Assembly: GCA_028691955.1 (NCBI GenBank) | Contig: JAQUYH010000002.1 | Location: forward strand, 13,012 to 77,011 | Source: Bacilli bacterium | Lineage (GTDB): Bacteria; Bacillota_I; Bacilli_A; RF39; UBA660 | Reading direction: 5' to 3' | DNA length: 64,000 nucleotides | Part shown: positions 1 to 64,000 of the stretch, piece by piece | How positions within the stretch are numbered: the stretch's first letter is position 1 | Layout of the letters: every line of letters starts with the position of its first letter | Translations under genes and position numbers: made by a program | Notes under the pieces: model-generated | What the model was told of the DNA's origin: nothing | The model's database searches: none | What the model saw: only the letters and a program-made list of their open reading frames with translations

Positions 1-1894
1 AACTTGCTAAAGCTCCATGAGTATCTCTATTATGCATAGGATTAGCCCCAGGAGCAAAAGGGGACCCTTTTATTCTTCCATCTGGTGTGCTACCCGTATT
101 TTTTCCATATACCACATTAGAGGTAATTGTAAGAATAGATAAGGTATGAATAGCATTTCTATAAAGTGGATGTTTTTTTAATTCCGAACTAAATAGTTTT
201 ACAACCTCAACTGCTATATTATCAACCTTATCATCATCATTACCAAACTTTGGAAATTCACCTTCTATATCAAAATCTAAAACAATACCATCTTCTCTTT
301 TGCACTTTACTTTAGCATACTTTATAGCAGACAAACTATCAACAACAACTGAAAGTCCCGCAATACCAAAAGCCATAAATCTACCAACTTCGGTATCATG
401 TAAAGCCATTTGACCTCTTTCATATGCATACTTATCGTGCATATAGTGAATTACATTCATAGCATCAACATAAGTTTTAGCTACCTTAGATACTACTAAC
501 TTAAATTGATTATAAACTTTATCATAATCTAAAACTTCATCATTAATTTTTTCAACACCATCAACAACAACTTTTTTAGTTATTTCATCTACTCCACCAT
601 TAATAGAATACAGAAGTGCTTTTGCTAAATTACATCTAGCTCCAAAAAACTGCATTTGTTTACCTATCTCCATAGCAGATACACAACAAGCAATACCATA
701 ATCAGATCCATAAATTGGCCTCATTAAATCATCATTTTCATATTGAATCGAATCAGTTAAAATAGATATTTCAGCACAATACTTTTTAAAATGTTCTGGT
801 AATCCTTCACTCCACAAAACAGTTAAATTAGGTTCTGGAGCAGATCCTAAATTAACCAAAGTATGAAGAAATCTAAAAGATGATTTCGTAACTAATGATC
901 TGTTTTTGTCAAGCATACCGCCTAAGCTTTCAGTAACCCATGTAGGATCACCTGCAAATAATTCATTATATTCAGGAGTTCTTAAATGACAAGCAAATCT
1001 TAATTTTAAAACAAACTGATCTACTAATTCTTGAATATCACTTTCGCTCATAGACCCATTTTTCAAATCTCTTTCAAAATAAATATCTAAGAAAGTGGAT
1101 GTTCTGCCAAGGCTCATAGCTGCACCATTGTTTTCTTTAATAGCAGCTAAATATCCAAAATATAACCATTGAACAGCTTCTTTAGAGTTGCTAGCAGGTT
1201 TACTTATATCAAAACCATACTTAGAAGCCATACTTTTGATTCCATCTAAAGCTCTAATTTGTTCACTTATTTCTTCTCTAAGTCTAATATCAGATTCATG
1301 AATAATACTAGTGTATTTTAATAAATCTTCCTTCTTTTTAGAAATTAAAAAATCAATTCCATATAAAGCAATTCTCCTATAATCTCCAATTATTCTTCCT
1401 CTACCATAAGCATCAGGTAACCCAGTGATTAAATGAGCACTTCTCGCTTTTCTAACATCATTTGTATACGCATCAAATACACCTTGATTATGCGTTTTTC
1501 TAAACATATTAAAATACTTTTCAACTTCCGGATTTAATTTGTAACCATAAGCTTCTAAACTATTTTCTACCATTCTAAATCCACCAAAAGGATTTACGAT
1601 TCTTTTTAAAGGTTTATCTGTTTGAAGTCCAAAAATAACCTCATTCTTTTTATCAACATAACCAGGATTAAAATTATCAATACCAGCTACTGTATCAACA
1701 TCTATATCTAATACACCTTTTTTTAGCTCTTCAAGTTTCAATTTGTTAAAAATATCAAGAACTTTAGATGTCTTTTCGGTAATAGAAACTAAAAAAGAGG
1801 CATCATCCTTATATTCTGTATAATTATTTTTTATAAAATCTTCAACATCAATATTTTGCTGCCAAAGATCTCCCTTAAAATTTTCCCACTGCAT
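1..1894 (-). CDS. pflB: formate C-acetyltransferase (pyruvate formate-lyase), N-terminal ~630 aa; C-terminus runs off the left window edge
   Basis: Reverse-strand translation begins [35 protein letters not shown] (classic PFL N-terminus). Near position 58 it reads [19 protein letters not shown], matching the PFL GARANPMHGRD region. SD AGGAGGA lies upstream of the ATG at 1892-1894. Absent from the ORF track only because it is truncated by the window edge. Confidence 0.85.
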
Positions 1895-1957
1895 AACTCA
1901 TCCTCCTATATTACAAATAAGAATTATAACATTTTTTCATAATAAACACAATACAAA

Positions 1958-3937
1958 TTAGCCTAAATCAGTTTCTTCTATTAAAAAGTTTTCTATTGCC
2001 TTATTTCCTAGATAATGATTACTTTTTAAATATTCTTCGCTATCTTCTTTTGCTTTGAGTAATATTTTATAGTCCCTTCTAATATCAGCAATCTTAAACA
2101 CCATATCTCCGCTTTGTCTAACCCCAAAAATATCTCCACCACCACGTAATATAAAATCTTCTTCACTTATTTTAAATCCATCATTAGTATTAGTTAAAAC
2201 ATTAAGGCGTTCCCTTTCAACATTACTTATTAAAATACAATAAGATTGTAAATCATTTCTACCAACTCTACCTCTTAATTGGTGCAAAGTAGATAATCCA
2301 AAACGATAACTATCAAAAATAACCATCATAGTTGCATTTTTAACATCAACTCCAACTTCAATAACAGTCGTACTAATTAAAATAGCAATTTTATTGTCTT
2401 TAAATCTATTCATAATCTCATCTTTTTCTTTACCACTCATTTTTCCATGAAGAATACCTATTTTACATATTTTACCAAAAGCTTGATTAAACTTTTCTTC
2501 TAAATCATAAACATTCTCCATATTTATTTTTTCACTTTCTTCAATGGATGGAGCGATAACATAAACTTGGTGATTTAATTTAATTTCGTTATGAATCCTC
2601 TGGAGAACTTCTCTCATCTCAGATTCATTTTTTAAAATAGTTATAACATCTTTTCTACCACTTGGCATAGTTTTGATATTAGAAACATCCATGTCACCAT
2701 ATAAAGTAAGCGCATAAGTTCTAGGAATTGGTGTAGCACTCATATAAAGTACATCAGGTAAAATTCCTTTATTTTTAAAATTAGTTCTTTCCCTAACACC
2801 GAAGCGATGCTGTTCATCAGTAATAACTAGTCCCAAATTATTGTACATAACATTATTAGTAAATAAAGCATGTGTACCAATCAAAACATCTATTTTATTT
2901 TCTAACAAATCAGCACAAATTTTCTTTTTTTCAGATGTCTTCATTTTACCAGTTAAAAGTCCTACATTAATTCCATAATTTTTAAATATTTTTAAAATGT
3001 TATTAAAGTGCTGAACAGCTAATATTTCAGTCGGAGCCATCAAAGCACTTTGATATCCTGCTAAATAATTAATATATATAGCAATAAAACTGACTATCGT
3101 TTTACCACTACCCACATCACCCTGTAAAAGTCTGTTCATTCTTTTACCACTTATTAAATCCTTATAAATATCATTAACTGCTTTAGTCTGATCCATAGTC
3201 AAGTTAAAAGGCAATGACATAACAAATTCATCAATATCTTTTCTTTTGACATTTCTACTAAGTCCAATCATATTCTTATTCATTTTTAAATAATTTATTT
3301 TAAGCATGAATAAAAATAATTCTTCATACTTTAAAGCAGCTCTCGCTTTATTTAATTTAACTATCGAGCTAGGATTATGAACCTCAATAATGCTTTCTCC
3401 TTTAGGTAACAAATTATATTTTTTATACAAATATTCTGGAATGATATTCTTTACCTCTATATTAGTTTTTCTAATCAAAATATTAATTTGTTTACTAGTA
3501 ATACCATATGTAGAATGATATATAGGAACAATTCTTGTTTCATTTCCAAGTAAAGATAATTCCATATTATTTGCCGTAACAAATTGATGTTTTAAATCAT
3601 ACTTTCCATAAACAGTAATAGGTGTTCCAATCTTAATCTTCGACTTTAAAAATCCTCTATTATATATAGCAACCCCTAAAATATTTCCTCCAATATTTAT
3701 TTTAAAAGACATTTTATTCATTTTTTTATTTATATAATAAACCACAGGCAATTTTTCACAATAACCATCTATTATAATATTATCCCCATCATTAAGCTCA
3801 TTAATAATACTTCTTTTAACAAGTTCATATCTAAAAGGATAATATGTAATTAAATCTATAGAGTTTTTTATGTTTAATTTTTCTAGCTGTTTGATAATTT
3901 TTTCATTAAATTTATTAAATTCCATAACTTCCTCCAT
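1958..3937 (-). CDS. recG: ATP-dependent DNA helicase RecG
   Basis: 659 aa. Wedge domain followed by DEAD/DEAH helicase motifs (GDVGSGKT, DEQHRFGV) and a C-terminal helicase domain. Confidence 0.9.
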   Translation of the reverse strand: MEEVMEFNKFNEKIIKQLEKLNIKNSIDLITYYPFRYELVKRSIINELNDGDNIIIDGYCEKLPVVYYINKKMNKMSFKINIGGNILGVAIYNRGFLKSKIKIGTPITVYGKYDLKHQFVTANNMELSLLGNETRIVPIYHSTYGITSKQINILIRKTNIEVKNIIPEYLYKKYNLLPKGESIIEVHNPSSIVKLNKARAALKYEELFLFMLKINYLKMNKNMIGLSRNVKRKDIDEFVMSLPFNLTMDQTKAVNDIYKDLISGKRMNRLLQGDVGSGKTIVSFIAIYINYLAGYQSALMAPTEILAVQHFNNILKIFKNYGINVGLLTGKMKTSEKKKICADLLENKIDVLIGTHALFTNNVMYNNLGLVITDEQHRFGVRERTNFKNKGILPDVLYMSATPIPRTYALTLYGDMDVSNIKTMPSGRKDVITILKNESEMREVLQRIHNEIKLNHQVYVIAPSIEESEKINMENVYDLEEKFNQAFGKICKIGILHGKMSGKEKDEIMNRFKDNKIAILISTTVIEVGVDVKNATMMVIFDSYRFGLSTLHQLRGRVGRNDLQSYCILISNVERERLNVLTNTNDGFKISEEDFILRGGGDIFGVRQSGDMVFKIADIRRDYKILLKAKEDSEEYLKSNHYLGNKAIENFLIEETDLG

Positions 3938-3984
3938 ATTGATTATATAATAGTTATATGCAAAAGTAAATACATTTGTTTGCT

Positions 3985-4024
3985 TAAAAACAAATAAAAA
4001 ACAGCTTACTCTGATAAAGTAAAC
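3985..4024 (-). terminator. candidate intrinsic terminator on minus strand (7-bp stem GUUUACU/AGUAAGC, 7-nt loop, then U-run) about 350 nt downstream of the ffh stop
   Basis: The minus-strand RNA reads GGUUUACUUUAUCAGAGUAAGCUGUUUUUUAUUUGUUUUU. It sits inside the 440-bp non-coding gap between recG and ffh. Confidence 0.35.
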
Positions 4025-4376
4025 CGTTTTAAGTTTCGAATAAAAATTTCGGCCATTATAACTTTCTATTTAATTAGAGTTAATTATAATAATTTTCTAA
4101 ATATTATCAGTACTTAGAAGAAATTTTTATTAGTGAGTTTTCTTTCTCACACACAATTGTGATTTAGAATTACTTAATAAAGAAATTCTTTTTGAGAATC
4201 ATAAATAAATTACAATATTGTGGAAGAGAAGTCACCCGATTAGAAATTAAAAATATTAACTTCTAATCTTTCATATAAATTTTTGATGAAATCAAATCAC
4301 AAATATCATATCTTTACTAAGTATCTAAAATATAACATATATTTTTTTAAAAATCAATACTTTTCTTTTATTTTCT

Positions 4377-5681
4377 TTAAAATTTAAAATTTTTATTTTT
4401 AAATTGTTTCATCATTACTTTCATTTGCTCAAATTGCTTCAATAATCTATTAACTTCTTCAACGCTTCTTCCAGAGCCCTTTGCTATTCTAATTTTTCTA
4501 CTAGCTTTCAAAATAGAAGGATCTTTCCTCTCCATAAAAGTCATAGACTTGATTATAGCTTCTACATGAGCCATCTGTTTAGGATCAATTTGAGCATTTT
4601 TAAGTTCTTTAGGAACACCAGGTAATAATTTAATAATATTTTCTAAAGGGCCCATTTTTTTAATTTGATTTAATTGATTTAAAAAATCCTCTAAATCAAA
4701 GTTTCCTTTGTTTAATTTCTTAGCAGCATTTAAAGCTTCATCTTGATCAATTACCGATTCAGCTTTTTCTACAATCGACATTATATCGCCCATGCCTAAA
4801 ATTCTAGTTGCCATGCGTTCAGGGAAGAATTCTTCAAGGCCATCTAACTTCTCACTTGTTCCCACGAACTTAATAGGAACATTAGTTAAATGCCTTACTG
4901 ATAAAGCAACTCCACCTTTAGTGTCACCATCTAACTTAGTTAATATAGCACCCGTTAGATTAAGTTTAGAATTAAAACCATTTATTACATTAATAGCATC
5001 CTGCCCCATCATACTATCAATCACTAATAAAATTTCATTAACATTAATAGCCTTTTCAATATCCTCTAACTCTTGCATTAAATTATCATCAATATGAAGA
5101 CGCCCTGCTGTATCAATCAAAACATAATCATACTTATTTTCTTTAGCAAAATCCATTGCCTTAATAGCTATATTAACAGGATTATCATCAATAGAAAATA
5201 CTGGTATATCTAACTCTTTTCCAAGTTGTTTCAATTGATCAATAGCAGCGGGTCTATATATATCACAAGCTACAAATAAAGGCTTTTTATGATACTTTTT
5301 TCTAAGTAAGTTTCCAAGCTTAGCAATAGTCGTTGTTTTACCACTACCTTGTAAACCAACAAGCATTAAAGTAGTAGGATTACCAGTCAAATAAATATCA
5401 GACTTTTCTTTGCCCAATAAATCTACTAATTCATCTTTTACAATCTTAACAAACATTTCAGCAGGCTTTAAAGATTTTTGTACTTCTTCACCCAAAGCTT
5501 TTTCTTTAACAGAGCTAATAAATTCTTTAATAACTTGATAATTAACATCAGCCTCTAATAAAGCAAGCCTAATTTCTCTAGTCATCTCACTAATATTATC
5601 TTCTGTAATCTTGCCATAACCCTTTATTTTATGCATAGCACTTTGTAATCTATCACTTAAATTTTCAAACATAATAATCAC
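4377..5681 (-). CDS. ffh: signal recognition particle protein Ffh (SRP54)
   Basis: 434 aa. SRP54 N domain, GTPase motifs GLQGSGKTTT and DTAGR, and a Met-rich M domain. Confidence 0.95.
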   Translation of the reverse strand: MIIMFENLSDRLQSAMHKIKGYGKITEDNISEMTREIRLALLEADVNYQVIKEFISSVKEKALGEEVQKSLKPAEMFVKIVKDELVDLLGKEKSDIYLTGNPTTLMLVGLQGSGKTTTIAKLGNLLRKKYHKKPLFVACDIYRPAAIDQLKQLGKELDIPVFSIDDNPVNIAIKAMDFAKENKYDYVLIDTAGRLHIDDNLMQELEDIEKAINVNEILLVIDSMMGQDAINVINGFNSKLNLTGAILTKLDGDTKGGVALSVRHLTNVPIKFVGTSEKLDGLEEFFPERMATRILGMGDIMSIVEKAESVIDQDEALNAAKKLNKGNFDLEDFLNQLNQIKKMGPLENIIKLLPGVPKELKNAQIDPKQMAHVEAIIKSMTFMERKDPSILKASRKIRIAKGSGRSVEEVNRLLKQFEQMKVMMKQFKNKNFKF

Positions 5682-5717
5682 CTCGTATATTATAACAAAT
5701 AAAATAAAAAAAGGCTA

Positions 5718-6956
5718 TTAACCTTTTAATACTTCTATAGCTTTACGCATTTTTAAATCATATTTAACCATGTCTAAGCCACCAAATAATTTTAAGAATT
5801 CATCTTTTTCCATTTGGTATTTCTTAGCGAGTTCTATAGCCTCTTTATCAGCATCTTCATCTGTTATTTCAACTTTTTCTGCTTTAGCTATCTCTTCTAA
5901 CATTAATCTAAACTTTACTCTAAGCTCTGCTTCGCTTTTCATTTGTTCTTTTAAAGCATCTTCATTAGAATTAGTAAATTGATAAAATTGTTCTAAAGTA
6001 AGACCTTGCATACTTAAATTTTGCTTATATTGATTAATCATTCTATTTGTTTCATCATTAATCATAGCTTGTGGAATATTAACTTCCGTATTCTTTGCTG
6101 CAGCTTCAAGTAAATTATCAATATATTTGTTTTCAGCATCAGCTTCTTTTTTAGTTTTAATATTCTCTTTTACTTGAGCTTCTAACTTTTCAAGAGTATC
6201 AATACCTTCCATACCTAAATCTTCAAAAAATTCTTTTCCAACTTCAGGTATAACTGTAGTTTTAACTTCATGAATTTTAACTTTAAAAGTTGCTTTTGCT
6301 CCTTTTAAACTAGCTTCATGATAATCCTCTGGAAAAGTAACCTCAACTTCTTTTTCTTCATCCTTACTTAAACCAATAAGTTGATCTTCAAATCCAGGAA
6401 TAAAAGAATTAGAACCAAGCTCTAAAGAATAATTTTCGGCCTTACCACCATCAAAAGCTACGCCATCTTTAAATCCTTCAAAGTCCATAACAACAGTATC
6501 GCCTTTTGCTGCAGCACCATCTTTTACAATACTTTCAGCATAATGACTTCTCATATGTTCTATTTCATGATCTACTTCTTCTTTAGTTACTTTAACAGTC
6601 TCTTTTTTAACTCCTAAACCTTTATACTTACCTAACTTAACTTCAGGCTTTAAAGTTAATTTAAAATTAAACTCAATATGAGTCTCATCTACACTCTTAA
6701 CAGTCATATCAGGTTGAGCTACTAACTCTAAATCTTTATTATCTTCTAACATTTTTTTATAAGCAGCATCTATTACTAAATCAGCGGCTTCCATATATAA
6801 AGATTCAACACCATATTTCTTTAAAAAAACTTCTTTAGGTGCCTTACCAGGTCTAAAACCATCAATTTTAGCTTTCTTGTTTGCTTTATCAAAAGCTTTA
6901 TCCAAAGCTTCTTTCCATTCTTTTCCTTCTATTTTTACTATTACATCTTTTTCCAT
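5718..6956 (-). CDS. tig: trigger factor
   Basis: 412 aa. N-terminal ribosome-binding region with GFRPGKAPK, a central FKBP-type PPIase and a C-terminal arm domain. Confidence 0.9.
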   Translation of the reverse strand: MEKDVIVKIEGKEWKEALDKAFDKANKKAKIDGFRPGKAPKEVFLKKYGVESLYMEAADLVIDAAYKKMLEDNKDLELVAQPDMTVKSVDETHIEFNFKLTLKPEVKLGKYKGLGVKKETVKVTKEEVDHEIEHMRSHYAESIVKDGAAAKGDTVVMDFEGFKDGVAFDGGKAENYSLELGSNSFIPGFEDQLIGLSKDEEKEVEVTFPEDYHEASLKGAKATFKVKIHEVKTTVIPEVGKEFFEDLGMEGIDTLEKLEAQVKENIKTKKEADAENKYIDNLLEAAAKNTEVNIPQAMINDETNRMINQYKQNLSMQGLTLEQFYQFTNSNEDALKEQMKSEAELRVKFRLMLEEIAKAEKVEITDEDADKEAIELAKKYQMEKDEFLKLFGGLDMVKYDLKMRKAIEVLKG

Positions 6957-7052
6957 TCAAATCCTCCTAAACACTTTTAATAGTATATATTATTTTTATT
7001 CTTTTTACAAGTTTTTTAATAAAAAAAGCAACTATGCATTGCATAACTGCAT

Positions 7053-7538
7053 TTAAAATATTCTAACAACTTTTACAGCATACTTTCCGTTTGGACTCTC
7101 AACATCTGCAACATCTCCAACACATAAACCAATTATTGCTCTAGCAATTGGAGACTCATTAGATATTTTATTATTAAATGGGTCAGCTTCATTAGACCCA
7201 ACTATAGAATAAACTTCTTTATCTTTATCTTCGACATATTCTATTTCAACATTATTTCCAATACTTACTTTATCAGTCTTAACATCTGCAATTATAACAG
7301 CATTACCTATAATAGCTTCTAATTCCGCAATTCTTGATTCTACTTGTGCTTGTTCACCTCTTGCTGCATCATATTCTGCATTTTCAGACAAATCGCCAAG
7401 AGCTCTGGCTTCCTTTAAAGCTGTAATAATCTCTTCTCTTTTAACAGATTTTAAATAATCCAATTCTTCTTTTAATTTATTCAAACCCTCATTTGTTAAA
7501 TAAACTTCTTTATTTGACACAATAATCACCTCATTCAT
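7053..7538 (-). CDS. greA: transcription elongation factor GreA
   Basis: 161 aa. Coiled-coil N-domain (LGDLSENAEYDAA) and FKBP-like C-domain. Confidence 0.9.
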   Translation of the reverse strand: MNEVIIVSNKEVYLTNEGLNKLKEELDYLKSVKREEIITALKEARALGDLSENAEYDAARGEQAQVESRIAELEAIIGNAVIIADVKTDKVSIGNNVEIEYVEDKDKEVYSIVGSNEADPFNNKISNESPIARAIIGLCVGDVADVESPNGKYAVKVVRIF

Positions 7539-7593
7539 TGAAATCTACAAAATAATACTACATTATATTTTATTTGTCAAATCATTTTTGACA

Positions 7594-8790
7594 CTATTTT
7601 TTAATACGCATTAAATCAAAAACATTTACTTTTTCATCCATTTTAATATAAACAATCTGTTGTGGATGGTTAACAATATCAATCAAATTATTATCTTCAT
7701 CATAAATTTCTTTAATAACAAGCTCTTTTATTCCCGTTAAAGGGCCAAATATTTCTACAATATCAAACTTTTTAAAATGATTACGCTGTTCAACTTTAGC
7801 TAGTTTTGTCTTTTCATCATAAGACAAGATAACACCTAAAAAGTCTTGATTAGAAACTTCTTCTCTACCATTATAGTATTGACATTTTTCACTAAAATCA
7901 CCATTAAAGAATTGTGGTATAGAATCTCTATTAGAACAGTTATCTAATATCTTTTGCAAATTTTCATCGTATGCATAGTTTAAAGAATCAGTGCAAAAAT
8001 CATCTATCACCTTACGGTATACACTTAAAACCGTTGCAATATAATAAATAGATCTCATTCTTCCTTCTATTTTAAAACTAGTAATACCAGCATCAATCAT
8101 TTCAGGAATATATTCAAGCATGGATAAATCTTTACTACTTAAAGTAAATGGTTTTTCACCAATTAACTTATTCTTATTCTTATCTAATAAATCAAAATCC
8201 CATCTACATATTTGAGCACACCCACCACGGTTAGCATCACGTGCTGTCAAAAAATTTGATAAAACGCATCTTCCACTATAAGCAGAGCACATTGCTCCAT
8301 GTATAAAACATTCTACTTCAATACTTGTTTTAGCTATTATTTCTTTTATTTCCTTACCAGAAGCTTCCCTTGCTAAAACTATTCTTGTTACATTGTGCTT
8401 TTTCCAAAAATTAACAGCCTCATAATTAATAGTAGACTGCTGCGTTGATAAATGTATCTCTAAATTAGTATATTTATTAACTAAATTAATAACCGCAGGA
8501 TCACTTACAATAACAGCATCTACTCCATATTTTTCTAAATTTTTTAAATAATTTATCAAATCATCCAATTCTTTATTGTGAAGAGAAATGTTAACTGTTA
8601 CATATATTCTTTTTTTTCTATCATGAGCAAAACTAGAAGCCTCTTTTATATCTTCCATACTAAAATTAGCAGCATTTGCTCTAAGACCAAAAGCAGGCCC
8701 TCCAAAATAAACAGCATCTGCTCCATAATTAATAGCCCACTTTAATCTTTCTAAATCGCCTGCTGGCGCAAGTAATTCTGGCTTTCTCAT
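7594..8790 (-). CDS. peptidase U32 family protein (YrrO/TrhP/RlhA-type, RNA hydroxylation-associated)
   Basis: 398 aa. N-terminal MRKPELLAPAGDLERLKWAINYGADAVYFGG is the canonical U32 start. Overlaps the next U32 gene by 4 nt. Confidence 0.8.
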   Translation of the reverse strand: MRKPELLAPAGDLERLKWAINYGADAVYFGGPAFGLRANAANFSMEDIKEASSFAHDRKKRIYVTVNISLHNKELDDLINYLKNLEKYGVDAVIVSDPAVINLVNKYTNLEIHLSTQQSTINYEAVNFWKKHNVTRIVLAREASGKEIKEIIAKTSIEVECFIHGAMCSAYSGRCVLSNFLTARDANRGGCAQICRWDFDLLDKNKNKLIGEKPFTLSSKDLSMLEYIPEMIDAGITSFKIEGRMRSIYYIATVLSVYRKVIDDFCTDSLNYAYDENLQKILDNCSNRDSIPQFFNGDFSEKCQYYNGREEVSNQDFLGVILSYDEKTKLAKVEQRNHFKKFDIVEIFGPLTGIKELVIKEIYDEDNNLIDIVNHPQQIVYIKMDEKVNVFDLMRIKK

Positions 8791-9635
8791 TTTATCACCT
8801 TATATATTGTTTCTAAATGAAAGAATCCCTTATTTACATTATCAAACATCTTATTAATCTCATTTTCCAAAACAAGCACATTACCTTCGTTAACTTCTCT
8901 AAACATGCTAATAACTTTTAATAATCTATCATCATCAATATTAAAGCTATTAATAACCATATAATCAGCCGCCATATTTAACGATTCTCTAAGTCCATTT
9001 AAAATATATGAAGAAAAAATAGTCGTATTTTCGCCACTTAAAATAGGATAGTCCTTACCCTCTTTGGACATATAATTAATGCCTAACTCATCCTCTATTT
9101 TAAAAGTTTTTAGGTAGTTTTCTACTACTGGTCTTAAACTAGTAAACATTGGAATATAACCAAACACATTAACCATTAATCCCATTTTAGTGTTCTTACT
9201 TATTTCATTTATCTCATCAAGTGTTATCTCACTAGATAAATAAGCATATTTAACACCTTCTTCGTACCAAAAATTACAAGTAGAATAATTAGTTACTAAA
9301 TGCTCCTGAGACCAAACTAAATTCTTTTTTAAGCCTAACTCTTGTTTTAAATTTACCAAAGCAATATCGTAATATAAAATACCCTCAACATCCATTTTTT
9401 CTAATTCTAATAGAGTGTCTTTTAAACTTTCAATCTCACCATTATGCATATTCTTATTTAATGATATAAAAAGTTCCTTCTTAGTTATTCTTCTTATTTC
9501 ATATAAATTTTCCATAGAAAAATAACTTTCATAATTAACAGCTAAGCGTTCGATTGGTATAATAAAAGCATCAACCAGATCTTTAAACTTATTAATTTGT
9601 TCTATACTTTTAGCTACTAAAACAATCTTTTTCAT
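8787..9635 (-). CDS. second U32-family protein (YrrN-like partner)
   Basis: 282 aa, translationally coupled to the downstream U32 gene. U32 proteins typically occur as such pairs (B. subtilis yrrN-yrrO). Confidence 0.65.
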   Translation of the reverse strand: MKKIVLVAKSIEQINKFKDLVDAFIIPIERLAVNYESYFSMENLYEIRRITKKELFISLNKNMHNGEIESLKDTLLELEKMDVEGILYYDIALVNLKQELGLKKNLVWSQEHLVTNYSTCNFWYEEGVKYAYLSSEITLDEINEISKNTKMGLMVNVFGYIPMFTSLRPVVENYLKTFKIEDELGINYMSKEGKDYPILSGENTTIFSSYILNGLRESLNMAADYMVINSFNIDDDRLLKVISMFREVNEGNVLVLENEINKMFDNVNKGFFHLETIYKVIK

Positions 9636-9667
9636 AAATTCCTTTCCAGTTAAAAAAACTAGCTTAT

Positions 9668-10585
9668 CTAGTTTTTTTCTCTAACTATATAAATAGGTCT
9701 ATTCTTTGACTCTAGAAACAACTTAGATAAGTATATACTAACTATTCCTGTAAATACAAAAGATAAACCAAAGCAATTAATTATAATAGTCAATAAAATT
9801 AATGTAGAACTAAATCCAACAAAAAACATAGTAATTAATATTATAAAAGAAATTAGTATAAAAAGCAAACCCATAAGAATTGAAATAGATAAAGGAGCAA
9901 CTGAAAACGATACAATACCTTCAACAGCATACAAAAATAATTTCCAAAAACTCCACTTAGTAGTTCCTGCTACTCTTTCAATATTCTCATATTCTAGCCA
10001 CTTAGTTTTAAATCCAACAAAACTAAATATCCCCTTTGAATACCTATTACATTCTTTTAAAGATAATATAGCATCTACTACACACCTTTTCATTAATCTA
10101 AAATCTCTTGCTCCATCTACCATTTCTACTTTAGATATTTTATTAATTATTCTATAAAACATTCTAGCAAAAAAGCTTCTGATTTTAGGTTCACCTTTTC
10201 TTGTAACTCTTCTTGTTCCAACACAATCAAAATCCTCTGTTTTTAATATATCATACATCACAGGAAGTAAACTAGGTGGATCTTGTAAGTCAGCATCCAT
10301 TGGCGCGATGTAATCACCAGCAGCTTCTTCAAGACCAGCAAGCATAGCTGCTTCTTTACCAAAATTTCTAGAAAAAGATATATATTTTACTTTATCATCT
10401 TTAATACTTTTTAGTATTTCTAAAGTTTTATCTTTACTACCATCATCAACAAAAATAATCTCATACTTTAATTTCATATTTTCTAAAGTTTCTTTAATTA
10501 CTTTATAAAAAATAGGAATAGCCGCTTCTTCATTATAACAAGGTACAACAATACTTAATTTTTCCATAATATTCCTTTCAACCAT
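9668..10585 (-). CDS. GT2 family glycosyltransferase, polyprenyl-phosphate sugar synthase type (GtrB/CsbB/YkcC-like) with C-terminal TM helices
   Basis: 305 aa. LSIVVPCYNEE and DADLQDP motifs, two C-terminal hydrophobic helices. Overlaps the upstream membrane-protein gene by 31 nt. Confidence 0.8.
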   Translation of the reverse strand: MVERNIMEKLSIVVPCYNEEAAIPIFYKVIKETLENMKLKYEIIFVDDGSKDKTLEILKSIKDDKVKYISFSRNFGKEAAMLAGLEEAAGDYIAPMDADLQDPPSLLPVMYDILKTEDFDCVGTRRVTRKGEPKIRSFFARMFYRIINKISKVEMVDGARDFRLMKRCVVDAILSLKECNRYSKGIFSFVGFKTKWLEYENIERVAGTTKWSFWKLFLYAVEGIVSFSVAPLSISILMGLLFILISFIILITMFFVGFSSTLILLTIIINCFGLSFVFTGIVSIYLSKLFLESKNRPIYIVREKN

Positions 10586-12144
10586 AAAAGTCCAAATAAT
10601 AAGATCACTATAATAGATAATTTTTTACTTATATTAAAAGCTTTTGTTCCATCATAAGTTAAATAATACGTTCCTGTTGTAATATTGGCTTCAATAAAGC
10701 CATATTCACTTTCTTCAATATTTATTTCTACTCCATTTTCATCTACTAATTTGTATCCTAAATAATACAGTCTTGGTAGTTCTACTAAGGAGTCTCCATC
10801 AAAAGAAAATGTCAATATTGGTGTATTATCTTCTATTATTTCTGCCTCACCACTCAAAGATATTATATCACAACTTCTATCATTTAAATAATCTTGATTC
10901 CTTAAAGTATTAACAGGCAAATATTCCTTTTGCCAACCCATACCACTAGCAAAGTTAAATTCATCTAAATTGACCTCATTATTTGAAGCAAAATTAGTAT
11001 TTAAATATCCACATACAAGTAACAAAAAAATAATTAAAAAATAAGTTAATTTTTTTATGTCCCTAAGAGACAAACAAAGCGGTGCTATTAAACTAACAAC
11101 AACCGATACAAAGACTTCAAGTCTCCATGGAAACTGTATCATACGAAGTGTTCCAGGAAGAATATCCCAAGGAAATAAATAAGTTGATAAAGTTAAAGAT
11201 ATTAATCCAAATATAATTACAAATTTATATTTATCTAAGCCTATTTTTTTATAATTTTTTATAGTAATAAATAAGAGTATAATTGTTACTAAATCCATAT
11301 AATATTTAATATCATTAGTATTAAAATTTTTAAAAATATTTATATAATCTAATGGGTTCCTAGCTGCCCACCATATATATCCAGCCATATGCCCAGGCAT
11401 AAAAACAGCATAATCACCTATAAACTTACCTTCTAACATATTAACTAAAGATGGCATTACAATAAGTAAAATAGTAATCGCTGAACCAACTAATATAAAC
11501 AATATATCTTTTTTAAATATTTTTTTATAATTTGTAATGAAAAATGGAATTATAAATAAAGTAAAATATATCATTAATGTAAAATGCGATAGCATTCCAC
11601 CAACATATCCTAAAGTAAATAAAAAATAGAACTTTTTTTTATCTTCAAACAAATAACTAAGACCAAGTAAAATTAAAGGAATAAAAATAAACATAAAAGA
11701 CTCGGCTAAAGCATCTCTTATATATATATCAGACAAATGATATGGAAAAGCCATATAAATAATAGCTGATATTAAAGCAATTTTTGAACTTTTAGACATT
11801 TTTTTAGATAAAAAGAACATAACTATACCAGAAAGTAATAGTACTAACCAATTAATTATTTTAAAACTAAATAAAATATCTAAATTAAAAATACTACTTA
11901 AATAAGCTACTGATAAATGAGATAAAGCAGGGTAAAAAATTAATGTTCCATATCCAAATGTCTTAACAATATTTGGAAGAATATATATGCTGTTGCCAGC
12001 TTCTATCTGCTCTTTAATAGAGATAACATTGGCTAAATGAAAGCCCGTATCATGACCACTATATGATGGATTTATAAACATAGCAAGCATCAATAAAAAA
12101 CTACAAACAATAATAATTAAAATATTTTTATATGTCTTATTCAC
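10555..12144 (-). CDS. polytopic membrane protein, probable GT-C-fold glycosyltransferase (YkcB/ArnT/PMT-like) partnered with the GtrB-like gene
   Basis: 529 aa, more than 10 predicted TM segments, short N-terminal loop with a DTGFH motif, C-terminal extracytoplasmic domain. The gene pairing with the GT2 is typical of GT-C enzymes. Confidence 0.5.
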   Translation of the reverse strand: MNKTYKNILIIIVCSFLLMLAMFINPSYSGHDTGFHLANVISIKEQIEAGNSIYILPNIVKTFGYGTLIFYPALSHLSVAYLSSIFNLDILFSFKIINWLVLLLSGIVMFFLSKKMSKSSKIALISAIIYMAFPYHLSDIYIRDALAESFMFIFIPLILLGLSYLFEDKKKFYFLFTLGYVGGMLSHFTLMIYFTLFIIPFFITNYKKIFKKDILFILVGSAITILLIVMPSLVNMLEGKFIGDYAVFMPGHMAGYIWWAARNPLDYINIFKNFNTNDIKYYMDLVTIILLFITIKNYKKIGLDKYKFVIIFGLISLTLSTYLFPWDILPGTLRMIQFPWRLEVFVSVVVSLIAPLCLSLRDIKKLTYFLIIFLLLVCGYLNTNFASNNEVNLDEFNFASGMGWQKEYLPVNTLRNQDYLNDRSCDIISLSGEAEIIEDNTPILTFSFDGDSLVELPRLYYLGYKLVDENGVEINIEESEYGFIEANITTGTYYLTYDGTKAFNISKKLSIIVILLFGLLWLKGILWKN

Positions 12145-12736
12145 AAATCCTCCTACTTACAGCAATACCGTCACCTATTTCAATAATATCAGTTTTAAAT
12201 TCTTTATTATCTTTTAAAAATTCCACATATTCACGAATCTTTCTAGTCATTTGTCTTAAATTCTTACTTTTAATTTCCATATCATAAGTAAGACCATGAA
12301 AATATATATTATCAGTTATGATAGTACCCTTTTTTTCTAAATTTATTTTAAATTTTTCAAAAAACTTTGTTGATTGACTTTTAGCAGCATCAATAAAAAT
12401 TAAATCAAATTTATCTTTTATTTCTACATTAAAAGCATCATCATTAATTATCACAATTTGTTTTTCTAAATTAAATAACTTTATGTTTTTTAAAGCATCT
12501 AAATATCTAGCATTATCTCTTTCAATAGTAACAACTTTAATTTCACTACTAATTAAAGCCATATTAATAGCCGAATACCCTATCGCACTACCTATTTCTA
12601 GAATGCTTTTAACACTGTTCTTTTTAATATAATCTATTAAAAATTCTATCCCATCTCTTTCCATAATAGGAATATTATTTTTATGAGCATTTAATTCTAA
12701 ATCTTCCATCATAAGCAAGCCTCCTAAAGTTATCAC
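12137..12736 (-). CDS. SAM-dependent O-methyltransferase, YrrM/TrmR-like (tRNA 5-hydroxyuridine methyltransferase family)
   Basis: 199 aa class I O-methyltransferase fold (ILEIGSAIGYSA, IFIDAAK). In Bacillus this gene sits adjacent to the U32 pair. Confidence 0.7.
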   Translation of the reverse strand: MITLGGLLMMEDLELNAHKNNIPIMERDGIEFLIDYIKKNSVKSILEIGSAIGYSAINMALISSEIKVVTIERDNARYLDALKNIKLFNLEKQIVIINDDAFNVEIKDKFDLIFIDAAKSQSTKFFEKFKINLEKKGTIITDNIYFHGLTYDMEIKSKNLRQMTRKIREYVEFLKDNKEFKTDIIEIGDGIAVSRRICE

Positions 12737-12809
12737 AAGAATTATACTACATAATTACAAATATTAAAATATATTAAAAAAGATTTCAAAAGAAACCTTA
12801 AATACTAAA

Positions 12810-12886
12810 TGGCGTCCACGGGCAGAATCGAACTGCCGACCTATCGCTTAGGAGGCGATTGCTCTATCCTACTGAGCTACGAGGAC
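12810..12886 (-). tRNA. tRNA-Arg (anticodon CCT)
   Basis: Reverse complement GTCCTCGTAGCTCAGTAGGATAGAGCAATCGCCTCCTAAGCGATAGGTCGGCAGTTCGATTCTGCCCGTGGACGCCA. Cloverleaf with anticodon loop CTCCTAA and an encoded CCA end. Confidence 0.85.
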
Positions 12887-12946
12887 AAAATACAGCTTTA
12901 ATTAAAAGCCATAATTATTGTAAAACAAAAAACTAGAAAAATCTAG

Positions 12947-13453
12947 TTATTTCTTTAAATTAAATATACATAATATAACTAAATTAGTTATAAAAATAAA
13001 TTGATAAGTAAATTTCTGCAAAAACTCTTTTGTTCCAATAAACTTATCCACACCGTTTACAACCCAACTTTCAGCATATTTAGGAACAGTTAAACAATTA
13101 ACAGGAAACATATGAGACTTTATAATATCAGCTTCCAAGTCATTAATTTCATATTCACTACTTGCTGTAGCCAAAGCCAACTTAGGATGAGTAAAAGTTG
13201 ATTTAAACTTATCTTTAAAAGTACTACTAGGATCACTTAAAAAGTAATCATGTAAAAGTCCTGCTTTTGCAACATCTTTATAATTTAACTTTAGTGTTTT
13301 TGCTATTTTGTAAGAATAATATGACACCTTCACAGAATGATCATATCTTGAAATACCATGATGTTCAATTTCCTTTATAGAATTAAATTTATCATCATAT
13401 AGAATTGAACCTACCAGGTTAACATAATCTGTATCTCTTTCTATATCGCTCAT
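12947..13453 (-). CDS. HD-domain phosphohydrolase
   Basis: 168 aa with the H..HD...H...D pattern (HHGISRYDHSVKV ... LLHD). Confidence 0.6.
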   Translation of the reverse strand: MSDIERDTDYVNLVGSILYDDKFNSIKEIEHHGISRYDHSVKVSYYSYKIAKTLKLNYKDVAKAGLLHDYFLSDPSSTFKDKFKSTFTHPKLALATASSEYEINDLEADIIKSHMFPVNCLTVPKYAESWVVNGVDKFIGTKEFLQKFTYQFIFITNLVILCIFNLKK

Positions 13454-13540
13454 TTAATATTCACCTCAATACAACGTATGAAAAATGCAGCTAATTAAAA
13501 CTACAAAATAAGTATATTACAAAACAAATAAAAATGCAAA

Positions 13541-14302
13541 TCAATAAATAATCGCTAAAAGTCCATTAAAATCAACATTTAAAAGCAATAATATCAAAGC
13601 ACCTATACATAAAAAAGGTCCAAAAGGTACAATATTTGTTCTCTTAAGTTTTAAAATCATAATAGAAACAGGAAGCCCAATTATAGATCCTAAAAATATA
13701 GAAACGATAGATAGTTGATATCCTAACACTAAGCCAATAACACCCATAAGCTTTATATCTCCACCACCCATAGATTCCCTTTTAAACAAAAAGTCACCAA
13801 TTTTTTTTATCAAAAACATAATAGAGAAAGATATAAATCCATTTAAAACAGCAAATAAAGTAGATGATACCCCACCTTTAAAAAATAAAATTACTAAAAA
13901 AGCTATTGTAAAAAATATTAAAACCTGATCTGGAATTATCATAGTTTGATAATCACTTATAAAGACAATTACAGACATTGATATAAATAATAATACCAAA
14001 ACTAACTGTATAGAAAATCCAAACAATAAAAATGATAAAGCAAATAAAGATCCTGTTATAAATTCAAATATAGTATAAAACCAAGATATCTTTTGATTAC
14101 AATTTTTACACCTTCCACCTTGAATAAGAAAAGATAAAATTGGAATTAATTCCAAAGGAGTTAAAACATGATTACAGTTTGGGCAATGTGATCTAGGTTT
14201 AACAATTGATTGATTTCTAGGAAGCCTATACCCAACCACATTAAAGAATGACCCAAGTAAAGTGCCTAGCACAAAAAAATATATTGCAAATAAAGTAGTC
14301 AT
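13541..14302 (-). CDS. prepilin peptidase (A24 family, PilD/ComC)
   Basis: 253 aa. N-terminal tetra-Cys Zn finger (CPNCNH...CKNCNQ), polytopic, catalytic GGGDIKLMG motif. Confidence 0.85.
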   Translation of the reverse strand: MTTLFAIYFFVLGTLLGSFFNVVGYRLPRNQSIVKPRSHCPNCNHVLTPLELIPILSFLIQGGRCKNCNQKISWFYTIFEFITGSLFALSFLLFGFSIQLVLVLLFISMSVIVFISDYQTMIIPDQVLIFFTIAFLVILFFKGGVSSTLFAVLNGFISFSIMFLIKKIGDFLFKRESMGGGDIKLMGVIGLVLGYQLSIVSIFLGSIIGLPVSIMILKLKRTNIVPFGPFLCIGALILLLLNVDFNGLLAIIY

Positions 14303-14313
14303 TTTTACTCCTT

Positions 14314-16299
14314 CTATCCTTGAACTGATTGATATAAATTAAACATTGGTATAATTATAGCAAGTACTATGCCACCAACAATAACTGTTAAAAAGATAAT
14401 TAAAATAGGTTCTACGAATGTTTTAATTCTAGTTACTGAGTTTTTATGTAACTCCTGATAATAAGAAGAAACCTTAGCCATCATTTCTGGTAATTGTCCC
14501 GTTTTCTCCCCAGTTACCAACATCTCATAAGCGGGCATTGGGAAAGCCCAATGACCTTTAAATGACATTGATAACTTATCGCCATGAGCTAAATTAGATA
14601 TTGTATCTAATATAATCATCTTATAAATCTCATTATTCGTAACCTTGGTAAGAATTTCCATACTTTCAGTAATAAAAACATTGTGCTTTAATAATGAAGC
14701 AAAAGTTTTAGTAAACATCGTTACTTCATTATATATAATTACATTTCCAAAAACAGGCATATGCATTAAAAGCCACTGTACAATAGTTTTAAATGATTTT
14801 ATATGCGAATAGAAATATTTAAGGGTTACAATAACAGCTAATATAATCATTAACACTTTAAGAGCATTGGCCTTCAAAAAATCACTTACAGACATTACAA
14901 ATAAAGTAAATTCTGGAATCTTAGAATTATCCATTGAAGAATATATGTTTGTAAACTGAGGTACTACATACATTAAAACAAAAACAATAACACCTGTTGC
15001 TAAAACTAAAATAATAGCTGGATAAGTCATAGCTGTAATCATTTGCCTTCTCGTTTTATCAGCTTCAGTATAATAGTCCGCCATATCATCCAATGCTTCT
15101 GGAAGCTCGCCTGTCATTTCTGCTGTCTTAACCATATTAATTAATAATCTAGGAAAAGCCATCCCTTGTTTTGACATAGCTTCACTAAAATTTTCACCCA
15201 TAGTTAGTTCATATATAACATTTCTAATAATTTGTTTATACTTATTTTGTTTGTATTGCCTAGATAAAATTCTAAGTGATTCAATTAAAGTAATACCAGA
15301 CTTAATATATGTAGATAACTGAGTCAAAAAGAAAATTAAATCTTTTGTTTTAAATTTTGTTCTTATACTCTTACTTCTACCATATTTGAATTTTATCCAC
15401 GGTGAAGTTTTAATACTATAAACTTCATAATTTTCACTCAATAAGAAAGAGTGAACTTCAACTTTTGAAAAAGCTTCATAATGACCTTTTATAATTTGCC
15501 CATCAACATTTTTAACTACATATTCATAAGGTATCTTTTCAACACTCTTTACAGCATCTTCTCCTTCAAAATTAATTAGCAATTCCTGATGTTCCATTTC
15601 ATAACGGTTACGTTTATTTTTTACAAAAGTTAAATTGTCATACCACTTGTTAATATTTTCCTTGAAATTTTTAGGCAAATTATTTAATGCCCTAATGCCC
15701 TGTTGAATATAATCATTAAAAGTATGTTTTTCTATTTTAACATTCTTATTTATAAATTCATTTTTCTCTTTTAATTTTCTTTTTTCTTCCCTTTGTTTTC
15801 TTCTTTTTTCGTCTAACTGAGCCTTCTCAATTACTTTTCTCTCAAGTAATTGCTCTTTTTTTAATTTTCTAGCAATTTTTCTCTTTATATTTGCAACAGT
15901 TCTTTCTTCTCTATTTTTAGAACGTCTCTCTCTTGCTACTTTTGTTTTATCCCTTATTATTACAAAAGGAAAATATAAACCAAATATAAAATACTTTAAT
16001 ATTTTATATAAAGAAAAGCTAAGTAGTATAAATGAATTTAAAAAATACAAAACTGTTTTATCTAAAGAATTATATAATTTCATCGAAGAATAAACAATTC
16101 CATATAAGCAATATTTAAAAGTACTATAAATTGATTTATAAACTAAATAAGAGACAAACATAAAACCAATAAAAAAGTATTTAAAAGCACTATAAAAAGA
16201 TTCACTTAAAAATTTTACAGTCTCAAAAATTCCTAAAAAGAACCATCTTATAACAAACAAAGGCGCTGCAATTATAGACAAAATAACATTTTTTTTCAA
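14314..16299 (-). CDS. type II secretion/type IV pilus platform protein (GspF/PilC/ComGB family) with an unusual ~150-aa N-terminal extension (3-4 TM helices plus a KR/E-rich region)
   Basis: 661 aa. Two GspF domains at residues ~310-661 (DLIFFLTQLSTYIKSGITLIESL; EALDDMADYY...TYPAIILVLATGVIV). Residues 1-150 are hydrophobic helices followed by KVARERRSKNREERTVANIKRKIARKLKKEQLLERK... The SD-to-ATG spacing is long, so the true start is uncertain. Confidence 0.75.
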   Translation of the reverse strand: MKKNVILSIIAAPLFVIRWFFLGIFETVKFLSESFYSAFKYFFIGFMFVSYLVYKSIYSTFKYCLYGIVYSSMKLYNSLDKTVLYFLNSFILLSFSLYKILKYFIFGLYFPFVIIRDKTKVARERRSKNREERTVANIKRKIARKLKKEQLLERKVIEKAQLDEKRRKQREEKRKLKEKNEFINKNVKIEKHTFNDYIQQGIRALNNLPKNFKENINKWYDNLTFVKNKRNRYEMEHQELLINFEGEDAVKSVEKIPYEYVVKNVDGQIIKGHYEAFSKVEVHSFLLSENYEVYSIKTSPWIKFKYGRSKSIRTKFKTKDLIFFLTQLSTYIKSGITLIESLRILSRQYKQNKYKQIIRNVIYELTMGENFSEAMSKQGMAFPRLLINMVKTAEMTGELPEALDDMADYYTEADKTRRQMITAMTYPAIILVLATGVIVFVLMYVVPQFTNIYSSMDNSKIPEFTLFVMSVSDFLKANALKVLMIILAVIVTLKYFYSHIKSFKTIVQWLLMHMPVFGNVIIYNEVTMFTKTFASLLKHNVFITESMEILTKVTNNEIYKMIILDTISNLAHGDKLSMSFKGHWAFPMPAYEMLVTGEKTGQLPEMMAKVSSYYQELHKNSVTRIKTFVEPILIIFLTVIVGGIVLAIIIPMFNLYQSVQG

Positions 16300-16381
16300 A
16301 CAGCACCTCCCTATCTTAGATTACTATTAATTCAATTATAGCATACTTTAATTCTTTCATAAATATTTTTAGAGAATAAAA

Positions 16382-16405
16382 AGACTAAAATATTAATTTT
16401 AGTCT
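16382..16405 (-). terminator. hairpin (10-bp stem AGACUAAAAU/AUUUUAGUCU) followed by a U-run, overlapping the trmK stop
   Basis: The minus-strand RNA reads AGACUAAAAUUAAUAUUUUAGUCUUUUUAUU. Confidence 0.4.
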
Positions 16406-16987
16406 CAAATTAAAAAGCTCAACTTTTTTTAGTAAAATGCGAACTATATACTTTGATGGGATTTGATTAATTTCCTTTTTCTTAATTGATATTAAATAAT
16501 TATAATAACCATCCGATTTTATTCTAGCATTTAAATAAAATAATTTCTTTCTTTTAAAATAAGTAATAACATACCATTTCCCATCAAAAACAGTTTTAAT
16601 ATCGTATATGTAATAGCCTTTCTGTTTTATTTTTTTTATTAATTTATCAACATCATTATTAGACTGAATAATTAAGTCATTATCTATTTTTCTTTTCAAT
16701 ATTTTCAATATATTTCTTGTTCCCATACCAGAAATAATAACAATACGATTTTTTATGTCAATACCATTAATACCATCAGCCTGTATTATTGGAATATTTA
16801 AATTACAAAGCTTAACATTATCAATAGCCTTATTAACACACCACTTATTTATGTCAGTTCCAATACAATCAATATTTCGTTCTTTATTTAAATAAATTTC
16901 TAGCAAAGCATGATCTGTTCCGACATTAATAATTAACGAATTGTCAGGGACTAGATCTGCTATCTGTTTAAGTCTTAATGAAAGCAT
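16385..16987 (-). CDS. trmK: tRNA (adenine22-N1)-methyltransferase TrmK (YqfN family)
   Basis: 200 aa. N-terminal LRLKQIADLVPDNSLIINVGTDHALLEIYL matches the TrmK signature. Conserved dnaG-sigA-trmK gene order. Confidence 0.75.
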   Translation of the reverse strand: MLSLRLKQIADLVPDNSLIINVGTDHALLEIYLNKERNIDCIGTDINKWCVNKAIDNVKLCNLNIPIIQADGINGIDIKNRIVIISGMGTRNILKILKRKIDNDLIIQSNNDVDKLIKKIKQKGYYIYDIKTVFDGKWYVITYFKRKKLFYLNARIKSDGYYNYLISIKKKEINQIPSKYIVRILLKKVELFNLRLKLIF

Positions 16988-18069
16988 TATTCACCCAAAT
17001 AATCTTTTAGTTTTCTACTTCTAGATGGGTGCTTTAATTTTCTTAAGGCCTTAGCTTCAATTTGTCTAATTCTCTCTCTTGTAACTCCAAATAATTGACC
17101 TACTTCTTCTAGTGTCATAGACTTTCCATCATCCAAACCAAATCTTAAACGAATTACTTTTTCTTCTCTTTCCGTTAAAGTAAGTAAAACATCCGAAATT
17201 TCATCTTTAAGCATCTCATTAATAGTAAACTCCTCAGGACTCATATTACGTTCATCCTTAATAAAATCTCCAAGATGAGTATCATCTTCCTCACCTATTG
17301 GTGTTTCCAAACTAACAGGTTCTTGACTAACTTTAAAAATTTCTCTTACCTTTTCAGCCGAAATACCCATTTTAGCTGCCAACTCATCTTCAGAAGGCTC
17401 CCTATTTAATTCAAGAGTCAGTTGCCTTTGAATCCTAGCTAGTTTGTTAATTGTCTCGACCATATGAACAGGTACTCTTATGGTTCTAGCTTGGTCAGCT
17501 ATAGCTCTAGTTATAGCCTGCCTAATCCACCAAGTTGCATAAGTACTAAATTTATAGCCTTTAGTAACATCAAATTTTTCAACAGCCTTCATCAAACCAA
17601 TATTACCCTCTTGAATTAAATCAAGAAACAGCATTCCTCTTCCAACATATCTTTTAGCAATACTAACAACAAGTCTTAAATTAGATTCAGCCAAAATATC
17701 TTTAGCAGCCTGCTCTCCATTTTTAATTCTATCAGCCAAATCAAGTTCTTCCTCTATAGATAACAACTTAATTTGTCCAATTTCTTTTAAATACATCCTA
17801 ACAGGATCATTTATAGTTAAATCTTTAGTTAAAATATTGTCGTCCAATAATATTTTTTCAGGTGCAGATCCCTCATCATCATCTTCGCCAGAAACAATTA
17901 CAATATTATTTTCATTAAACATATTGTATAAATCATCTAATGTCTCAGCATCCATTTCTAACCCTTTTAAATTAGATGCTAATTGTTCATAAGTTATACA
18001 ACCTTTTTCTCTTCCTAGTTTTAGTAACTCTTCTTTTCTCTCATCATAAGATTTTATTTCATTAATCAT
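16987..18069 (-). CDS. sigA: RNA polymerase sigma factor SigA (sigma-70)
   Basis: 360 aa with regions 1.2 to 4.2, including the [27 protein letters not shown] motif. Confidence 0.95.
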
Positions 18070-19780
18070 TGCTATCTCCCTTTAACTCTACTATTTTTTG
18101 TAAAATTTCTTTTTGCTTTTCTAAATCACAAGTTTTTAATTCTTCACGAAGTCTTTTTATTTCATAATTCAAATTATATTCATTAATTGTGTTAATATAA
18201 TCATTAATCTCTTCTAAAGTATACTCATCCTTTAAATCTAAATCGATAATTTCTTTTAAATATCCATTTAATTCATCATCTAAACATGACATCAAATCAG
18301 CAATATTTATATCATTATTATCCTTATAAAATTTTAATACAGCTCTAGACAAAAGCCTAAATTTTAAAGTTGGTAAATATCCTGCTTTATGCTCATATAA
18401 TTTAATAACTTCTTTACTATTTACCATATAATAAAGCAAATACATTTCAGCTTTTTGATACTTATTAAACTTAATTACATTTGGATGCTCTTCAACTATA
18501 ATTTCTTTTTTTGCTAACTTTCTTCTTAGCAAATTACTATCAATGTTTGACTCTTCACTTATCTTATTAATAGTTACTTCTCTTAATATATCATCATCTA
18601 TTTCATTTAAAGATCTAATAACCTCATTTAAATAATTAGCTTTATCTTCAACAGAATTCAAATTTTTACCTTTTTTATAATAGCTAAGTTTAAATTCAGT
18701 CACTGTCAATGGATTGTCTAACTTTTGTCTAAATCTACCTTCACCATATTTTAAAATATATTCATCAGGATCCAAGCCTTCTTCTAGCCTAACAATTTTT
18801 GGTATAACACCTACATTAATTAATTCCTTACTAGCACTTTCAGTAGCTTTTTCACCAGCTGCATCACCATCAAAACAAATAATAACATTTTTAGCCATTC
18901 TTTTAATTAAATTAGCTTGATACTTTGTCATAGCTGTTCCCATCAAAGCTATAGTATTAGTTATCTTGACAGAATGACATCTAATAACATCCATAAATCC
19001 CTCTAAAATAATAACAGCATCTTCTTTTCGTGCGCTATCCTTAGCTCTGTGGTAATTATATAAAAGTTCTCCTTTTTTAAAAAGTTCTGTCTCTCTTGTA
19101 TTAATATACTTTGAATCACTCTTTTCATTATATATTCTCCCACTATATCCAATAACTTTACCACTAAGGTCACACAAAGGAAACATAATACGATTATAAT
19201 AAATATCAGAATAACCGTAATCATTTTTTACAACAAGTCCTGTTCTCATAATATCTTCATATGAATACTTTTTGTTAACCAATAGATTGATTAACATTTT
19301 ATAGTCTTTAAGAGATAAACCAATTTCAAAATCTTTAATTAACTTATCATCAATACTGCGATCATTCAAATACTTTTTAGCTTCTAATCCCTGTTTAGTA
19401 TTAATATTATTTTGATAAAGCTTCAATGAAAAACCATATATATCATACAAAACTTGTAATTTGTTTACTTGCTTATCTTTTACACTAATATCAATATTAA
19501 TATTTGCTTTTTCTGCTATTATCTTTACTGCCTCTATAAAGGAGATATTTTCATATTTTTGAACAAAATTAAAAACATTGCCCGATTCACCACAAGAAAA
19601 ACATTTATAAATTTGTTTTTCTTTAGAAACACTCATAGATGGATTTTTGTCATTATGAAAAGGACAAATACCAAAATAATTCTTTCCGTGCGGTGAAAGA
19701 CTTACATATTCTGATATAACATCAACAATATCAACACTTTTCCTAATTTCATTTAATTTATGCTCACTAATTAGTTCCAT
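18062..19780 (-). CDS. dnaG: DNA primase DnaG
   Basis: 572 aa. CHC2 zinc finger ([13 protein letters not shown]...CFSCG), TOPRIM domain (EGFMDV, DGDAAG). Confidence 0.95.
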
Positions 19781-19884
19781 AATAGTACTCCTAAATAATT
19801 ATACAAAAAAAAATACAATTTTCCTTTTTTCCATAACAAAATAAATAAAAAAAAGCCATTAAATAATGACTATTTTATTAAAAA

Positions 19885-19961
<77 letters not shown>

Positions 19962-20055
19962 AAATTCAAGAACAAAATGATTATACAACACTTTAAAACC
20001 TAATTCAAGCCTTTTTTAACTTTTTATATAAAAAAATCAACATATAATATGTCGA

Positions 20056-20814
20056 TTAAAAATTCCAAATGTCCTCATCTGTTTCAGTTTCTTCTAAGTT
20101 TTCTGCTTTTTTAGCATCCTTCATAGAACTTTCTGTCCATATATCAGTAGGTTCTATTTTTAAATCTTCTTTCTTTTCTTCTATTTCTTTTGTCTCTTCT
20201 TTTTTTTCATCTTTAACAGATTCTAAAATTTCATTATTAGATGATTTTTTACCTTCATCTTCTAATTTTGGATTATTATCTTCTTTTTGATCCTCTAGCT
20301 TATTTTCCTCAGCATTATCTAAAGCTTCAGATTTTGTTTCTTTTACATCATCTTTTTTTTCTTCTTTATTTTTTTTCTTATCCTTTTTATTAAATTTATC
20401 TTCTTTAACATTGTCTGCAGTGCTGTTTTCCTTATTTTCTAAAGTTTCTGTTTCTTGAACATTTTCTTTTTTATCTTCTTTGAAATCGCCCAAAGGAACG
20501 CTTAATTCAGCTAATTCTGCATCACTAAGTTCAGGAGTATTATTTGTAGAAACTTCTTCTTTTTTAATAGTTTCTAGAGCCGGAGACTCTTCAACTTTTT
20601 TCTCTAAATCTTTATAAACAACATCATTTAATTTAATATTTTTAAGATTAACTACTTCTTCCTTTTTTTCTTCTTTAACTGGACTTATGTTTACTTTTCT
20701 TTCTGTCTTTTTATGACCAAAATCGGTTTTTTCTGCTATATAACCGATAATTATCATAATAACAAAAATAATTCCTAACATAGTCCACAAAATATTTTGT
20801 TCTATGAAAATCAC
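20056..20814 (-). CDS. membrane-anchored, highly charged K/E/D-rich low-complexity protein of unknown function
   Basis: 252 aa. One N-terminal TM helix (ILWTMLGIIFVIMIIIGYIA), then about 200 aa of KE-rich low complexity ending in the acidic tail ETETDEDIWNF. The opposite-strand ORF 20069..20290 is a translation artefact of the low complexity. Confidence 0.5.
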   Translation of the reverse strand: MIFIEQNILWTMLGIIFVIMIIIGYIAEKTDFGHKKTERKVNISPVKEEKKEEVVNLKNIKLNDVVYKDLEKKVEESPALETIKKEEVSTNNTPELSDAELAELSVPLGDFKEDKKENVQETETLENKENSTADNVKEDKFNKKDKKKNKEEKKDDVKETKSEALDNAEENKLEDQKEDNNPKLEDEGKKSSNNEILESVKDEKKEETKEIEEKKEDLKIEPTDIWTESSMKDAKKAENLEETETDEDIWNF

Positions 20815-20890
20815 ACAAATCCCTCTTTCTTATTCTTACTAAGAGTTTACCATTAAATTCCCTTTTTGTAAACACCAAATTATTATCTAT

Positions 20891-21397
20891 TTACATTTCC
20901 AGATAATCTTCACCTTTAAAAGGTTCTGTTTTTAATAATTCCTTATAATTTTGTTGTCTTAAAACTTCATATACCATTATAGCTACACAGTTAGATAAAT
21001 TCAGAGCTCTAACATTACTAGTCATTGGAATTCTAAGACATCTATCCAAATAATTTTTTAATATTTCTTTAGGAGTACCTGTACTTTCTTTACCAAAAAT
21101 TAAATAAATATTTCTGTTAGTATCACTATAATCAAAACTAGTATGTGGTTTTTTACCATATCTAGTTAGAAAATAAAAATCACCATCATTCTTACTTAAA
21201 AATTCGTCGAAATTTTCATAAATTTTATATTCACATTTATCAATATAATTAACGCCAGATCTTTTTATATTTTTTTCATCTAATGAAAATCCTAAAGGTT
21301 TTATTAAGTGTAAATGAGTCCCTGTTGCTACACAAGTACGCATTATATTTCCAGTATTCTGTGGTATTTCAGGCTCAAATAAAACTACATTTATCAA
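20891..21397 (-). CDS. trmL: tRNA (cytidine/uridine-2'-O-)-methyltransferase TrmL (SpoU/TrmH class)
   Basis: 168 aa SPOUT fold, matching the CspR/YibK family (VVLFEPEIPQNTGNIMRTC). Confidence 0.8.
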   Translation of the reverse strand: MINVVLFEPEIPQNTGNIMRTCVATGTHLHLIKPLGFSLDEKNIKRSGVNYIDKCEYKIYENFDEFLSKNDGDFYFLTRYGKKPHTSFDYSDTNRNIYLIFGKESTGTPKEILKNYLDRCLRIPMTSNVRALNLSNCVAIMVYEVLRQQNYKELLKTEPFKGEDYLEM

Positions 21398-21415
21398 ATT
21401 ATCACTTCTATCCTA

Positions 21416-22414
21416 TTAAAAATCACTTTCCACTACTCTGATTTCTTCTATTGTTACATCAGGTAGCTCAATATTTTCTTCCTCACATATTTGCTTAAAT
21501 TTTTCTTTAAATAATTTTAACTCTTTTATTATGGTATCAGGATAAATTCTTTTACTCAACTTAAGTGCATTATAAAAGTCTAATATAGTAACGTAATCTC
21601 TATTATTATATACAGCTTGAGAAAACGCTTGAGCTAAAACAGAAAAAGCAACATCAGGGTACATTGCAGCTAATCCATAAACTCTTTTAAAAGGTCCTGT
21701 TGCTGAAACTATAGAGGTAATAAGCATTTCAGTCACAAAGTTAGTATATTTTATATAAGCTTTTGTTTTATATTCAAATCTGGGGATACTTTTCATTAAA
21801 ATTTCGACAGTTGTTTCCTGAGTAGGTTCTTGTACCTCAATTCTCTCAAAACGCCTTAAAAACGCTCTATCACGAACAATATAAGCTTCATATTCTTCAG
21901 TAGTTGTAGCTCCAATAGCCTTCATATCACCTCTATCCAAAGCAGGTTTAAGTATGTTAGCTAAATCCATTGGGCCACTACCTTTACCACCAATTAAAGT
22001 ATGAACCTCATCAATAAATAATATTGTTCTTGTAATATCTTTAAGTTCTCTCATCAAAACACTAATAACCATCTCTTCCGTATTATCAATAGTCACTTTG
22101 CCTAATAAAGAAGTTGAGTTAATTTTTATAATCTTATAGCCTTTTAAAGCTTCAGGAACCTCATTTCTTTGAATCAAATAAGCAAGACCTTCAACTATAG
22201 CTGTTTTACCAATACCAGCTTTACCAGTTAACAAAGCAGATTTATCAGGAGTAAGTAAAACAAGCATTAATTTTTTAATTTCATCATCACGAGCTATAGC
22301 TGGATTAGTTACATAAGTTCTACCAACTAATTCCTCACCATACATCTTAATAACACTAAATTTTTCTGGTTTTTCTTCTTTCTCAAAATCCACTACTTCA
22401 ATATCATCAGCCAT
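21416..22414 (-). CDS. stand-alone Clp/Hsp100 D1-type AAA+ ATPase (single nucleotide-binding domain) with a unique C-terminal domain
   Basis: 332 aa. LLTGKAGIGKTAIVEGLAYLIQRNEVPEALKG...ILFIDEVHTLIGG...LKPALDRGDMKAIGATTTEEYEAYIVRDRAFLRRFERIEVQEP closely matches the ClpB/ClpC D1 domain. There is no N-domain, no middle domain and no D2. Confidence 0.7.
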   Translation of the reverse strand: MADDIEVVDFEKEEKPEKFSVIKMYGEELVGRTYVTNPAIARDDEIKKLMLVLLTPDKSALLTGKAGIGKTAIVEGLAYLIQRNEVPEALKGYKIIKINSTSLLGKVTIDNTEEMVISVLMRELKDITRTILFIDEVHTLIGGKGSGPMDLANILKPALDRGDMKAIGATTTEEYEAYIVRDRAFLRRFERIEVQEPTQETTVEILMKSIPRFEYKTKAYIKYTNFVTEMLITSIVSATGPFKRVYGLAAMYPDVAFSVLAQAFSQAVYNNRDYVTILDFYNALKLSKRIYPDTIIKELKLFKEKFKQICEEENIELPDVTIEEIRVVESDF

Positions 22415-22417
22415 ATT

Positions 22418-22840
22418 TTACTCCTTTATATATCCCCATTGTATCATTTTATCTTTAACGAAAGAATAATCTCTTGAACCAACTATCCTTGATAATGTAT
22501 TCTCTTCCACACCATCTACAACATTAATAGTAGTTGGCGTTCCTGCATAATAAAAATAAGATTTCAGATTATTTATTTCATTTTCATCAGTTATTTTAGA
22601 TATATCAATATATTTAACATCTATACCATATTTTTTATTAATTTCTTCTAAAGTCAATTTATATTCATCACAATGTGTACAATTAGATGAACCAATCATT
22701 AACATAAAAGATTCTTTATTATTTAACATATTAATTAATTCATCATAACTTACTTCTGTATAACCAACACCAGAATTTTTACAACCCGATATAATAAATA
22801 CAGAAAATAAGATCAATAAAAATTGTATTGCTTTCTTCAT
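22418..22840 (-). CDS. thioredoxin-fold lipoprotein (CxxC; bacteriocin-transport-accessory-protein-like)
   Basis: 140 aa. Lipobox FIISGC, then a CTHC redox motif in a Trx-like context. Stop lies 4 nt from the AAA+ gene start. Confidence 0.6.
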   Translation of the reverse strand: MKKAIQFLLILFSVFIISGCKNSGVGYTEVSYDELINMLNNKESFMLMIGSSNCTHCDEYKLTLEEINKKYGIDVKYIDISKITDENEINNLKSYFYYAGTPTTINVVDGVEENTLSRIVGSRDYSFVKDKMIQWGYIKE

Positions 22841-22901
22841 TTGCTACCTTCTTATCATAATAATTATACATTGTATCAAAACAAAAGTAAAGAAAAAATC
22901 T

Positions 22902-24716
22902 TTACTTATCATCATCCATACTAAGTACAGAAAGGAAGGCTTCTTGTGGTATTTCCACACTGCCAACCATCTTCATACGTTTCTTTCCTTCTTTTTGTTT
23001 TTCTAATAATTTTCTTTTTCTAGAAACATCCCCACCATAGCACTTAGCTAAAACATTTTTACGCATTGCCTTTATATCAGCTCTAGATATTACTTTATTG
23101 CCTATACACGCTTGAATTGGAACTTCAAATTGTTGCCTTGGAATTAATTCTCTTAAATTATCCACAACAGACTTTCCTCTTTTATAAGCAAAATCTTTAT
23201 GAACAATAGTACTTAACGCATCAACTGCTTCACCGTTTAGTAAAATATCCATTTTAACTAAGTCACTAGTTTTATAGCCTATCATCTCATAATCAAAAGA
23301 AGCATATCCTTTGGTAAAAGATTTTAATTTATCAAAAAAATCATAAACAATTTCTGAAAGAGGTATTTCATAATGAATATTAACTCTTGTTTTATCAATA
23401 TATTCCATAGAAACATAGTTGCCTCTTTTATCTTGGCATAGCTTCATGATATCCCCTATATATTCATTAGGAGAAAATATATTAGTTTTAATATATGGCT
23501 CTTCAATAAAATTAATAAGTGTTCTATCAGGTAATTTAGAAGGACTATCAATATCTATCACACTACCGTTTGTCATATTAACTTTATAAATAACAGAAGG
23601 AGATGTTGCAATCAAATCTACATTAAATTCTCTTTCAATTCTTTCTTCAATTATTTCCATGTGTAGAAGGCCTAAAAAGCCACACCTAAATCCAAATCCC
23701 AAAGCTTTAGATGTTTCTGGTTCAAACTCTAAAGAAGCGTCATTTAATTTCAATTTTTCTAAAGCTTCACGAAGCTCTGGATATTTAGAAGACTCCACAG
23801 GATAAATTCCCGTAAATACCATTGGTTTCATTGGCTTATAACCAGGTAATGAAATAGTTGAAGGATTATCTATACTTGTTATAGTATCTCCCACTTTAAC
23901 ATCACTAATGCTTTTTATATTAGCCGATATATATCCTACCTCACCAGCAACCAATTCCTTTTTCTTACTTTCTTTTGGCGTATGGACACCAAGTTCTGTA
24001 ATATCATAAGTAGCTCCTGTTGCCATCATTTTAACAACTTCACCAAGATTAACTTTTCCATTAATAACTCTAGTAAGTATCACTATTCCTCTATATGGGT
24101 CATAAAAGCTATCAAATATCAAAGCTTGTAAAGGTTTATCTACGTCCCCCTTAGGAGCAGGAATTTTTTCTATAATAGCATCAACTAATTCTTTAACCCC
24201 AAGCCCTGTTTTGGCACTTGTAAGTAAAATTTCTTTTTCATCAAATCCAAAAGTATCTATTAATTCTTTTTTTACTTTTTCTACATCAGCATTAGGTAAA
24301 TCTATTTTATTAATCACTGGAATTATTGTTAAGTTACTATCTAACGCTAAATAAAGGTTGGCTAAAGTTTGTGCCTCAATTCCTTGTGCAGCATCAACTA
24401 CTAATATAGCGCCTTCACAAGCAGCTAAACTTCTACTAACTTCATATGTAAAATCAACATGCCCTGGAGTGTCTATTAAATGTAATATATATTCTTCATT
24501 ATTATATTTATATTTTAACTGAACAGCATTTAATTTAATAGTAATACCGCGTTCTCTTTCGATATCCATATTATCAAGTAGCTGGTCTTTTTTTTCTCTT
24601 TCACTAATAGCTCCTGTTAATTCAAGAATTCTATCAGCTAAAGTACTTTTACCATGATCTATATGAGCAATTATTGAAAAATTTCTTATGTTTTTGTTTA
24701 TCATATTCTTCACCAC
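22902..24716 (-). CDS. lepA: elongation factor 4 (LepA)
   Basis: 604 aa. GTPase G1-G5 motifs ([18 protein letters not shown]) and the LepA C-terminal domain. Confidence 0.95.
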
Positions 24717-24775
24717 TTAAAATATTATAACAGATATTATAAATATTTAATAAAAAAGAATTACAAAAGTAATTC

Positions 24776-25567
24776 TTACCTTAATAAAAATAGCATAGAT
24801 ACTACTGTTCCAATAGTTACTACCATGGTTACTATTGAAAGTAGTATTATATTTATAAAGCCATCATCAAATGTAATCGTAGAATGACCATTAGATTTAA
24901 CTTTTACTTTTCCTCTTTCACTACCACCATCTACGATTTGACTATTAGCTTGTTGTTCTCTTTTAGCATAATCTAACATTGTTTGTAGTTCAGCTTTAGA
25001 CTTACCAAAATCAGAGCCAGGAGCGGGGAAATTACTAGTTTGTTCTAATAACTGTTCTACTTGCATCATTTGATCACTTTCACGATTCCCAGTAGGTAAC
25101 ACATCCGCATTATTGACCTCAGGCGGCATAGCAAAATTTCTAGTGATGTCAACTAAAGTATTCTCCGCTTCATTTTGACCATTAAACCATTCAGCAAAAG
25201 AATTATAAGATGTTTCCAATACAATATCATCATTAAACGGAACATTTAAATTTCCTAACACTTGTTTTGCTTCTTTTGCTTCTTTACTAATTATTCCTTT
25301 TAAAGCAAATCTAGTATCTATTTCATCAATATGATCTAAGTCTTCATCACGAAAAGGTCTAATAATAGATATACGATTAGTATTAGCTAAAGTATTTAGC
25401 TTATCATTAGCTTTATTCTCTAAAACAAAAGTAATGTGTGGATAACCTATACTTTTTGGTACAACCAAATAAAAAGTTCCATTAACTAAATAAACATTAC
25501 TTGTAACTGTTTCAAATAAATTAGTATAAACACTTTTATTTTCTAAAACATCAGCCATAATTATCAC
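24776..25567 (-). CDS. hypothetical protein with C-terminal TM anchor
   Basis: 263 aa. The only hydrophobic segment is the C-terminal IILLSIVTMVVTIGTVVSMLFLL. No recognisable family. Confidence 0.4.
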   Translation of the reverse strand: MIIMADVLENKSVYTNLFETVTSNVYLVNGTFYLVVPKSIGYPHITFVLENKANDKLNTLANTNRISIIRPFRDEDLDHIDEIDTRFALKGIISKEAKEAKQVLGNLNVPFNDDIVLETSYNSFAEWFNGQNEAENTLVDITRNFAMPPEVNNADVLPTGNRESDQMMQVEQLLEQTSNFPAPGSDFGKSKAELQTMLDYAKREQQANSQIVDGGSERGKVKVKSNGHSTITFDDGFINIILLSIVTMVVTIGTVVSMLFLLR

Positions 25568-25568
25568 C

Positions 25569-26012
25569 CTATTCCTGAGTTATAGTTCCAGCACCTCTAG
25601 AATATTTAACTATAGTACCTTCACTGTCATAATTTATTTCAATGGACATAACATATCCATCTTCAGAACTTTCCTTAACAACCACTGCATTATTTTGATC
25701 TGCTTCATCAAGATAATATCCAGCATCTGCCAAATCAATTATATAAAGAGATGCATCTTCTAAAGTAACATCATCATATGTTAACCAAATATATTTGCCT
25801 GACGAGTTTATTCCTTCTTCTACATTAGTAATATTTCTTTCGCCAATAAGAGAATAAATTGAAGGAAACGTATCAGATTCTATTGTAATAACTGAATCTG
25901 TATTAGATATCTTAACCTTATTATTATTCATTAACATATTTGTAACAAACAACCCTACTGCAACTAGTGCTAAAACTATAGCAACCTTAAAACCTTTACT
26001 CATATCATTCAC
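25569..26012 (-). CDS. hypothetical secreted or N-terminally anchored protein
   Basis: 147 aa. N-terminal signal/TM helix (VAIVLALVAVGLFV), acidic remainder. Start lies 2 nt from the upstream gene stop. Confidence 0.4.
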   Translation of the reverse strand: MNDMSKGFKVAIVLALVAVGLFVTNMLMNNNKVKISNTDSVITIESDTFPSIYSLIGERNITNVEEGINSSGKYIWLTYDDVTLEDASLYIIDLADAGYYLDEADQNNAVVVKESSEDGYVMSIEINYDSEGTIVKYSRGAGTITQE

Positions 26013-26097
26013 CTACTATAATAATACCACAAAAATAAAATATATAAAATATAATTCTATAAAAAAACTAACTATTTCTAGTTAGTTAAATATCTAA

Positions 26098-26174
26098 TGG
26101 TGGAGAATAAGAGATTCGAACTCTTGACCCCCTGCGTGCAGGGCAGGTGCTCTAGCCAGCTGAGCTAATTCCCC
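26098..26174 (-). tRNA. tRNA-Ala (anticodon TGC)
   Basis: Reverse complement GGGGAATTAGCTCAGCTGGCTAGAGCACCTGCCCTGCACGCAGGGGGTCAAGAGTTCGAATCTCTTATTCTCCACCA. The G3:U70 Ala identity pair is present. Anticodon loop CCTGCAC has C32 and C33 instead of the usual U33. Confidence 0.8.
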
Positions 26175-26238
26175 AAAACAACAAAGTTATTTTAACATAT
26201 TACATTTAAACATGTCAATATCTTTTTTAAATAAATTA

Positions 26239-26325
26239 TGGTGCTCGTGAAGAGAATCGAACTCTTACATCAAAGATACACGATTTTGAGTCGTGCGCGT
26301 CTACCAGTTCCGCCACACGAGCAAC
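26239..26325 (-). tRNA. tRNA-Leu (anticodon CAA), long variable arm
   Basis: Reverse complement GTTGCTCGTGTGGCGGAACTGGTAGACGCGCACGACTCAAAATCGTGTATCTTTGATGTAAGAGTTCGATTCTCTTCACGAGCACCA, 87 nt. Confidence 0.85.
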
Positions 26326-26385
26326 AAAAAAATTATATCACATAATTAAAATATTGCAAATAGAAATCAATAAAAAAACAGGTAA

Positions 26386-27618
26386 TTATATCTTACCTGT
26401 CGTAATATTATCAATAGAAATGTCTCTAGTATGCTTAATAGGATCCCATTTTACCTTTTTAGTATATAAACAAACGATATTAATAGGTATCCAAGTTATT
26501 AAAAAGAATGGAAAAGTCATAATACCAGTTAAACTATTTTTAACTTCTTTTTTATTATACTTAACAACAAATATAGCAATACCTACACTTAAGAAATAAG
26601 ATAAAACAAAGAACACATATCTATAAGCAAACATAAACGCAAATAAATCATTAAGTCTTATACCAATCCAATTATAAACTAACAGTATTCCAAGTAATAC
26701 CATACCAATTACTTGGCAAACTGGAGCTAAAAAGAATAGACTCATGTCAAAGCAAGCTAAACTTCTTTTTTTAATAGAAGCCTTAAATAACTTCCAAGAA
26801 TATTTAACCAAACATTGATAAGTACCAATTGACCATCTTTTTCTTTGTTTCCAAGAAACTTTAAAATTAAATGGTTGCTCATCATATGTAATAGCATCTT
26901 CAACAAAAACAATTTGTTTACCATTTAAAGCACACTGAGCAGTAAATTCAATATCTTCAGTCATAGTAGATGGATTAAAACCATATTGTTCCAACACCGT
27001 TCTTTTAACCATAAAACCAGTTCCATTAATAGAAGCTGAGCCATTCATGCTCATTCTTGCTTTGCTAAAGAAAATATTTTGTCCCCAATAGAATAAAGAG
27101 TACCCACCACTAATCCAATTATCATTAGGATTTTTACTATCTCTAAATCCTTGAGCAACTTCATATCCTTCACATAAAGCATCATTCATTCTAGATAAAA
27201 AATTAGGATGAACAATATTATCCGCATCAAACACAATAAAAGCATCATAATCCTTTTTTAATAAAACATCAAAAACATGTTTTAAAACTTCACCCTTAGA
27301 TGAAACCTTGTGTTTGCACTCAATAATACTAGCTCCTGCATCTCTTGCAGCCTGATCAGTATTATCAGTACAATTATTAGGAATAACATAAACTTCATAT
27401 AAGCTTCTTGGATAATTTTGCTTTAACAAACTATCAACTAATTTGCCAATAACAGTTTCTTCATTTCTAGATGCCACTAATATAGCAATTTTATTCTTTG
27501 GCTTATGTTTTCCAATCTTAACTTTAGCTTCCCTAAAAATAAAAAGACCAGTTAAACCAAAATACAATCCATACAATAAAGTTGGAATAAATATTAAATA
27601 ATATAATAATTGAAACAT
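26386..27618 (-). CDS. processive GT2 glycosyltransferase (DxD plus QxxRW; glycolipid or exopolysaccharide synthase type, IcaA/MG517-like)
   Basis: 410 aa. N-terminal TM helices, DADNIV and QRKRW motifs, C-terminal TM bundle. Confidence 0.7.
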   Translation of the reverse strand: MFQLLYYLIFIPTLLYGLYFGLTGLFIFREAKVKIGKHKPKNKIAILVASRNEETVIGKLVDSLLKQNYPRSLYEVYVIPNNCTDNTDQAARDAGASIIECKHKVSSKGEVLKHVFDVLLKKDYDAFIVFDADNIVHPNFLSRMNDALCEGYEVAQGFRDSKNPNDNWISGGYSLFYWGQNIFFSKARMSMNGSASINGTGFMVKRTVLEQYGFNPSTMTEDIEFTAQCALNGKQIVFVEDAITYDEQPFNFKVSWKQRKRWSIGTYQCLVKYSWKLFKASIKKRSLACFDMSLFFLAPVCQVIGMVLLGILLVYNWIGIRLNDLFAFMFAYRYVFFVLSYFLSVGIAIFVVKYNKKEVKNSLTGIMTFPFFLITWIPINIVCLYTKKVKWDPIKHTRDISIDNITTGKI

Positions 27619-27685
27619 AAAGTCCCCTCTTTTTCTAATAGTAATTATAGCATATATAACTTTTTTGTCAAACTAAGTATTCAAC

Positions 27686-28393
27686 CTAATTACTTACTAT
27701 AAATACATATCTATCAACACCAGTTAAGTCTTTTTCTATAATAACAGATGAAGTTTTTAGATATCTTAAAGCAATTTCTTTTACTTTTTCACCTTGAGTT
27801 TCTCCAATTTCAAAAGCAATTAAATATTTTAAATTCAAATGACTTCTTATTTCACTTAATATTCTTTCATAAAAGCTAAGTCCCTCATCATCAGCATATA
27901 AAGCAATATGAGGTTCATTATTTTTAACAACTTCCATAATTTCTTCATCTTTTGCAATATATGGTGGATTACTAATTATAACATCATACGTTTTATCAAC
28001 ATTAGAAAAAATATCACTTAAAAAGAAATTAACATCACTATTATTCAATAAATTATTTTCTTTAGCAACCTCTAAAGCATCTTTACTAATATCAACAGCG
28101 TCCACAATAGCTCCAGTTTGCTTACTCAAAGTAATAGCAATACATCCACTACCAGTTCCAATATCTAACATGGTAACATTATAATCAAATAAATTATTAA
28201 TATATTCAATAGTTTTTCTAACTAATTCTTCTGTTTCAAATCTTGGAATTAAAACACTATTATTAACCTTAAAATCATATCCATAAAAATTAACATCGCC
28301 AACTATATATTGAACAGGAATGCCCTCTTCTAATTTTTTTAAAGCATCATTAATGTCACCTTTATAATATTTTCTTAAATACTCTTCTTCCAT
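27686..28393 (-). CDS. prmC: release factor glutamine N5-methyltransferase PrmC (HemK)
   Basis: 235 aa. NPPY catalytic motif (ISNPPYI) and SAM-binding DIGTGSG. Immediately downstream of prfA with overlapping stop/start. Confidence 0.85.
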   Translation of the reverse strand: MEEEYLRKYYKGDINDALKKLEEGIPVQYIVGDVNFYGYDFKVNNSVLIPRFETEELVRKTIEYINNLFDYNVTMLDIGTGSGCIAITLSKQTGAIVDAVDISKDALEVAKENNLLNNSDVNFFLSDIFSNVDKTYDVIISNPPYIAKDEEIMEVVKNNEPHIALYADDEGLSFYERILSEIRSHLNLKYLIAFEIGETQGEKVKEIALRYLKTSSVIIEKDLTGVDRYVFIVSN

Positions 28394-29469
28394 TATTCTC
28401 CTCTTAATAATCTGTTTTGATCTTCTGTTATTAAAGCCTCAATAATTTCATCAAGTGCGCCTTCCATTATTCTATCAAGCTGCTTTATAGTTAAGCCAAT
28501 TCTATGATCAGTCACTCTATTTTGTGGATAATTATAAGTTCTAATCTTCTCTGATCTATCTCCACTACCAATTTTATTTTTTCTTTCATTGCCTTCTTTT
28601 TCTTCTTTATCACGAAGCTCTTTTTCATACAACCTTGTTCTTAACATTTGCATACAAGATTCTCTATTTTGAATTTGGCTTCTTTCATTTTGACAAGTTA
28701 CAACAATACCTGTTGGAATATGTATTATTCTAACAGCAGAGTCTGTTGTATTAACCCCTTGACCACCATGACCACCACTTCTAAAAATATCAACTCGAAT
28801 TTCTTCATTCTTGATTTCTACTTCAAGCTCTTCAGCTTCAGGCATAACCAAAACAGTGGCCGTTGAAGTATGAACTCTACCTTGAGCTTCTGTTTCTGGT
28901 ACTCTTTGAACTCTATGAGCACCACTTTCATACTTAAGTTTAGAATAAACATCTTTTCCCTTTACCTTAAACTCAATTTGCGAAAATCCTCCCATTTCAC
29001 CCTTTTCTTCATTTAAAATTTCATACTTCCATCCTTGTTTTTCAAAGTATTTTGTATACATTCTAAATAAATCACCAGCAAAAATATTAGCCTCATCTCC
29101 TCCAGCAGCTCCTCTAATTTCAATAATTACATCTTTTCCATCATTAGGATCTTTTGGAAGTAATAAAACTTCTATTTCTTTTTCAAGCCCCTCTTTTTTA
29201 ACAATTAACAAATCTAATTCTTCTCTAGCTATTTCACACATTTCGCTATCTCTTAACATCTCTTTAGCATCTTCCATGGCTGTAAGTACCTTCTTATATT
29301 CAACATACGCATTATATGCGTCTTCCAAAGAAGACTGCTCTTTAGTTAAAGATAAAGTTTTCTTAATATCAGATATAACTTCTTGACTAGTAAGTAGACC
29401 AGTTAATTCATTATATCTTTTTGTAATAGCTTCTAATCTCTCTATCATATTTTCACTCATTTCCTTCAA
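28393..29469 (-). CDS. prfA: peptide chain release factor 1
   Basis: 358 aa. GGQ motif, and a PET tripeptide (RF1-type PxT) in RVQRVPETEAQGR. Confidence 0.95.
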   Translation of the reverse strand: MKEMSENMIERLEAITKRYNELTGLLTSQEVISDIKKTLSLTKEQSSLEDAYNAYVEYKKVLTAMEDAKEMLRDSEMCEIAREELDLLIVKKEGLEKEIEVLLLPKDPNDGKDVIIEIRGAAGGDEANIFAGDLFRMYTKYFEKQGWKYEILNEEKGEMGGFSQIEFKVKGKDVYSKLKYESGAHRVQRVPETEAQGRVHTSTATVLVMPEAEELEVEIKNEEIRVDIFRSGGHGGQGVNTTDSAVRIIHIPTGIVVTCQNERSQIQNRESCMQMLRTRLYEKELRDKEEKEGNERKNKIGSGDRSEKIRTYNYPQNRVTDHRIGLTIKQLDRIMEGALDEIIEALITEDQNRLLRGE

Positions 29470-29515
29470 TGATTATACTATAAATTAATCCCTATTGACA
29501 ACAAAATTACTATTG

Positions 29516-30868
29516 CTAGTAATTTTCTTCGCCCCTATTTTTAAATTGTAAAACAATTGGTGTACCTTCAAAATCGAAAGATTCTCTTATTTTATTTTCT
29601 AAATATCTTTCATAAGAAAAATGTACAAGTCCCTTATTATTAACTGATATATTAAATGTTGGAGGACAATTATTTGCCTGATTAACAAAATATATCTTAA
29701 GTCTTTTACCTTTATAAGAAGGTGGAATATTTAATTCATAAGCTTCCCTTATTACATTATTAAGTAAACTTGTAGCGATTTCCTTCTTACTATTATTATA
29801 TACTTTAATTATTTCAGGCATTAAAGTATGAATCCTCTTTTTAGTTAAAGAAGATAAAAATACTATAGGAGCATAAGGCATAAATTGAAAATTATTTCTA
29901 ATATCCTTAATAAACTTTTTCATATTCTCATCTTTATTATCAATTAAATCCCACTTATTAACAACAATTACAATAGGCTTACCTGCTTCAATCGCATAGC
30001 CTGCAATATGCTTATCATGTTCAATAATACCTTCTTCTGCATTTATTACTAAAACACAAACATTACATCTATCAATTGCCTTCATACTTCTTAGTAAGCT
30101 ATATCTTTCAATAGACTCATATACTTTACCCTTTTTACGCATTCCCGCTGTATCAATAACAGTAAAAACTTCTTCATTATAAGTAAAATCAGTATCAATA
30201 GCATCTCTCGTTGTTCCAGCAACATCACTTACTATTACACGTTCCTCATTTAACAAAGCATTAACCAAACTACTTTTCCCTACATTTGGTCTACCAATAA
30301 CTGAAAACTTAATTTTATTATCTTCTTTTTCTTCTACCTTTTTAAAATCTTTAGTTATTTCATTTAATAAATCAGTAAAGCCCATATTTTGCTCACCACT
30401 AACAGGATAAATATTATCAAAGCCTAACTCATAAAAATCATACATATGACTTTTATACTCTTTACTATCTATTTTATTAATAACCAAAATAACCTTTTTA
30501 TTACTTTTTCTAAGCATCTTTTTTACTTCATGATCATTTGCTGTTAAACCTTCTTTGCCATCAACAACAAATAAAATCACATCAGCTTCATCAATAGCAA
30601 GTTCAGCTTGAACCTTTATTTCATTATTAAATATAGCATTATCAACATCTATACCGCCAGTATCAATCAAATGAAACATAAAATCATTATAATTTACTGT
30701 CCCATAAATTCTATCTCTAGTAATACCTGGAGTATCTTCGATAATAGACACATTTTTTTTAACTAGACGATTAAAAATAGTTGACTTACCAACATTAGGT
30801 CTACCAAGTAACGCAACAACGTTTTTTCTCATAAAATTCACCTCAAAATCTCGTGTATTATAGCACAC
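29516..30868 (-). CDS. der: ribosome-biogenesis GTPase Der (EngA), tandem GTPase domains plus KH-like domain
   Basis: 450 aa. Two GxxxxGKS P-loops (GRPNVGKST, GRPNVGKSS). The true start is probably the internal MRKNVVALLG at about 30832. Confidence 0.9.
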   Translation of the reverse strand: MCYNTRDFEVNFMRKNVVALLGRPNVGKSTIFNRLVKKNVSIIEDTPGITRDRIYGTVNYNDFMFHLIDTGGIDVDNAIFNNEIKVQAELAIDEADVILFVVDGKEGLTANDHEVKKMLRKSNKKVILVINKIDSKEYKSHMYDFYELGFDNIYPVSGEQNMGFTDLLNEITKDFKKVEEKEDNKIKFSVIGRPNVGKSSLVNALLNEERVIVSDVAGTTRDAIDTDFTYNEEVFTVIDTAGMRKKGKVYESIERYSLLRSMKAIDRCNVCVLVINAEEGIIEHDKHIAGYAIEAGKPIVIVVNKWDLIDNKDENMKKFIKDIRNNFQFMPYAPIVFLSSLTKKRIHTLMPEIIKVYNNSKKEIATSLLNNVIREAYELNIPPSYKGKRLKIYFVNQANNCPPTFNISVNNKGLVHFSYERYLENKIRESFDFEGTPIVLQFKNRGEENY

Positions 30869-30901
30869 TTTTCAAATTAAAAAAAGATTATAAAAAATCT
30901 T

Positions 30902-31498
30902 TTATATTATTCTCTCTATTTTATCATATACTTCATTTCTACCCATTTTAGTTATATTAGAAAACACTATAAAATCGTCTCCTACAACTAAATCTAAATC
31001 ATTTAAAATAACACTTCTTTGCTTTTGATATAAAGAATTAGAAACCTTATCAGATTTAGTAGCTACAATCGTAACTGGCAGCTTATAATGTTTCAAATAA
31101 TTATACATCATAATATCATCTTGACTAGGTTTATGTCTAAAATCAATCAACATAAAAACTTGCTTTAAATTTTTTCTATTTACTAAATAATCTTCCATCA
31201 TTAAACCAAATTTTTTTTGCTTTTTTTTACTTAAATTAGCATAACCATATCCTGGAGCATCAACTAAATAAAAATCTTCATTAACTAAATAAAAATTAAT
31301 CGTTTGTGTTTTCCCAGGATTAGCTGAAGTTCTAGCAAAATTTTTTCTATTTATTAAAGTATTTATAAAACTACTTTTACCTACATTAGATCTTCCAACA
31401 AGTAAAAACTCGCATTTTTCATCAGATGGATATTGACTTCTTCTAACAGCGCTAATTACTAATTGTGTACTATTTATTTTCATAAAATTCACCTGCAT
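30902..31498 (-). CDS. engB: ribosome-biogenesis GTP-binding protein EngB (YsxC/YihA)
   Basis: 198 aa. VGRSNVGKSSFINTL P-loop and the YihA family pattern. Confidence 0.85.
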   Translation of the reverse strand: MQVNFMKINSTQLVISAVRRSQYPSDEKCEFLLVGRSNVGKSSFINTLINRKNFARTSANPGKTQTINFYLVNEDFYLVDAPGYGYANLSKKKQKKFGLMMEDYLVNRKNLKQVFMLIDFRHKPSQDDIMMYNYLKHYKLPVTIVATKSDKVSNSLYQKQRSVILNDLDLVVGDDFIVFSNITKMGRNEVYDKIERII

Positions 31499-31550
31499 TT
31501 ATCAAGATTAAGTATAACATTACTTATATGTTTTGTCAAAGAATACATTA

Positions 31551-32429
31551 CTAAATAAAGAGATTCAAAAACTCTATCAAAAGACCTACAATAACACCTG
31601 ATAAATAAACAATAGATATAATTGTTAAATTGTCTTTCATATTTTTATTAACTCTAAATAAAATCATTAAAGCAACGCCACTTCCAGTTAAAAGGCCAGC
31701 CATCGCACTTCCAAAAGTAATAGCTCCATTAATGTACAATTCTGTTATAACAACAGACGCCGCACAGTTAGGAATAAGACCAATTAAGCTTGATATAAAA
31801 GGCCCAAGTAAACTTCCTCTTAAAAAGATATCAGCTATTTTATCTTCACCCAAATAATAAATAACAGTATTTAAAACAAAAGAAACTAATACAATAAATC
31901 CCAAAATATTAAAAGTATGCTTCAAACTAGATAAAAATATATTATTATCTTCATCACAATGACAGTGCTCGGAAGCACAAAACTCTTCAACATTACTCTT
32001 TAAAGATTTTCTTTTTCTAAAAATAAAATCAACAATAAAGCCAATTACAATACCTACTATAACTTTTAAAACAATTATATTAAATATAACACTGCCACTA
32101 GCTCCACTAGTAAGTAGTATTGGTAACATCTCATCCGATGTAGATAAATAAACAGAAACTAAAGTACCAATTGAAATAATTCTTGCTGCATATAAATTAG
32201 TAGAAGCTGCTGAAAAACCGCATTGTGGGAAAGCCCCTAGCACACCACCTATTACTGGCCCTAGTTTTCCTGATTTTTGAATTAAACTTTTACTTTTATT
32301 ACTAAGTTTATGTTCAAAATATTCCATAACAAAAAACGCAAAAAATAAAAAAGGTAATATTTTAATTCCATCTATTAAAGTATCATAAATAACATCTACC
32401 ATAAAAACTCCTCCACAGTATTTTAACAT
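31551..32429 (-). CDS. polytopic membrane protein of unknown function
   Basis: 292 aa, about 8 TM helices, internal Cys cluster (CASEHCHCDED) in a cytoplasmic loop. No confident family assignment. Confidence 0.4.
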   Translation of the reverse strand: MLKYCGGVFMVDVIYDTLIDGIKILPFLFFAFFVMEYFEHKLSNKSKSLIQKSGKLGPVIGGVLGAFPQCGFSAASTNLYAARIISIGTLVSVYLSTSDEMLPILLTSGASGSVIFNIIVLKVIVGIVIGFIVDFIFRKRKSLKSNVEEFCASEHCHCDEDNNIFLSSLKHTFNILGFIVLVSFVLNTVIYYLGEDKIADIFLRGSLLGPFISSLIGLIPNCAASVVITELYINGAITFGSAMAGLLTGSGVALMILFRVNKNMKDNLTIISIVYLSGVIVGLLIEFLNLFI

Positions 32430-32449
32430 AAAAAAACTAGATAAACTAG

Positions 32450-32779
32450 TTATTTAACAAATTCTTTTAATTCATCCAATCGCATAAAACCAATAGCTTG
32501 CTTATCAACTTTTCCGTCCTTAAATAATATAACAGTTGGAATAGAGGTTACATTATATTCATAAGCAATAGGCTCCTTATCAACATCAACCTTTAATATA
32601 GTTATATCAGTATCTTTTTCCAAATTTTCTAAAACTGGTCCTAACATTTTACAAGGTCCGCACCAATCAGCATAAAAATCTACTAAAACCTTACTATTTT
32701 TTTTAATCTCTTCATTAAATTCACTTGTATTAACATGTTTTATCATATAAATTCCTCCTTCATGATTAAATTTTAACAC
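32450..32779 (-). CDS. trxA: thioredoxin
   Basis: 109 aa. WCGPCK active site. Confidence 0.9.
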   Translation of the reverse strand: MLKFNHEGGIYMIKHVNTSEFNEEIKKNSKVLVDFYADWCGPCKMLGPVLENLEKDTDITILKVDVDKEPIAYEYNVTSIPTVILFKDGKVDKQAIGFMRLDELKEFVK

Positions 32780-32797
32780 TTTAAAATAAAATTTTCA

Positions 32798-32824
32798 GTG
32801 ACTTTGTCACAAACATGATATAAT
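32798..32824 (+). promoter_or_regulatory. perfect 13-bp palindrome GTGACTTTGTCAC (CRP/FNR-type half-sites GTGA / TCAC) 8 nt upstream of an extended -10 TGaTATAAT, in front of the crp/fnr-family gene
   Basis: Read directly from the sequence: ...tttcaGTGACTTTGTCACaaacaTGaTATAATattaattGGTGAGGttATG. Confidence 0.4.
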
Positions 32825-32840
32825 ATTAATTGGTGAGGTT

Positions 32841-33485
32841 ATGGATATAGAAAATATAATTAAAGTGTGGGAAAAAATAGATTTAAAACATCAAAATATG
32901 ATAAAAAAAGCTTTAACAATAAAAATATATAAAGCAAATGATATTATATATCAAAGTGGATTTGAATGTTTAGGACTTACCATTATAAAAAAAGGCACTT
33001 TAAGAGCTTATATGAATTCATATAACGGAAAAGAAATAACTTTATACAAACTATCTGATAATGATATATGTTTGTTTTCAAATAGTTGCTCAATAAAAGA
33101 TTTAACTCTAAATATTAATATCATGACTATTACAGATACCGAAGTATATATTATTCCAACTAACATTTACAATATTTTAATGGGTGAATCAAATGAATTT
33201 GCTAACTACATAAATAACATTTTAACCAATAGATTTAAAGAAGCAATGTGGACATTTGAACAAACCATTTTTTATAATTTAGAATCTAGAATAGCAACCT
33301 ACCTATTAGAACAAAATAAAAATGTAATTAATATTACTCATGAAAAAATAGCTAACGAATTAGGAAGCTCCAGAGAAGTAATAAGTAGAATACTTAAAAA
33401 AATGGAAACAAACAACATAATCAAATTAGATAGAAATAATATAACAATATTAAATAAAAATAAATTACAAGATCTAATACAATAA
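32841..33485 (+). CDS. Crp/Fnr family transcriptional regulator
   Basis: 214 aa. N-terminal cNMP-binding-like beta-roll and a C-terminal HTH (IANELGSSREVISRILKKME). Confidence 0.85.
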   Translation: MDIENIIKVWEKIDLKHQNMIKKALTIKIYKANDIIYQSGFECLGLTIIKKGTLRAYMNSYNGKEITLYKLSDNDICLFSNSCSIKDLTLNINIMTITDTEVYIIPTNIYNILMGESNEFANYINNILTNRFKEAMWTFEQTIFYNLESRIATYLLEQNKNVINITHEKIANELGSSREVISRILKKMETNNIIKLDRNNITILNKNKLQDLIQ

Positions 33486-33490
33486 AAAAA

Positions 33491-33526
33491 GAATAAGAAA
33501 TTAAGCCTTCTTATTCTTTTTTCTAT
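33491..33526. terminator. bidirectional intrinsic terminator (perfect 10-bp stem AGAATAAGAA / TTCTTATTCT, T/A runs on both sides)
   Basis: aaaaaaAGAATAAGAAattaagccTTCTTATTCTtttttc, between the convergent crp and membrane-protein genes. Confidence 0.6.
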
Positions 33527-33680
33527 TTGCGTATTGTTTACTAACTAGTTTAACTTTTTTCCCTATCTTTGTTATAAATTTCTTTTTTACTCCCTCAGGT
33601 AAATTAGCCTTTACTACTTTCATACACTCACCTCCGCGCTACAAAACATTATAACACTTTTTCTTTAATTAAAACAATAA

Positions 33681-34370
33681 TTATTTTATTAATTTAACTA
33701 CATATTTATTTAAATAATACATTGCAGTTATTAAAGCGATTAATAATAGATAAATGAAAAACAAATAATAAAATTGACCATATTGATAAAAATAATCAAG
33801 CACTAAATTATTTGGTGATTTTAATAAGTACATAAAGTTTGAATTAGTCAAATAATCAAATATATAAACAATAACAATTCCAACAAAAGAAACTACATAA
33901 TATATAAATAAATCCTTTTTAGTTATATAAAATTTATAATTAATTAACAAATAAATTGTACCCATAATAAGCATAGTATGACTCATTATAAAAAACATTG
34001 CTCTAAGTAACCCTGGATACATATGAGTAGAACCTGGCATTAATATTACAGATAAAGCAGTAGGAATTCCTATTAAAAAATTAAAAACAAATAAATTCCT
34101 GTTTGGTTTAAATAAACAAATAATTAATAAAATCAAATTAATATGACAAACGTGCAAAGAAACAAGATCTAATATATTAAAGTCACCAATATACATATCA
34201 AAAATATATCTTACACTTCTAATTACAATGATAGAAATTACTAAATAAATACTAACTTTTTTCACATTTTTACTTTTTAAAGATAAAGCAATGAAAAATA
34301 AACCAATAGATATAGCAATCAAAATTGATAAAATATGATAAAATCCAAATTGTTCAAAATTATCAATCAT
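33681..34370 (-). CDS. integral membrane protein (YwaF/TIGR02206-like, unknown function)
   Basis: 229 aa, about 7 TM helices, very hydrophobic. Confidence 0.4.
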   Translation of the reverse strand: MIDNFEQFGFYHILSILIAISIGLFFIALSLKSKNVKKVSIYLVISIIVIRSVRYIFDMYIGDFNILDLVSLHVCHINLILLIICLFKPNRNLFVFNFLIGIPTALSVILMPGSTHMYPGLLRAMFFIMSHTMLIMGTIYLLINYKFYITKKDLFIYYVVSFVGIVIVYIFDYLTNSNFMYLLKSPNNLVLDYFYQYGQFYYLFFIYLLLIALITAMYYLNKYVVKLIK

Positions 34371-34371
34371 A

Positions 34372-35139
34372 CTATTTTTCTATTCTTGTTAAAGAAGTAG
34401 GCACACTACCAACAAATACTACTTTACCCTCTTCTACTTTAATACTGTCAAAAGAAGAACCTGTTTTCTCATTATATGTTGCCATCATATTATTAAGTCC
34501 ATCAGCAACTGTGCTTATAGCCTCATCACTATTAATATAATCACTTGAGACAGGAATACCCTGTACTGTAGCACTATCTATTGAAGCAGTCACTTTATTA
34601 TTAATAACAGAACCACTAAATTTAATATATAAATTTAAATTATCAGGAACAAGACCTAAAGCTGGTATTTCTTTTTCAATATCACTTCTTGTAACTTCAC
34701 CATTTAATAACTCTCTTAAAAAATAATCTACATTAACAGACGCTACAGCTTCAACTGTATTATCATTATTTATTCTTATTTGAACATTTTTAACCGCATA
34801 ATATCTTGGCCTATCTTCATTAAAGAAAGCCGTAATTTCTTCACTTGTAAACTCTACATTTACTTTACTAGTTGCTCCATATACATAAGTATAATCATCA
34901 ATACTTTCTCCGGTTGGAACTGCATCTTTAATATAATTTAGCTTATTTAAAATACTCACATAATCGGCCTCACTATACTTAATACCCAAACTTCTAGTCC
35001 AAATAAGACCTGGAAAGATAAAACCTAATGAAACAATAATTAAACCAATAACTAATAAAAATATCACTATCCCTTTTAAAAATTTATGTTTCATTTTTGG
35101 CTTTTCTACAACCTTTACCTCTTCTACAATCTCTTCCAT
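34372..35139 (-). CDS. N-terminally anchored extracytoplasmic protein of unknown function
   Basis: 255 aa. Single TM (FLKGIVIFLLVIGLIIVSLGFIF) then a soluble domain. Start lies 2 nt from the downstream gene. Confidence 0.4.
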   Translation of the reverse strand: MEEIVEEVKVVEKPKMKHKFLKGIVIFLLVIGLIIVSLGFIFPGLIWTRSLGIKYSEADYVSILNKLNYIKDAVPTGESIDDYTYVYGATSKVNVEFTSEEITAFFNEDRPRYYAVKNVQIRINNDNTVEAVASVNVDYFLRELLNGEVTRSDIEKEIPALGLVPDNLNLYIKFSGSVINNKVTASIDSATVQGIPVSSDYINSDEAISTVADGLNNMMATYNEKTGSSFDSIKVEEGKVVFVGSVPTSLTRIEK

Positions 35140-35186
35140 ATAATCCTCCTAACCATATTATATAAATAATATTCTCATTTAGCAAA

Positions 35187-35894
35187 TTACTTAACTCTAT
35201 AACTCAAAAGCATATCTTTATCACTATCAGATACTCTATAACTATCCCTGCATTTACTTATCCCTTTATTAATTGTAAATTTATTCAAATTATGATTTTT
35301 TAAAAAAATTAAAGTTTCATCTCTTCTTTTGATAAATATTTCACACAATAGCCAGGCATTCATCATATTAACATAGTAATCTTCTTCATATTTAAACTCA
35401 TTCATAATATCAAATATTTTTTCAATATAATTATCATTATCTATAAATTCAAATAAAATAAATAAACCAATTCTTCTAACAAATGGTCTCTCATCCTTAA
35501 CATATTCTAAAGATAAATTATAAAATTCTTTTTCATTGTGCTTAACATCAAACGATAACAAGTCCGTTAAAGCCCAACTATCAATCATATTTACATAAAT
35601 TGATAAATATTTTACTTTCAAATCAAAATCTTTTATTTTATTGATTATAAATCCATAAATAGCAACCTCTTCATAACAACTATTTTTATTTAATTTTAGA
35701 AAAGATTCATAATTTCCTTTAAATACTAAACTTGCTATTTTTTTTAAATCTGGAGAAGATAAAGCTAAAACCATTTTATTTGTATTAAGAATTCTTTTTG
35801 TCCAGTCAATTTTATCAACATTACTTAAAGATTTTAAATAAAGAATAAAATCTTCATAACTTTCTTCATCCCAAAACTCTTTTTTTAAATCCAT
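35187..35894 (-). CDS. DNA alkylation repair protein (AlkD/AlkC HEAT-like repeat family)
   Basis: 235 aa all-helical protein. WTKRILNT...MVLALSSPDLKKIA and the overall pattern resemble the AlkD family. Confidence 0.55.
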   Translation of the reverse strand: MDLKKEFWDEESYEDFILYLKSLSNVDKIDWTKRILNTNKMVLALSSPDLKKIASLVFKGNYESFLKLNKNSCYEEVAIYGFIINKIKDFDLKVKYLSIYVNMIDSWALTDLLSFDVKHNEKEFYNLSLEYVKDERPFVRRIGLFILFEFIDNDNYIEKIFDIMNEFKYEEDYYVNMMNAWLLCEIFIKRRDETLIFLKNHNLNKFTINKGISKCRDSYRVSDSDKDMLLSYRVK

Positions 35895-35955
35895 TTATAT
35901 CACCTCTCTTATTATAACAAAAAAACTTAACATTTAAATATTAAGTTTATAATTT

Positions 35956-36828
35956 TTATTCATGGTAATATACATCTACACCTTTAGATATTAAAGCACT
36001 TATTTGTATTCTACTAGCTATTTTAGCATCCAAATTTTCATATATACGTAACTCTTGTAAATTTTCAAATCCCATTATAGCCGATAGATCAGAAACATGG
36101 TTATAAGATAAAACTAAAGTTTCTAAATTTGTATCAGAGCTTAATGAGGAAATATCAGTTACCTGATTACTCTGCAAATTCAAACTTGTTAATTTAATTT
36201 TACTTGCTAAACTACTTATATCTGAAATACTATTATCATTTAAAGATAAAGACTCTAATTCATTTAGATTTTTTAAAACTAAAATATCAGTTACTCCACA
36301 TCTAGATAAAGTCAAATGAGTAAGATCTTCAAAATTTTTAACAAAATCAATTCCTTCAATATCATCTTGAATAAAAGTAAGAGTTCTTAAACTAGGCAAA
36401 CTATTTAAAGTTATTTTATCCTCAATAGATCCATAACTTATAGCTATATAGCTTAGTTCAGGCAACCCATTTAAAGGATTAATTGATTTAAGATTATTAT
36501 ATAATATAGAAATACTAGATAAATTTTTAGCATACTCCAGTCCTGTTAAATCACTTATTTCCCCATACTCATTATTTTTATTAATATTTAATGAATGAAC
36601 CTCAAGCATGTCTGAAGCTAGAATATCACCAGTTGCCTTATCAAGTTTTTCCCTTATCATAGCCTCTAAATTAACATCCTTAAAAACTACTACTTCATCT
36701 AAGTTTTCATTTTCTTCTACAGTTTGACTATCTCCCATATCATTTTCAGTAATAACCTCATCACCACATCCAGTTAAAAAAAATACAACAAAAAATAGTA
36801 GAACAAATTCTTTCCAAAATTTCTTCAA
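35956..36828 (-). CDS. leucine-rich-repeat lipoprotein (internalin-like LRR surface protein)
   Basis: 290 aa. Lipobox FFLTGC, then about 8 tandem 22-residue LRRs (LxxLxLxxNxIxDIxxLxx). Confidence 0.7.
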   Translation of the reverse strand: MKKFWKEFVLLFFVVFFLTGCGDEVITENDMGDSQTVEENENLDEVVVFKDVNLEAMIREKLDKATGDILASDMLEVHSLNINKNNEYGEISDLTGLEYAKNLSSISILYNNLKSINPLNGLPELSYIAISYGSIEDKITLNSLPSLRTLTFIQDDIEGIDFVKNFEDLTHLTLSRCGVTDILVLKNLNELESLSLNDNSISDISSLASKIKLTSLNLQSNQVTDISSLSSDTNLETLVLSYNHVSDLSAIMGFENLQELRIYENLDAKIASRIQISALISKGVDVYYHE

Positions 36829-36884
36829 AAAACATCACCTCTAAAAATATTATATCAAAAAAAATTCGATATTAAAATATCGAA

Positions 36885-38189
36885 TTATCTAACATTGGCT
36901 TCTACTTCAGTAACTTTACCAGTTAGAAGTGCTGGCTCTGGTTCTGATGCAACAGGCATATTACCTGGCATAGTAACACCAAAAGGATTTGTAGCTGGGT
37001 TATTTACATTTGTATCTAAAGATTCATATTTTCCATTTATTCTACTAACAGCCTCTGTTAAATCTCTAGAAAGTTCAGTATTAACCTTTTGTTTTCCTTT
37101 TAATAATTGAAGCTCTTGCGCTAATGATCTATTTTCTTTTTGAACAGCCGCTAATTTCAACAATACATCAGCTTGGCTAGCCTTTATACCAGAAATTTGA
37201 GAATCTAAATTATCTATTCTCTCATTAAAACTAGACGGATCATAAGTAGGAACAACAAGCATATCTTCACCGCTTTTTATGCGTTCTTTATTTTGTGCTA
37301 CAGTATCAGCTACAGTAGCTCTATGCTCTTGCCTACTATCTCTTTTTTCATTTTCAACAGTATTAATTTCTTCTTTTTTAGCACTAATATCTTTACTATA
37401 GTTACTAACTAAGCTTCCATAATTTGATTCTGAAATTGAAAGGTTAGATTGTCTTTCCTCTATTTCAGAAATTCTACTACTAATATCAATTCCTTCATCA
37501 GCTAATTCTTTAAGCTGCTGAATATCTTCACTTAATTGTTGAACATCTTTTACCGCTCTTACATTAAGAACTTCGCCCTGAGTTATTCCCTCTACATTAT
37601 CAAGATTTGGAGTAGTTCCAGTTAATACCCCTCTAACTTTAAGATCTAATTTATTTAATCCTTTAGCTAGACCGTTAAAAAGGCGTACAACATTTGCTTG
37701 TCTATTTAGTGATTTTAAATTTTGAGCCTCTAATTCTTTTTCTAAAGCTCTAATTCTTTCTTCATATTTTGCAGATTTAGAATCTAATCTATCCTTTTTA
37801 TCAGCATAAATTTCAGCGTTTTCAAGGTCTATTTCTGTTTTATCAAAAGATTCCGTAGCAGTATTAAAAGTATTTGCTGCTTCTCTTCTTACACCTTGTT
37901 GTGTGTTCCAATTATTTTGAGCATTAATTACTCTATCCTCTAGCTTTGCACTAAGTCCTTCATTAACTTCATCTTTTCTAGATGCCATACGACCAACCAA
38001 ACTAGCAAATTTGTTAATTAATTCGCCCTTAATTTGACCAGGCTTAAACTTGCCTAAAAAAGAACGACCTTTTTGTTTCTTACTTTCAGCTATTGTCTTC
38101 TTTAACTCTTCTAATTCTGCTTCTTTAGCTACTTTTTGCTCGTCAGTTAAAGCCATTTCTGGATTAAGTGAATCCAATTCACTTTTCAA
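36885..38189 (-). CDS. long coiled-coil protein (possible TelA/YaaN-like). The reading frame continues upstream through a single in-frame TAA to an ATG with a strong SD at 38334-38336
   Basis: 434 aa as listed, predominantly heptad coiled coil. Upstream in the same frame: MPQSSTTPLVGTRLGTMSAATIALMQKMALSRAESQEKKIQN-TAA(38208-38210)-QTRLDSLKSELDSL... The SD AGGAGGG lies 7 nt before the ATG at 38336. No SD precedes the listed internal start. Confidence 0.55.
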   Translation of the reverse strand: MKSELDSLNPEMALTDEQKVAKEAELEELKKTIAESKKQKGRSFLGKFKPGQIKGELINKFASLVGRMASRKDEVNEGLSAKLEDRVINAQNNWNTQQGVRREAANTFNTATESFDKTEIDLENAEIYADKKDRLDSKSAKYEERIRALEKELEAQNLKSLNRQANVVRLFNGLAKGLNKLDLKVRGVLTGTTPNLDNVEGITQGEVLNVRAVKDVQQLSEDIQQLKELADEGIDISSRISEIEERQSNLSISESNYGSLVSNYSKDISAKKEEINTVENEKRDSRQEHRATVADTVAQNKERIKSGEDMLVVPTYDPSSFNERIDNLDSQISGIKASQADVLLKLAAVQKENRSLAQELQLLKGKQKVNTELSRDLTEAVSRINGKYESLDTNVNNPATNPFGVTMPGNMPVASEPEPALLTGKVTEVEANVR

Positions 38190-38337
38190 AGAATCTAATC
38201 TTGTTTGTTAATTTTGTATCTTTTTTTCTTGTGATTCAGCCCTACTTAAAGCCATTTTTTGCATAAGTGCTATAGTGGCAGCACTCATAGTACCTAAACG
38301 TGTCCCTACTAGTGGAGTAGTTGAACTTTGTGGCATA

Positions 38338-38610
38338 TTATTCCCCCTCCTTTGATAATCCATTCAAACTATTAAACATTTCATTAACAAATTCTAAATC
38401 TTTTGCGTCAACGATTTGTTCAAACATAACACTACCATTTACTTCTTTTCTAATTGCCGAAAAAATTTCAGCACTATCTGTTCCTATTTGATCTTCATAT
38501 GCATAAAAAACAAACTCTTTACCATTCTCTTCATTTCCAAATTCAGATAAAATAACACATCTTTTTTCTGTTCCATCTGAAAGCTTCATTTTAAAAACCT
38601 TACTATTCAT
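38338..38610 (-). CDS. DUF1292 / UPF0473 family small acidic protein (YrzB-like)
   Basis: 90 aa. DGTEKRCVILSEFGNEENGKEFVFY pattern typical of DUF1292. Its stop lies 1 nt before the ATG of the downstream coiled-coil gene. Confidence 0.65.
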   Translation of the reverse strand: MNSKVFKMKLSDGTEKRCVILSEFGNEENGKEFVFYAYEDQIGTDSAEIFSAIRKEVNGSVMFEQIVDAKDLEFVNEMFNSLNGLSKEGE

Positions 38611-38680
38611 AAAATCCCTCTTTCTTTTATCACAATTTTACCCTTTTTCCAATAATTTGTCAATTTAAAAAGCAAATATA

Positions 38681-39127
38681 TTATTTTGTATTTACATATA
38701 TTAAATTCTTTTTTATCGCATATGGAACAACTTCATTTTTTAAAGTATTAGATAACAAATTGTAATCATCATCAATTCCAAACCACATAAAAGATTGAAT
38801 TTCATCTGAAGTAAGCAATTCACCTTTTATATCATCATTATATTTAAAAACATGCATATGAATTTTCAAATTAGGATCACTTGTTGCTATTTCTATAAAA
38901 TCCATTACAAATACAAACTTATTTAAATCTAAAATAACATTATTTCCTAATTCTTCAACACATTCTCTATAAGCCGCATCTTTAATACTTTCCCCAACTT
39001 CTACTTTTCCACCAATCATTTGAAAGGTTGATCTTTTTCTTGGCTTATCAATCAACAACTTTCCTTCCCTAAAAAACATAGTTCCTACAACATCCATTAT
39101 TTTCTTTTCCATAAAAACCTCATTCAA
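38681..39127 (-). CDS. NUDIX hydrolase
   Basis: 148 aa. Nudix box GGKVEVGESIKDAAYRECVEELG. Confidence 0.85.
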   Translation of the reverse strand: MNEVFMEKKIMDVVGTMFFREGKLLIDKPRKRSTFQMIGGKVEVGESIKDAAYRECVEELGNNVILDLNKFVFVMDFIEIATSDPNLKIHMHVFKYNDDIKGELLTSDEIQSFMWFGIDDDYNLLSNTLKNEVVPYAIKKNLIYVNTK

Positions 39128-39139
39128 TATTTTCTAAAA

Positions 39140-39814
39140 TTATTTATAATCTCCATTCCATTCTTTAATAAAAACGTCAACATAATTTTTCATAAAATCA
39201 ATTTTATCACTAGCTAGTATTTTTGCTGTCTTAGTGTTCATATTATCACCTAGTTTAAATAATTTATGATAAAAATGATGTATTGTAGAAGCCTCTATAT
39301 CAGAATCTTCAGAATAACTATCATCGGTTATTAAAGGGATGTTGGGGTTATACATGTTCACTCCGTGTGCTCCTCCATAGTTAAATGTCCTTGCAATACC
39401 AATAGCTCCAATAGCATCTAAATTATCAGCGTCTTGCAATATTAAAGTTTCAATGTCTTCCACCTGTTTTACATTCTTATCCCAATTATAAACCTCGTGA
39501 TATTCAATAGCATGCATAACCAAAGAAAGTTTATCTTTAGGAAAATCAACACTATTTAATATTTCTTCTATTTTTGATAAAGACTCTTTAGGTGTACAAT
39601 ATCTACCCTTTTCATTTTGCATAATTCTATGAATATCATGTAGAAAAGTAGCTACTCCTATAACTAATTCATCTCCACCTTCATATCTTTGAATAAATAA
39701 AGCATTCTTCATAGTTCTTTCTAAATGACTAATATCATGACCAGAAGACTCTTCTTCAAATATTTCTTCCACTATTGGCCTTAATAATTCAATATAATTA
39801 TCTAATATTTTCAT
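39140..39814 (-). CDS. HD-domain phosphohydrolase
   Basis: 224 aa. H...HD...H...D motifs (GHDISHLERT, TFLHDIHR, LQDADNLD). Confidence 0.7.
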   Translation of the reverse strand: MKILDNYIELLRPIVEEIFEEESSGHDISHLERTMKNALFIQRYEGGDELVIGVATFLHDIHRIMQNEKGRYCTPKESLSKIEEILNSVDFPKDKLSLVMHAIEYHEVYNWDKNVKQVEDIETLILQDADNLDAIGAIGIARTFNYGGAHGVNMYNPNIPLITDDSYSEDSDIEASTIHHFYHKLFKLGDNMNTKTAKILASDKIDFMKNYVDVFIKEWNGDYK

Positions 39815-39824
39815 AAACTCACCT

Positions 39825-40367
39825 CTATAAAAATTTTTCTAATTCACAAATATCATCAATTCTTACAGAATTGCACTGTTTAAGTACATCATCATTATAC
39901 TGTTTATTATGATAACTTGTAACCAAGAAATTTTGCCTACCAATCATATCTGAAAGACTATCGCCAACAGCATAATCAAAATCAAAAATTTTTTTGTCAC
40001 CTACAAATAAAAACTTTGAATAACCCAAGAAGCCAAAATTTTTTCTTAAAAATTCAAACTTTCTTTTTAAAAAAACGGATGAACTTTCTTCTAGACCCGG
40101 AAAGAAATAAGTACTGGCAATATAAACATCATAATCTTCACTTAATTTGTGTAATAAATCAATTGTCCCTTCCTTTATAAAGCCAAAATCATATAAATTT
40201 TTGTCAATTAAATATTTATCAAAAAGTGGATCGTTAATAAATTGATTAATATATCTACCATCACTAATCTCATCTAAATTAATTTCTTTCTTTAAAAACT
40301 CTTCTGCAATACCTTTCATAGCTTCAACTAATAATGTATCGTCTAAATCAAATACTATTCTTTTCAT
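39825..40367 (-). CDS. HAD-superfamily hydrolase (5'(3')-deoxyribonucleotidase-like)
   Basis: 180 aa. N-terminal DLDDTLL motif I and C-terminal GD..SD motif. Confidence 0.6.
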   Translation of the reverse strand: MKRIVFDLDDTLLVEAMKGIAEEFLKKEINLDEISDGRYINQFINDPLFDKYLIDKNLYDFGFIKEGTIDLLHKLSEDYDVYIASTYFFPGLEESSSVFLKRKFEFLRKNFGFLGYSKFLFVGDKKIFDFDYAVGDSLSDMIGRQNFLVTSYHNKQYNDDVLKQCNSVRIDDICELEKFL

Positions 40368-40454
40368 ATATTACCTCTAACAGCATTATAACATACTTAA
40401 AATTGATATTTTTATATAAACGTGCTAAAATACTAGTAATTAAGGAGGAATTAT

Positions 40455-40994
40455 ATGACATTACAAGAAATACAGTTTTTACAAAAAATAACTGGAGTTA
40501 AAGGATATGTTGATGGTATGAAAGCTGTTGAGCCAGGATACTTTTATGACAATATTGGAGAATTTGCTCAACTAAAAGCAGAACAAGCAAGATTAGGTGC
40601 CAATAGTCGTCAAGTAGAAGAAATATTACTTTATTTAGGTGATGATATCATAACACGTAAAAAAAGAGAGCAAGAACTTTCACCAGAAGAAATTGCATTT
40701 TATAAAAAAATTGTTGGTATCAATTCATACATAAGAGAAACAAAAACAAATAATCCGAATTGGATTTTTGATAATATGGGTGAAGTAGAAATTCTACTAG
40801 GTGAATTAACTAAGTTAAATACACAAGATCCATATATACTTGCAATTATGCATACAATTACAACTGAAATATTAAAAAAAATTACCCAACTATTAGGACC
40901 AGAAGAATCTATTCAATCAGTAGCCGAGTATCAAGCTAGGTTAACACAATTAGGAATAAAGCCACTCCAACAAAAAGATAAATCTAAAAAATAA
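40455..40994 (+). CDS. hypothetical protein with an internal two-fold sequence repeat
   Basis: 179 aa. Residues ~8-40 (KITGVKGYVDG...YFYDNIGEFAQL) and ~84-116 (KIVGINSYIRE...WIFDNMGEVEIL) are clearly homologous. SD AAGGAGG is 7 nt upstream of the ATG. Confidence 0.5.
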   Translation: MTLQEIQFLQKITGVKGYVDGMKAVEPGYFYDNIGEFAQLKAEQARLGANSRQVEEILLYLGDDIITRKKREQELSPEEIAFYKKIVGINSYIRETKTNNPNWIFDNMGEVEILLGELTKLNTQDPYILAIMHTITTEILKKITQLLGPEESIQSVAEYQARLTQLGIKPLQQKDKSKK

Positions 40995-41023
40995 TACTTA
41001 AAAGTATTATTTTTTTATAATCA

Positions 41024-41274
41024 TCAAATATTAGAATTATACATAATAGCTTCTTTAGGAAAGCTGTTTTTACCTAACAATAGATTTTTACTTACTTTTT
41101 CTTTATATATTTCATTAGCAAAATCTCTAATAACACTAACAATTTCATCCACTAATTTTCTATCAATATTATATTTTACACATTCCTCATCAGTAATAAC
41201 GATATCCCTAAAGTGAAATTCAAAAAATTTATCTGCTAAGTTTTTTCCTTCGGCTATTTTTTTAAATTACTCAT
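41024..41274 (-). pseudogene. small gene (~84 codons) disrupted by a frameshift in an A7 homopolymer, or phase-variable, or a sequencing error
   Basis: Minus strand: SD GGGAGGA, then ATG AGT AAT TTA AAA AAA TAG (stop after 6 codons). With one extra A the frame continues as IAEGKNLADKFFEFHFRDIVITDEECVKYNIDRKLVDEIVSVIRDFANEIYKEKVSKNLLLGKNSFPKEAIMYNSNI, ending at a stop at 41024-41026. The T7 run is at 41257-41263 on the plus strand. Confidence 0.4.
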
Positions 41275-41363
41275 ATTTTATCCTCCCAAAAAAGCAGACA
41301 TAATAATACCGCTCGTCAACTTTATTATAATACAATTCTATATTTCAGCATCTTTACAAATTA

Positions 41364-42176
41364 TTATATTAAAATGTCAGCAATACATAAATAGTGGTCT
41401 GATAGATTCTCTATTTTTTCAACTCTGATTTTCTTTATTTTATCACTTATTAATATATAATCTAATTTTCTACCATCATTGTAATATTTGCCTTCCATAA
41501 TAGTAGCAGGAGTTGTAGCACCAGTTATAATATCATGCACTTTAGTGTTTATTTCAGGAATTAAATCAAATAAAACTTCTGTATTAAAATCTCCACAAGC
41601 TACTAGCGTTTCGTTATTATCAATAATTTTACAAATCAAATCAGAAAGAGGCTTATATGATTGAGGAAAATCTTCGGCCTTTTTATCAAATGGAGCAAAT
41701 GCTATTGCATGCCCAGTTATTACATTAATAACCTTTTCATTAATGTTGACTTTTGCTAAAACAATTCCTTTATCAAACGATTTGTATCTTTGGCCAGTCT
41801 TACTCATTTTTGTTAAATTCGGATTTTCAAAATATGTTTTCTGTTCATTAATTATATTATACTTAGAAAATATTGCTACCCCAACTTTGCCATTTTTAAA
41901 TAAAAAAGAAGGCGAGGTCTCATGCATAGAACAAAATTTTAATCTTGTATTATTAAAAATATAATCTTTTAACAAAAATTTTCCTTCAATCTCAACTGGA
42001 AATTCTTGAAAACAAACAATATCTAAGTCATATATATTTATTTTTTCAACAATTTGTTTAATTAAATCTGTTTCTTGATAACAATTTGGTTCCTTTACTC
42101 CATCACTTAAATTCCAAGAAGCAGAAATACCTTCGCTAACATTCCAAGTTGCAATTTTTATAATTTTTTCTTTCAT
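41364..42176 (-). CDS. endonuclease/exonuclease/phosphatase (EEP) family protein
   Basis: 270 aa. N-terminal WNV...E motif and a DIVCFQEF motif characteristic of the EEP fold. No signal peptide. Confidence 0.7.
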   Translation of the reverse strand: MKEKIIKIATWNVSEGISASWNLSDGVKEPNCYQETDLIKQIVEKINIYDLDIVCFQEFPVEIEGKFLLKDYIFNNTRLKFCSMHETSPSFLFKNGKVGVAIFSKYNIINEQKTYFENPNLTKMSKTGQRYKSFDKGIVLAKVNINEKVINVITGHAIAFAPFDKKAEDFPQSYKPLSDLICKIIDNNETLVACGDFNTEVLFDLIPEINTKVHDIITGATTPATIMEGKYYNDGRKLDYILISDKIKKIRVEKIENLSDHYLCIADILI

Positions 42177-42203
42177 AATACCACCGTTATCATTATAACA
42201 AAA

Positions 42204-42233
42204 AAACTATAAAAAATAAATTTTATAGTTTTA
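42204..42233 (-). terminator. A/U-only hairpin (11-bp stem) followed by a U-run on the minus strand, downstream of the cupin gene
   Basis: The minus-strand RNA reads AAACUAUAAAAUUUAUUUUUUAUAGUUUUUUUG. Confidence 0.4.
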
Positions 42234-42318
42234 TATTAGCAGCAAACTCACCTAAAAAATAGACAGTGTTCGCATAATCACTAATTGGCACCAGTGGTTA
42301 AGGAATTACCAAATTTTA

Positions 42319-42801
42319 TTATTCACCTTTATAATAATCAACTTTAGAATCTTTTTTATAAAAATCACTTGATACATTATGAATAATCACACCAATTTTA
42401 TTTGAATTAGGATATTCAATAATATCTGGAGAATTTGTTGTATCAAAATCTATATATTTTAATATATTGGCGTTAGATGTATTTACTATTTTATGTCCGC
42501 CATTAATACCTGGAGGAAAAACAATAATGTCTCCATTTTTAATATTTGTTTCTCCATTTATTGTTATTATCTTTCCTTCTCCTTCTATAATATAGAATGC
42601 CTCTGTATTACACATATGATAATGATATGGATATGCAGATTTCAAAGGTTCTATTTCGTAGATACAAATATGGCACTGGTTAAAATCACTTCTTTTTGTT
42701 ATTTCCTGTTTACTAAATTGATATTCGCTATTTTCTTTTTTTGGCTTTTTTGGAATTTCTTTTTCATTTAAAATAATTATTTTATCATTCATTGTAATCA
42801 T
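42319..42801 (-). CDS. cupin-domain protein
   Basis: 160 aa. HYHMCNTEAFYIIEGEG...GDIIVFPPG matches the two cupin motifs. Confidence 0.7.
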   Translation of the reverse strand: MITMNDKIIILNEKEIPKKPKKENSEYQFSKQEITKRSDFNQCHICIYEIEPLKSAYPYHYHMCNTEAFYIIEGEGKIITINGETNIKNGDIIVFPPGINGGHKIVNTSNANILKYIDFDTTNSPDIIEYPNSNKIGVIIHNVSSDFYKKDSKVDYYKGE

Positions 42802-42865
42802 CTCCTATAAAAATTATAATATAAAAAGAGGTTCCTATCAAACGGGTTCCTCTTAACATACATTA

Positions 42866-42939
42866 TGGCAGGGATGGAGAGAATCGAACTCCCAACAGTG
42901 GTTTTGGAGACCATTATTATACCATTTAACTACACCCCT
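42866..42939 (-). tRNA. tRNA-Trp (anticodon CCA)
   Basis: Reverse complement AGGGGTGTAGTTAAATGGTATAATAATGGTCTCCAAAACCACTGTTGGGAGTTCGATTCTCTCCATCCCTGCCA. Near-identical in architecture to Bacillus tRNA-Trp. The CCA anticodon, not UCA, argues for the standard code. Confidence 0.85.
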
Positions 42940-43043
42940 ATAATTAGGCACAAGAAGATTGTAGCACACCAAAAATTAAAAGTCAAAAGAATTATACTTT
43001 ATATATAAAATAAAGCATAACTTATTGTTTTTTTAAATAAATT

Positions 43044-44039
43044 TTGTTATTATTGTATATAGACGATGGAAGGAGAACAAAAATGAAGAAAATTATCGTT
43101 TTAAGTATGTGTGGATTATTATTACTTACAGGGTGTGGAAAGACAATACCTGTACTAGAAAATGGAAAAGAAGTTGTTGCTGAATTAGACGGGAAGCAAA
43201 TAACTACTGAAGAATTATATGACCAATTAAAAGAAGATGGCGGAACAACAGCAGTTGTTAACATGATTGATGAATATATAATGTCTCAAGAATTTGATGA
43301 CGAAGATGCAGCAAAATCATATGCTGATACACAATATTCATATTTAAAAGCCCAATACGAAGCTTCAGGAGAAGATTTAGATACGGCTATTCTTCAATAT
43401 TATGCTAGCGTTCAAGAATTCAAAGACATGATCATAAAAGACTACAAGAGTACTCAAGTAGCTAGAAAATACTACGAAGAAAATTTAACAGATGATGAAA
43501 TAAATGAATATTATGATGATAACATTTATGGAGCAATGACAGTTAGACATATCTTAATAATTCCTGATACTACTGATGACATGACAGATGATGAAAAAGC
43601 TGCTGCAAAAGCTACTGCTCTTACAACAGCAAAAGACCTAATTACAAAATTAAACAACGGTGCTGATTTTGCAGAACTAGCAAAAGAAAACTCTGCAGAC
43701 AGTACAGCAAGTAATGGAGGATTATTTGAAAACTTTAAAAAAGAAAACACAGATGCAGCATTCTGGCAAGCATCATACAACTTAAAAGATGGTGAATATA
43801 CTAAAACACCAGTAGAAAGTGCTTATGGATATCATGTAATATTAAAAGTAAGCTCAGAAGATAAACCTTCTCTAGAAGATTCAAAAGATACAATAGTTGA
43901 TGCATTAGTTGATGAAAAGATGGATGAAGACAACGCTGTTGATCTAGCATGGATTAAAATCAGAGAAAAATATAATTTAAACATTGTCGATTCAGACATT
44001 GAAGGCGAATACAAAGATACAATTGGTACAATACAATAA
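43044..44039 (+). CDS. prsA: foldase lipoprotein PrsA (parvulin-type peptidyl-prolyl isomerase)
   Basis: 331 aa. Lipobox LLLTGC, and a parvulin domain (MTVRHILI ... YGYHVILKV). Confidence 0.85.
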   Translation: MLLLYIDDGRRTKMKKIIVLSMCGLLLLTGCGKTIPVLENGKEVVAELDGKQITTEELYDQLKEDGGTTAVVNMIDEYIMSQEFDDEDAAKSYADTQYSYLKAQYEASGEDLDTAILQYYASVQEFKDMIIKDYKSTQVARKYYEENLTDDEINEYYDDNIYGAMTVRHILIIPDTTDDMTDDEKAAAKATALTTAKDLITKLNNGADFAELAKENSADSTASNGGLFENFKKENTDAAFWQASYNLKDGEYTKTPVESAYGYHVILKVSSEDKPSLEDSKDTIVDALVDEKMDEDNAVDLAWIKIREKYNLNIVDSDIEGEYKDTIGTIQ

Positions 44040-44069
44040 AACAAGAACTCAAAAGTTCTTGTTTTTTTC
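44039..44069. terminator. bidirectional intrinsic terminator (9-bp stem ACAAGAACU/AGUUCUUGU) between convergent prsA and recX
   Basis: ataaaACAAGAACTcaaaAGTTCTTGTttttttt. Confidence 0.7.
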
Positions 44070-44825
44070 TATAACCCCATTAATAGAAGCTGAGTCAAAG
44101 CCTTTTTGAAACAACTTCTCTTTTATTTTGCGATATAAATCATTTCCTTCAAATTTTCTAGATAACTTATTATATAACTTACTAAACTCACTATTTATAA
44201 TATCACTACTATTATCAACATAACTTTCAAATACATCAATAATCATATCTCTACTAAAGCCATTATTAACTAAAGAAATAAGTAACTTTTGTTTCAACAT
44301 ATAATTAGAATGCTTATGATTATTTTTAACCTTATTTGAAATAATTCTTTTTAACTTATCATATAAAATATTGCTATCAATTTTAGATAATTCATTCAGA
44401 ACAATATCCATAGATATACCTAAATCCAATAATTCACTTTTAATCTTATCTGGCCCATTATTTGATAAATATAATCTATCCGAAACATAGGCTTTAGCAA
44501 ATCTAACATCATCTAAAAGACCTATATCTTTTAACTTAGATAATATCTCATCCTGTTCTACTTTACTTAGTTCAGTAGATATTAAATAATCCGTTATTTG
44601 CTTAACACTTCTCATTCTATTGCTAATCATTTTAATAATCTTATTATAAATATTGTAATAATTAGTATCAGTATTAATAACTTCATACTTTTTAGAATCA
44701 ATACTCTTATCAAACAACAGTCTATTTTTAATTAGAACATCATCATAAGTTACAATACTACTATTATTATCCAACATAATCTTATATTTTCCACTAGGAA
44801 GTTTCTTAATCTTATCTATTTTCAT
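44049..44825 (-). CDS. recX: regulatory protein RecX
   Basis: 258 aa all-helical three-repeat protein. LDDVRFAKAYVSDRLYLSNNGPDKIKSELLDLGI fits the RecX repeat signature. Confidence 0.6.
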   Translation of the reverse strand: MKIDKIKKLPSGKYKIMLDNNSSIVTYDDVLIKNRLLFDKSIDSKKYEVINTDTNYYNIYNKIIKMISNRMRSVKQITDYLISTELSKVEQDEILSKLKDIGLLDDVRFAKAYVSDRLYLSNNGPDKIKSELLDLGISMDIVLNELSKIDSNILYDKLKRIISNKVKNNHKHSNYMLKQKLLISLVNNGFSRDMIIDVFESYVDNSSDIINSEFSKLYNKLSRKFEGNDLYRKIKEKLFQKGFDSASINGVIEKNKNF

Positions 44826-44883
44826 AAATCAACTCCTTAGCATAATTATAAAGCAAAAACATTTGTTTGTAAATAAAAAACAA

Positions 44884-45090
44884 CTATTTAGTTTCAGTTG
44901 TTTTTTCTTCTTTACTAATAACTTCTTTTCCTTTGTATGTTCCACATTTTGGACATACACGATGTGGTCTAACATCAGCTCCACATTTTGGGCATTTTGT
45001 TGTTCCATTCTCAGAAATTTTGTAATGAGTTCTTCTCATTCTTCCGCTAGTTTTACTAACTTTTCTAAATGGTACTGCCACAAGCCTCAC
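44884..45090 (-). CDS. rpmF: 50S ribosomal protein L32
   Basis: [20 protein letters not shown]...CPKCG...[12 protein letters not shown]n-ribbon L32. The likely true start is the GTG at 45079-45081, after SD GAGGTGA. Confidence 0.9.
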
Positions 45091-45097
45091 CTCTTTC

Positions 45098-45577
45098 TTA
45101 TTTTAACAAATCTTGAAGTTGACTAAGAGGAGTATTACTTGCTTCCTCTGTGACAAATTGCCATCCTTCACCTTTTAAAGCAGAAGTATCAATATCATCA
45201 CTAACAACTTTTAATGGGATTTCCAGTAATATATTTTCCCACACAATAGGGAAAATATCAAGTATATTTTCAACATTTTCTATATTTTCATCAATTTCTT
45301 TTAAAAATTCCAATAAGCTTCCACTAACATTAGTACTAAAACTATAATTAGTAGGTTTTAAACTTATAGAGCAAGGAATAACCATTACCCCATCAATATT
45401 TATATCAATATTAGCATCTCCCAATGTACTTTTACTAACACTTCCTTTAATACTTACATTATTCAAACTTAATAAATCAGTTCCAGCAAGATCTTCTTTA
45501 CTAAAAGAATAATTAATATCTATAGGTACAACCTCATCTATTCCACTAAATAATCTTGTTAAATCAATGTTCATCAT
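45098..45577 (-). CDS. YceD/YlbN (DUF177) family protein
   Basis: 159 aa acidic protein immediately upstream of rpmF, the conserved yceD-rpmF pair. It lacks the C-terminal CxxC pairs seen in many DUF177 members. Confidence 0.55.
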
Positions 45578-45588
45578 TAATAATCCTC

Positions 45589-47340
45589 CTATTCATCATT
45601 ATCACCTATACTACTAAGTAAATCAATAACAGCTTGTTTTAAATTAGAAGATGACTCTGTTGCCCCGCCTATTGTATCTAATGCAACTAAATCATATTGG
45701 TTATCTATAATTTGATTCAAATAATCATTATTATATATTTCATCAAACCTAGAATCATTTTGCTCTATAACATCAATATTAACTATAATGCCATCGCTTA
45801 CTAAAACAGCTAAACGTAAATCTCCACCATAACTATTTTTTTTAACATTATATATAGTTCCATAAGCAGTTTCCTCAGTGCTTTCAATAACAAAATCAGT
45901 TTCTTCATCAGTTACTTTACTATAATTATATCCTTCACCATTAGTATAATCATTTATTACATTTATAAGTAAATTTTTAATAGCTTGTGACGATATTGTT
46001 GCTCCTGCCACAGTATCTACATCATTTAAGTTAGCCTGATTCTCTACCAAGTCATTAACAAAATCAGTTTGTTTTACTCTTGGATAAAAATTGTCATCAT
46101 CTTCTAATATAGTATAACTTACAACTTCAGTAGAATTAAGTTTAATTTCAGCTTTAATAACGCTTGAGTATCCACTAACTTCCACAACATAAGTAGTAAT
46201 TTCATTACTAGTTTCTTTAGATAAAACAGTAAGTTTTTCTAAATCATTATCAAAACTATTTCCAATATATAAAGTCGTAATTGATAACAAACCAATTAAA
46301 CTAACAATTGGTATTACAGTATATATTCTTTTAAATCTAGACTTAAAGCCGATTCTATCTAATATAAAAACCAACATATTCATAATTAAAATGCTAACCA
46401 AAATGCCCTCTGGAAAAGGTGTCAAATATCTAATAATAACAGTTAAAATACCCAAAGAAACACCATATATAATCTGACCTACCCTAGTAACCGGACTAGT
46501 AACAGGATCTGTTGCCATAAATACGGCTCCAAACATCAAACCACCAGATAATACTTGAAACAAAGGATACCAAATTCCCAAGCCATTAATAAAGCCAATA
46601 GCAAAAGTACTAATAAATACAGTAGATATATATAAAACAGGAATAATAGGCTTTATAACCTTTTTGACCGTTAAGAATATAAATCCTAATATACATAACA
46701 AAGCACTAGTTTCACCCATACTGCCAGGAATAGATCCTAAAAAGAAATCCCATAAATTGCCATATGGCTTAACTAAAGCCGTATAACTACCTATACCATT
46801 AACCACATTAGATAAAGGTGTAGCCCCCGCTAAAGAATCTATTTCAGAGGGGTTTAAATATCCACCACTATTTGTAAGATTTAAAGCAGACAATATTACT
46901 ACAAATAGCATTCCAACTAAAGCTGGATTTAAAATATTACGACCAAATCCACCAAATATCATTTTACCAACAATAGTTGCAAAAATACTTCCAAGAATTA
47001 AAACACTTATTGGTGTATTCATAGATAAAATTAAGCCCAAAAATAAACCTGGAAAAATACTAAATGAAGATTTAACGCTTATTAATAATTCTCTTCCTCT
47101 TTTTTTAAGAACAAATAAGTGCCATAATAATTCAGTTAAATAACTAGTAAAAGCCGGAATAATTATAAACATTAAAGGATAAAATAATCCCGTAATATTA
47201 GTCTTATTTTGAGCATAGGGAATATATCCATTTTTATAAAAAGAGAATAAAATAATTGGAATAAGCGCTAAAAGAAGATTATTCATCATCTTATATGTAG
47301 AATTATCATCTTTTATATAAGTTCCTTTAAGTTCTTTCAT
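45589..47340 (-). CDS. RnfD/NqrB-like membrane subunit fused to two C-terminal FMN_bind (RnfG/NqrC/PplA-like) domains
   Basis: 583 aa. RnfD motifs IFGGFGRNILNPALVG, SLAGATPLS (FMN-attachment Thr) and FMATDPVTSP. After a final TM helix there are two FMN_bind signatures, DTVAGATISSQAIKNLL and DTIGGATESSSNLKQAV. Confidence 0.75.
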   Translation of the reverse strand: MKELKGTYIKDDNSTYKMMNNLLLALIPIILFSFYKNGYIPYAQNKTNITGLFYPLMFIIIPAFTSYLTELLWHLFVLKKRGRELLISVKSSFSIFPGLFLGLILSMNTPISVLILGSIFATIVGKMIFGGFGRNILNPALVGMLFVVILSALNLTNSGGYLNPSEIDSLAGATPLSNVVNGIGSYTALVKPYGNLWDFFLGSIPGSMGETSALLCILGFIFLTVKKVIKPIIPVLYISTVFISTFAIGFINGLGIWYPLFQVLSGGLMFGAVFMATDPVTSPVTRVGQIIYGVSLGILTVIIRYLTPFPEGILVSILIMNMLVFILDRIGFKSRFKRIYTVIPIVSLIGLLSITTLYIGNSFDNDLEKLTVLSKETSNEITTYVVEVSGYSSVIKAEIKLNSTEVVSYTILEDDDNFYPRVKQTDFVNDLVENQANLNDVDTVAGATISSQAIKNLLINVINDYTNGEGYNYSKVTDEETDFVIESTEETAYGTIYNVKKNSYGGDLRLAVLVSDGIIVNIDVIEQNDSRFDEIYNNDYLNQIIDNQYDLVALDTIGGATESSSNLKQAVIDLLSSIGDNDE

Positions 47341-48599
47341 ACTTCTTCACCCCTTTTAATTTTATCCTTAGCTTCCTTTACATATTCTCTAATAGGAAGC
47401 TTAGCAGGGCAAATATAAGAGCAAAGGCCACATTCCATACAACGATCAGCTTGAAGCTCTTTAAGTCTTTCCATATTATTCAAACTATTTTTAATTAAAA
47501 CTGGAGTAAGTTTAACAGGACAAACATCAACACATTTACCACATTTCATGCATTCAGTTCCTCTTTCAAACTGTTTATCCATAATCAAAACACAAGTTAA
47601 ATTAGAAGTTATAACTAAATCATTATCAGATAAAGTCCCCATCATAGGACCGCCAGCAATTAAATTAAAATCTTTTAATTTCTCTTTACCTAACATTTCT
47701 TTAATAACATCAGTAGCTGTTGAACCAACTTTAACCAAAATATTTTTAGGCTTCTTTACAATATTTCCAGTAAAAGTTACTACCCTCTCAGTTAAAGGTT
47801 TATTATATTTTAAAGCCTCATATATAGCAAAAATTGTAGAGACATTATTTACAACAATATTCTTTTCCGTTGGAAACTTATCATAACTAGTATTATATAT
47901 TTCCTTTATTAAACTTCTTTCCCAGCCTATAGGATATAAATTAGGAACTTCTTTAATTTTAATTTTAAGATACGTTCCGATATAATTATTTAAAACTTTC
48001 AATAGCTCAATATTGGTTTTTTTAACAGCAATAAAGGCTTCATCTATTTTATTTATATCCATAATCATGTCTATTGCTTCAAGAATTTCTTCCGTATGTT
48101 CCTTAAGTAAAACATAATCAGCCGTAATATATGGTTCACACTCCACAGCATTAATTAAAAGCTTATTTATTTTTTCCGTACTATATTTAATATAAGTAGG
48201 AAAACCTGCTCCTCCCATACCTAAAATAGAATTATCTTGTAAAATATTTAAAAAAGTCTTTTTATCAATTTTATTAACAACTTTATTTTCAATAGACTTT
48301 TCTTTAAAATCATTTTCTATTTTAACACATTTTACTTCTTCGCCATTTAAATATGGCATATTTACAAAATCTATAACAGTACCACTTACTGTAGAAATAA
48401 TAGGAAACTTAATTTTTCCTTTTCTTTTTCCAACATGCGCTCCTTTTAAAACATAATCACCTTTTTTTACTAAAACAGTTATGTCAACATCATTACAATT
48501 TATTAACGGTATATATACATATTTAGGTTTATTATAAATAGATATTAATTTATCTTTTGCTGCTTTTTTATAACCACTTAACTTCAATCCTATAGACAC
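47337..48599 (-). CDS. rnfC: RnfC-like NADH-binding subunit (two 4Fe-4S ferredoxin motifs)
   Basis: 420 aa. GMGGAGFPT nucleotide-binding loop, CMKCGKCVDVCP and CMECGLCSYICP clusters. 4-nt overlap with the RnfD-fusion gene. Confidence 0.85.
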   Translation of the reverse strand: MSIGLKLSGYKKAAKDKLISIYNKPKYVYIPLINCNDVDITVLVKKGDYVLKGAHVGKRKGKIKFPIISTVSGTVIDFVNMPYLNGEEVKCVKIENDFKEKSIENKVVNKIDKKTFLNILQDNSILGMGGAGFPTYIKYSTEKINKLLINAVECEPYITADYVLLKEHTEEILEAIDMIMDINKIDEAFIAVKKTNIELLKVLNNYIGTYLKIKIKEVPNLYPIGWERSLIKEIYNTSYDKFPTEKNIVVNNVSTIFAIYEALKYNKPLTERVVTFTGNIVKKPKNILVKVGSTATDVIKEMLGKEKLKDFNLIAGGPMMGTLSDNDLVITSNLTCVLIMDKQFERGTECMKCGKCVDVCPVKLTPVLIKNSLNNMERLKELQADRCMECGLCSYICPAKLPIREYVKEAKDKIKRGEEV

Positions 48600-48702
48600 A
48601 TTAATTCACTCTACTTTCCTTACAAAGATTATAACATTTTTATTATAAACTTTAAACCCTTTATTTAACTATAAAATAAAAAGCACTATAAAAGTGCTTA
48701 AA

Positions 48703-49008
48703 CTATTTTTTTCTTCTCATAAATACTTTGACAGTATAATACAAAAATAATGCCATTATTGCAATAAATGCCCAAGATAAAATATCATTAATAATTCCTG
48801 AAGAGTGTCTATTAATTATAGATAAAATACTACTTGGAAAATAATTACTAATAAAACTAGAAATTTCTTTGACATTAATATTATATCTAACAAAATCAAG
48901 TATTCTTAAAAGAATATCAATCATTGCTACTCCATAAACAAAACTAGTAAATCTCTTAAAAAACATAATAATAAAAAATAAAATAAAAACTAAAATAACT
49001 GCTTCCAT
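48703..49008 (-). CDS. small two-TM membrane protein, unknown function
   Basis: 101 aa with two hydrophobic helices. Confidence 0.35.
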   Translation of the reverse strand: MEAVILVFILFFIIMFFKRFTSFVYGVAMIDILLRILDFVRYNINVKEISSFISNYFPSSILSIINRHSSGIINDILSWAFIAIMALFLYYTVKVFMRRKK

Positions 49009-49011
49009 ATA

Positions 49012-49575
49012 TCACACATCCTCTTTATATTTTGAATTAAAAATATCAACTTCATCTTCTTCTTTTGATTCTATTTCTACAATCGGTAAATCTTCTTTCG
49101 ATTTCAAACCAAAATAATCCAAAAATTTACTCGTCGTTTTGTAAAGTATCGGCCTTCCAGGGATATCTAACCTACCATCTTCACAAACAAAATCTCTAAG
49201 CAATAATCTTCTAATAACATAAGAAGAATCAACTCCTCTTATCTCATCTACTTGACTTCTTGTTACTGGCTCATTATAAGCAATTATAGCCAGAGTTTCC
49301 AAAAAAGATTGGCTTAATTCCTTAGCTTCAACATTATTAACTAGCTTAGTATAATAGCCATAATGAATAGCCCTCGTTACAAGCTTATATTTAGACCCTA
49401 AGCACTCAATTGTAACAGCCCTATCGTTATCATCATAAAAAGTTTTTAGCTCTCTAATAAGCTTTAAACTGTCCTCTTTGCTCTTATCCAAAATATTCAT
49501 AATTTCTTCTAGCTCAATGCCATCATCACCTACTAAAAAAAGTAAACCCTCTAATACTTTATCCATTATAATCAC
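49012..49575 (-). CDS. scpB: segregation and condensation protein B
   Basis: 187 aa. LEGLLFLVGDDGIELEEI winged-helix ScpB signature. Confidence 0.85.
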   Translation of the reverse strand: MIIMDKVLEGLLFLVGDDGIELEEIMNILDKSKEDSLKLIRELKTFYDDNDRAVTIECLGSKYKLVTRAIHYGYYTKLVNNVEAKELSQSFLETLAIIAYNEPVTRSQVDEIRGVDSSYVIRRLLLRDFVCEDGRLDIPGRPILYKTTSKFLDYFGLKSKEDLPIVEIESKEEDEVDIFNSKYKEDV

Positions 49576-50275
49576 CTTTATTAACTAAAAATATATCTTT
49601 AAAATTATTTTCCTGTATAATTTTAATTTCCTGCTTTTTTGATAAATCCAAAATTGATAAAAAAGTTATTATTATATAACCTCTGTCAAACTTATCAAAC
49701 AACTCTTTGAATTCAACTTTTTTTCTCTTTCTAATAATACTTCCTATTTCCTTATTTCTTTCTGTTAAAGAATACTCTTTAATAGCTACCTTAGTATCAA
49801 TTGGCTTATCTAATTCTTGTCTTTTAATAAAATTATTAAAAGCCTCAATTAATACATCAACACACTCTGTTTTATCGTGACTCTCAATTTCAAAAGGAGA
49901 TAAATCAGATATATCTTTAGAAAAGTACTTTTTTCTTTCATCTTCTAATAACTTTAATTCATCAGTTATTTCTTTATAATTCCTATATTCTATCAATCTT
50001 TTAATTAACTCTTCACGAGGATTTTCCTCTTCTTCATTATTTACTTGAACAGGTAATAATACATATGATTTCATCTCTATTAACTCTGCTGCCATAACCA
50101 AATATTCACTAGTAACATCTAAATCAAGTGTTTCCATTTTATTTATATAATTCAAATATTGTTCAGTAATTTTCTCAATGTTAATGTCTTCAATTTTAAC
50201 ATTATCTTTCTTTAAAAGATGAAGAAGTAAATCTAATGGACCGCTAAAATTATCAATTGTTATAATATATTCCAC
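49559..50275 (-). CDS. scpA: segregation and condensation protein A
   Basis: 238 aa. FSGPLDLLLHLLKKDNVKIEDINI ScpA N-terminus. Overlaps scpB. Confidence 0.85.
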   Translation of the reverse strand: MEYIITIDNFSGPLDLLLHLLKKDNVKIEDINIEKITEQYLNYINKMETLDLDVTSEYLVMAAELIEMKSYVLLPVQVNNEEEENPREELIKRLIEYRNYKEITDELKLLEDERKKYFSKDISDLSPFEIESHDKTECVDVLIEAFNNFIKRQELDKPIDTKVAIKEYSLTERNKEIGSIIRKRKKVEFKELFDKFDRGYIIITFLSILDLSKKQEIKIIQENNFKDIFLVNKGDYNG

Positions 50276-50332
50276 TAAATCACTTCCTTACAATAACATC
50301 TAACTAATTATACCAAAAAAAAAGATAAAAAT

Positions 50333-51085
50333 CTATTTATTTATCTTTTCTATATTCTTTCCAATTCCCTCTAAAGCTCTTAAAACTTCAATTGGAATAG
50401 CAAATATAACAGTATTAGATTGATCAGAACTTAAATCATTTAAAGTAGCAAGTGTACGTAAATGTAAAGCTCCTGGAGCAGCACCCATAACAGTAGCCGC
50501 TTTAGCTAAATTTTCAGCAGCCTCAGATTCTCCTTTAGCTTTTGTAATAACAGCCATTTTCTCTCTTTCGGCCTCTGCTGCTTTAGCAATTACTCTCTTC
50601 ATTTCCTCAGGTAAAGAAACATCTTTAAGTTCAACATTCTCTACTTTTATTCCCCAAGAATCTGTTGCCTTATCAATAACATCGCAAATCTCTGAACTAA
50701 TTTTTTCTCTTTCACTTAATAACTCATCTAAAGTAACTGAACCAACAATATTTCTCATTGTTGTTTGAGCTAATTGGCTTACTGCATAATAAAAGTTTTC
50801 TACTTGACATATAGCCTTTTCAGCGTCAAAAACTTTGTAATAAATTACAGCATTAATTTTAATTGAAACATTATCCTTTGTTATTGTTTCCTGTTCTGGA
50901 ACATCTACTGCTTTAGTTCTAATATCTACTTTTCTATAAGATTGAACTATTGGCAAAACAATTCTCCAACCTGGGTTTAATATCTTTGAAAATTTACCAA
51001 ATGTAAAAAGTAACCCTCTTTCAAATTCATTAATTTGTCTTACTGATATCATTAAAATAAAAACTACAACTATTAAATAATACAT
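50333..51085 (-). CDS. SPFH/band-7 (stomatin/prohibitin-like) membrane protein
   Basis: 250 aa. N-terminal TM, SPFH domain and a C-terminal coiled coil (AEAEREKMAVITKAKGESEAAENLAKAA). Confidence 0.8.
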   Translation of the reverse strand: MYYLIVVVFILMISVRQINEFERGLLFTFGKFSKILNPGWRIVLPIVQSYRKVDIRTKAVDVPEQETITKDNVSIKINAVIYYKVFDAEKAICQVENFYYAVSQLAQTTMRNIVGSVTLDELLSEREKISSEICDVIDKATDSWGIKVENVELKDVSLPEEMKRVIAKAAEAEREKMAVITKAKGESEAAENLAKAATVMGAAPGALHLRTLATLNDLSSDQSNTVIFAIPIEVLRALEGIGKNIEKINK

Positions 51086-51141
51086 ATTATCCTCCTAATA
51101 ATATTATAGCACATTTATGATATAATATTAAAGGTGAATTT

Positions 51142-51444
51142 ATGAAAAGATTTAATATGATTGATGAAAATTTTATTTGTGAAAATTGTCATAATACAGT
51201 TATGCCACTTAAATATAGTGCTCGTGATCACTGCCCTTTTTGCTTATTTTCAAAACACGTTGACATTAGTCCTGGAGACAGATTAAATGCTTGTCAAGGA
51301 TTACTAGAGCCAATTGGAATTGAAAAATTTAATGATACATATAAAATCATATACAAATGTCAAAAATGTGGCCAAATTCATAAAAATATAATGGCAAAAG
51401 ATGATAATTATGAAACTATAATTAATTTATCAATTGCTAAATAA
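51142..51444 (+). CDS. RNHCP-domain zinc-ribbon protein
   Basis: 100 aa. ARDHCPFC (RNHCP motif) plus CENC / CQKCG cysteine pairs. Confidence 0.55.
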   Translation: MKRFNMIDENFICENCHNTVMPLKYSARDHCPFCLFSKHVDISPGDRLNACQGLLEPIGIEKFNDTYKIIYKCQKCGQIHKNIMAKDDNYETIINLSIAK

Positions 51445-51462
51445 AAAAACAGAAGTTTCCTT

Positions 51463-51927
51463 CTATTTTAATAATTCAGAAATTTGTGGCATAAAAATTA
51501 CAGCTAAAGCAAGTAACAACAAGATGAAAATGATCAATATTAAGCTAGACTTACTTTTATTCTTTTGCTTCTGTGTTGTACCTATAACTTGTTCAGTAAC
51601 TACTTCTGGCTTATCTTTAGCTTCATCCATGCTTACTACTTCAGGACCTTCTATAACTTCTTCTTGTACAGGTTGAATAGTTGGTTCAATTGGAGCCACA
51701 GGCTCTACTGGAACACTCTCAACCGGTTCAACTGGAGCTACAGGTTCTACTGGAACACTTTGAGTTGGTTCAACTGGAGCTACAGGTTCTACTGGAACAC
51801 TTTGAGTTGGTTCAACTGGAGCTACAGGTTCTACTGAAATATTCTCCATAGACTCATTTGAAGTATCTACAGGTGTATAACTATCACTTAGTGGATTTAA
51901 ATTTTCTAAATTTTGATCTTCTTTCAT
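51463..51927 (-). CDS. C-terminally membrane-anchored Pro/Val/Glu-rich tandem-repeat protein
   Basis: 154 aa. Repeated 14-aa unit VEPVAPVEPTQSVP, with a C-terminal LILIIFILLLLALAVIF anchor. Confidence 0.6.
   Translation of the reverse strand: MKEDQNLENLNPLSDSYTPVDTSNESMENISVEPVAPVEPTQSVPVEPVAPVEPTQSVPVEPVAPVEPVESVPVEPVAPIEPTIQPVQEEVIEGPEVVSMDEAKDKPEVVTEQVIGTTQKQKNKSKSSLILIIFILLLLALAVIFMPQISELLK
51683..51840. repeat. 42-bp tandem repeat, about 3.7 copies (unit GGTTCAACTGGAGCTACAGGTTCTACTGGAACACTTTGAGTT), inside the Pro-rich gene
   Basis: Units at 51725-51766 and 51767-51808 are identical, flanked by degenerate copies. Confidence 0.8.
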
Positions 51928-52016
51928 ATTCTTCTCCTATCATAAAATAATTATATCAAATAAACAAAAAAAAGAAAAGACTTTTTAATAAAGCCTTTTT
52001 TGTAATTAAATATCTT

Positions 52017-52823
52017 TTAAGATGCCTTTAATGTTAAGATTAAAGGTTTATGATCACTAATTTCGTTTAGTTCATTTCCTACTCTAAAATCAACTAATTT
52101 AACACCCTCTGAATACATCATATGATCAACAGGTAATTTATTATCCTTTTGAGTTGAAACATCATTAGAAACTAATATTATTCCTCTATTTTTTAATGCT
52201 GCAATAAACTGCATAAACATATCATCTGATACAGTTGAATTAAAATCACCCATTAATACCACAGGAATAGACCTTGACTCTTTCAAAAAATCAACCATAT
52301 TAATAATTTCTCTAAATTGCTGAGCTCTAACTGCTCTCATATTATTATTAAACTCATTTATTTTTGTATCATTTAAAGGATTGTTTAGTAAATAAGACAT
52401 GTGAACATTCACAACAAACATTTCACCAGCTTGTTCAGTATCAATTAAAGCATAAGTTAAATTTCTCTTATGCGTATTAAATAAATGCGTTGCATTAAGC
52501 TTAAAATCACTAGAACGATTTGTCAATGCTCTTGTAGAACTTGAAATTATTCTATCCCTAGCAATAACCCCATTTATTTCATTATAAAAAGGAATTACCA
52601 TCTGTCTTGGATCACCAACAACATTAAACCCATAATTATATAAAAATGCCATCAAATGATCCCTATAAACTTTTGTCATTTCTTGAGTACCCAAAACATC
52701 TATATCATTACTTGTAACAAACCTAGCCAAAGCCTGGGGTCTATCAACTCCATTTCTTACAATTTTGCCAGATATTATTCCATAATCTTTACCATTATAG
52801 CTAACTATTCTAATATTTCCCAT
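52017..52823 (-). CDS. endonuclease/exonuclease/phosphatase (EEP) family protein
   Basis: 268 aa. IVSYN..., GTQEM and GDFN motifs of the EEP fold. Confidence 0.65.
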   Translation of the reverse strand: MGNIRIVSYNGKDYGIISGKIVRNGVDRPQALARFVTSNDIDVLGTQEMTKVYRDHLMAFLYNYGFNVVGDPRQMVIPFYNEINGVIARDRIISSSTRALTNRSSDFKLNATHLFNTHKRNLTYALIDTEQAGEMFVVNVHMSYLLNNPLNDTKINEFNNNMRAVRAQQFREIINMVDFLKESRSIPVVLMGDFNSTVSDDMFMQFIAALKNRGIILVSNDVSTQKDNKLPVDHMMYSEGVKLVDFRVGNELNEISDHKPLILTLKAS

Positions 52824-52872
52824 AAATCCCCCTTAAAATTAAAATGTATTATAATCACAACAAATAATTTTG

Positions 52873-53637
52873 TCAAATTAACTCTAATTCAACTATTACT
52901 GGTTTATGATCACTTATATTATTTAATATTTCATTACCTACATTAATACCACTCAAATAAAAATGCTTTGAAATAAATATTCTGTCTATTGGTAATACAT
53001 CCTTACCAATATTGGTAGATTCATTGATATCAACAATATTTATACCTATCTTTTTTAAATTATCTACAAACTCTTTGAAAAGATAAAAATCAGTATTCAT
53101 ATTAAAATCCCCAGTCAAAATTATAGGATAATCATTATACTTTTTTAATATTTTCAAAACTTTATCAAGTTGTCTTTTTTGAACATCAGAAAATTCATAG
53201 TTCAAATGAGTATTAAAAACGTATACACGTTTTTTATTTTCTAACTCTAATAAAACCATAGTCATTATTCTAGGAGCAATATCTAGATAATTTTTCAAAA
53301 TTTGTAGTTTATTTTTAGGAAAATATGGCAAATAAAAAGTTTTTGTTCTAATTATTTTATATCTAGTTATAATACTGTTACTTTCATTAGCTAAACTAAT
53401 AAACTTCTTCTTTTGCCTTCTATATTCCCCTGCAAAATTGTAACCAATTAATAGGTTTTTTAAAATTTTTACATACTTTCTAACTAATTCCTGAGCACCA
53501 ATAATATCAATATTATTATCAACAATAAAATTTGATAAAATTTGAGCCTTTTTTAATGTACTATTTTCCTTATTATTATAAAAGAGTCTTTCAGAATTAT
53601 TTCTCACATTAAAAGTCATAACTTTAACCTTTTGCAT
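52873..53637 (-). CDS. endonuclease/exonuclease/phosphatase (EEP) family protein, tandem paralog
   Basis: 254 aa. MTFNVRN..., GAQEL, TGDFN and SDHKPV motifs. Confidence 0.65.
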   Translation of the reverse strand: MQKVKVMTFNVRNNSERLFYNNKENSTLKKAQILSNFIVDNNIDIIGAQELVRKYVKILKNLLIGYNFAGEYRRQKKKFISLANESNSIITRYKIIRTKTFYLPYFPKNKLQILKNYLDIAPRIMTMVLLELENKKRVYVFNTHLNYEFSDVQKRQLDKVLKILKKYNDYPIILTGDFNMNTDFYLFKEFVDNLKKIGINIVDINESTNIGKDVLPIDRIFISKHFYLSGINVGNEILNNISDHKPVIVELELI

Positions 53638-53712
53638 AACTACCTCACCAAATATATAATACCATTAATCAATGATATTAAATCTAATGTATAGCCTATA
53701 TTGACATATTTT

Positions 53713-53741
53713 TACAAAAAAAAGATGCATTATTTTGCATC
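53713..53741 (-). terminator. intrinsic terminator of the ribosomal/rpoA operon (stem GAUGCA/UGCAUC, then U8), overlapping the rplQ stop
   Basis: The minus-strand RNA reads GAUGCAAAAUAAUGCAUCUUUUUUUUG. Confidence 0.6.
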
Positions 53742-54083
53742 ACTTTCTACTAACTCTAATATACACATTAAAGCATCATCGCCTTTGCGCTCAGTAAGTT
53801 TTAATATTCTAGTATACCCACCATTTCTAGTAGCATATCTCTTAGCTAAATCATCAAAAACTTTCTTAACTACATCACTATCATTGTGTAAAAAGGCAAT
53901 AGCTTTTCTTCTTGAAACTAAAGATCCATTTTTACCATAAGTAATCATTTTATCAACAAACTTACGAACTTCTTTTGCTCTTGTTTCTGTTGTTTCAATT
54001 TTTTCATACATTATTAAATCTTTAGTTAAATTAGCTAACATACTTTTTCTATGTTTATTAGTTCTTCCTAATTTTCTGTACAT
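53730..54083 (-). CDS. rplQ: 50S ribosomal protein L17
   Basis: 117 aa. Canonical L17 sequence. Confidence 0.95.
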
Positions 54084-54097
54084 TTTATTCCTCCCTA

Positions 54098-55051
54098 CTA
54101 GTCTTCTTCGTGAAACTTAAGGCCCATTTCTCTAACTTTATCAATTACTTCTTTTAAAGATTTCTTTCCTAAGTTACGTATTTTCATCATTTCTAGTTCT
54201 GTTTTTTCTGTTAAATCTCCTAAAACATTTACGTTAGCTCTTTTTAAACAATTATAAGCTCTTACAGAGAAATCTAAATCTTCAATTGGAGTTTCTAATT
54301 TCTTTAATTTAGAATCTTCTTGTTTAGCATTCATTATTCCAGTTAAATCAGCTATTTCTGATAAGTTAGTAATTATATTAAAATGTTCAATTAATATTTT
54401 AGCTCCTAGTGCCATTGCTTCCTCTGGTCTAATAGAACCATTAGTATTCACATCAATAATTAATTTATCATAATTTGCATCTTGCCCAACACGAGCACTT
54501 GCAACTTCATAACTAATTCTTTCAATTGGTGAGTATAAAGCATCAATTGGAATAAAGCCAATTTTACTGTTTTCAATATAAACTTTATTTTCATCAGAAG
54601 GAACATATCCGCGACCATTAGCAATAATAAATTCCATATCTAATTTACCACCTTTAGATAAAGTAGCAATAACCTTATCTTTATTAATTACTTCAACATC
54701 AGCACTTACTTCAATATCAGCAGCAGTTACTACACGTTCTTCATCAACAAATAATTTAGCTATAACTATATCCTCAGTATGATTTTTTAAAACTATTCCT
54801 TTTAAATTTAGAATAATTTGTGTTACATCTTCTACAACACCTTCAATTGTCTGGAATTCATGAGCTACACCATCTATTTTTACCGCTACAATAGCAGATC
54901 CTGGCATTGATGATAACATTACTCTTCTAAGAGCATTACCAATTGTATTACCAAAACCTCTCTCAAGTGGTTCTAACTCAAACTTTCCATAATTATTATT
55001 ATCTACATATTCCGTAATTTTATATGTTGGTTTTTCAAAATTTAACATCAT
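54098..55051 (-). CDS. rpoA: DNA-directed RNA polymerase subunit alpha
   Basis: 317 aa. N-terminal dimerisation domain and the alpha-CTD. Confidence 0.95.
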
Positions 55052-55068
55052 ATTAAACTCCTTTCAAT

Positions 55069-55452
55069 TTAGCCACGTGGACGTTTTGGTGGACGACATC
55101 CATTATGTGGAATTGGTGTTACATCTGTAATAGAAGTAATCTCTAATCCAGGTGTTTGAAGTGAACGAATTGCTGTTTCACGTCCAGAACCTATTCCATT
55201 AACAAATACATCTACCTTTTTCATTCCCATATCAACTGCAGCTTTTGCAGCAGCTTCTGCAGCCATACCGGCAGCAAATGGAGTTGACTTCTTGCTTCCT
55301 TTAAAACCTAATGTTCCAGCTGAAGCCCAGCTAATAGCATTTCCATCTTTATCAGCAATTGTAACAATTGTGTTGTTAAATGATGGATGAATATAAGCCA
55401 TTCCTTCAGGAACATTCTTCTTAACTTTACGTTTTCTTGCTTTATAAGCCAT
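55069..55452 (-). CDS. rpsK: 30S ribosomal protein S11
   Basis: 127 aa. Canonical S11. Confidence 0.95.
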
Positions 55453-55472
55453 TTATATTACCTCCTTTTTTA

Positions 55473-55841
55473 TTATGCTTTCTTCTTATTAGCTACTACT
55501 TTACCTTTACCTTTACGAGTACGAGCATTTCTATTAGTTCTTTGTCCTCTTACTGGTAAACCTTTTTTATGACGTGTACCTTGATATGAATTAATCTCCA
55601 TTTTCGTTTTGATATTCATAGTAACTTCACGTCTTAAATCACCTTCAGTAGTATAATTGTTTAATACATCACGAATAGTTGCAAGTTCTTCATTTGATAA
55701 ATCAGAAGCTTTTCTATTAATATCAATATTAGCTTCTTTTAAAACTTTGTTAGATAAACTTCTGCCAACTCCATAAATATAAGTTAAAGCAATTTCAATT
55801 CTTTTATTGTTTGGTATATCTACACCTTTTATACGTGCCAT
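55473..55841 (-). CDS. rpsM: 30S ribosomal protein S13
   Basis: 122 aa. [14 protein letters not shown] start. Confidence 0.95.
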
Positions 55842-55856
55842 AAAACACCTCCTATA

Positions 55857-55970
55857 TTATCCTTGTTTTTGTTTATGTTTTGGATTAGTACAAATAACTA
55901 GTACCTTTCCGTTTCTTCTAATAACTTTGCATTTATCGCATATTTTCTTTACTGATGGTCTTCTTTTCAT
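55857..55970 (-). CDS. rpmJ: 50S ribosomal protein L36
   Basis: Not in the ORF track (37 aa). The minus strand encodes [37 protein letters not shown]. Confidence 0.9.
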
Positions 55971-55981
55971 ATAAATCCCTC

Positions 55982-56197
55982 CTATTTCCTATAGGTTATA
56001 CGCCCACGTGTTAAATCATAAGGTGATAATTCTAATACTACTGTATCACCTTCCAAAATGCGAATCTTGTTCATTCGGATTTTGCCAGAAACGTGAGCTA
56101 TTACAGTATGTTTGTTTTCAAGTTCGACTTTGAATATATAGCCAGGTAATACTTCTAATACCTTCCCTGTTATTTCAATGCAATCGTCTTTTGCCAT
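55982..56197 (-). CDS. infA: translation initiation factor IF-1
   Basis: 71 aa. S1-like OB fold, canonical IF-1. Confidence 0.95.
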
Positions 56198-56201
56198 TTA
56201 A

Positions 56202-56948
56202 TCACCTCTTCGTTAATATCTCATACCCATCTTTTAAAACCACTACTGTATGTTCAAAATGGGCTGATGGTAATTCATCATCTGTTACAATTGTCCAGCC
56301 ATCATCTAAAATACATACATCAGCAGTACCTAGGTTAAGCATTGGCTCAACAGCAATTACCATTCCTTCTTTTAATATTGGGCCTTTTCCAACATTGCCA
56401 TAATTTGGAACATCAGGTTCTTCATGTAAGTGAGTACCTACACCATGTCCTACTAATTCCTTAACTACACCAAAGTTATACTTTTTAGCCACTTCAGATA
56501 CCCTAGCACCAATATCTCCTATATGTGCACCTTCTTTTATAGCAGAAAGTCCAGCAAATAAAGATTCTTCAGTACCCTTTAGTAATTCTAGCTTTTCTTC
56601 ACTCATTTTGCCAACGGGATAAGACCAAGCTGAATCACCATGATAACCTTTATAGCAAGCACCAATATCAATAGATATAATGTCACCTTCTCTTAATTTC
56701 CTTTTTCCAGGTATTCCATGTACAACCTCATCATTTATAGAAGTACATATACTACCAGGATAACCATCATAATTTTTAAAAGAAGGCGTTGCATCTTTAC
56801 TAATTATAAAATCATTTGCCAATTTATCTAATTGATCTGTTGTTACTCCTGATTTGATAAATTGTTTTAAATAATTATGAGTATCACCAACTATTTGGCC
56901 AGCAATTCTCATGATAGCAATTTCTCTAGGAGTTTTAATCGTAATCAT
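56202..56948 (-). CDS. map: type I methionine aminopeptidase
   Basis: 248 aa. Pita-bread fold with the metal-ligand pattern D...D...H...E...E. Confidence 0.95.
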   Translation of the reverse strand: MITIKTPREIAIMRIAGQIVGDTHNYLKQFIKSGVTTDQLDKLANDFIISKDATPSFKNYDGYPGSICTSINDEVVHGIPGKRKLREGDIISIDIGACYKGYHGDSAWSYPVGKMSEEKLELLKGTEESLFAGLSAIKEGAHIGDIGARVSEVAKKYNFGVVKELVGHGVGTHLHEEPDVPNYGNVGKGPILKEGMVIAVEPMLNLGTADVCILDDGWTIVTDDELPSAHFEHTVVVLKDGYEILTKR

Positions 56949-56957
56949 AAAACACCT

Positions 56958-57596
56958 CTACTTTATTAAATTTTCAATTTCCAAAGCAGCTTCGCTACTA
57001 CCTTGATTACTACTAACACGATTTAATAAACCTAATTTATCATAGTAATCAATAAGTGGTGAAGTTTTTTCCATATAAGTATCAAATCTTTTGTTAAATG
57101 TTTCTTCATTATCATCAGTTCTTCTAGTAAGCTCTGTTCCACATTTATCACAAATATTTTCAACTTGTGGTTTCATTTTATCAAAATATTCATTGTAAAT
57201 AGCGCCACATTGTGGACAACTAATTCTACCTACAACTCTCTTCTTAGCTGTTTCTTTATCTATCTCTAGATAAACAACACAACCAATTTCTCTTTTCAAA
57301 TCTTCAAGTATTTTTTCGTAAGCTATTGCTTGACTAATCGTTCTTGGAAATCCATCTAAGATGTAACCATTAGCGCAATCTTCCTTTGTTATACGATTCT
57401 TAAGTAATTCTAATACCACTTCATCAGTAACAAGTAAGCCTTTTTCTAAAGTTTCTTTAATTTCAAGATTATCCTTAGCTGCTTCTCTTAGAAGATCACC
57501 TGTTGAAATATGTGCCATATTATATTTTTCTTTAATAATATTTGACACAGTTCCTTTACCAGCTGATGGTGGAGCAATAAGTATTATTGACTTCAT
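56958..57596 (-). CDS. adk: adenylate kinase
   Basis: 212 aa. GPPSAGKGT P-loop and a Zn-binding lid CPQCG...CDKCG. Confidence 0.95.
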   Translation of the reverse strand: MKSIILIAPPSAGKGTVSNIIKEKYNMAHISTGDLLREAAKDNLEIKETLEKGLLVTDEVVLELLKNRITKEDCANGYILDGFPRTISQAIAYEKILEDLKREIGCVVYLEIDKETAKKRVVGRISCPQCGAIYNEYFDKMKPQVENICDKCGTELTRRTDDNEETFNKRFDTYMEKTSPLIDYYDKLGLLNRVSSNQGSSEAALEIENLIK

Positions 57597-58861
57597 TTTC
57601 TTCTCCCTTTTACATAGCTTCTGCTTAATAAAGTACTTTCAATTTGTTTATAAACTTCAAGTACAACACCTACTACAATTAGTAGTCCTGTTCCCCCAAT
57701 AGTAACACTAGTTGGTAAACTTGAAAACATTCCAAACAATATTGGCAAAATAGCAATAATAGCTAAGAAAGTAGTTCCAACTATCGTTATCTTTTTTAAA
57801 ACATCATTGATATAATTAGTAGTTTCCTCTCCTGGTCTAGTCCCAGGAATATATCCACCACTTTTTTGTAAATTTTCAGCCATTTCTTTAGTATCAAGTG
57901 TTGCAAATGTATAAAAATAAGCAAATAAGAATATAAAGAATACATATAATACAACTCCACTTGGAGTAGTATAAGTAATCCATTTATTATAAAATAAACT
58001 TAATCCTTCACTATTTACAACAGAAACAATCATACCAAATACAGAAAACAACATTGATGCAAAAATTACTGGCATTACATTTGCTGCATTTAATTTGAAT
58101 GGAATATAATTTTGCTTACTTAAACTAGCAGTTGACTTATTAGCATATTGAATTGGAACTCTTCTTTCAGCTGAACCCACATAAACTATCCCTAATGTAA
58201 TTGCAACATATACTAAAACAAATAATGTATATGAAACAATCCCTAAGAAAGTAGTTTGAACAGTAGTAGTTACAACTAATGAATTAAATGCTGTAACAAA
58301 CATTGTTGGTAAATTTGATAAAATACCAGCCATGATTATTACAGATATTCCGTTTCCAACACCCTTTAAAGTAATTCTGTCACCAAGCCATAATAGAAAT
58401 GCGGTTCCAGCTGTTAGCATAATTGAATACTCCATATATTGAAATGGTGTTCCATTTTTAATATAATAAAATGATAAAATAAATCCTTGAATAAACGCTA
58501 AGAATATTCCTATAACTCTTGTTATTTGATTTAATTTAACACGACCCGTATGTCCTTCTTTGGCAAGTTCTGAGAAATATGGAATTAATCCTCTTTCTAA
58601 AAACTGCATAACAATAGAAGCCGTAATATAAGGTGTTACACCTAAAGAAAATATTGAAAATTTCTCTAAAGCTCCACCACCCATAACATTAATAAGTTGT
58701 AAGAATCCTAAATCATTAACACCTAAGCTATCCTTATCGATACCAGGTATAATTATTGAAGCGCCTAATCTAAAAACAAATAATACTGCAAAAGTAAATA
58801 ATAATCTCTTTTGAATATCTTTATTTTTGGGATTAAATATTTGCTTAATTGTAGCAAACAT
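57593..58861 (-). CDS. secY: preprotein translocase subunit SecY
   Basis: 422 aa, 10 TM helices, SecY signature. Confidence 0.95.
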   Translation of the reverse strand: MFATIKQIFNPKNKDIQKRLLFTFAVLFVFRLGASIIIPGIDKDSLGVNDLGFLQLINVMGGGALEKFSIFSLGVTPYITASIVMQFLERGLIPYFSELAKEGHTGRVKLNQITRVIGIFLAFIQGFILSFYYIKNGTPFQYMEYSIMLTAGTAFLLWLGDRITLKGVGNGISVIIMAGILSNLPTMFVTAFNSLVVTTTVQTTFLGIVSYTLFVLVYVAITLGIVYVGSAERRVPIQYANKSTASLSKQNYIPFKLNAANVMPVIFASMLFSVFGMIVSVVNSEGLSLFYNKWITYTTPSGVVLYVFFIFLFAYFYTFATLDTKEMAENLQKSGGYIPGTRPGEETTNYINDVLKKITIVGTTFLAIIAILPILFGMFSSLPTSVTIGGTGLLIVVGVVLEVYKQIESTLLSRSYVKGRRK

Positions 58862-58862
58862 A

Positions 58863-59306
58863 TTAGATCACCTCGGCTTTTCCACCACATTTTTCTATTG
58901 TTTCTTTTGCTGATTGTGAAAATTTATTAGCTTTAACAACAAGTTTCTTAGTTAATTCTCCATTACCTAAAACTTTTATTCCATCTAATTGATTTTTAAC
59001 AAGTCCCATTTCTTTTAATAATTCAGGTGTTACAACAGCACCTTCTTCAAATTTTTCTAAATCACTTAAATTTATAACTGCATACTCTACTTTAAATTTT
59101 GCATTAGAGAAACCTCTTTTAGGAAGTCTTCTATATAATGGTAATTGTCCACCTTCAAAACCAGGTCTTACTCCTCCGCCACTTCTAGCGTTTTGTCCCT
59201 TATGTCCTTTTCCAGAAGTTTTTCCAGTTCCACTACTTGTACCACGTCCAACTCTTTTACGTTCTTTAGTAGCACCATATGGAGCATAAATTGCATTTAA
59301 TTTCAT
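58863..59306 (-). CDS. rplO: 50S ribosomal protein L15
   Basis: 147 aa. Gly-rich N-terminus typical of L15. Confidence 0.95.
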
Positions 59307-59812
59307 TATATAATCTCCTCCACTTTTTTACCACGTAAAGCTGCAACTTCTTCAACAGTTCTTTGAGCTTTTAAAGCTTTTAATGTTGCATTAGCCATAT
59401 TAATTTTAGTGCTTGATCCAAGTGATTTAGATAAAATATCCTTTACTCCAGCAAGTTCTAGTACACTTCTAACAGGTCCTCCTGCTTTTACTCCTGTACC
59501 TTTTAAAGCTGGTTTCAACATAACTTTACTAGCGCCTTGAACGCCAATAGCTTCATGTGGAATAGTTCTTTCATCAACGATTGATACAGTTACAATATTC
59601 TTAGTAGCTGCAGAAACGGCTTTCTTAATAGCATCTGGTACTTCATTAGCTTTACCAGTTCCTATTCCTACTTTACCTTTTCTATCACCTACGGCAACTG
59701 TAGCTGAAAAACGGAAATGACGTCCACCCTTTGTTACTTTTGTAACTCTGCCAATATTTATAATCTCTTCTTCATATAATTTTGGACGAGGTTCTCTTCT
59801 TCTTTTTTCCAT
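59306..59812 (-). CDS. rpsE: 30S ribosomal protein S5
   Basis: 168 aa. Directly abuts rplO, with no rpmD (L30) between them. Confidence 0.95.
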
Positions 59813-59823
59813 AGTTACCCTCC

Positions 59824-60186
59824 TTAAAATTCTAATCCGTTTTCACGTGCAGCGTCTGCAAGAGCTTCTACACGTCCATGATATAGGTATCCACCTCTAT
59901 CAAAAACAACTTTTTTGATTTTTAATTTTTTAGCTCTTTTTGCTAATAATTCACCAACTTTAGTTGCTGCTTCTAAATTTCCACCATTTTCAAGTTTCAA
60001 TTCTTTATCTATTGAAGATGCACTGGCTAAAGTATTACCAGTTTCATCATCGATGATTTGAGCAAAAATGTTAGCGTTAGATCTAAAAACATTTAATCTT
60101 GGAACATCTTTAGTTCCAACAACGTTTTCTCTTACACGAGCATGTCTTGCCACACGCTTAACATTGCGAGATACTTTTTTAATCAT
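59824..60186 (-). CDS. rplR: 50S ribosomal protein L18
   Basis: 120 aa canonical. Confidence 0.95.
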
Positions 60187-60213
60187 AAGTATTACTCTCC
60201 TTTACTTTTCTAA

Positions 60214-60747
60214 TTATTTAGATGCCTTTTTTCCTTCTTTACGAATGATATGTTCATCAGCATACTTTATACCTTTTCCTTTATAAGGTTCAGGTTTTCT
60301 TATCTTTCTTACATTAGCTGCATATTCCCCAACTAAACACTTATCAATACCTTTTACAGTAAGTTCTGTGTTGCTTGGAGACTCTAAAGTAATTCCACTA
60401 ATAATTTCCATTTCAACTGGATGAGAATATCCTGCAGTTACAACTAATTTATTACCTTTAATTGCAAAACGATATCCTACACCAACTGCTTCTAATTTTT
60501 TTTCAAAACCTTCAGTTACACCTTTAATCATGTTAGCAATATTTGCATTTGCTGTACCATGTAGGTTCTTAACTGAATCATTTTTTCTTTCAACTAAAAG
60601 CTCTTTATCATTAACAATTACTTTAATACTTTTAGGTATTTCAATAGAAAGTTCACCTTTAGGACCTTTTACTGAAACAACATTATCAAGAACAGTAACA
60701 GTAACATTATCAGGTACTGTTAATACTCTATTTCCAATACGACTCAT
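60214..60747 (-). CDS. rplF: 50S ribosomal protein L6
   Basis: 177 aa canonical. Confidence 0.95.
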   Translation of the reverse strand: MSRIGNRVLTVPDNVTVTVLDNVVSVKGPKGELSIEIPKSIKVIVNDKELLVERKNDSVKNLHGTANANIANMIKGVTEGFEKKLEAVGVGYRFAIKGNKLVVTAGYSHPVEMEIISGITLESPSNTELTVKGIDKCLVGEYAANVRKIRKPEPYKGKGIKYADEHIIRKEGKKASK

Positions 60748-60766
60748 TTAGAATCCTCCTTACTTT

Positions 60767-61162
60767 CTACCAAATATATGCTAATACTTCTCCACCAAGT
60801 GAACTAGTTCTTGCTTCTTTATCAGTCATCAAACCTTTTGATGTAGATACTATAGCAATTCCAAGTCCATTTAATACTCTTGGTATTTCATTAGCTTGAG
60901 CATAAACACGTAATCCAGGTTTAGAAATTCTTTTTAAACCAGTAATAACACGTTCCTTGTTTTGTCCATATTTTAAGAATAGGACAATTATATTTTGAAC
61001 TTTATCTTCTTTAATTTTATAATTTTCAATAAAGCCTTCATTTTTTAATATTTTAGCTATCTCAATTTTTAGCTTTGATGCAGGTACTTCAACTTCTTTG
61101 TAACGCATTTGGTTAGCATTACGAATTCTAGTTAACATATCTGCTATTGGATCTGTTACCAT
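60767..61162 (-). CDS. rpsH: 30S ribosomal protein S8
   Basis: 131 aa canonical. Confidence 0.95.
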
Positions 61163-61180
61163 ATAATCCTCCTTCTTTAA

Positions 61181-61366
61181 TTACCAGCTAGATTTAGTAA
61201 CTCCTGGTATTTGTCCTTTATAAGCCAATTTTCTAAAGCATATACGACATACTCCATATTTACTTAATACAGCATGAGGTCTACCACATATTTTGCAACG
61301 AGTATATTCGCGCACTTTATATTTTGCTTTTTGATTAGCCTTATTAATCATGCTTTTCTTAGCCAT
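61181..61366 (-). CDS. rpsN: 30S ribosomal protein S14 (type Z, zinc-binding)
   Basis: 61 aa with CKICG...CRIC. Confidence 0.95.
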
Positions 61367-61380
61367 GTTTCCTCCTATTA

Positions 61381-61920
61381 TTATTTTTTAAATGGCATAC
61401 CAAAGTCTTTTAACAAATCGTAAGCCTCTTCATTTGAATTAGCAGTTGTTACAAAAACTATATCCATTCCACGAACTTTAACAACATCATCAAACTCTAT
61501 TTCAGAAAATATAAGTTGTTCTGTTAATCCTAATGTATAATTTCCTCTACCATCAAATGCCTTATTAGAAACACCTCTAAAATCTCTTACACGAGGCAAT
61601 GTAATACTAATTAATTTATCTAAAAAGTTATACATATTTTCCCCACGTAGTGTTACTTTACATCCAATTGCTTGTCCTTCTCTAACTTTAAAACCAGCAA
61701 TTGCTTTTTTAGCTTTAGTAGCTACTGGCTTTTGTCCAGTTATTTTTTCTAAATCAAGCATAGCTGCATCTAGAAGTTTACTGTTAGTTGTAGCGTCTCC
61801 GACACCCATATTAACAACAATCTTTTCTAATTTTGGAACTTCCATAACACTTTTATAACCATATTTATCTGTTAAAGCTTTAATAATTTCCTTATTATAT
61901 TTCTCTTTTAAGCGGTTCAT
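61381..61920 (-). CDS. rplE: 50S ribosomal protein L5
   Basis: 179 aa canonical. Confidence 0.95.
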
Positions 61921-61937
61921 AAATGTCCTCCTTCCAA

Positions 61938-62240
61938 TTAATCAATATTTTCTTTAGATTTCTTTGTTACTTTTTTCTTTGTTTCTTTTTTTTCAGTAGC
62001 AACAGCAACTTTTTTAGTAGCTTTAGAATCCATAATTTTTACATTTGATGCATGAATAGGAGCTTCCATATCAATTATATTGCCTGGATTTTGTCCGTTA
62101 GGTTTTAATGTTTTCTTAACAACATTAACACCTTCTACAACAACTCTATTTTCTGCTTTTAAAGTTTTAATTATTTTTCCTTCTTTACCTTTATTCTTGC
62201 CAGCGATTACTACTACTTTATCTCCAGTTTTGAAGTTCAT
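61938..62240 (-). CDS. rplX: 50S ribosomal protein L24
   Basis: The true start is the internal [21 protein letters not shown] (ATG 62238-62240) preceded by SD AAGGAG. The ORF-track extension to 62294 would overlap rplN. Confidence 0.9.
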
Positions 62241-62265
62241 TCTTAATTTCTCCTTTACAAGTAAT

Positions 62266-62631
62266 TTATAGCACTTCTTTTGCAAGTGATACAATCTTCA
62301 TATACTTGTCACGTAATTCACGTGCTACTGGTCCAAATATACGAGTTCCAACAGGGCTTTTATCATCTTTAATAATAACGCAAGCATTATCATCAAACTT
62401 AATATAAGATCCATCTTCTCTTCTTAGACCGAATTTGCTTCTAACAACAACAGCTTTTACAACTTTACCTTTTTTAACTGTTCCATTAGGAAGCGCTTTT
62501 TTTATAGTTCCAACAACTACTTCACCAATGTTTCCTGTTTTTACTTTTGAGCCACCTAGAACACGAATTACTAATAATTCTTTTGCTCCAGAATTGTCAG
62601 CTACTTTTAAACAGCTTTCTTGTTGAATCAT
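62266..62631 (-). CDS. rplN: 50S ribosomal protein L14
   Basis: 121 aa. [17 protein letters not shown]. Confidence 0.95.
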
Positions 62632-62652
62632 ATATTAAACCTCCTCTTCCAA

Positions 62653-62913
62653 TTATAAAATAACGGCTTTTTCTACTATTTCAACTAAACGATAACGTTT
62701 CATTTTTGATAGTGGTCTAGTTTCAACAATACGAACTTTATCACCATTTTTTGCTTCATTCTTTTCATCATGAGCAGTATACTTTTTAGAATATTTAACA
62801 CGTTTACCATATAATCTATCTGTTTTGTATGTTTCAACTAAAACAGTAATAGTCTTATCATTTTTATCACTTACTACAGTTCCTAGTAATTCACGATTAT
62901 TTTTTGTTTCCAT
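62653..62913 (-). CDS. rpsQ: 30S ribosomal protein S17
   Basis: 86 aa canonical. Confidence 0.95.
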
Positions 62914-62925
62914 AATTAATCCTTC

Positions 62926-63135
62926 CTAATTACCTTTAAGTTCTCTTTCACGCAATATAGTTTTCATACGCGCTACTAATTTTCTAAGTTCATGTATTCT
63001 TGAAGGTTTTTCAAGGTTTCCTGTAGCTTGACTTAAACGTAAATTAAATAATTCTTCTTTATATTCTTCAATTTTTTTAGTGATTTCTTCCGTAGTTAAT
63101 TCTCTAATTTCATTATTTTTCATTAGCTTCACCAC
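62926..63135 (-). CDS. rpmC: 50S ribosomal protein L29
   Basis: Canonical L29. The start may be the internal [10 protein letters not shown] (about 63123). Confidence 0.9.
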
Positions 63136-63544
63136 TTTCTTTAGTTACAAATTTGCACTTAATTGGTAACTTATGCATAGCAAGTCTTAAAGCCTCTTTT
63201 GCAGTAGCTTCATCAATATCTCCTACTTCAAACATAATTTTACCTTTCTTTACAACTGCAACCCATAGTTCTGGTTGACCTTTACCTTTACCCATACGAG
63301 TTTCCAAAGGTATTTTAGTTAATGAAAGATGAGGGAATATATTAATCCATACTTTTCCGCCACGTTTCATAAAACGAGTCATAGCAACTCTGGCTGCTTC
63401 AATTTGTTGTTGAGTTATCCAAGCACCTTCCATTGCCATTAAACCATATTCTCCAAAAGACAATGTCGTATTACCTCTTGCTTTTCCGTCATAAGGTAGT
63501 CTATGAAGTCTTCTGTATTTAGTTCTTTTTGGAATTACTGCCAT
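63113..63544 (-). CDS. rplP: 50S ribosomal protein L16
   Basis: 143 aa. PKRTKYRR start. Confidence 0.95.
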
Positions 63545-64000
63545 CGTTCTTACCTCCTTTATTTTTTAGAGGAAGTATTTCTCCTTTGTAAATCCATACT
63601 TTAACACCAATTTTACCATAAGTTGTATTAGCCTCTTTATGAGAATAATCAACATCAGCTCTTAAAGTATGAAGTGGAATATTTCCTTCAGTATAACCTT
63701 CAGTTCTTGCCATTTCAGCTCCGCCTAAACGACCTGAAACTGAAGTTTTAATTCCTTTTGCTCCAGCTTTCATTGTATTTCTGATAGCTCTTTTTTGAGC
63801 AATTCTAAATGAAACACGGTTTTCAATTTGATGAGCTATTGATTCTGCTACTAGATTTGCATCCATATCAGGATTTTTAACTTCCATAATTGAAATTTGT
63901 ACATTTTCATTTACTAATTTAGATAAATCTTTCTTTATCTTTTCTATTTCATCTCCACCATGACCAATTACTACGCCAGGTTTTGCTGTATTAATAATAA
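63519..64000 (-). CDS. rpsC: 30S ribosomal protein S3 (C-terminal ~160 aa; N-terminus beyond the right window edge)
   Basis: The frame stays open to the window end (...[45 protein letters not shown]...). The ORF track shows only the part from an internal Met. Confidence 0.9.

Follow-up and report, generated by a model that had tools for sequence, protein, structure and literature searches.

Does a PilC/GspF platform gene that lies beside a prepilin peptidase gene, with no ATPase or pilin gene adjoining, mark a lost machine, a re-purposed platform or part of a working filament system? The whole stretch of DNA analysed here (64 kb, hereafter the window) raises this question on its minus strand, where both reading frames of the pair pointed out in an earlier note, a GspF/PilC platform gene and a co-oriented prepilin peptidase gene, were found at the coordinates listed in Table 1. 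We consider it probable that they encode the working PilC and PilD of a small type IV filament machine, with the partners encoded elsewhere and a PilC arm acting as membrane-surface anchor or scaffold. The stop codon of pilC-ext and the start codon of pilD are separated by 11 nt. A scan for promoters and terminators returned no terminators, and its 32 promoter-like sites hardly exceed the 30 expected as background in such AT-rich DNA.

Table 1 Features of the pilC-ext and pilD locus, with positions in the window.
Feature	Position	Strand	Description
pilC-ext	14314..16299	minus	GspF/PilC-family platform protein, 661 aa; TTG start, TAG stop; from reading frame and domain matches
pilD	13541..14302	minus	Prepilin peptidase/N-methyltransferase, 253 aa; own AGGAG site
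Shine-Dalgarno of pilC-ext	16304..16311	minus	GGGAGGTG; core GGAGG 6 nt from the TTG at 16299; read off the sequence
HD-domain gene	12947..13453	minus	Pfam HD; occupies the pilB slot of type-A relatives and marks the synteny break
dnaG-rpoD-trmK block	16385..19780	minus	Directly upstream of pilC-ext; flank kept in nearly all relatives
Aromatic/hydrophobic module, aa 1-117	15949..16299	minus	[KR][YW]xxxG motifs at aa 18, 40, 62, 102
K/R/E-rich charged helical arm, aa 118-180	15760..15948	minus	From composition and AF2
Family-specific adaptor, aa 181-257	15529..15759	minus	Conserved EFINxNVxIEK..., three short helices, then LLINFEGEDAxKS
PilC/GspF N-domain, aa 258-310	15370..15528	minus	Beta-beta-alpha-beta; motif AFSKVEVHSFLLSE
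Two T2SSF domains and three TM segments, aa 311-661	14314..15369	minus	TMs about 428-446, 479-497, 632-650

The core of PilC-ext contains two stretches matching Pfam T2SSF (PF00482, E 1e-51), in agreement with the two-GspF-domain core first read from the sequence. NCBIfam GspF and PilC models cover aa 258-659 end to end, with aa 258-656 matched by the Thermus PilC model. The best NCBIfam model is TIGR02120 GspF (E 7e-78, model positions 1-400 aligned), yet its score of 262 bits lies below the equivalog cut-off of 424. The PilC models NF052607 and NF052606 (254 and 194 bits against 700 each), HofC (222 against 401) and XpsF (192 against 650) likewise stay below their cut-offs, and the ComGB model NF041012 reaches 147 of the 240 bits and spans only aa 322-656. 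Since no equivalog cut-off is reached, PilC-ext is, on these profile scores, a member of the GspF/PilC superfamily outside the NCBIfam subfamilies listed here. An identical protein (P0001) bears the annotation 'type II secretion system F family protein [Bacilli bacterium]'.

Structural evidence agrees with this placement. The three core TM segments of Table 1 were located by hydropathy and dG windows, and AF2 helices span all of them. AF2 draws the N-domain with strands at 256-263, 269-276 and 292-297 and a helix at 279-288; one homologue (P0019) gives a weak match to PF28597 T2SSF_N. The best PDB sequence match of PilC-ext is the PilC of 3jc8 (E 1e-42), and sequence and fold matches in the PDB are limited to cytoplasmic domains of PilC, GspF (EpsF, OutF) and TcpE. 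Superposition of its cytoplasmic domain on EpsF and on OutF gave target-normalised TM-scores of 0.85-0.89. PilD matches A24_N_bact (PF06750, E 1e-32) and Peptidase_A24 (PF01478, E 5e-17), and its translation shows four Cys in the N-domain (CPNC...CKNC) as well as SDYQTMIIPD and GGGDIK motifs, whose Asp residues (the latter GxGD-type) we take to be the catalytic pair. Residues Y426, P427, E630 and P631 of PilC-ext are invariant across 64 homologues and form the Tyr-Pro of TMS1 and Glu-Pro of TMS3, the motifs highlighted for GspF/PilC (PMC10790770). In ComGB the N-domain is missing and TMS3 carries Gln-Pro (PMC10790770); with an N-domain and Glu-Pro present and the ComGB cut-off missed, a reading of the pair as an ordinary comGB/comC is not supported.

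Since the GspF/PilC models begin at aa 258, the N-terminal extension of PilC-ext is about 257 aa long and not about 150, the length given in the earlier note, which was right about its existence but did not separate out a 77-aa conserved adaptor. The extension is genuine and consists of three parts (1-117, 118-180, 181-257), of which the second is the Lys/Arg/Glu-rich segment already recognised behind the hydrophobic part. Orthologs share it: it is carried by all 120 best homologues, with 130-480 aa ahead of the LLINFEG motif, and the N-terminal motif P..V.R.FFLG aligns among homologues. Intact pilC-ext occurs in at least 575 GTDB species-level genomes, RF39-like 'Tenericutes/Bacilli' MAGs. 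A phmmer search with aa 1-117 against 1.84 billion representatives gave 0 matches at E <= 0.001, since its divergence or bias puts the module beyond the reach of a single-sequence search. The 257-residue PilC arm is conserved in the lineage and previously undescribed; we found no description of an extended PilC or of pili of the RF39-type lineage in the open-access literature.

The first part was initially read as 3-4 hydrophobic helices, which is probably wrong in detail. AF2 draws a single continuous helix over aa 3-151 (pLDDT 65-79 over aa 1-110). In 106 of 119 homologues the hydrophobicity spectrum has its maximum at 98-99 degrees, and the observed value for aa 1-117 is reached by 8 of 2000 shuffles of the window sequence. 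Distances between motifs fall in helical phase, i.e. on integer turns of an 11/3 helix, in 129 of 134 cases compared with 26% expected (spacings seen: 18, 22, 26, 29, 33, 40, 44 and 55). From this periodicity and the in-phase motif spacing we infer that aa 1-117 form one long 11/3 amphipathic helix and not 3-4 transmembrane helices. Its helical wheel is ordered, with a Lys/Arg stripe, Tyr stripes on both flanks and a Phe/Leu/Ile face opposite the charge; a Gly/Ser stripe could pack on a neighbouring helix. The best 19-residue windows have poor insertion energies (dG_app +1.0 to +3.5 kcal/mol, compared with -3.6 for TM1 and -5.6 for TM3 of the core). Periodicity, this crude insertion scale and a moderate-confidence single-chain AF2 model together suggest an in-plane placement at the membrane surface.

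Alternatively, aa 1-117 may form two or four extra TM helices, giving a 5- or 7-TM PilC in which the charged arm is a cytoplasmic loop-like linker. We regard this as unlikely, though a serious possibility. The region is strongly hydrophobic overall, aa 6-24 are a marginal TM candidate (+1.0 kcal/mol), and an extension window falls below 0 in 39 of 109 homologues. Two long homologues (P0037, P0116) have an acidic region amid two hydrophobic blocks that could in principle be extracellular, and AF2 tends to render TM repeats of uncertain structure as a single helix. However, Lys or Arg recurs each 11-17 residues, within every candidate span, and the remaining windows lie at +2.9 to +3.5 kcal/mol compared with family medians of -2.8 to -4.8 for the core TMs. 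Hairpins separated by loops would have no reason to place their motifs at integer helical turns or to hold one hydrophobicity phase, at 98-99 degrees, for about 100 residues, and the number of motif copies varies from 0 to 7 with no visible parity constraint.

Behind this putative surface helix, the charged arm contains 29 K+R and 13 D+E (net +16) when segmented as aa 114-181. Across the family its length has a median of 56 aa and a range of 31-339 aa, its Gly+Pro median is 0, and its net charge, ranging from -10 to +38, is positive in 104 of 109 homologues. AF2 draws it as a helix at pLDDT of about 50. The excess of i/i+3 and i/i+4 salt bridges is z = 0.13 in the window protein, and the family median is z = 1.7 (28% above 2). 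This is no clear salt-bridge pattern of an ER/K single alpha-helix (SAH) spacer, a class marked by an excess of such opposite-charge pairs in a helix free of Gly and Pro; the arm is net basic instead of balanced. If the basic arm of PilC and the acidic tail of PilB co-varied in charge, a negative correlation would be expected; none was seen (rho +0.49, p = 0.056, n = 16), and the idea was dropped as evidence.

The earlier note was right that the window contains neither ATPase nor pilin genes. Queries taken from relatives (PilB, two pilins, ComEA, ComEC, YqfQ, Gate protein) yielded no tblastn match in the 64 kb, and two scans for class III signal peptides were likewise empty. Type-A relatives have pilC-ext and pilD followed by pilB and two class III signal-peptide genes (NRG|FMLVE, QNG|FTTVE). 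Counted by species, pilB and two pilin genes directly follow pilD in 36 of the 62 classifiable relatives; in the other 26 pilB is not adjacent, although at least 6 kb downstream (6-9 kb) are sequenced. The PilB ATPase of the lineage lacks the N1 domain. In relatives, comEA-comEC often lies 6-8 kb upstream of the pil cluster, and no PilM/N/O or PilT genes were seen adjoining it.

Displaced partners can be followed in one genome of the non-adjacent type. Its locus with pilC-ext and pilD (L044) overlaps over 712 bp at 100% identity with a second one (L092) that contains pilB, two pilins, the ylbJ-like Gate protein and a ylbL-like PDZ-Lon protein beside holA, which places pilB 18.5 kb from pilD on the same contig. 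A second pilB-holA arrangement (L098) contains the same detached module. The pilD-HD junction is common to the window and to L010, L095, L070 and L074. Gene order 3' of pilD differs between the window and L044, so this comparison predicts no position for pilB in the source genome. Most likely, the 'missing' ATPase and pilin genes of the source genome are encoded outside the window. The window takes in only 64 kb of the 163-kb contig, and a complete machine in this genome is therefore a prediction drawn from the gene content of relatives.

The platform could instead have been re-purposed, as first proposed: pilB and the pilins would have been lost in this gene order, and PilC-ext and PilD would serve another function, e.g. 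as a membrane channel or nucleic-acid-binding platform. The window without ATPase or pilin gene, the 26 of 62 species with none within 6-9 kb and the basic net charge of the arm in 104 of 109 homologues are in line with such a loss. So is comEA-comEC, whose nearness to the cluster in many relatives makes a link to DNA uptake plausible. Nevertheless, we find this very improbable. In relatives, pilB and the pilins lie either beside the pair or elsewhere on its contig; the one genome of this type that was followed further has pilB and two pilins 18.5 kb away, and L098 has the same detached module. Purifying selection on PilD, whose motifs are conserved, implies that the peptidase has substrates. 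For nucleic-acid binding in particular, an arm of 31-339 aa with charges of -10 to +38 is unlike a conserved specific binding surface, although a mostly basic arm may still bind nucleic acid.

Substitution rates bear on the further suggestion that the pair is a degenerate competence-pseudopilus remnant. Among three genomes sharing this gene order, all without adjacent pilB, the pilC core has dN of 0.09-0.12 and dS of 1.3-1.9, pilD has pN/pS of 0.26-0.36 and each part of the extension has pN/pS of 0.23-0.58. With dN of about 0.1 against dS above 1.3 in the pilC core, pilC-ext and pilD are, as judged from these rates, functional, under purifying selection and no remnant. A decaying comGB/comC operon is supported solely by the lack of neighbouring ATPase and pilin genes and, being already contradicted, has hardly any probability left. 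Both reading frames are intact and translationally coupled, pilC-ext is intact in the at least 575 species mentioned above, and the core dN of about 0.1 at saturated dS is comparable to or better than that of dnaG. Moreover, the pilD-HD junction is retained in species with only 49-74% PilC identity, and the ComGB model matches aa 322-656 alone, at 147 of 240 bits. That the extension is an annotation artefact with the true start near residue 150-250 is next to inconceivable: one homologue (P0010) is called at 553 aa with an empty 466-nt gap upstream, but a strong Shine-Dalgarno sequence precedes the TTG, the P..V.R.FFLG N-termini of homologues align, pN/pS is below 0.6 throughout the extension and all 120 best homologues carry it, so that a start near residue 150, named at the outset as what would refute the extension, did not hold up.

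In the reading that we favour, a working PilC and PilD with partners elsewhere, the machine would be kept throughout a large group of gut Bacilli that are uncultured and low in GC (RF39-like 'Tenericutes' MAGs). Its partners would be a PilB ATPase without N1 domain and at least two pilins, and an old rearrangement appears to have split the ancestral cluster exactly at the divergent pilD/pilB junction. The first part of the arm would be a very aromatic 11/3 helix of about 100 residues lying flat in the cytoplasmic leaflet of the membrane, the second a Gly/Pro-free, mostly basic charged helix serving as spacer of variable length, and the third a three-helix adaptor fused to the peripheral PilC N-domain. 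The N-domain of PulF is peripheral, mobile and positively charged and touches lipids (PMC10790770), so an arm leaving such a domain would naturally follow the membrane. Most likely, the arm of each protomer in the PilC oligomer runs along the membrane's inner face, where it may tether the mobile N-domain and enlarge or fix the platform. The arm would thereby be a membrane-surface anchor or scaffold, built in where PilM/N/O-like genes are unseen beside the cluster. A more specific version is speculative and rather unlikely: three in-plane 11/3 helices, one per PilC protomer, on rigid charged arms of tunable length would form a membrane-embedded corral that replaces PilM/N/O or GspL/M. Such outriggers could act as torque arms against turning of the platform, or could thin or organise the inner leaflet when pilins are extracted.

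Among known systems, PilC-ext shares the N-domain, two T2SSF domains, three TMs, Tyr-Pro and Glu-Pro with type IVa PilC (Thermus thermophilus 2WHN, Myxococcus xanthus 3JC8), as well as a gene position beside PilD and, in relatives of the window, beside PilB and pilins. It differs in 257 extra N-terminal residues without counterpart, which number 190-480 in relatives, in a score of 254 against 700 bits and in clusters of relatives without adjoining PilM/N/O or PilT. With the Com pilus (ComGB/ComC) it shares the monoderm host, the minimal gene set, an ATPase without N1 domain like ComGA and, in many relatives, comEA-comEC nearby. The comG operons have about five pilin genes, whereas relatives of the window carry only two adjacent ones. 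A further difference is the N-domain and Glu-Pro of PilC-ext, as opposed to Gln-Pro and no N-domain in ComGB (PMC10790770). T2SS GspF/PulF/EpsF proteins are similar in that TIGR02120 is the best model and EpsF and OutF superpose, and the PulF trimer with its peripheral N-domain is the framework for our model of PilC-ext (PMC10790770). The host of PilC-ext, however, belongs to monoderm Bacilli with no secretin or T2SS context, and the protein scores 262 against 424 bits and has the N-terminal extension.

Two analogies concern the arm itself. Apolipoprotein A-I, alpha-synuclein and perilipins have amphipathic lipid-surface helices with 11-residue repeats (3-11 helices). By analogy only, aa 1-117 resemble them in holding 11/3 periodicity over about 100 residues, in 22- and 11-residue spacing and in a Lys polar stripe, but the polar face of aa 1-117 is far narrower and the apolar face much more aromatic. 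The module has no sequence relationship to these helices and is fused to an integral membrane protein, and its lipid binding is putative. The second analogy, purely functional, is with PilM/PilN/PilO and GspL/GspM, membrane components on the cytoplasmic face around platform and ATPase, which were not seen beside the clusters of this lineage. They share no homology with the extension, which is a covalent part of PilC, and that it might substitute for PilM/N/O or GspL/M is purely a hypothesis by analogy.

Of all steps in type IV filament assembly, the way in which the platform links ATPase and pilin extraction is understood least, and minimal monoderm systems are favoured models for this coupling. 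The RF39-like lineage offers a natural variant, a platform with a large conserved, probably membrane-surface module whose spacer arm differs more than ten-fold in length among species. Should this module hold the platform in place or scaffold it, it would be directly informative on the need for PilC rotation and on the contribution of the alignment complex. For annotation, a lone pilC-pilD pair is not to be counted as an incomplete system in genomes of this lineage. Overall, very widespread uncultured gut Bacilli retain a type IV filament system, often near comEA-comEC, a point that matters for DNA uptake or adhesion by these bacteria.

The platform gene with an N-terminal extension, pilC-ext, adjoins the prepilin peptidase gene pilD. 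The open reading frames and Pfam domains agree with the earlier note in placing a GspF/PilC-type protein with an extra N-terminal module beside a co-oriented prepilin peptidase. pilC-ext has a TTG start codon; the sequence shows GGGAGGTG ahead of it, the GGAGG core lying 6 nt from the TTG, and pilD begins 11 nt past its stop with its own AGGAG site; the two ORFs are tightly coupled. The window has a G+C content of ~28%, and almost every gene in it is on the minus strand. A strong negative GC skew (-0.2 to -0.4) runs through positions 1-64000, broken only at 42-44 kb, where it is near 0. The surrounding genes are housekeeping: dnaG, rpoD and a trmK-like methyltransferase upstream of pilC-ext; an HD-domain protein, tRNA-Arg, an O-methyltransferase, a DUF6541 membrane protein, a GT2 glycosyltransferase, two U32 peptidases and greA, tig, ffh and recG downstream of pilD.

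Features in the window and in loci of related genomes
Feature	Position	Strand	Remarks
pilC-ext, 661 aa	14314-16299	minus	ORF; Pfam T2SSF, two stretches
pilD, 253 aa	13541-14302	minus	Pfam A24_N_bact + Peptidase_A24
tRNA-Arg(CCT)	12810-12886	minus	just past the HD gene, which sits where other species have pilB
tRNA-Arg(TCT)	19885-19961	minus	upstream of dnaG
252-aa protein	20056-20814	minus	N-terminal hydrophobic segment, then ~200 aa of Glu/Lys-rich low complexity; upstream of dnaG and tRNA-Arg(TCT); no Pfam match
ORF, 263 aa	24776-25567	minus	adjacent to the 147-aa ORF, the pair between lepA and a tRNA-Ala/tRNA-Leu pair; no Pfam match
ORF, 147 aa	25569-26012	minus	no Pfam match
PGK RNA motif (Rfam RF03040)	4097-4190	minus	59.9 bits vs gathering score 50.8; between ffh and the recG-like helicase gene, not 5' of a phosphoglycerate kinase gene
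Plus-strand gene	43044-44039	plus	at the GC skew break
pilB of a relative	L001:12812-14326	minus
Second pilin in some relatives, 511 aa	L003:14970-16505	plus	N_methyl, Ig-like domain, ALK/LTK glycine-rich domain
Third N_methyl protein, 292 aa	L097:1775-2653	minus	one relative with pilB and two pilin genes right after pilD; ~5 kb from the pilB-pilin module

The protein does carry extra N-terminal residues, as noted earlier. Their number is larger than the ~150 first proposed: the NCBIfam alignment begins at aa 258, leaving 257 aa without counterpart in known platform proteins. The first part (aa 1-117) abounds in Phe, Tyr, Ile and Leu, has a Lys or Arg every 11-17 residues and carries the [KR][YW]xxxG motif at aa 18, 40, 62 and 102; the motif does not occur once in PilC cores. 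AF2, run with a 64-sequence alignment, models aa 3-151 as a single helix, with a pLDDT of 65-79 across residues 1-110. The hydrophobicity power spectrum peaks at 98-99 degrees, or 3.67 residues per turn, as in an 11/3 helix; this power was reached in 8 of 2000 shuffles, and 106 of 119 homologues peak at 97-100 degrees. On an 11/3 wheel K, R, E and N occupy one face and Phe, Leu and Ile the opposite one, with Tyr on both flanks and nearly all Gly and Ser in a single lateral stripe. Successive motifs across the family are 18, 22, 26, 29, 33, 40, 44 or 55 residues apart, and of 134 such spacings no longer than 72 residues, 129 lie at most 0.1 turn from a whole number of 11/3 turns, versus 26% expected. 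The best 19-residue windows of aa 1-117 have summed Hessa-scale insertion energies of +1.0, +2.9 and +3.5 kcal/mol; core TM1 and TM3 reach -3.6 and -5.6 kcal/mol, and across the family the three core segments have medians of -2.8 to -4.8. Together, the AF2 helix, periodicity, wheel stripes, motif phase and poor insertion energies argue for one amphipathic helix over the 3-4 membrane helices of the earlier note, and a multi-pass arrangement of transmembrane hairpins appears rather unlikely. Probably, aa 1-117 form one continuous 11/3 amphipathic helix, which would be ~15 nm long and unable to span a bilayer. We infer that it lies in the plane of the cytoplasmic leaflet, with Lys up, Tyr at the interface and Phe, Leu and Ile down.

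The second part (aa 118-180) is a K/R/E-rich segment with a median length of 56 aa across the family (range 31-339), some long versions being internally repeated. Family composition is 40% K+R and 24% D+E; 104 of 109 homologues are net positive here, and net charges run from -10 to +38. The segment has virtually no Gly or Pro, and the helix that AF2 draws there is of low confidence; no clear excess of the classic SAH salt-bridge spacing is seen across the family. So variable a segment is more easily read as a spacer than as a surface for specific binding. The third part, an adaptor (aa 181-257), precedes the PilC N-domain.

This N-domain (beta-beta-alpha-beta, aa 256-297) is reached from the extension and followed by a normal core in which Tyr426-Pro427 and Glu630-Pro631 are invariant. 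The full-length NCBIfam GspF and PilC models cover aa 258-659, all below their equivalog cut-offs, and the ComGB model covers only aa 322-656, also below its cut-off. ComGB lacks the N-domain and carries Gln-Pro in place of Glu-Pro (PMC10790770), whereas PilC-ext has both the N-domain and Glu-Pro; it is therefore of the PilC/GspF type. By domains, transmembrane layout, signature residues and operon context in relatives, PilC-ext is a member of the GspF/PilC superfamily, the equivalog of no curated subfamily and not ComGB. The extension matched no curated family and no solved structure, and literature searches in open-access text turned up neither an extended platform protein nor pili in RF39-type lineages. 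The machine is ordinary and the extension is its unusual element; a re-purposed platform, as once considered, is unlikely.

An identical protein, encoded on a 163-kb contig, is publicly deposited under the name 'type II secretion system F family protein [Bacilli bacterium]'. The best 120 homologues are 49-74% identical and 553-900 aa long, and in every one with a locatable copy of the conserved LLINFEG motif 130-480 residues precede it. The closest NCBI relative (P0010, 74% identity) was called at 553 aa, leaving 466 nt unannotated upstream (L095:9535-10001); evidently the extension is sometimes truncated in gene calling, making database lengths too short. When one genome was scanned for each GTDB species, at least 575 species encoded a relative, with records titled 'Bacilli', 'Tenericutes', 'Mollicutes' or 'Mycoplasmatota' MAGs, plus 'Acholeplasma sp. 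CAG:878'. The host group would accordingly be the RF39/RFN20/ML615J-28 uncultured gut Bacilli. Mur ligase, FemAB and FtsW are encoded on a close relative's contig and Spo0A on another, and both agree with the prediction that most RF39 members are walled and possibly form spores (PMC10868615). Selection was estimated from the window against two related loci (L010 and L008), both likewise without adjacent pilB. With dS of 1.3-1.9 for the whole pilC gene and dN of 0.09-0.12 for its core, pN/pS was 0.14-0.16 in the core, 0.23-0.52 in the adaptor, 0.44-0.53 in the hydrophobic part and 0.56-0.58 in the charged part, compared with 0.26-0.36 for pilD and 0.23-0.26 for the comparison gene dnaG. Every part of pilC-ext, and pilD, is under purifying selection, which excludes both the decaying remnant and the annotation artefact with a downstream 'true' start that had been suggested.

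The absence of ATPase and pilin genes from the window was confirmed. Two scans of all six frames found no class III signal peptides in the 64 kb, and tblastn with queries from related loci gave no significant match there for PilB, both pilins, ComEA, ComEC, YqfQ or the ylbJ-like Gate protein. Gene order in relatives is dnaG-rpoD-trmK-yqfQ(-)-pilC-ext-pilD-pilB(-)-pilin-pilin-Gate(-)-PDZ/Lon, the last being ylbL-like. The two small genes start MKKNNNRG|FMLVETLV and MRKQNG|FTTVELI, and both match N_methyl. Where the second pilin is the modular 511-aa protein, this suggests an adhesive filament function in the species carrying it, and given the third N_methyl protein the pilin repertoire may exceed the two adjacent genes. 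comEA-comEC, not in the window, often lie 6-8 kb upstream of the pil cluster in relatives (L001, L005, L015 and many other loci with pilB after pilD), which hints at a link to DNA uptake. pilB follows pilD by a median of 166 bp in 36 of 62 classifiable species loci and is missing in the other 26, the window's group, despite at least 6 kb of downstream sequence. The window's pilD-HD junction is common to relatives whose PilC is just 49-74% identical. In one genome of the pilB-less group, the locus with pilC-ext and pilD (L044) ends in sequence 100% identical to the first 712 bp of L092, which encodes the PilB homologue P0224; once joined, pilB, two pilins, the Gate protein and PDZ-Lon lie 18.5 kb downstream of pilD as an inverted block adjoining holA. 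A second species has the same detached module. The pil cluster therefore sits where two conserved syntenic blocks meet, and rearrangements appear to have broken it at the divergent pilD|pilB point. A split locus best explains the missing partners; by extrapolation, pilB and the pilins of this genome would be encoded outside the window. The tRNA-Arg(CCT) may be connected with the breakpoint.

The PulF platform is trimeric, with a peripheral, mobile, positively charged, lipid-contacting N-domain that is dispensable for core function (PMC10790770). The extension departs from the peripheral N-domain, and the simplest reading is that each protomer's arm runs outward along the inner membrane face, from adaptor through charged spacer to in-plane anchor. 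Such an arm would hold the N-domain on a tether and make the platform wider or keep it fixed. PilB of this lineage (L001; P0121, P0224, P0131, P0159) lacks an N1 domain (T2SSE spans aa 13-391) and terminates in a disordered, acidic tail (50-170 aa; median net charge -12) in which a Y(D/G)LxxALxYT(N/S) motif is conserved. No PilM/N/O-like genes adjoin the relatives' pil clusters. With such a PilB and no adjacent PilM/N/O-like genes, a built-in scaffold would make sense. The acidic tail mirrors the basic PilC arm; a charge-matched interaction between the two found no support in a co-variation test. As a module the extension is widespread, lacks annotation and is structurally unusual; it sits, with an inferred function, on a central component of type IV filament machines.

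Follow-up and report, generated by a model that had tools for sequence, protein, structure and literature searches.

A stand-alone D1-type Clp/Hsp100 ATPase conserved in RF39 gut bacteria, and its neighbouring thioredoxin-fold lipoprotein gene

Introduction

The Clp/Hsp100 machines are two-ring unfoldases, and the precedents for a single Hsp100 module acting as a stand-alone ring are human CLPB/Skd3 and the torsins, eukaryotic single-ring AAA+ proteins that come from the D2 module of Hsp100 (HCLR clade), the torsins having no aromatic pore loop and depending on partner proteins. The protein considered here, which resembles the torsins in having no aromatic residue in its pore loop, differs from these precedents in being D1-derived and bacterial, whereas they are D2-derived, eukaryotic, and provided with other accessory domains. 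We know of no described D1-only counterpart; in the full-text literature nothing relevant was found on a D1-only Hsp100 or on a truncated ClpB homologue in Mollicutes, and the RF39/RFN20 genome paper mentions neither Clp nor thioredoxin.

A second point of reference is the PedC/BrcD/BdbA type of exported thioredoxin, of which PedC, according to PMC4919988, is a putative thiol-disulfide oxidoreductase by which the potency of pediocin is improved. The full-text literature gave nothing relevant on PedC together with AAA proteins, or on DUF6568. In the window, that is, the whole 64-kb stretch of DNA that was analysed, a gene for a D1-type AAA+ protein directly follows a gene for a lipoprotein of this second type.

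Results

The AAA+ gene and the segments of its product occupy the following positions:

21416..22414, minus strand: D1-only AAA+ ATPase gene (Clp/Hsp100 type), 332 aa
22202..22225, minus strand: Walker A GKAGIGKT, residues 64-71, from the translation
22073..22105, minus strand: degenerate pore-1 loop LGKVTIDNTEE, residues 104-114, from the alignment with relatives
22001..22024, minus strand: Walker B ILFIDEVH, residues 131-138, from the translation
21839..21913, minus strand: sensor-1 GATT (T170/T171) and arginine-finger pair R187/R188 (RRFERI, residues 187-192)
21500..21826, minus strand: D1 small helical (lid) subdomain, residues ~197-305, without an M-domain insertion
21419..21499, minus strand: clade-specific acidic C-terminal extension, residues 306-332, ...IELPDVTIEEIRVVESDF, predicted to be disordered

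The preliminary description had seen in this gene a stand-alone, D1-only AAA+ protein, and the open reading frame, the ClpA and ClpB profile matches and the AlphaFold (AF2) model all agree with it. The product is matched by the ClpA model TIGR02639 (E 2.5e-48, query residues 16-227 on model positions 162-376), by the ClpB model TIGR03346 (E 7e-48), by ClpB of PDB entry 4d2q (E 5e-39) and by PF00004 of Pfam (42.4 bits, above the cut-off of 21.2), and by these scores its resemblance to D1 is far above chance. With the D1 of ClpA, ClpB, ClpC and ClpC1 it shares 30-40% identity, the same fold with large and small subdomains, Walker A, Walker B, the sensor-1 GATT and the double arginine finger RRF; an LKPALDRG motif stands at residues 155-162, and the pre-Walker 'NPxIxRDxEI' segment is present as in Clp D1. 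The curated NCBIfam equivalog cut-offs are missed for ClpA (164.9 of 993 bits) and ClpB (163.6 of 1232 bits), the NCBIfam TssH model gives 154 bits for a cut-off of 885, and SpoVK, CbbX and similar small AAA+ families are absent from the NCBIfam matches. In current databases the members of the family are labelled 'AAA family ATPase' or, wrongly, 'ClpA'.

Unlike ClpA, ClpB and ClpC, the protein is without N-domain, M-domain, D2 and pore-1 tyrosine, and has an acidic C-terminal peptide added. Pfam gives no Clp_N match, residues 1-15 being disordered and residues 16-35 already aligning to the pre-D1 linker; an M-domain is ruled out by the lid, which is a contiguous five-helix bundle (199-305), and an insertion of 50-120 aa would not fit into the total length; the 64-kb window, where the longest open reading frame is at most 661 aa, contains neither a D2 motif nor another Clp-like P-loop, and since the protein has no D2 it has no ClpP-docking loop. 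Neither a signal peptide nor a transmembrane segment is found in it. Read from its sequence, the protein is a single AAA+ module of 332 aa and falls outside the two-module definition of Clp/Hsp100. An origin in phages, plasmids or defence systems was rejected, given that PADLOC returns weak generic AAA matches only, the PHROGs match is to a full-length Clp family of 764 aa, and tblastn against phages and plasmids finds full-length Clp genes only, at <41% identity.

The AF2 model (pLDDT 85.5) superposes on the D1 of ClpB, ClpC and ClpA over 270-300 columns (Foldseek, E about 1e-19), with 272 columns, rmsd 3.0 and target TM 0.81 in the case of ClpC1 (8yd1_E). Because of this superposition residues ~197-305 are assigned to the D1 small helical subdomain, with lid helices at 199-217, 225-238, 254-269, 277-285 and 292-305; this lid is ClpA-like, without an M-domain, the region is also aligned by relatives of 520 aa, and by our own reading it would retain, in degenerate form, the Clp signature 'R-Y-I...L-P-D-K-A-I-D-L' as KRVY...YPDVAFSVL. 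The 'unique ~100-aa C-terminal tail' of the preliminary description is, by the AF2 model and Foldseek, an ordinary D1 lid. In the model the family-specific part is only residues ~306-332, where pLDDT falls to 71 and then to 46. The last 25 residues contain 'LP.V' in 78/81 members of the window's clade and in 0/76 distant ones, and an aromatic residue is among the final three in 52/81 members of the clade.

In the alignment, K70, D135, E136, T170, T171, R187 and R188 are invariant in 156 short-form relatives, and K70 of Walker A is likewise invariant in 15 long-form relatives. The match to D1 had been described as almost motif-for-motif, which holds for Walker A and B, sensor-1 and the arginine fingers but not for pore-1, whose tyrosine is lost: LGKVTIDNTEE is aligned to AGAKYRGEFEE of ClpB, and the ClpB tyrosine becomes Ile in the window. 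Across the window's clade (n=80) the column reads I 33, V 23, L 11, Y 8, M 3 and K 2, and is thus aliphatic (I, V, L, M) in 70 members; among distant short forms it reads S 28, I 14, V 11, T 7 and E 7, the remaining residues being non-aromatic too, and Y or F is kept by 12 of the 15 relatives of 520 aa. An aliphatic residue (I, V, L) at this position could still touch the substrate.

These 520-aa proteins, labelled 'AAA family ATPase' (P0152, P0156, P0164, P0168 and P0190, from the same uncultured Bacilli), are 38-42% identical to the short form over D1 and lid, and share with it the absence of M-domain and D2. They differ in an extra N-terminal domain of ~200 aa that has no detectable relative, a cryptic Clp_N being rejected since no Pfam or PDB profile matches it (the best E, 0.59, is to an unrelated protein), and in a gene context of Ham1, DUF5684 and signal peptidase genes with no thioredoxin.

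The family is spread over hundreds of gut MAG species. At least 556 confirmed stretches carry relatives in species-representative genomes, single clusters are present on 218-232 contigs, one very abundant member of the human gut (P0360) occurs in 424 blocks of the collection, and the named relatives belong to GTDB order RF39, family CAG-822. Across hundreds of species the proteins keep their full length (315-365 aa) and, judged by a dN/dS of 0.08-0.09 against the closest relatives, the gene is under strong purifying selection.

The neighbouring gene upstream is:

22418..22840, minus strand: thioredoxin-fold lipoprotein (PedC/BdbA-like, PF20207), 140 aa

This protein has a signal peptide, a lipobox ISGC (Cys20), a single CxxC, which is CTHC (residues 54-57, Cys54 and Cys57), and a cis-Pro loop (T101-P102); lipobox and single CxxC are conserved in 69/69 orthologues. 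PF20207 is recorded for P0362, which is identical to the lipoprotein of the window, and TIGR01295 (PedC_BrcD) matches with E 1.9e-10 and 40.8 bits, below the equivalog cut-off of 120. The AF2 model (pLDDT 89.5) has a thioredoxin fold in which the CxxC opens helix 55-71, and Foldseek aligns it with thioredoxins and with 1zma, a 'bacteriocin transport accessory protein' (rmsd 2.4 over 106 columns). With the PedC/BrcD/BdbA type (TIGR01295, PF20207, PDB 1zma) it shares fold, CxxC, cis-Pro loop and export signal; what sets it apart from PedC and BrcD is its lipoprotein nature, its place in a housekeeping operon and a score below the equivalog level. The genes around it in the window are lepA, the AAA+ gene, trmL, dnaG and rpoD, and no bacteriocin, immunity or ABC-transporter gene lies near. 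Its C-x-H-C resembles the oxidising sites of DsbA type, by analogy with PDB 7pqf (DsbA/DsbL), where the CTHC is identical. The gene evolves with a dN/dS of 0.36-0.40, about four times faster than the AAA+ gene, and PedC-like thioredoxins are also found alone in other contexts.

The remaining features of the putative transcription unit are:

22863..22891, minus strand: promoter-like site, TTTACT, 17 nt, TATAAT, in the 61-nt gap from lepA to the thioredoxin gene
22421..22426, minus strand: Shine-Dalgarno AAGGAG of the AAA+ gene, within the last codons of the thioredoxin gene
20891..21397, minus strand: trmL (tRNA wobble 2'-O-methyltransferase), 18 nt downstream of the AAA+ gene
20056..20814, minus strand: membrane-anchored acidic low-complexity protein, 252 aa (X243 family HMM, E 6.5e-19)

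The promoter-like site scores 10/12, a level at which matches are no commoner here than in shuffled sequence; its TTCTTTAC...TGTATAAT arrangement is repeated in the closest relatives (L008, L009), and a -10-like hexamer preceded by a T-run stands about 28 nt before the start codon in 54/64 relatives. It is probably the start of the transcription unit. Three nucleotides separate the TAA of the thioredoxin gene (22418-22420) from the ATG of the AAA+ gene (22414), so that the tight and co-oriented spacing with an exported CxxC lipoprotein, reported beforehand, is confirmed, as is the presence downstream of trmL, whose product reaches 191.5 bits against TIGR00185 (cut-off 190.6), covering positions 1-154 of the 154 in the model. 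No terminator-like site occurs between 19700 and 23100, and trmL probably shares the transcription unit of the AAA+ gene. The 252-aa membrane protein has no family assignment and is syntenic with trmL in relatives. A scan of the window with Rfam and for tRNAs gives no regulatory RNA at the locus, the sole RNA match there being a tRNA-Arg(TCT) at 19885-19961, downstream of the unit. Membership of the unit in a heat-shock regulon was rejected, as 64 upstream regions contain one CtsR match and no CIRCE.

The preliminary description had made its view of the pair depend on conservation in relatives. The pairing is conserved in the window's clade, where the CxxC lipoprotein gene precedes the AAA+ gene in 69/80 species-level loci (65/75 in another count) and the two genes are spaced by -14 to +17 nt with one exception (+46), and in a small second clade; it is not conserved family-wide, the distant clades (47-50% identical) having a CxxC thioredoxin within 2.5 kb upstream in 5/70 loci. 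Within the window's clade the thioredoxin is missing upstream in about 10 of the 80 loci. The context ahead of the pair varies: the window has lepA there, most relatives have LysM, and L172 has a pilin-like giant protein. Downstream, 67/80 loci have a DUF6568 protein between the AAA+ gene and trmL, which is missing in seven loci, the window included. Of these 67 proteins none has a CxxC, all have a TM-like segment and 44 have [IV]P.[KR]NY; from its sequence, the DUF6568 protein is described as redox-dead, membrane-anchored and thioredoxin-like, with a conserved cytoplasmic IPxKNY peptide. Directly or past this gene, trmL follows in nearly all 80 loci, and is a neighbour as constant as the thioredoxin gene.

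In the distant clades the neighbours are varied housekeeping genes (P0360, for example, lies between the cation-efflux gene czcD and glmS), and trmL is nearby in 1/84 loci, at 2 kb. The second clade, <50% identical, has a CSSC lipoprotein 42 nt upstream of the AAA+ gene (L131, L148) or a CSHC membrane thioredoxin 44 nt upstream (L140), together with a rhodanese lipoprotein and with different flanks (a DAP-dehydrogenase-like gene, an ABC transporter). A thioredoxin homologue of 41% identity likewise adjoins the AAA+ gene under another upstream context. Minus-strand 'thioredoxin' matches in L123, L124, L127, L128 and L140 were discarded, being rhodanese lipoproteins caught through their signal peptides, and DUF5684 was discarded as a recurrent partner, being limited to L172 and L090/L091.

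Discussion

Judged by its fold, the AAA+ protein is one complete Clp/Hsp100 D1 module, made up of a nucleotide-binding subdomain and a helical lid, with no further domain. Its conserved arginine fingers make sense only between subunits, and for this reason it is expected to form a ring and to hydrolyse ATP; lacking an aromatic pore loop as well as N-domain, M-domain and D2, it would not thread polypeptides processively in the manner of ClpA, ClpB and ClpC, and would more probably remodel or hold a restricted range of clients. In other words, what is needed for burning ATP is all still there, while the residue for pulling a polypeptide has been lost. The probable transcription unit is ordered, after the terminator of the preceding gene, as the promoter-like site, the CxxC lipoprotein and the AAA+ gene, then in most relatives the DUF6568 protein, with trmL and the membrane protein at its end. 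Within it, and more speculatively, the ATPase, working on the cytoplasmic face, may contribute to the biogenesis or the quality control of those exported or membrane cysteine proteins that the thioredoxin-like proteins handle, a role that is proposed because the adjacency recurs in the second clade with unrelated flanks and exported sulfur proteins. The ATPase, having neither signal peptide nor transmembrane segment, could not touch the exported thioredoxin domain directly, and the link to thioredoxins would be facultative, since most other clades have no thioredoxin neighbour. Taken together, a functional single-module D1 ATPase that acts as a non-threading remodeller with a facultative link to exported thiol-redox proteins is the reading we prefer, and we give it an even chance of being right.

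The adjacency could also be incidental, since in small and densely packed genomes unrelated genes often share operons, and the ATPase could then be a housekeeping or stress chaperone of the reduced-genome RF39 lineage, possibly replacing lost two-ring Clps and with no thiol-redox connection; we consider this quite possible, if short of probable. It is consistent with the varied housekeeping neighbours and missing thioredoxin of most clades, with the individual loss of the thioredoxin or DUF6568 gene in parts of the window's clade, with the equal constancy of trmL, and with the PedC-like thioredoxins found alone elsewhere; moreover, as their dN/dS values differ about four times, lipoprotein and ATPase do not look like tightly co-evolving partners. 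However, the adjacency returns in a clade less than 50% identical, beside another thioredoxin paralogue (CSSC, CSHC), and the pair persists while its upstream context changes, both of which argue against an incidental adjacency; the near absence of CtsR and CIRCE operators argues against a classical heat-shock chaperone, although a constitutive one would be compatible with it.

The redox link could be carried further, to a trans-membrane machine made of the D1 ATPase, the CxxC lipoprotein and the redox-dead DUF6568 protein, in which the ring would dock on the IPxKNY tail or on precursors of exported cysteine proteins, and ATP would control, load or recycle the extracytoplasmic disulfide system in bacteria without the DsbB/VKOR-quinone or CcdA routes. 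This we hold to be unlikely; if true, ATP of the cytoplasm would here be coupled in a new way to thiol chemistry in the envelope, and a Clp D1 module acting alone would for the first time have a described function.

It is more doubtful still that the D1-only protein is a regulatory or accessory subunit, one that caps, seeds or mixes into another AAA+ ring (the 520-aa paralogue, FtsH, Lon, Clp) or serves as an ATP-dependent switch by which clients are brought to that machine. The 520-aa form, with its N-domain and pore-loop Tyr or Phe, occurs in the same kind of MAGs, the short form keeps the arginine fingers and not the pore tyrosine, and the conserved, clade-specific, acidic C-terminal peptide with its aromatic end is of a kind common among docking tails. 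However, no gene for a partner ATPase or protease is a conserved neighbour, and D1 modules, those of ClpA and ClpC included, carry no ClpP-docking loop.

A role in RNA metabolism or translation, with the ATPase working alongside TrmL or the translation apparatus, seems very improbable. What speaks for it is the position of trmL after the AAA+ gene throughout nearly the whole clade, in a window rich in translation genes (lepA, dnaG, rpoD, prfA and der surround the pair, with tRNA-Leu(CAA) and tRNA-Arg nearby); yet trmL does not accompany the gene in the distant clades, the DUF6568 gene separates the two in most relatives, and to our knowledge Clp D1 modules have no RNA-related activity. Lastly, that the gene is a decaying remnant of clpB, clpC or clpA, a pseudogene or fragment whose missing part might lie nearby, as the preliminary description had considered, is suggested by the architecture only and is for practical purposes refuted by the full length kept in hundreds of species, the low dN/dS, the invariant catalytic residues, the gene's own Shine-Dalgarno and start codon, the intact and unrelated flanking open reading frames, and the lack of any D2-like sequence in the window.

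Conclusion

The RF39-type bacteria are an uncultured, reduced-genome lineage common in human and animal guts, and the gene described here belongs to an intact, strongly conserved and uncharacterised AAA+ gene family of theirs. The function of this protein would reveal what a D1 ring does alone, and how proteostasis is arranged in minimal gut bacteria. Should the operon link prove real, the way in which exported thiol-redox proteins are connected with an ATPase of the cytoplasm would come to light; should it be incidental, the family would still be a well-delimited new AAA+ subfamily.

Locus organization and transcription signals

The genes around the ATPase are all encoded on the minus strand, in a window with a G+C content of 27%, and follow the order lepA, thioredoxin lipoprotein, ATPase, trmL, acidic membrane protein, tRNA-Arg(TCT) and dnaG.

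Features of the locus
22902-24716 (-): lepA
22418-22840 (-): 140-aa ORF, thioredoxin lipoprotein, with the lipoprotein signal ...FIISGC and a single CxxC (CTHC)
21416-22414 (-): 332-aa ORF, ATPase, with GKAGIGKT, ILFIDEVH, LKPALDRG and RRFERI
20891-21397 (-): trmL
20056-20814 (-): acidic membrane protein, 252 aa
19885-19961 (-): tRNA-Arg(TCT)

Three nucleotides separate the stop of the thioredoxin gene from the ATPase ATG, and an AAGGAG lies inside the 3′ end of the former. Records of an identical ATPase and thioredoxin, annotated no further than 'AAA family ATPase' and 'thioredoxin family protein', come from a 'Bacilli bacterium' MAG contig of 163 kb. In 54 of 64 relatives the upstream region of the thioredoxin gene carries a T-run, which is the terminator tail of the preceding gene, and then a -10-like TATAAT some 28 nt ahead of the start codon; in the window a promoter-like site (10/12 match) is found at 22863-22891, and the window scan gave no terminator-like sites from there down to 19700. 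The promoter evidence is only suggestive, because such matches in the AT-rich DNA of the window are no commoner than chance. CtsR and CIRCE operators were practically absent from the 64 upstream regions scanned, which gave a single CtsR match and none to CIRCE.

The acidic membrane protein has one N-terminal membrane segment, a long Glu/Lys/Asp-rich tail and no Pfam family, and its gene is syntenic with trmL in most relatives, where it usually precedes cdaA. The unit is closed ahead of dnaG by the tRNA-Arg(TCT), for which a separate promoter-like site is seen at 20008-19980, and a tRNA-Leu(CAA), a known type of TrmL substrate, is located 5 kb upstream of trmL (26239-26322, minus strand); the placement of both near trmL is probably a coincidence. 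Upstream of lepA are two adjacent minus-strand ORFs without a Pfam or NCBIfam family, of 263 aa (24776-25567), ending in a membrane segment, and of 147 aa (25569-26012), beginning with one. Between recG-like and ffh-like genes, 4097-4190 (-) matches the Rfam cis-regulatory motif 'PGK RNA' at 59.9 bits (gathering score 50.8). The minus strand holds 62 of the 66 window ORFs of at least 120 aa and the GC skew stays strongly negative over the whole length, the sole break in this pattern being a plus-strand gene at 42-44 kb, all of which is consistent with a single replichore with strong leading-strand gene bias.

A single-module ATPase derived from the Clp D1 module

The ATPase is firmly identified as an active-looking single-module AAA+ protein derived from the Clp/Hsp100 D1 module. 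Its residues 16-227 align to ClpA positions 162-376 (NCBIfam, E 2.5e-48) and equally well to the ClpB model (E 7e-48), both scores being about 165 bits against cut-offs of 993-1232, and a PDB sequence search returned the D1 of ClpB, ClpC1, ClpC, ClpA and Hsp104 at E 1e-39 to 1e-33. The four motifs read exactly as in the preliminary description, and Clp_N, M-domain and D2 are missing from the protein. That description had also taken it for a stand-alone protein, and this stands, since the window, whose longest ORF is of 661 aa, holds no second Clp-type motif, and thus no clpB remainder nearby. The 'unique ~100-aa C-terminal tail' proposed at the same time, in turn, proves to be the ordinary D1 helical lid without the M-domain interruption, because the AlphaFold model (pLDDT 85.5, built from 49 relatives) superposes in Foldseek on the D1 of ClpB, ClpC1 and ClpA over 270-300 columns; with 8yd1_E, a chain with D1 only, it shares 272 columns (rmsd 3.0 Å, target TM 0.81). 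The sole special part of the C-terminus is an acidic, poorly predicted peptide (residues ~306-332). Within it, the peptide ...LPxVT[IL][DE]E...E[ED]N[YF] (window 21419-21499, minus strand) is clade-specific, occurring in 78 of the 81 sequences of the window's clade and in not one of the 76 distant ones; it is predicted as disordered and could be a docking motif.

A word-index search listed 120 relatives (67-100% identity, 283-352 aa, all but one of at least 309 aa), and a scan of one genome per species, with patterns from the family-specific lid, confirmed at least 556 stretches carrying the family. The best 80 of these are all from gut MAGs, which bear labels such as Bacilli, Firmicutes and Tenericutes; the named relatives, Ca. 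Faecisoma and Ca. Fimihabitans, belong to family CAG-822 of the GTDB order RF39, an uncultured, reduced-genome lineage for which a peptidoglycan wall is mostly predicted as kept. Against its two closest relatives the ATPase gene has a dN/dS of 0.08-0.09 at dS ~1, and the Walker A K70, Walker B D135/E136, sensor-1 T170/T171 and arginine fingers R187/R188 are invariant in 156 short-form sequences. The column of the ClpB pore-1 tyrosine (KYRGEFEE) is occupied by Ile in the window, by I/V/L/M in 70 of 80 sequences of its clade (Y in 8), and by S, I, V, T or E in the 47-50%-identical clades. Some D1-only relatives have putative Asn/Ser-rich low-complexity extensions of 300-650 aa at the N- or C-terminus, among them P0121 (617 aa) and P0127 (965 aa), which may be genuine proteins or gene-call fusions.

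A sister form of ~520 aa (proteins P0152, P0156, P0164, P0168 and P0190; loci L090 and L091), from the same kind of MAGs, shows 38-42% identity that runs through the lid, retains a pore-position Tyr or Phe in 12 of 15 sequences, and fuses to the same D1 module a ~200-aa N-terminal domain for which neither Pfam nor PDB profiles gave a relative. Its gene adjoins those of Ham1, DUF5684 and signal peptidase.

In its working the ATPase would most resemble the D1 ring of class-1 Clp; however, without D2, N-domain, M-domain or pore tyrosine, and with scores under the curated cut-offs, it falls outside that class and merits an AAA+ subfamily of its own. Human CLPB/Skd3 and the torsins are known single rings that come from the other Hsp100 module; the searchable literature yielded nothing that describes a D1-only counterpart or DUF6568.

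The thiol-protein neighborhood

The 80 best genome loci (of at least 556), examined by ORF calling and phmmer with the window proteins, show a near-universal order: LysM protein, thioredoxin lipoprotein, ATPase, a 153-191-aa protein, TrmL, acidic membrane protein and CdaA. The flanks of the window differ, with lepA in place of LysM upstream and dnaG in place of cdaA downstream, and despite this the block of thioredoxin, ATPase, trmL and membrane-protein genes is unbroken. The pairing of ATPase and lipoprotein, first suggested from the window alone, is kept in 69 of these 80 loci, with gaps between -14 and +17 nt and a single outlier at +46, and about ten relatives of the window's clade are without the lipoprotein. 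An ATPase operon with an exported CxxC lipoprotein is real and conserved in the window's clade.

The structural model of the lipoprotein (pLDDT 89.5) is a thioredoxin fold in which the CxxC opens helix 1 and a Thr-Pro loop is conserved, and it is similar to thioredoxins and to 1zma, a 'bacteriocin transport accessory protein' of S. pneumoniae. The upstream lipoproteins always have a lipobox and a single CxxC (CSHC 31, CSAC 11, CQHC 9, CTHC 5, and others), and the gene, with a dN/dS of 0.36-0.40, evolves much faster than that of the ATPase. The window's lipoprotein resembles PedC/BdbA-type oxidoreductases (for PedC, PMC4919988), but lies outside any bacteriocin operon and below the equivalog cut-off.

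The 153-191-aa protein, found between the ATPase gene and trmL in 67 of the 80 loci (e.g., L002 6113-6625; L009-L087) and missing in the window and six relatives, matches PF20207 (DUF6568/PedC-like, 59.5 bits). All 67 copies have a TM-like segment and none a CxxC, so that in most relatives the lipoprotein is accompanied by a thioredoxin-like, membrane-anchored paralogue that is redox-dead. Of the 67, 44 carry [IV]P.[KR]NY ahead of the segment; the ATPase could reach no part of DUF6568 other than this short conserved peptide on the cytoplasmic side.

Elsewhere in the window, a canonical cytoplasmic thioredoxin (WCGPC; 32450-32779, minus strand) adjoins an ArsP_2-type permease gene (31551-32429, minus strand) and a divergent Crp-family regulator gene (32841-33485, plus strand). 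About 5 kb from the thioredoxin-ATPase unit are pilus or competence-pseudopilus genes (13541-16299), comprising a type IV prepilin peptidase (Peptidase_A24; 13541-14302, minus strand) and a PilC/GspF-like platform protein (14314-16299, minus strand; 661 aa) whose first ~255 residues fall outside every PilC/GspF model. In Firmicutes, the typical substrates of extracytoplasmic disulfide oxidoreductases include pilins.

A metagenome scan aimed at distant short forms provided 80 further loci, in most of which family HMMs revealed no thioredoxin, DUF6568 or trmL neighbors, the genes nearby being varied housekeeping ones; P0360, a 315-aa, 49%-identical protein very abundant in the human gut (listed in 424 collection blocks), is encoded between a cation-efflux gene and glmS. 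Counted by clade, the 2.5 kb upstream of the ATPase gene contain a CxxC thioredoxin at 65 of 75 loci for the window's clade, at 5 of 70 for the distant short forms and at neither of two for the long form. A 41%-identical thioredoxin homologue again directly precedes the ATPase gene in a different upstream context; more distant PedC-like proteins stand alone. The exception among the distant short forms is a sub-clade (loci L124, L127, L131, L140 and L148) with ATPases 47-49% identical to that of the window, where a CSSC thioredoxin lipoprotein is encoded upstream, at 42 nt (L131, L148) or within 2 kb (L124, L127, L140); L140 has in addition a CSHC membrane-anchored thioredoxin, 44 nt upstream and 29% identical to that of the window. 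Close by are two further lipoproteins, one of them a rhodanese, and beyond these the flanks are unrelated. The whole forms a cluster of exported sulfur/thiol proteins (e.g., L140 1475-4284) beside the distant D1-only ATPase, with a 227-233-aa lipoprotein bearing what we read as a rhodanese-like CGGGG loop, the CSSC thioredoxin lipoprotein and, on the opposite strand, a 125-aa rhodanese lipoprotein.

Possible function

The full lid and the conserved inter-subunit arginine fingers argue for ring assembly. The ATPase would use ATP to remodel or hold a narrow set of clients, a role favored over that of a general threading machine because the protein has none of the elements by which ClpA, ClpB and ClpC unfold processively or partner ClpP, and because its pore-1 loop is degenerate. 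Finally, it would be facultatively tied to envelope thiol proteins, and that an active, ring-forming, non-threading ATPase has such ties is, taken jointly, a reading to which we would give an even chance.

The same protein could, alternatively, sit in an incidental operon, which we consider somewhat less likely: unrelated genes are tightly packed in these genomes, the thioredoxin pairing is absent from most of the ATPase family, each thioredoxin-like gene can be lost without the other, and ATPase and thioredoxin genes evolve at very different rates. What speaks against chance, however, and is the best argument for a link between ATPase and exported thiol-redox proteins, is that the adjacency reappears in another clade with different flanks. 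The link between the cytoplasmic ATPase and exported redox proteins is attractive but unproven, and the D1-only ATPase itself is a real, conserved and as yet uncharacterized protein.

Follow-up and report, generated by a model that had tools for sequence, protein, structure and literature searches.

The minus-strand region at positions 36885 to 38336 of the window (the whole 64,000-nucleotide stretch of DNA that we analysed) is best explained as a single gene of 483 codons which carries a lineage-specific nonsense codon at codon 43, most probably an AAA (Lys) codon changed to TAA, and its present form would be a young loss-of-function or strongly hypomorphic allele. We give this reading a probability of roughly 0.7. 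Most likely, a recent mutation of an ordinary kind knocked the gene out, and no special translation mechanism is involved. In GenBank the two parts of the gene are entered as separate hypothetical proteins of a metagenome-assembled genome (MAG 'Bacilli bacterium', PHD02_01245): the 42-aa piece as MDD3187082.1 and the 434-aa piece, from a TTG without a Shine-Dalgarno (SD) sequence, as MDD3187081.1. It seems likely that this two-protein annotation exists because of the stop and does not represent two real genes, so the entries should be flagged as one disrupted gene with a premature stop. A single premature stop is an ordinary kind of event and leaves the current understanding of translation unchallenged.

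Organization of the locus

The window has a G+C content of 28% and resembles an ordinary, densely packed segment of a bacterial chromosome. The start codon of the coiled-coil gene, the ATG at 38334-38336 on the minus strand, corresponds in the alignment to the M-[ED]-Q with which all relatives begin. It is preceded by the SD sequence AAGGAGG (38346-38352, minus strand), located 9 nt before the ATG and inside the last codons (K-E-G) of the upstream DUF1292-like gene; the minus-strand sequence across the SD and the ATG is aAAGGAGGgggaataatATG. The preliminary description had named AGGAGGG as the SD, with a spacing of 7 nt; this sequence is indeed present at 38351-38345, and the actual spacing is 8 nt, a trivial difference. 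An [A/G]AGGAGG sequence was found exactly 9 nt before the ATG, within the final codons of the DUF1292-like gene, in the window and in the homologous loci L002, L003 and L004, that is, in all four loci inspected, and we therefore regard ATG 38336 as the ancestral, orthologous start. A second ATG further upstream, at 38363, opens a 51-aa ORF (MDYQRRGNN...) and was rejected as the start because it has no SD and is not the start used in the relatives. Its product at first resembles the N-terminus of one of the relatives, P0005 (MDQAQRNN...).

From ATG 38336 we read 42 codons followed by TAA (38208-38336, minus strand), with the translation MPQSSTTPLVGTRLGTMSAATIALMQKMALSRAESQEKKIQN. The N-termini of the intact relatives are homologous to this fragment, whose codons 8-15 (38292-38315, minus strand) encode PLVGTRLG, which corresponds to the N-terminal motif of the family, P-x-x-G-x-x-L-G. 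The premature in-frame TAA, codon 43, was read directly at 38208-38210 (minus strand) and falls inside a predicted helix (residues 19-56). Beyond it, the body of the gene occupies 36885-38207 (minus strand) and consists of 441 open codons and a terminal TAA at 36887-36885. The frame is identical on both sides of the TAA at 38210-38208, and its continuity is perfect. The positions of the ATG and the TAA and the 42-codon translation had all been given exactly in the preliminary description, which had also recognised that, except for the one TAA, the frame is continuous with a 434-codon ORF; this listed ORF is the part of the body that starts at TTG 38189.

Relatives of the interrupted gene

We performed an exhaustive HMMER (phmmer) search of 1.84 billion cluster representatives with the fused protein as the query. 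Besides the two pieces from the window, three real homologs of 396-534 aa were identified, each of them one uninterrupted protein. With P0002 (520 aa, E = 2.7e-29), residues 6-459 of the query aligned with residues 17-491 in one stretch spanning the stop, and with P0004 (396 aa) residues 5-339 of the query were similarly aligned across the stop in one stretch. The third homolog, P0005 (534 aa), showed the same N-terminal motif, P-[LV]-[LV]-G-x-x-L-G, in the multiple alignment. The 42-aa piece alone scored 27.7 bits against the N-terminus of P0002. As judged from these alignments, the homology across the stop is more than chance.

Three further distinct loci were added by a profile of the small DUF1292-like protein. 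In L006 the downstream gene is intact (464 aa); in L007 and L008, which have the same sequence, at least 135 codons of it could be read, well beyond the stop column; in L009 it ends at the contig edge at codon 33, short of the stop column. A collection of about 15 billion proteins yielded only seven distinct loci with the gene pair, that of the window included, and relatives of more than 50% identity were absent from every collection searched. A word-indexed protein search with the fused protein returned the window's own protein only, and the same search with the family alignment returned that protein plus P0005. Scans of genome contigs and metagenome contigs with the fused protein gave no match, and scans with the DUF1292-like alignment gave the already known contig only, or nothing. 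The gene-pair family was likewise absent from all curated family libraries searched.

Four residues of the N-terminal motif, P8, G11, L14 and G15, are invariant in all seven aligned sequences. Further along the protein, L94, G95, F97, I102, K103, D231, R235, P451 and F452 are invariant as well. The family motifs LGxF...IK near residue 95, LDxxxR near residue 231 and the C-terminal [NS]PF are all present in the window gene. A further trait of the family, one uninterrupted ORF of about 400-530 codons, is broken in the window gene by the TAA at codon 43. On the evidence of the alignment, the family is defined by the N-terminal PLxGxxLG, by LGxF...IK, LDxxxR and [NS]PF, and by an obligatory DUF1292-like upstream partner.

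The stop column and the condition of the rest of the gene

From the invariant proline to the stop column, 35 residues on, the alignment is ungapped. At the stop column the relatives have AAA Lys (L002, L006 and L007/L008), AAG Lys (L003) or TTA Leu (L004), and both AAA and TTA are one substitution away from TAA. A stop at or near column 43 was seen in none of the relatives that cover the position. The most economical history suggested by this comparison is a single AAA-to-TAA change in the lineage of the window. The stop thus stands where the intact homologs have a sense codon, with homology on both sides of it, as in a nonsense pseudogene, and two assemblies, possibly made from shared reads, agree on it. 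An alignment to orthologs had been proposed earlier as a check; its outcome is clear, in that the N-terminal 42 aa form part of a single protein in all relatives whose sequence extends over the stop. A recent nonsense mutation had been one of the options put forward, and on this evidence it is the best supported of them.

The same comparison bears on the idea that these 42 codons evolved as a true leader peptide (uORF) with a regulatory role for the gene that follows. A strong SD and an ATG, and the position of this short ORF directly upstream on the same transcript, would agree with such a role, but the intact proteins begin with a homologous segment, the 42 aa include the invariant motif of the family, and the arrangement is unique to this genome, so that we consider a leader peptide extremely unlikely.

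To describe the state of the rest of the gene, we defined as conserved those columns that are identical in the four other full-length family members. The window gene retains six of the seven conserved columns before the stop and 23 of the 31 after it. In the body, 5.5% of the point substitutions that are possible would make a stop, which equals the average for the long ORFs of the window; as there is no second stop in the body, neutral drift can be limited to fewer than about 53 substitutions, or about 4% (95% level). Further decay was not seen anywhere in the body, where all 441 codons are open. It follows that the lesion is young, that it is a strain variant, or that it is tolerated and the body is still under selection. 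Continued selection on a restart product would account equally well for the intact body and the kept residues.

Presence of the stop in the DNA

The Logan assembly contig of SRR22315505 matched the window without a single difference along 5,544 bases, the TAA included; the GenBank and Logan assemblies may rest on the same reads, and their agreement is one at the assembly level. Because the two assemblies are identical across the TAA, an assembler artefact is excluded. A sequencing error had been among the options of the preliminary description, and this part of it falls away, while a read-level error or a strain polymorphism stays as a rival: the predominant genome would have an intact gene, and the TAA would come from a wrong base call in the reads or the consensus, possibly a systematic one, or from a single strain of a mixed population. 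The source is a MAG, and a single lesion in an otherwise perfectly preserved gene is what would be expected of an error. Against this, a second assembler gave the identical sequence over 5.5 kb, and what differs is a substituted base, not an indel in a homopolymer; where an assembly is built from short reads, substitution errors seldom reach the consensus. We regard this explanation as unlikely.

Translation past the stop

If a recent nonsense mutation is the right explanation, the starting point would be a conserved two-gene unit in the order promoter, DUF1292-like gene, helical PLxGxxLG protein and terminator, in which one substitution converted codon 43 to TAA. Ribosomes loaded at the strong SD would then terminate at codon 43, and their product would be a 42-aa peptide with the invariant motif. 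Only a low level of the 440-residue body would be made, if translation restarts, inefficiently and without an SD, at TTG 38189 or ATG 38156, or if the UAA-C is on rare occasions passed by near-cognate readthrough. Truncation at codon 43 together with such a low level of the body would amount to a young loss-of-function or strongly hypomorphic allele, and the locus would be a nascent pseudogene, possibly a strain variant that became fixed in the MAG. The gene is similar to nonsense pseudogenes and 'pseudo-pseudogenes' (PMC9122581) in having a single in-frame stop in an ORF that is otherwise intact, and intact relatives. The promoter and the SD are kept here, so transcription and N-terminal translation should continue, and low-level readthrough is conceivable, with C as the base after the stop. 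It differs from the pseudo-pseudogenes of that study in that its stop is UAA, whereas the translated cases there were mostly UAG, and in that it is known from its sequence alone.

The candidate restart codons TTG 38189, TTG 38177 and ATG 38156 (38154-38189, minus strand) are located 18, 30 and 51 nt past the stop, in frame, an arrangement that is also found in termination-reinitiation systems. The preliminary description had noted that the listed internal start lacks an SD, and we found the same for the first four candidates: not even a 4-nt SD match precedes TTG 38189, TTG 38177, ATG 38156 or TTG 38000. For almost all other long ORFs of the window, one of the first start candidates has an SD match of 4-7 nt, and the same-frame neighbouring ORFs in the window are ordinary adjacent genes with their own SDs.

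In bacteria, it is a classical observation that translation restarts after an early nonsense codon, and this makes it conceivable that the gene is functionally split, with both the 42-aa peptide and the body made, the latter by reinitiation at TTG 38189 or ATG 38156. The result would be two polypeptides (a fission in progress) or the body alone. The fully open body with its retained conserved columns and the presence of start codons 18-51 nt past the stop in an A-rich, unstructured stretch are in line with this proposal. On the other side, the internal starts lack the SD that almost all genes of this genome have, the stop falls inside a predicted continuous helix, and the arrangement was seen in no other locus of the family that covers the stop column. 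The efficiency of termination-reinitiation drops steeply with distance in E. coli and Haloferax (Huber et al., 2023; PMC10666635), where a spacing of 38 nt cut it by 80-90% or abolished it, and in the authors' summary about 20 nt almost abolishes coupling; these distances come from E. coli and Haloferax and not from a low-GC Bacilli lineage. In the two-gene unit itself, the DUF1292-like gene and the coiled-coil gene are similar to coupled pairs, with a gap of 1 nt here and an overlap of 20-23 nt in the relatives. The internal stop, in contrast, differs from coupling systems: it has no overlap and no SD, its spacing is in the range where coupling is nearly abolished, and the arrangement is not conserved. 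Taken with the distance data, this makes a functional split quite unlikely. The suggestion of a 42-aa upstream peptide that is translationally coupled to the body found no support either, the split being not conserved and the first start lying 18 nt past the stop without an SD.

A related proposal is that the cell tolerates the interruption or even makes use of it. The strong SD would drive the synthesis of a free 42-aa PLxGxxLG peptide, perhaps the part that contacts the DUF1292-like partner, and an SD-independent restart 18-51 nt further on would give a smaller amount of the body. We consider this improbable; if it were true, the locus would offer a natural snapshot of gene fission, or of the tuning of stoichiometry by an early nonsense codon.

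The full-length protein might also be made by programmed or regulatory readthrough of the UAA, or by a code in which TAA is a sense codon. The in-frame stop with a continuous frame on both sides is a feature that the window gene shares with selenocysteine UGA, pyrrolysine UAG and leaky viral stops. The base after the premature UAA is C, and in Salmonella C after the stop is enriched at the stops of pseudogenes that are read through, although the products were of low abundance and the stops mostly UAG (Feng et al., 2022; PMC9122581). Among the stop codons UAA leaks least, and this one is absent from all relatives that cover the column. No stimulatory structure was found around it; the 171 nt from 38260 to 38090 fold no better than shuffled sequences (z = -0.36). 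Thus, unlike in programmed recoding, the stop is a UAA, it is not conserved, it is not accompanied by a downstream RNA element, and there is no sign of a code change in the window. The 67 long minus-strand ORFs of the window end with TAA (42), TAG (17) or TGA (8), and the gene immediately upstream is also terminated by TAA. The anticodon of tRNA-Trp is CCA. Because TAA is the main terminator and tRNA-Trp has this anticodon, the standard bacterial code applies. There is no suppressor among the five tRNA genes of the window. Stop-codon readthrough had been listed among the earlier options; programmed readthrough and a reassigned code are accordingly very unlikely.

Predicted structure of the helical protein

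Searches of Pfam, NCBIfam, PADLOC and PHROGs with the helical protein gave only sub-threshold coiled-coil matches, and a profile search of PDB sequences gave nothing beyond sub-threshold coiled-coil noise. The AlphaFold model is all-helical and of low confidence (pLDDT 64, pTM 0.33). The stop is located in the middle of a helix formed by residues 19-56 of the model, with a pLDDT of about 78-84 over residues 31-50. When this low-confidence model was compared with the PDB by Foldseek, there was no match at E <= 0.001 (best E = 0.026). Because of the low confidence of the model and the lack of a Foldseek match, no fold was assigned, and since neither a family nor a fold matched, the protein is filed only under its own unnamed family.

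In being helical and heptad-rich, the protein is similar to long coiled-coil proteins such as SMC arms, JetC and chemoreceptor hairpins. There were weak compositional matches to SMC_prok_B (24.6 bits against a cut-off of 567) and to JetC (E = 2e-5). Unlike SMC arms and JetC, the protein has no ATPase head or other domain. We do not claim homology to SMC, JetC or chemoreceptors, as all matches are far below the family thresholds.

The DUF1292-like partner and the two-gene unit

The first gene of the unit (38338-38610, minus strand; GenBank MDD3187083.1) encodes a DUF1292-like protein of 90 aa (Pfam PF06949). Members of DUF1292 are small proteins of the Firmicutes, and the partner gene in the window passes the Pfam gathering threshold with 24.8 bits against 24. 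All four aligned orthologs match DUF1292 at E <= 0.01, and in the precomputed Pfam annotation of the homologs in the database there is no DUF1292 match. The upstream genes of L002-L004 encode 97-99 aa and are 46-50% identical to the DUF1292-like gene of the window. Canonical DUF1292 genes, for example B. subtilis yrzB, presumably adjoin ruvX-like and DUF965 genes. Compared with canonical DUF1292, the partner in the window belongs to a divergent subfamily that is always paired with a coiled-coil gene. A literature search on DUF1292 found incidental mentions only, and the gene pair provides a small handle on the function of these proteins.

A single nucleotide separates the stop of the DUF1292-like gene, TAA 38340-38338, from the start codon of the coiled-coil gene. 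The preliminary description had taken this as a sign of tight coupling, and the relatives make the case stronger: a DUF1292-like gene lies directly upstream at every locus, and in the relatives it overlaps the coiled-coil gene by 20-23 nt, compared with the 1-nt gap here. Short gene overlaps are enriched among the subunits of complexes (PMC10666635). We infer that the DUF1292-like and helical proteins may act together, which would fit the tight gene overlap in the relatives. The unit of a DUF1292-like gene and a gene for a helical protein of 400-530 aa has been conserved along with its promoter, its embedded SD and the gene overlap, and it represents a very rare and unannotated family.

Upstream of the DUF1292-like gene, a promoter-like sequence, TTGACA-17 nt-TAAAAT, was found at 38635-38663 (minus strand); it has 11 of 12 matches and is the best site in the region. 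Inspection by eye of L002, L003 and L004 showed AATTGACA-17 nt-TATAAT at the same relative place before the DUF1292-like gene. At the other end of the unit, at 36857-36884 (minus strand), there is an intrinsic-terminator-like hairpin, UUCGAUAU-UUUA-AUAUCGAA, followed by U8 (-8.2 kcal/mol, z = -2.43). It is A+T-rich, with a stem of 8-10 bp, and was missed by a consensus terminator scan because the scan demands three G-C pairs. The promoter, the two genes and the hairpin together point to a self-contained bicistron that is conserved as such.

Conservation of the gene pair

The DUF1292-like gene (90–99 aa) and the gene for the helical PLxGxxLG protein, so called after its invariant N-terminal motif, form a conserved bicistron. 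In the window the pair occupies 38338–38610 (DUF1292-like) and 36885–38336 (helical protein); it was also found at positions 4727–6563, 1357–2821 and 4724–6605 of the HMMER-derived loci L002, L003 and L004, respectively, and at 3783–5451 of L006, the locus reached via the DUF1292-like protein profile. The promoter of the bicistron has the form AATTGACA-17-TA(T/A)AAT, and a Shine-Dalgarno sequence is embedded 9 nt ahead of the second ATG. The family is extremely rare: a collection of some 15 billion proteins yielded only seven distinct loci, including that of the window, and the family is not represented in Pfam, NCBIfam, PADLOC or PHROGs.

The two genes are joined differently in the window and in its relatives. 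The stop codon of the window's DUF1292-like gene (38338–38340) lies 1 nt short of the downstream ATG, whereas its orthologs are longer by 7–9 codons and overlap the next gene by 20–23 nt (L002, 5001–5020; L003, 1631–1650; L004, 5001–5023). The tail absent from the window's protein is weakly conserved (DNGTSTN, KNGTIRE and DKDGSSTEE in the orthologs).

The surroundings of the pair are partly syntenic (window, 33681–36828 and 38681–39127; L004, 1–2674; L006, 351–3647), which suggests a single uncultured low-GC lineage as the source of all these loci. NUDIX, DNA_alkylation and TMEM164-family genes recur near the pair in relatives, together with an unannotated gene of about 252–255 aa. The contig of L002 and L005, CAYURI010000012.1 (GCA_964447275.1), is titled 'uncultured Muribaculaceae bacterium' (Bacteroidota); it has a G+C content of 27%, carries a gene for an LtaS-type lipoteichoic-acid synthase and shares the Bacilli-type gene pair with the window, and its taxonomic label or binning looks doubtful.

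Neighbouring features

Immediately 3' of the stop codon of the helical protein gene, an A+T-rich hairpin followed by U8 (36857–36884, minus strand; z = -2.43) resembles an intrinsic terminator. It was not picked up in the consensus terminator scan because the scan requires three G-C pairs, and terminators are probably under-reported by it in this 28% G+C genome. The next gene downstream (35956–36828, minus strand) encodes a 290-aa leucine-rich-repeat protein with a lipoprotein-like N-terminal signal (…FFLTGCGDE…); its TTG start codon is preceded by GAGGTGA, and an extended -10-like sequence, TGaTATAAT, lies between the terminator and this gene.

Plus-strand genes are very few in the window. 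One of them, a 179-aa ORF at 40455–40994, is without a Pfam match and contains an internal duplication (…FLQKITGVKGYVDGMK… / …FYKKIVGINSYIRETK…).

Follow-up and report, generated by a model that had tools for sequence, protein, structure and literature searches.

Genes and features of the locus

The window, i.e., the whole stretch of DNA analysed here, is 64 kb long and comes from an uncultured, low-GC bacterium of the gut. We identified in it two adjacent genes that encode homologues of subunits of the Rnf complex. These genes and the features associated with them are as follows.

47337..48599, minus strand: rnfC (420 aa), predicted NADH/FMN module of the cytoplasmic side, carrying two [4Fe-4S] clusters (Pfam and TIGR01945)
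47517..47552, minus strand: RnfC [4Fe-4S] motif 1, CMKCGKCVDVCP (motif scan and coordinate check)
47406..47441, minus strand: RnfC [4Fe-4S] motif 2, CMECGLCSYICP (motif scan and coordinate check)
45589..47340, minus strand: fused rnfD::rnfG::FMN_bind gene (583 aa; Pfam profiles and flavinylation motifs)
46336..47322, minus strand: RnfD membrane domain, residues 7-335 (PF03116, NQR2_RnfD_RnfE, E 9e-75)
46819..46821, minus strand: Thr174 codon, predicted attachment site of covalent FMN in RnfD (DSLAGATPL; invariant in the family alignment)
46396..46398, minus strand: RnfD codon 315, Val in the window (family alignment)
46252..46314, minus strand: extra transmembrane helix, residues 343-363, counterpart of the RnfG anchor (hydropathy and charge distribution)
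45946..46227, minus strand: FMN_bind domain 1, RnfG-type (Pfam), with predicted flavinylation at Thr448 (DTVAGATIS, codon 45997-45999)
45598..45894, minus strand: FMN_bind domain 2 (Pfam), with predicted flavinylation at Thr561 (DTIGGATES, codon 45658-45660)
45578..45588, minus strand: junction of 11 bp from the rnfD::GG stop to the yceD start, TAG GAGGATTATTA ATG, at the site of rnfE-rnfA (~1.2 kb) in relatives
48628-48656, minus strand: extended -10 promoter-like site upstream of rnfC, suggestive only
48681-48699 (in 48628..48699), minus strand: terminator-like hairpin after the gene for a 101-aa membrane protein, suggestive only

Both open reading frames are intact, and the rnfC stop and the start of the fused gene share an ATGA overlap. 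Shuffled sequence yields promoter-like matches at least as often as the region upstream of rnfC. The 420-aa protein has the Pfam domains RnfC_N, Complex1_51K, SLBB and Fer4, scores 339 bits against TIGR01945 (rnfC; cutoff 246) and carries the CxxCxxCxxxCP motif twice, at residues 350 and 387, intact in both cases. Its assignment to RnfC, made in an earlier note on this DNA from the letters of the sequence, is thus confirmed.

The same note described the second protein as RnfD fused to two FMN_bind domains, and the PF03116 match and the two separate FMN_bind stretches bear this out. Against TIGR01946 the fused protein scores 199 bits, narrowly below the cutoff of 207 because of its fusion and divergence. 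Alignment to 7zc6_D and 9eri_D identifies D278 (in FMATDP) as the equivalent of Asp249 of Acetobacterium woodii RnfD, which binds riboflavin (PMC11889175). The GATPL flavinylation site recognised earlier corresponds to Thr174, which aligns with TATPL of C. tetanomorphum RnfD, and two further sites accompany it, as each FMN_bind domain has a DxxxGAT motif. All three flavinylation threonines (T174, T448 and T561) are intact.

The FMN_bind domains are 26% identical to each other, and domain 2 matches 8p2b_A. No FMN_bind domain occurs in the 64-kb window other than those of the fused RnfD tail, and no PF00175 NAD-binding domain was identified in the fused protein by Pfam search. On these domain assignments rnfG is present in the window as the fused C-terminal part of RnfD, and so is not missing. 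The twin domains had been likened to those of PplA, but they are not PplA orthologues: the PplA model NF041941, with a cutoff of 325 bits, gives 18.4 bits and covers 46 residues only, and the domains form the tail of a polytopic protein. By their profile matches they are RnfG-derived duplicates.

In an AlphaFold2 model of the fused protein (pLDDT 74), residues 1-330 fit the RnfD subunits of three Rnf complexes of known structure (TM 0.73-0.79; one match TM 0.78), and one FMN domain superposes on 8p2b (TM 0.80). The extra helix spans residues 339-361 in this model. Five Lys/Arg residues lie just before it, and the 218-aa tail is acidic (41 D/E vs 13 K/R) and free of Cys. The helix is thus predicted to carry the RnfD tail with both FMN_bind domains to the outside, in agreement with the topology expected in the earlier note.

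Genomic neighbourhood and absent subunits

The neighbours are, as had been stated, yceD and rpmF on one side, where recX also lies, and on the other the gene for the 101-aa membrane protein together with scpB/scpA. The 101-aa protein was considered as a partner and set aside: its gene is kept in the related locus L084, is absent from L082 and other loci, and has no Pfam match.

The rnfA, rnfB and rnfE genes were said not to be adjacent, and their absence extends to the whole window. Profiles for RnfA/E (PF02508), RnfB (PF04060) and ApbE, run against all open reading frames and all six-frame fragments of 20 aa or more, identified none of these proteins in the 64 kb (best match E 0.04, 10 bits). 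Profile search also found no ApbE in the flanks of any locus of the fusion family. Judged by its predicted gene products, the module as encoded in the window cannot be a ferredoxin:NAD+ oxidoreductase, since RnfA/E and RnfB are missing from the locus.

The rnfE, rnfA and rnfB genes could lie elsewhere in the genome, because the window is 64 kb of a contig of ~163 kb from one MAG. The module would then belong to a split canonical Rnf, an ordinary ferredoxin:NAD+ oxidoreductase in which the D and G subunits are fused. Such a fusion does work inside the full operons of most relatives. We nevertheless regard a split complex as quite unlikely. Of the observations that count against it, one comes from database accessions and is weak: among the best 120 matches to the RnfE of L084, itself divergent, none of the readable accessions nearest that protein (3/10 NCBI-sourced) falls in the range of the window MAG (MDD318xxxx). 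The others come from related loci.

Origin from a complete operon

About 15 useful related loci came, among the matches listed, from a metagenome scan with the generic C-terminal alignment pattern DTV[STA]GAT[IV]T. The norm in this clade of uncultured Bacilli is rnfC-rnfD::G-rnfE-rnfA-rnfB. We identified rnfE/A in 27 loci with an RnfD-FMN_bind fusion, and a short rnfB in most of these. The fusion is therefore, across the loci compared, a lineage-wide trait of complete Rnf operons, and the comparison does not support a module newly assembled on an Rnf scaffold.

The closest relative of the window locus, L084 (61% identity), has the syntenic gene order Band_7-scpA-scpB-101aa-rnfC-rnfDGG-rnfE-rnfA-yceD-rpmF-recX, and L082 is likewise ordered rnfE-rnfA-yceD. 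In the window, 11 bp precede yceD at the exact place of rnfE-rnfA in L084. By synteny, the window module is what a clean deletion of rnfE-rnfA has left of a full rnfC-rnfD::G-rnfE-rnfA(-rnfB) operon. The earlier description of an orphan two-gene module thus holds for the two-gene architecture, but not for the orphan status. The place where rnfE-rnfA stood in the ancestor can be identified and is empty, which argues against a split complex.

The loss appears to be the last of several. The rnfB gene is missing from the operon in the window's subclade, and it is missing from the operons of L082, L084, L085 and L092. Every locus with rnfB keeps four of four Cys ligands of the RnfA/E [2Fe-2S] cluster, as these ligands are defined in PMC9588780 and PMC11889175, whereas rnfB-less L084 has lost two of the four and rnfB-less L092 at least three. 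From this distribution, the ferredoxin/[2Fe-2S] half of the complex is decaying stepwise, with loss of rnfB, then of the Cys ligands, and then, in the window, of rnfE/A. That sister lineages already lack an operon rnfB, and that one is losing its [2Fe-2S] ligands, points to decay rather than to relocation of the missing genes.

Decay of this kind may not stop at rnfE/A. A recent deletion in a reductive lineage (B, then Cys ligands, then A/E) could have left a non-functional remnant, with rnfC-rnfD::GG now being lost through genome reduction. The retained genes suggest otherwise, as both reading frames are intact and the cofactor ligands are all kept. Divergence from L084 is also not above that of flanking housekeeping genes: RnfC is 65% and the RnfD domain 71% identical between the two loci, with RnfD conserved at least as well as the products of the flanking scpA, scpB, yceD, recX and prsA. 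In leave-one-out counts the window protein does deviate at 4 otherwise invariant positions, compared with 0-1 in most relatives. These deviations are conservative, and similar counts are reached by relatives with full operons. As a marker of relaxed selection the count was rejected, being high in two proteins from loci without rnfE/A and also in the full-operon proteins P0044, P0080 and P0085.

Recurrent loss of rnfE/A and substitution of Thr315

The state with rnfC and fused rnfD alone (CD-only) occurs in five independent lineages: the window, L001, L011, L097 and L144/L146/L148. The count is based on a rough neighbour-joining tree, in which the nearest neighbour of each CD-only lineage has rnfE/A, except for L011; its nearest neighbour is L014, whose contig ends 10 bp past rnfD::G. 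Whether the CD-only form is lineage-wide had been posed as a matter for synteny comparison. It is not, as the 27 fusion loci with rnfE/A show, but it recurs. Both kinds of motif, Fe-S and flavinylation, are intact in the window, L001, L011, L014 and L097, and in L148, where the check covered the FMN-domain motifs only, these are intact as well.

No RnfA/E or RnfB signal was found in the 8-10 kb flanks of L001, L011, L144 and L146, which again speaks against a complex encoded in two places. In L097, with ~1 kb of downstream sequence, one weak match to the RnfB profile (E 4.5e-4) lies in a Cys-rich, radical-SAM-like reading frame and was judged spurious. A 173-aa reading frame after rnfDGG in L146 was considered as a degenerate RnfE and rejected, as it has no profile match. 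In RnfC of the CD-only or rnfB-less lineages we looked for a truncated C terminus and for changes shared by convergence, and found no convincing signal.

RnfD carries a different mark. Residue 315 is Thr in 24/27 relatives with rnfE/A; it is Ile or Val in 5/5 CD-only lineages and in none of the 27 rnfE/A loci (Fisher 5e-6). In a blind test, substitution at this residue foretold the CD-only status of P0116 and P0053 before their contexts had been seen. In the family alignment, the change from Thr315 to Ile/Val is convergent across all CD-only lineages. Its restriction to RnfD proteins without adjacent rnfE/A is a further point against a split Rnf.

Inside one CD-only clade dN/dS is 0.16-0.23, vs 0.08-0.09 in flanking genes, at dS values of 0.85-1.2 that are near saturation. 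By these ratios purifying selection maintains the pair of genes in that clade. The evidence comes from another CD-only clade because the protein collection contains a single representative of the window species, and such a lone occurrence is compatible with a remnant on its way out. Given purifying selection on the two-gene state elsewhere and its fivefold recurrence, we consider a non-functional remnant unlikely.

Relation to known electron-transfer systems

The window RnfC, RnfD and RnfG-type domain are true homologues of the subunits of canonical Rnf (RnfABCDGE; 7ZC6, 8AHX and 9ERI), with identical cofactor sites. The locus descends directly from a full rnf operon and keeps the contiguous NADH-RnfC-RnfD-RnfG branch. 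Canonical Rnf also has RnfA/E (membrane [2Fe-2S] cluster and Na+ coupling) and RnfB (ferredoxin input), for which neither the locus nor the 64 kb has any gene, and its RnfG is a separate subunit, whereas that of the window is fused to the RnfD C-terminus and duplicated.

The NQR/RNF-like two-subunit systems follow the same logic, with a partial complex, one transmembrane path and a proposed one-way flow from NAD(P)H to an extracytoplasmic FMN domain (Méheust et al., 2021, PMC8238504; Huang et al., 2024, PMC10979944). These systems, found mainly in Actinobacteria and CPR, have RnfD fused to a cytosolic PF00175 domain, a separate RnfG-like subunit and no RnfD flavinylation threonine. In the window, NADH input is instead by a separate Fe-S protein, RnfC, the FMN domains are on RnfD, and Thr174 is kept. 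Some RNF clusters encode a multi-flavinylated RnfG, i.e., an extracytoplasmic subunit with more than one FMN_bind domain as in the window, which has been explained as an additional outlet towards external acceptors (Méheust et al., 2021, PMC8238504). Unlike the window, these clusters retain every subunit of the complex, RnfB being the criterion by which they were recognised. We found no description of an RnfD-RnfG fusion or of a CD-only Rnf (A/E/B loss) in the literature searched.

Listeria-type extracellular electron transfer (Ndh2, DMK, EetA/B, PplA and FmnB) shares an end point with the window module, as it feeds electrons from NADH to a surface protein with two covalently flavinylated FMN_bind domains. 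Homology is confined to FMN_bind, and the window has no lipoprotein, no quinone step and neither Ndh2 nor EetAB. The membrane crossing of the module would be via the flavins of RnfD.

Stand-alone homologues of RnfC exist, and the PrdC model TIGR04481 matches the window protein at 160.6 bits. The module could thus have another role, either inward flow from an extracellular donor to NAD+ or NADH-linked donation to another partner, membrane-bound or soluble, much as PrdC supplies proline reductase. Electron transfer in Rnf is reversible (PMC11889175), as inward flow would require. We think such roles very unlikely. The PrdC score is far below the cutoff of 490, and none of the genes neighbouring the window module is a prd gene. 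Nor was a conserved partner gene, reductase or candidate acceptor seen adjoining any CD-only locus. The retention of three outward flavinylation sites also suggests that the outside end matters.

Proposed function and implications

We lean towards the view that the locus encodes a naturally truncated Rnf, and that the retained half is a functional, non-pumping conduit from NADH to extracytoplasmic flavin. Electrons would pass from NADH to FMN in RnfC, through two [4Fe-4S] clusters to riboflavin in RnfD, and on to covalent FMN at Thr174, Thr448 and Thr561 in turn. The retained half would correspond to the contiguous electron path of the solved Rnf structures. Without RnfA/E/B there would be no return of electrons to ferredoxin; they would exit to an extracytoplasmic acceptor, with NAD+ regenerated. 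The acceptor might be a metal, oxygen, free flavin or a reductase at the surface, and the conduit would depend on an ApbE-type flavin transferase from another part of the genome. The solved structures define the electron path and show RnfG docked chiefly on RnfA/E (PMC9588780; PMC11889175), so the tethering of RnfG to RnfD may have been a pre-adaptation to the loss of RnfA/E, its usual docking site. One-way partial NQR/RNF systems and the multi-flavinylated RnfG outlet provide precedent (PMC8238504; PMC10979944).

The conduit would probably operate without ion pumping, as Na+ pumping has been assigned to RnfA/E and electron transfer only to RnfD (Kumar et al., 2025, PMC11889175). This follows one of two competing models, because the window RnfD retains residues that had at one time been suggested to form a Na+ path. 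Since the other subunits were lost in at least four other related lineages, the retained half probably functions by itself, as an electron wire that leads from NADH to the cell surface. The one-way conduit without an RnfA/E core, as first suggested in the earlier note, thereby gains indirect support, from recurrence in five lineages, intact cofactor sites, the dN/dS values and the published assignment of pumping (PMC11889175).

More tentatively, we propose as a possibility that gut-associated, small-genome Bacilli have stripped Rnf at least five times to a self-sufficient, non-pumping RnfC-RnfD::G(G). This would be a quinone- and cytochrome-free wire from NADH to surface flavin and an outlet that regenerates NAD+. 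The G-D fusion would have enabled loss of RnfA/E, and the change of Thr315 to Ile/Val would be an adaptation that mends the interface left empty.

The six subunits of Rnf and of Nqr are regarded as forming an indivisible pump, and the site of pumping, RnfD/NqrB or RnfA/E, remains disputed among structural groups. If rnfEAB are elsewhere in these genomes, the operon is simply split and its D-G subunit fused, and the locus is ordinary. If the conduit is real, it is a dissection made by nature, with the electron-transfer half of Rnf parted from the ion-pumping half. The series from full operon to loss of rnfB, of the [2Fe-2S] ligands and of rnfE/A, is of use in its own right and, together with residue 315, gives a simple sequence rule for half-complexes in metagenomes. 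A selected, natural RnfC-RnfD-RnfG complex would mean that the branch from NADH to periplasmic flavin is a stable and useful unit alone, and would provide a minimal system for testing ion movement by RnfD alone. It would also add an Rnf-derived route to the means of electron disposal of quinone- and cytochrome-free Gram-positive gut bacteria.

The rnfC and rnfD::GG genes

Two overlapping open reading frames occupy positions 45589-48599 of the window on the minus strand, with the rnfC stop overlapping the rnfD start in the sequence ATGA.

47337-48599, minus strand: rnfC, 420 aa, with RnfC_N, Complex1_51K, SLBB and Fer4 domains
45589-47340, minus strand: rnfD::GG (rnfD fused to two RnfG-type domains), 583 aa in four parts, with PF03116 and two FMN_bind domains

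RnfC has two CxxCxxCxxxCP motifs and scores 339 bits against TIGR01945, above the curated cutoff; assignment to PrdC was ruled out by profile-model score. The fusion protein comprises an RnfD domain (residues 7-335; PF03116, E 9e-75), a basic linker C-terminal of it (DRIGFKSRFKR), one additional hydrophobic helix (residues 343-363) and an acidic, cysteine-free tail with two FMN_bind domains that are 26% identical to each other. In an AlphaFold2 model (pLDDT 74), one FMN domain matches 8p2b, and the first 330 residues superpose with TM scores of 0.73-0.79 on the RnfD subunits of the Rnf complexes from A. woodii, A. vinelandii and C. tetanomorphum. Three ApbE-type motifs, DSLAGATPL (T174), DTVAGATIS (T448) and DTIGGATES (T561), are putative flavinylation sites and are kept in an alignment of 25 relatives. 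Because both termini of RnfD are cytoplasmic, where they bind RnfC (PMC11889175), and the fusion adds one helix, the tail is predicted to lie outside, which is the topology of RnfG. Thus, rnfG is present in the window as a fused and duplicated domain.

No profile match to RnfA/E, RnfB or ApbE was found in any open reading frame or six-frame fragment of the window, the remainder of which consists of housekeeping genes. The profile searches thus bear out an earlier note, which described a two-gene module of RnfC and an RnfD homolog with a GATPL flavinylation site and two FMN_bind domains, without rnfA, rnfB or rnfE; the predicted topology agrees with its outward placement of these domains. The note also called the twin domains PplA-like, but PplA orthology was ruled out by profile-model score.

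Elsewhere in the window, an Rfam PGK RNA motif (RF03040; 4097-4190, minus strand; 59.9 bits, above the gathering score) sits between ffh and recG, not beside a pgk gene. A 154-aa protein (51463-51927, minus strand) without a Pfam match combines tandem VPVEPVAPVEPTQS-type repeats with a hydrophobic anchor at its C-terminus.

The fusion in complete operons

Homologues of the fusion protein number in the thousands. Among the top 120, every protein contains both PF03116 and PF04205 and has a length of about 580-600 aa; these proteins come from gut and rumen samples and are labeled as uncultured Bacilli, Tenericutes or Firmicutes. Gene context was examined in 32 distinct lineages. Two same-strand PF02508 genes (rnfE and rnfA) follow the fused gene in 27 of these, so the RnfD-FMN_bind fusion is characteristic of this lineage's complete Rnf operons. 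Usually next is a short rnfB (84-105 aa, PF04060 only), whose product is similar to the short T. maritima RnfB (PMC9588780). The form with rnfC and the fused rnfD only (CD-only), whose distribution in related genomes the earlier note raised as a question, recurs in five lineages.

In Erysipelotrichaceae, a separate RnfG exists alongside an RnfD that itself bears FMN_bind domains. Loci L020, L024, L032, L037 and L039 of this family (Anaerorhabdus, Stoquefichus, Solobacterium and others) have full rnfCDGEAB operons, with RnfD of 500-709 aa, 1-3 C-terminal FMN_bind domains and sometimes an adjoining ApbE gene. A fusion variant with three FMN_bind domains (P0002, 695 aa, and members P0123-P0125) would carry four covalent flavins. 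In locus L142 (9858-10688), an extra 276-aa open reading frame without a Pfam match lies between rnfD::GG and rnfE of an otherwise complete operon.

Loss of rnfE and rnfA

The closest relative of the window, locus L084 (61% identity), shares about 13 kb of synteny with it. The common order is rpsM-rpsK-rpoA-rplQ ... Band_7-scpA-scpB-101aa-rnfC-rnfDGG-yceD-rpmF-recX, with prsA on the opposite strand. L084 has rnfE-rnfA between rnfDGG and yceD, and locus L082 likewise reads rnfE-rnfA-yceD-rpmF-recX. In the window, only 11 bp with the yceD ribosome-binding site follow the rnfDGG stop. rnfE and rnfA were thus cleanly excised, and the module is a remnant of a full operon, not the orphan proposed earlier. 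The 101-aa membrane protein between scpB and rnfC (window 48703-49008, minus strand; L084 8304-8609; 64% identity) has no Pfam match and is absent from the corresponding position in L082.

Four invariant RnfA/E cysteines ligate the membrane [2Fe-2S] cluster (PMC9588780, PMC11889175). All four are kept in all of the approximately 25 operons with rnfB. The operons of the window's subclade (L082, L084, L085) and of locus L092 lack rnfB; two of the four ligands are lost in L084 (11778-12924) and at least three in L092 (6653-7709). RnfE of L084 is unusually divergent (best non-self match 49%). RnfC and RnfD::G retain every ligand in the lineages examined. The window represents the end point of this stepwise decay, in which both rnfE and rnfA were lost. 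On a short metagenomic contig, L085 has an apparently truncated rnfA (2709-3005, 98 aa), which may reflect pseudogenization or misassembly.

The five CD-only lineages are the window, L001 (on chromosome OW818670.1), L011 (with sister L014), L097 and the clade L144/L146/L148. Neither an ApbE gene nor a candidate electron acceptor was seen beside any of these loci. Their losses of rnfE/A look independent, because in a neighbor-joining tree the nearest neighbor of four of the five is a protein from an rnfE/A-bearing locus (that of L011 is L014, whose downstream region is not readable). RnfD residue 315 (window 46396-46398) is Ile or Val in all five, and among the 27 rnfE/A loci is Thr in 24 and Ile or Val in none (Fisher 5e-6). 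Pro106 (residue 106 at window 47023-47025) is replaced by Ser in three of the five. Both are convergent substitutions in RnfD of lineages without rnfE/A. Ile315 was used to forecast gene context blind, before inspection: homologous fusion proteins P0116 and P0053, which share synteny, proved CD-only as predicted, and for P0076 (also Ile315) a convergent gene begins 20 bp past the stop. Their clade has five or more species-level proteins, all with Ile315 and 68-77% identity to one another. The residue 315 signature suggests that the structural surroundings of RnfD truly changed, which argues against a simple relocation of rnfE/A. Behind rnfD::GG in L001 (12009-15276) come two large proteins of 461 and 542 aa; both have prepilin-type N_methyl domains, and a surface Ig-like domain is also present in one.

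Selection on the retained genes

In the P0116/P0053/P0076 clade, used because the window lineage is a singleton, dN/dS is 0.16-0.21 for rnfC, 0.18-0.23 for rnfDGG (0.12 for the RnfD part alone) and 0.08-0.09 for flanking genes, at dS values of 0.85-1.2 that are near saturation. Between the window and L084, the RnfD domain (71% identity) and RnfC (65%) are at least as conserved as flanking genes (ScpA 65%, ScpB 57%, YceD 55%, RecX 50-51%, PrsA 64-66%). The pair could be a decaying remnant, but these values and the recurrence in five lineages argue against this.

Proposed electron path

Meheust et al. (2021; PMC8238504) reported incomplete NQR/RNF-like systems in which flow is one-way. Unlike the window module, these have RnfD fused to a PF00175 NAD-binding domain, a separate RnfG-like subunit and loss of the RnfD threonine. 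Those authors considered multi-flavinylated RnfG in RNF clusters a possible second outlet. Their RNF class required RnfB, so CD-only loci would fall outside it. Neither the D-G fusion nor CD-only Rnf was described in the literature searched.

In Rnf complexes of solved structure, electrons pass from ferredoxin via RnfB, the RnfA/E [2Fe-2S], FMN(RnfG), FMN(RnfD), riboflavin, two RnfC [4Fe-4S] clusters and FMN(RnfC) to NAD+ (PMC9588780, PMC11889175), and the path is reversible (PMC11889175). The window retains exactly the NAD(H)-to-FMN(RnfG) segment, plus one further predicted outward FMN. RnfG docks mainly on RnfA/E and weakly on RnfD (PMC11889175); its counterpart here could stay functional without RnfA/E because it is covalently tethered to RnfD. 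According to Kumar et al. (PMC11889175), Na+ is pumped by RnfA/E, and RnfD serves in electron transfer only; on this model the module would not pump. Vitt et al. place a Na+ path in RnfD (PMC9588780), and the matching residues are conserved in the window fusion protein. The earlier interpretation is partly supported: the two-gene architecture holds, and the idea of a minimal NADH-to-flavin transmembrane conduit gains indirect support from recurrence and selection, but orphan status and PplA orthology are not supported. The simplest reading is that electrons would flow one way, from NADH to an external acceptor, because there is no [2Fe-2S] cluster for them to return to.
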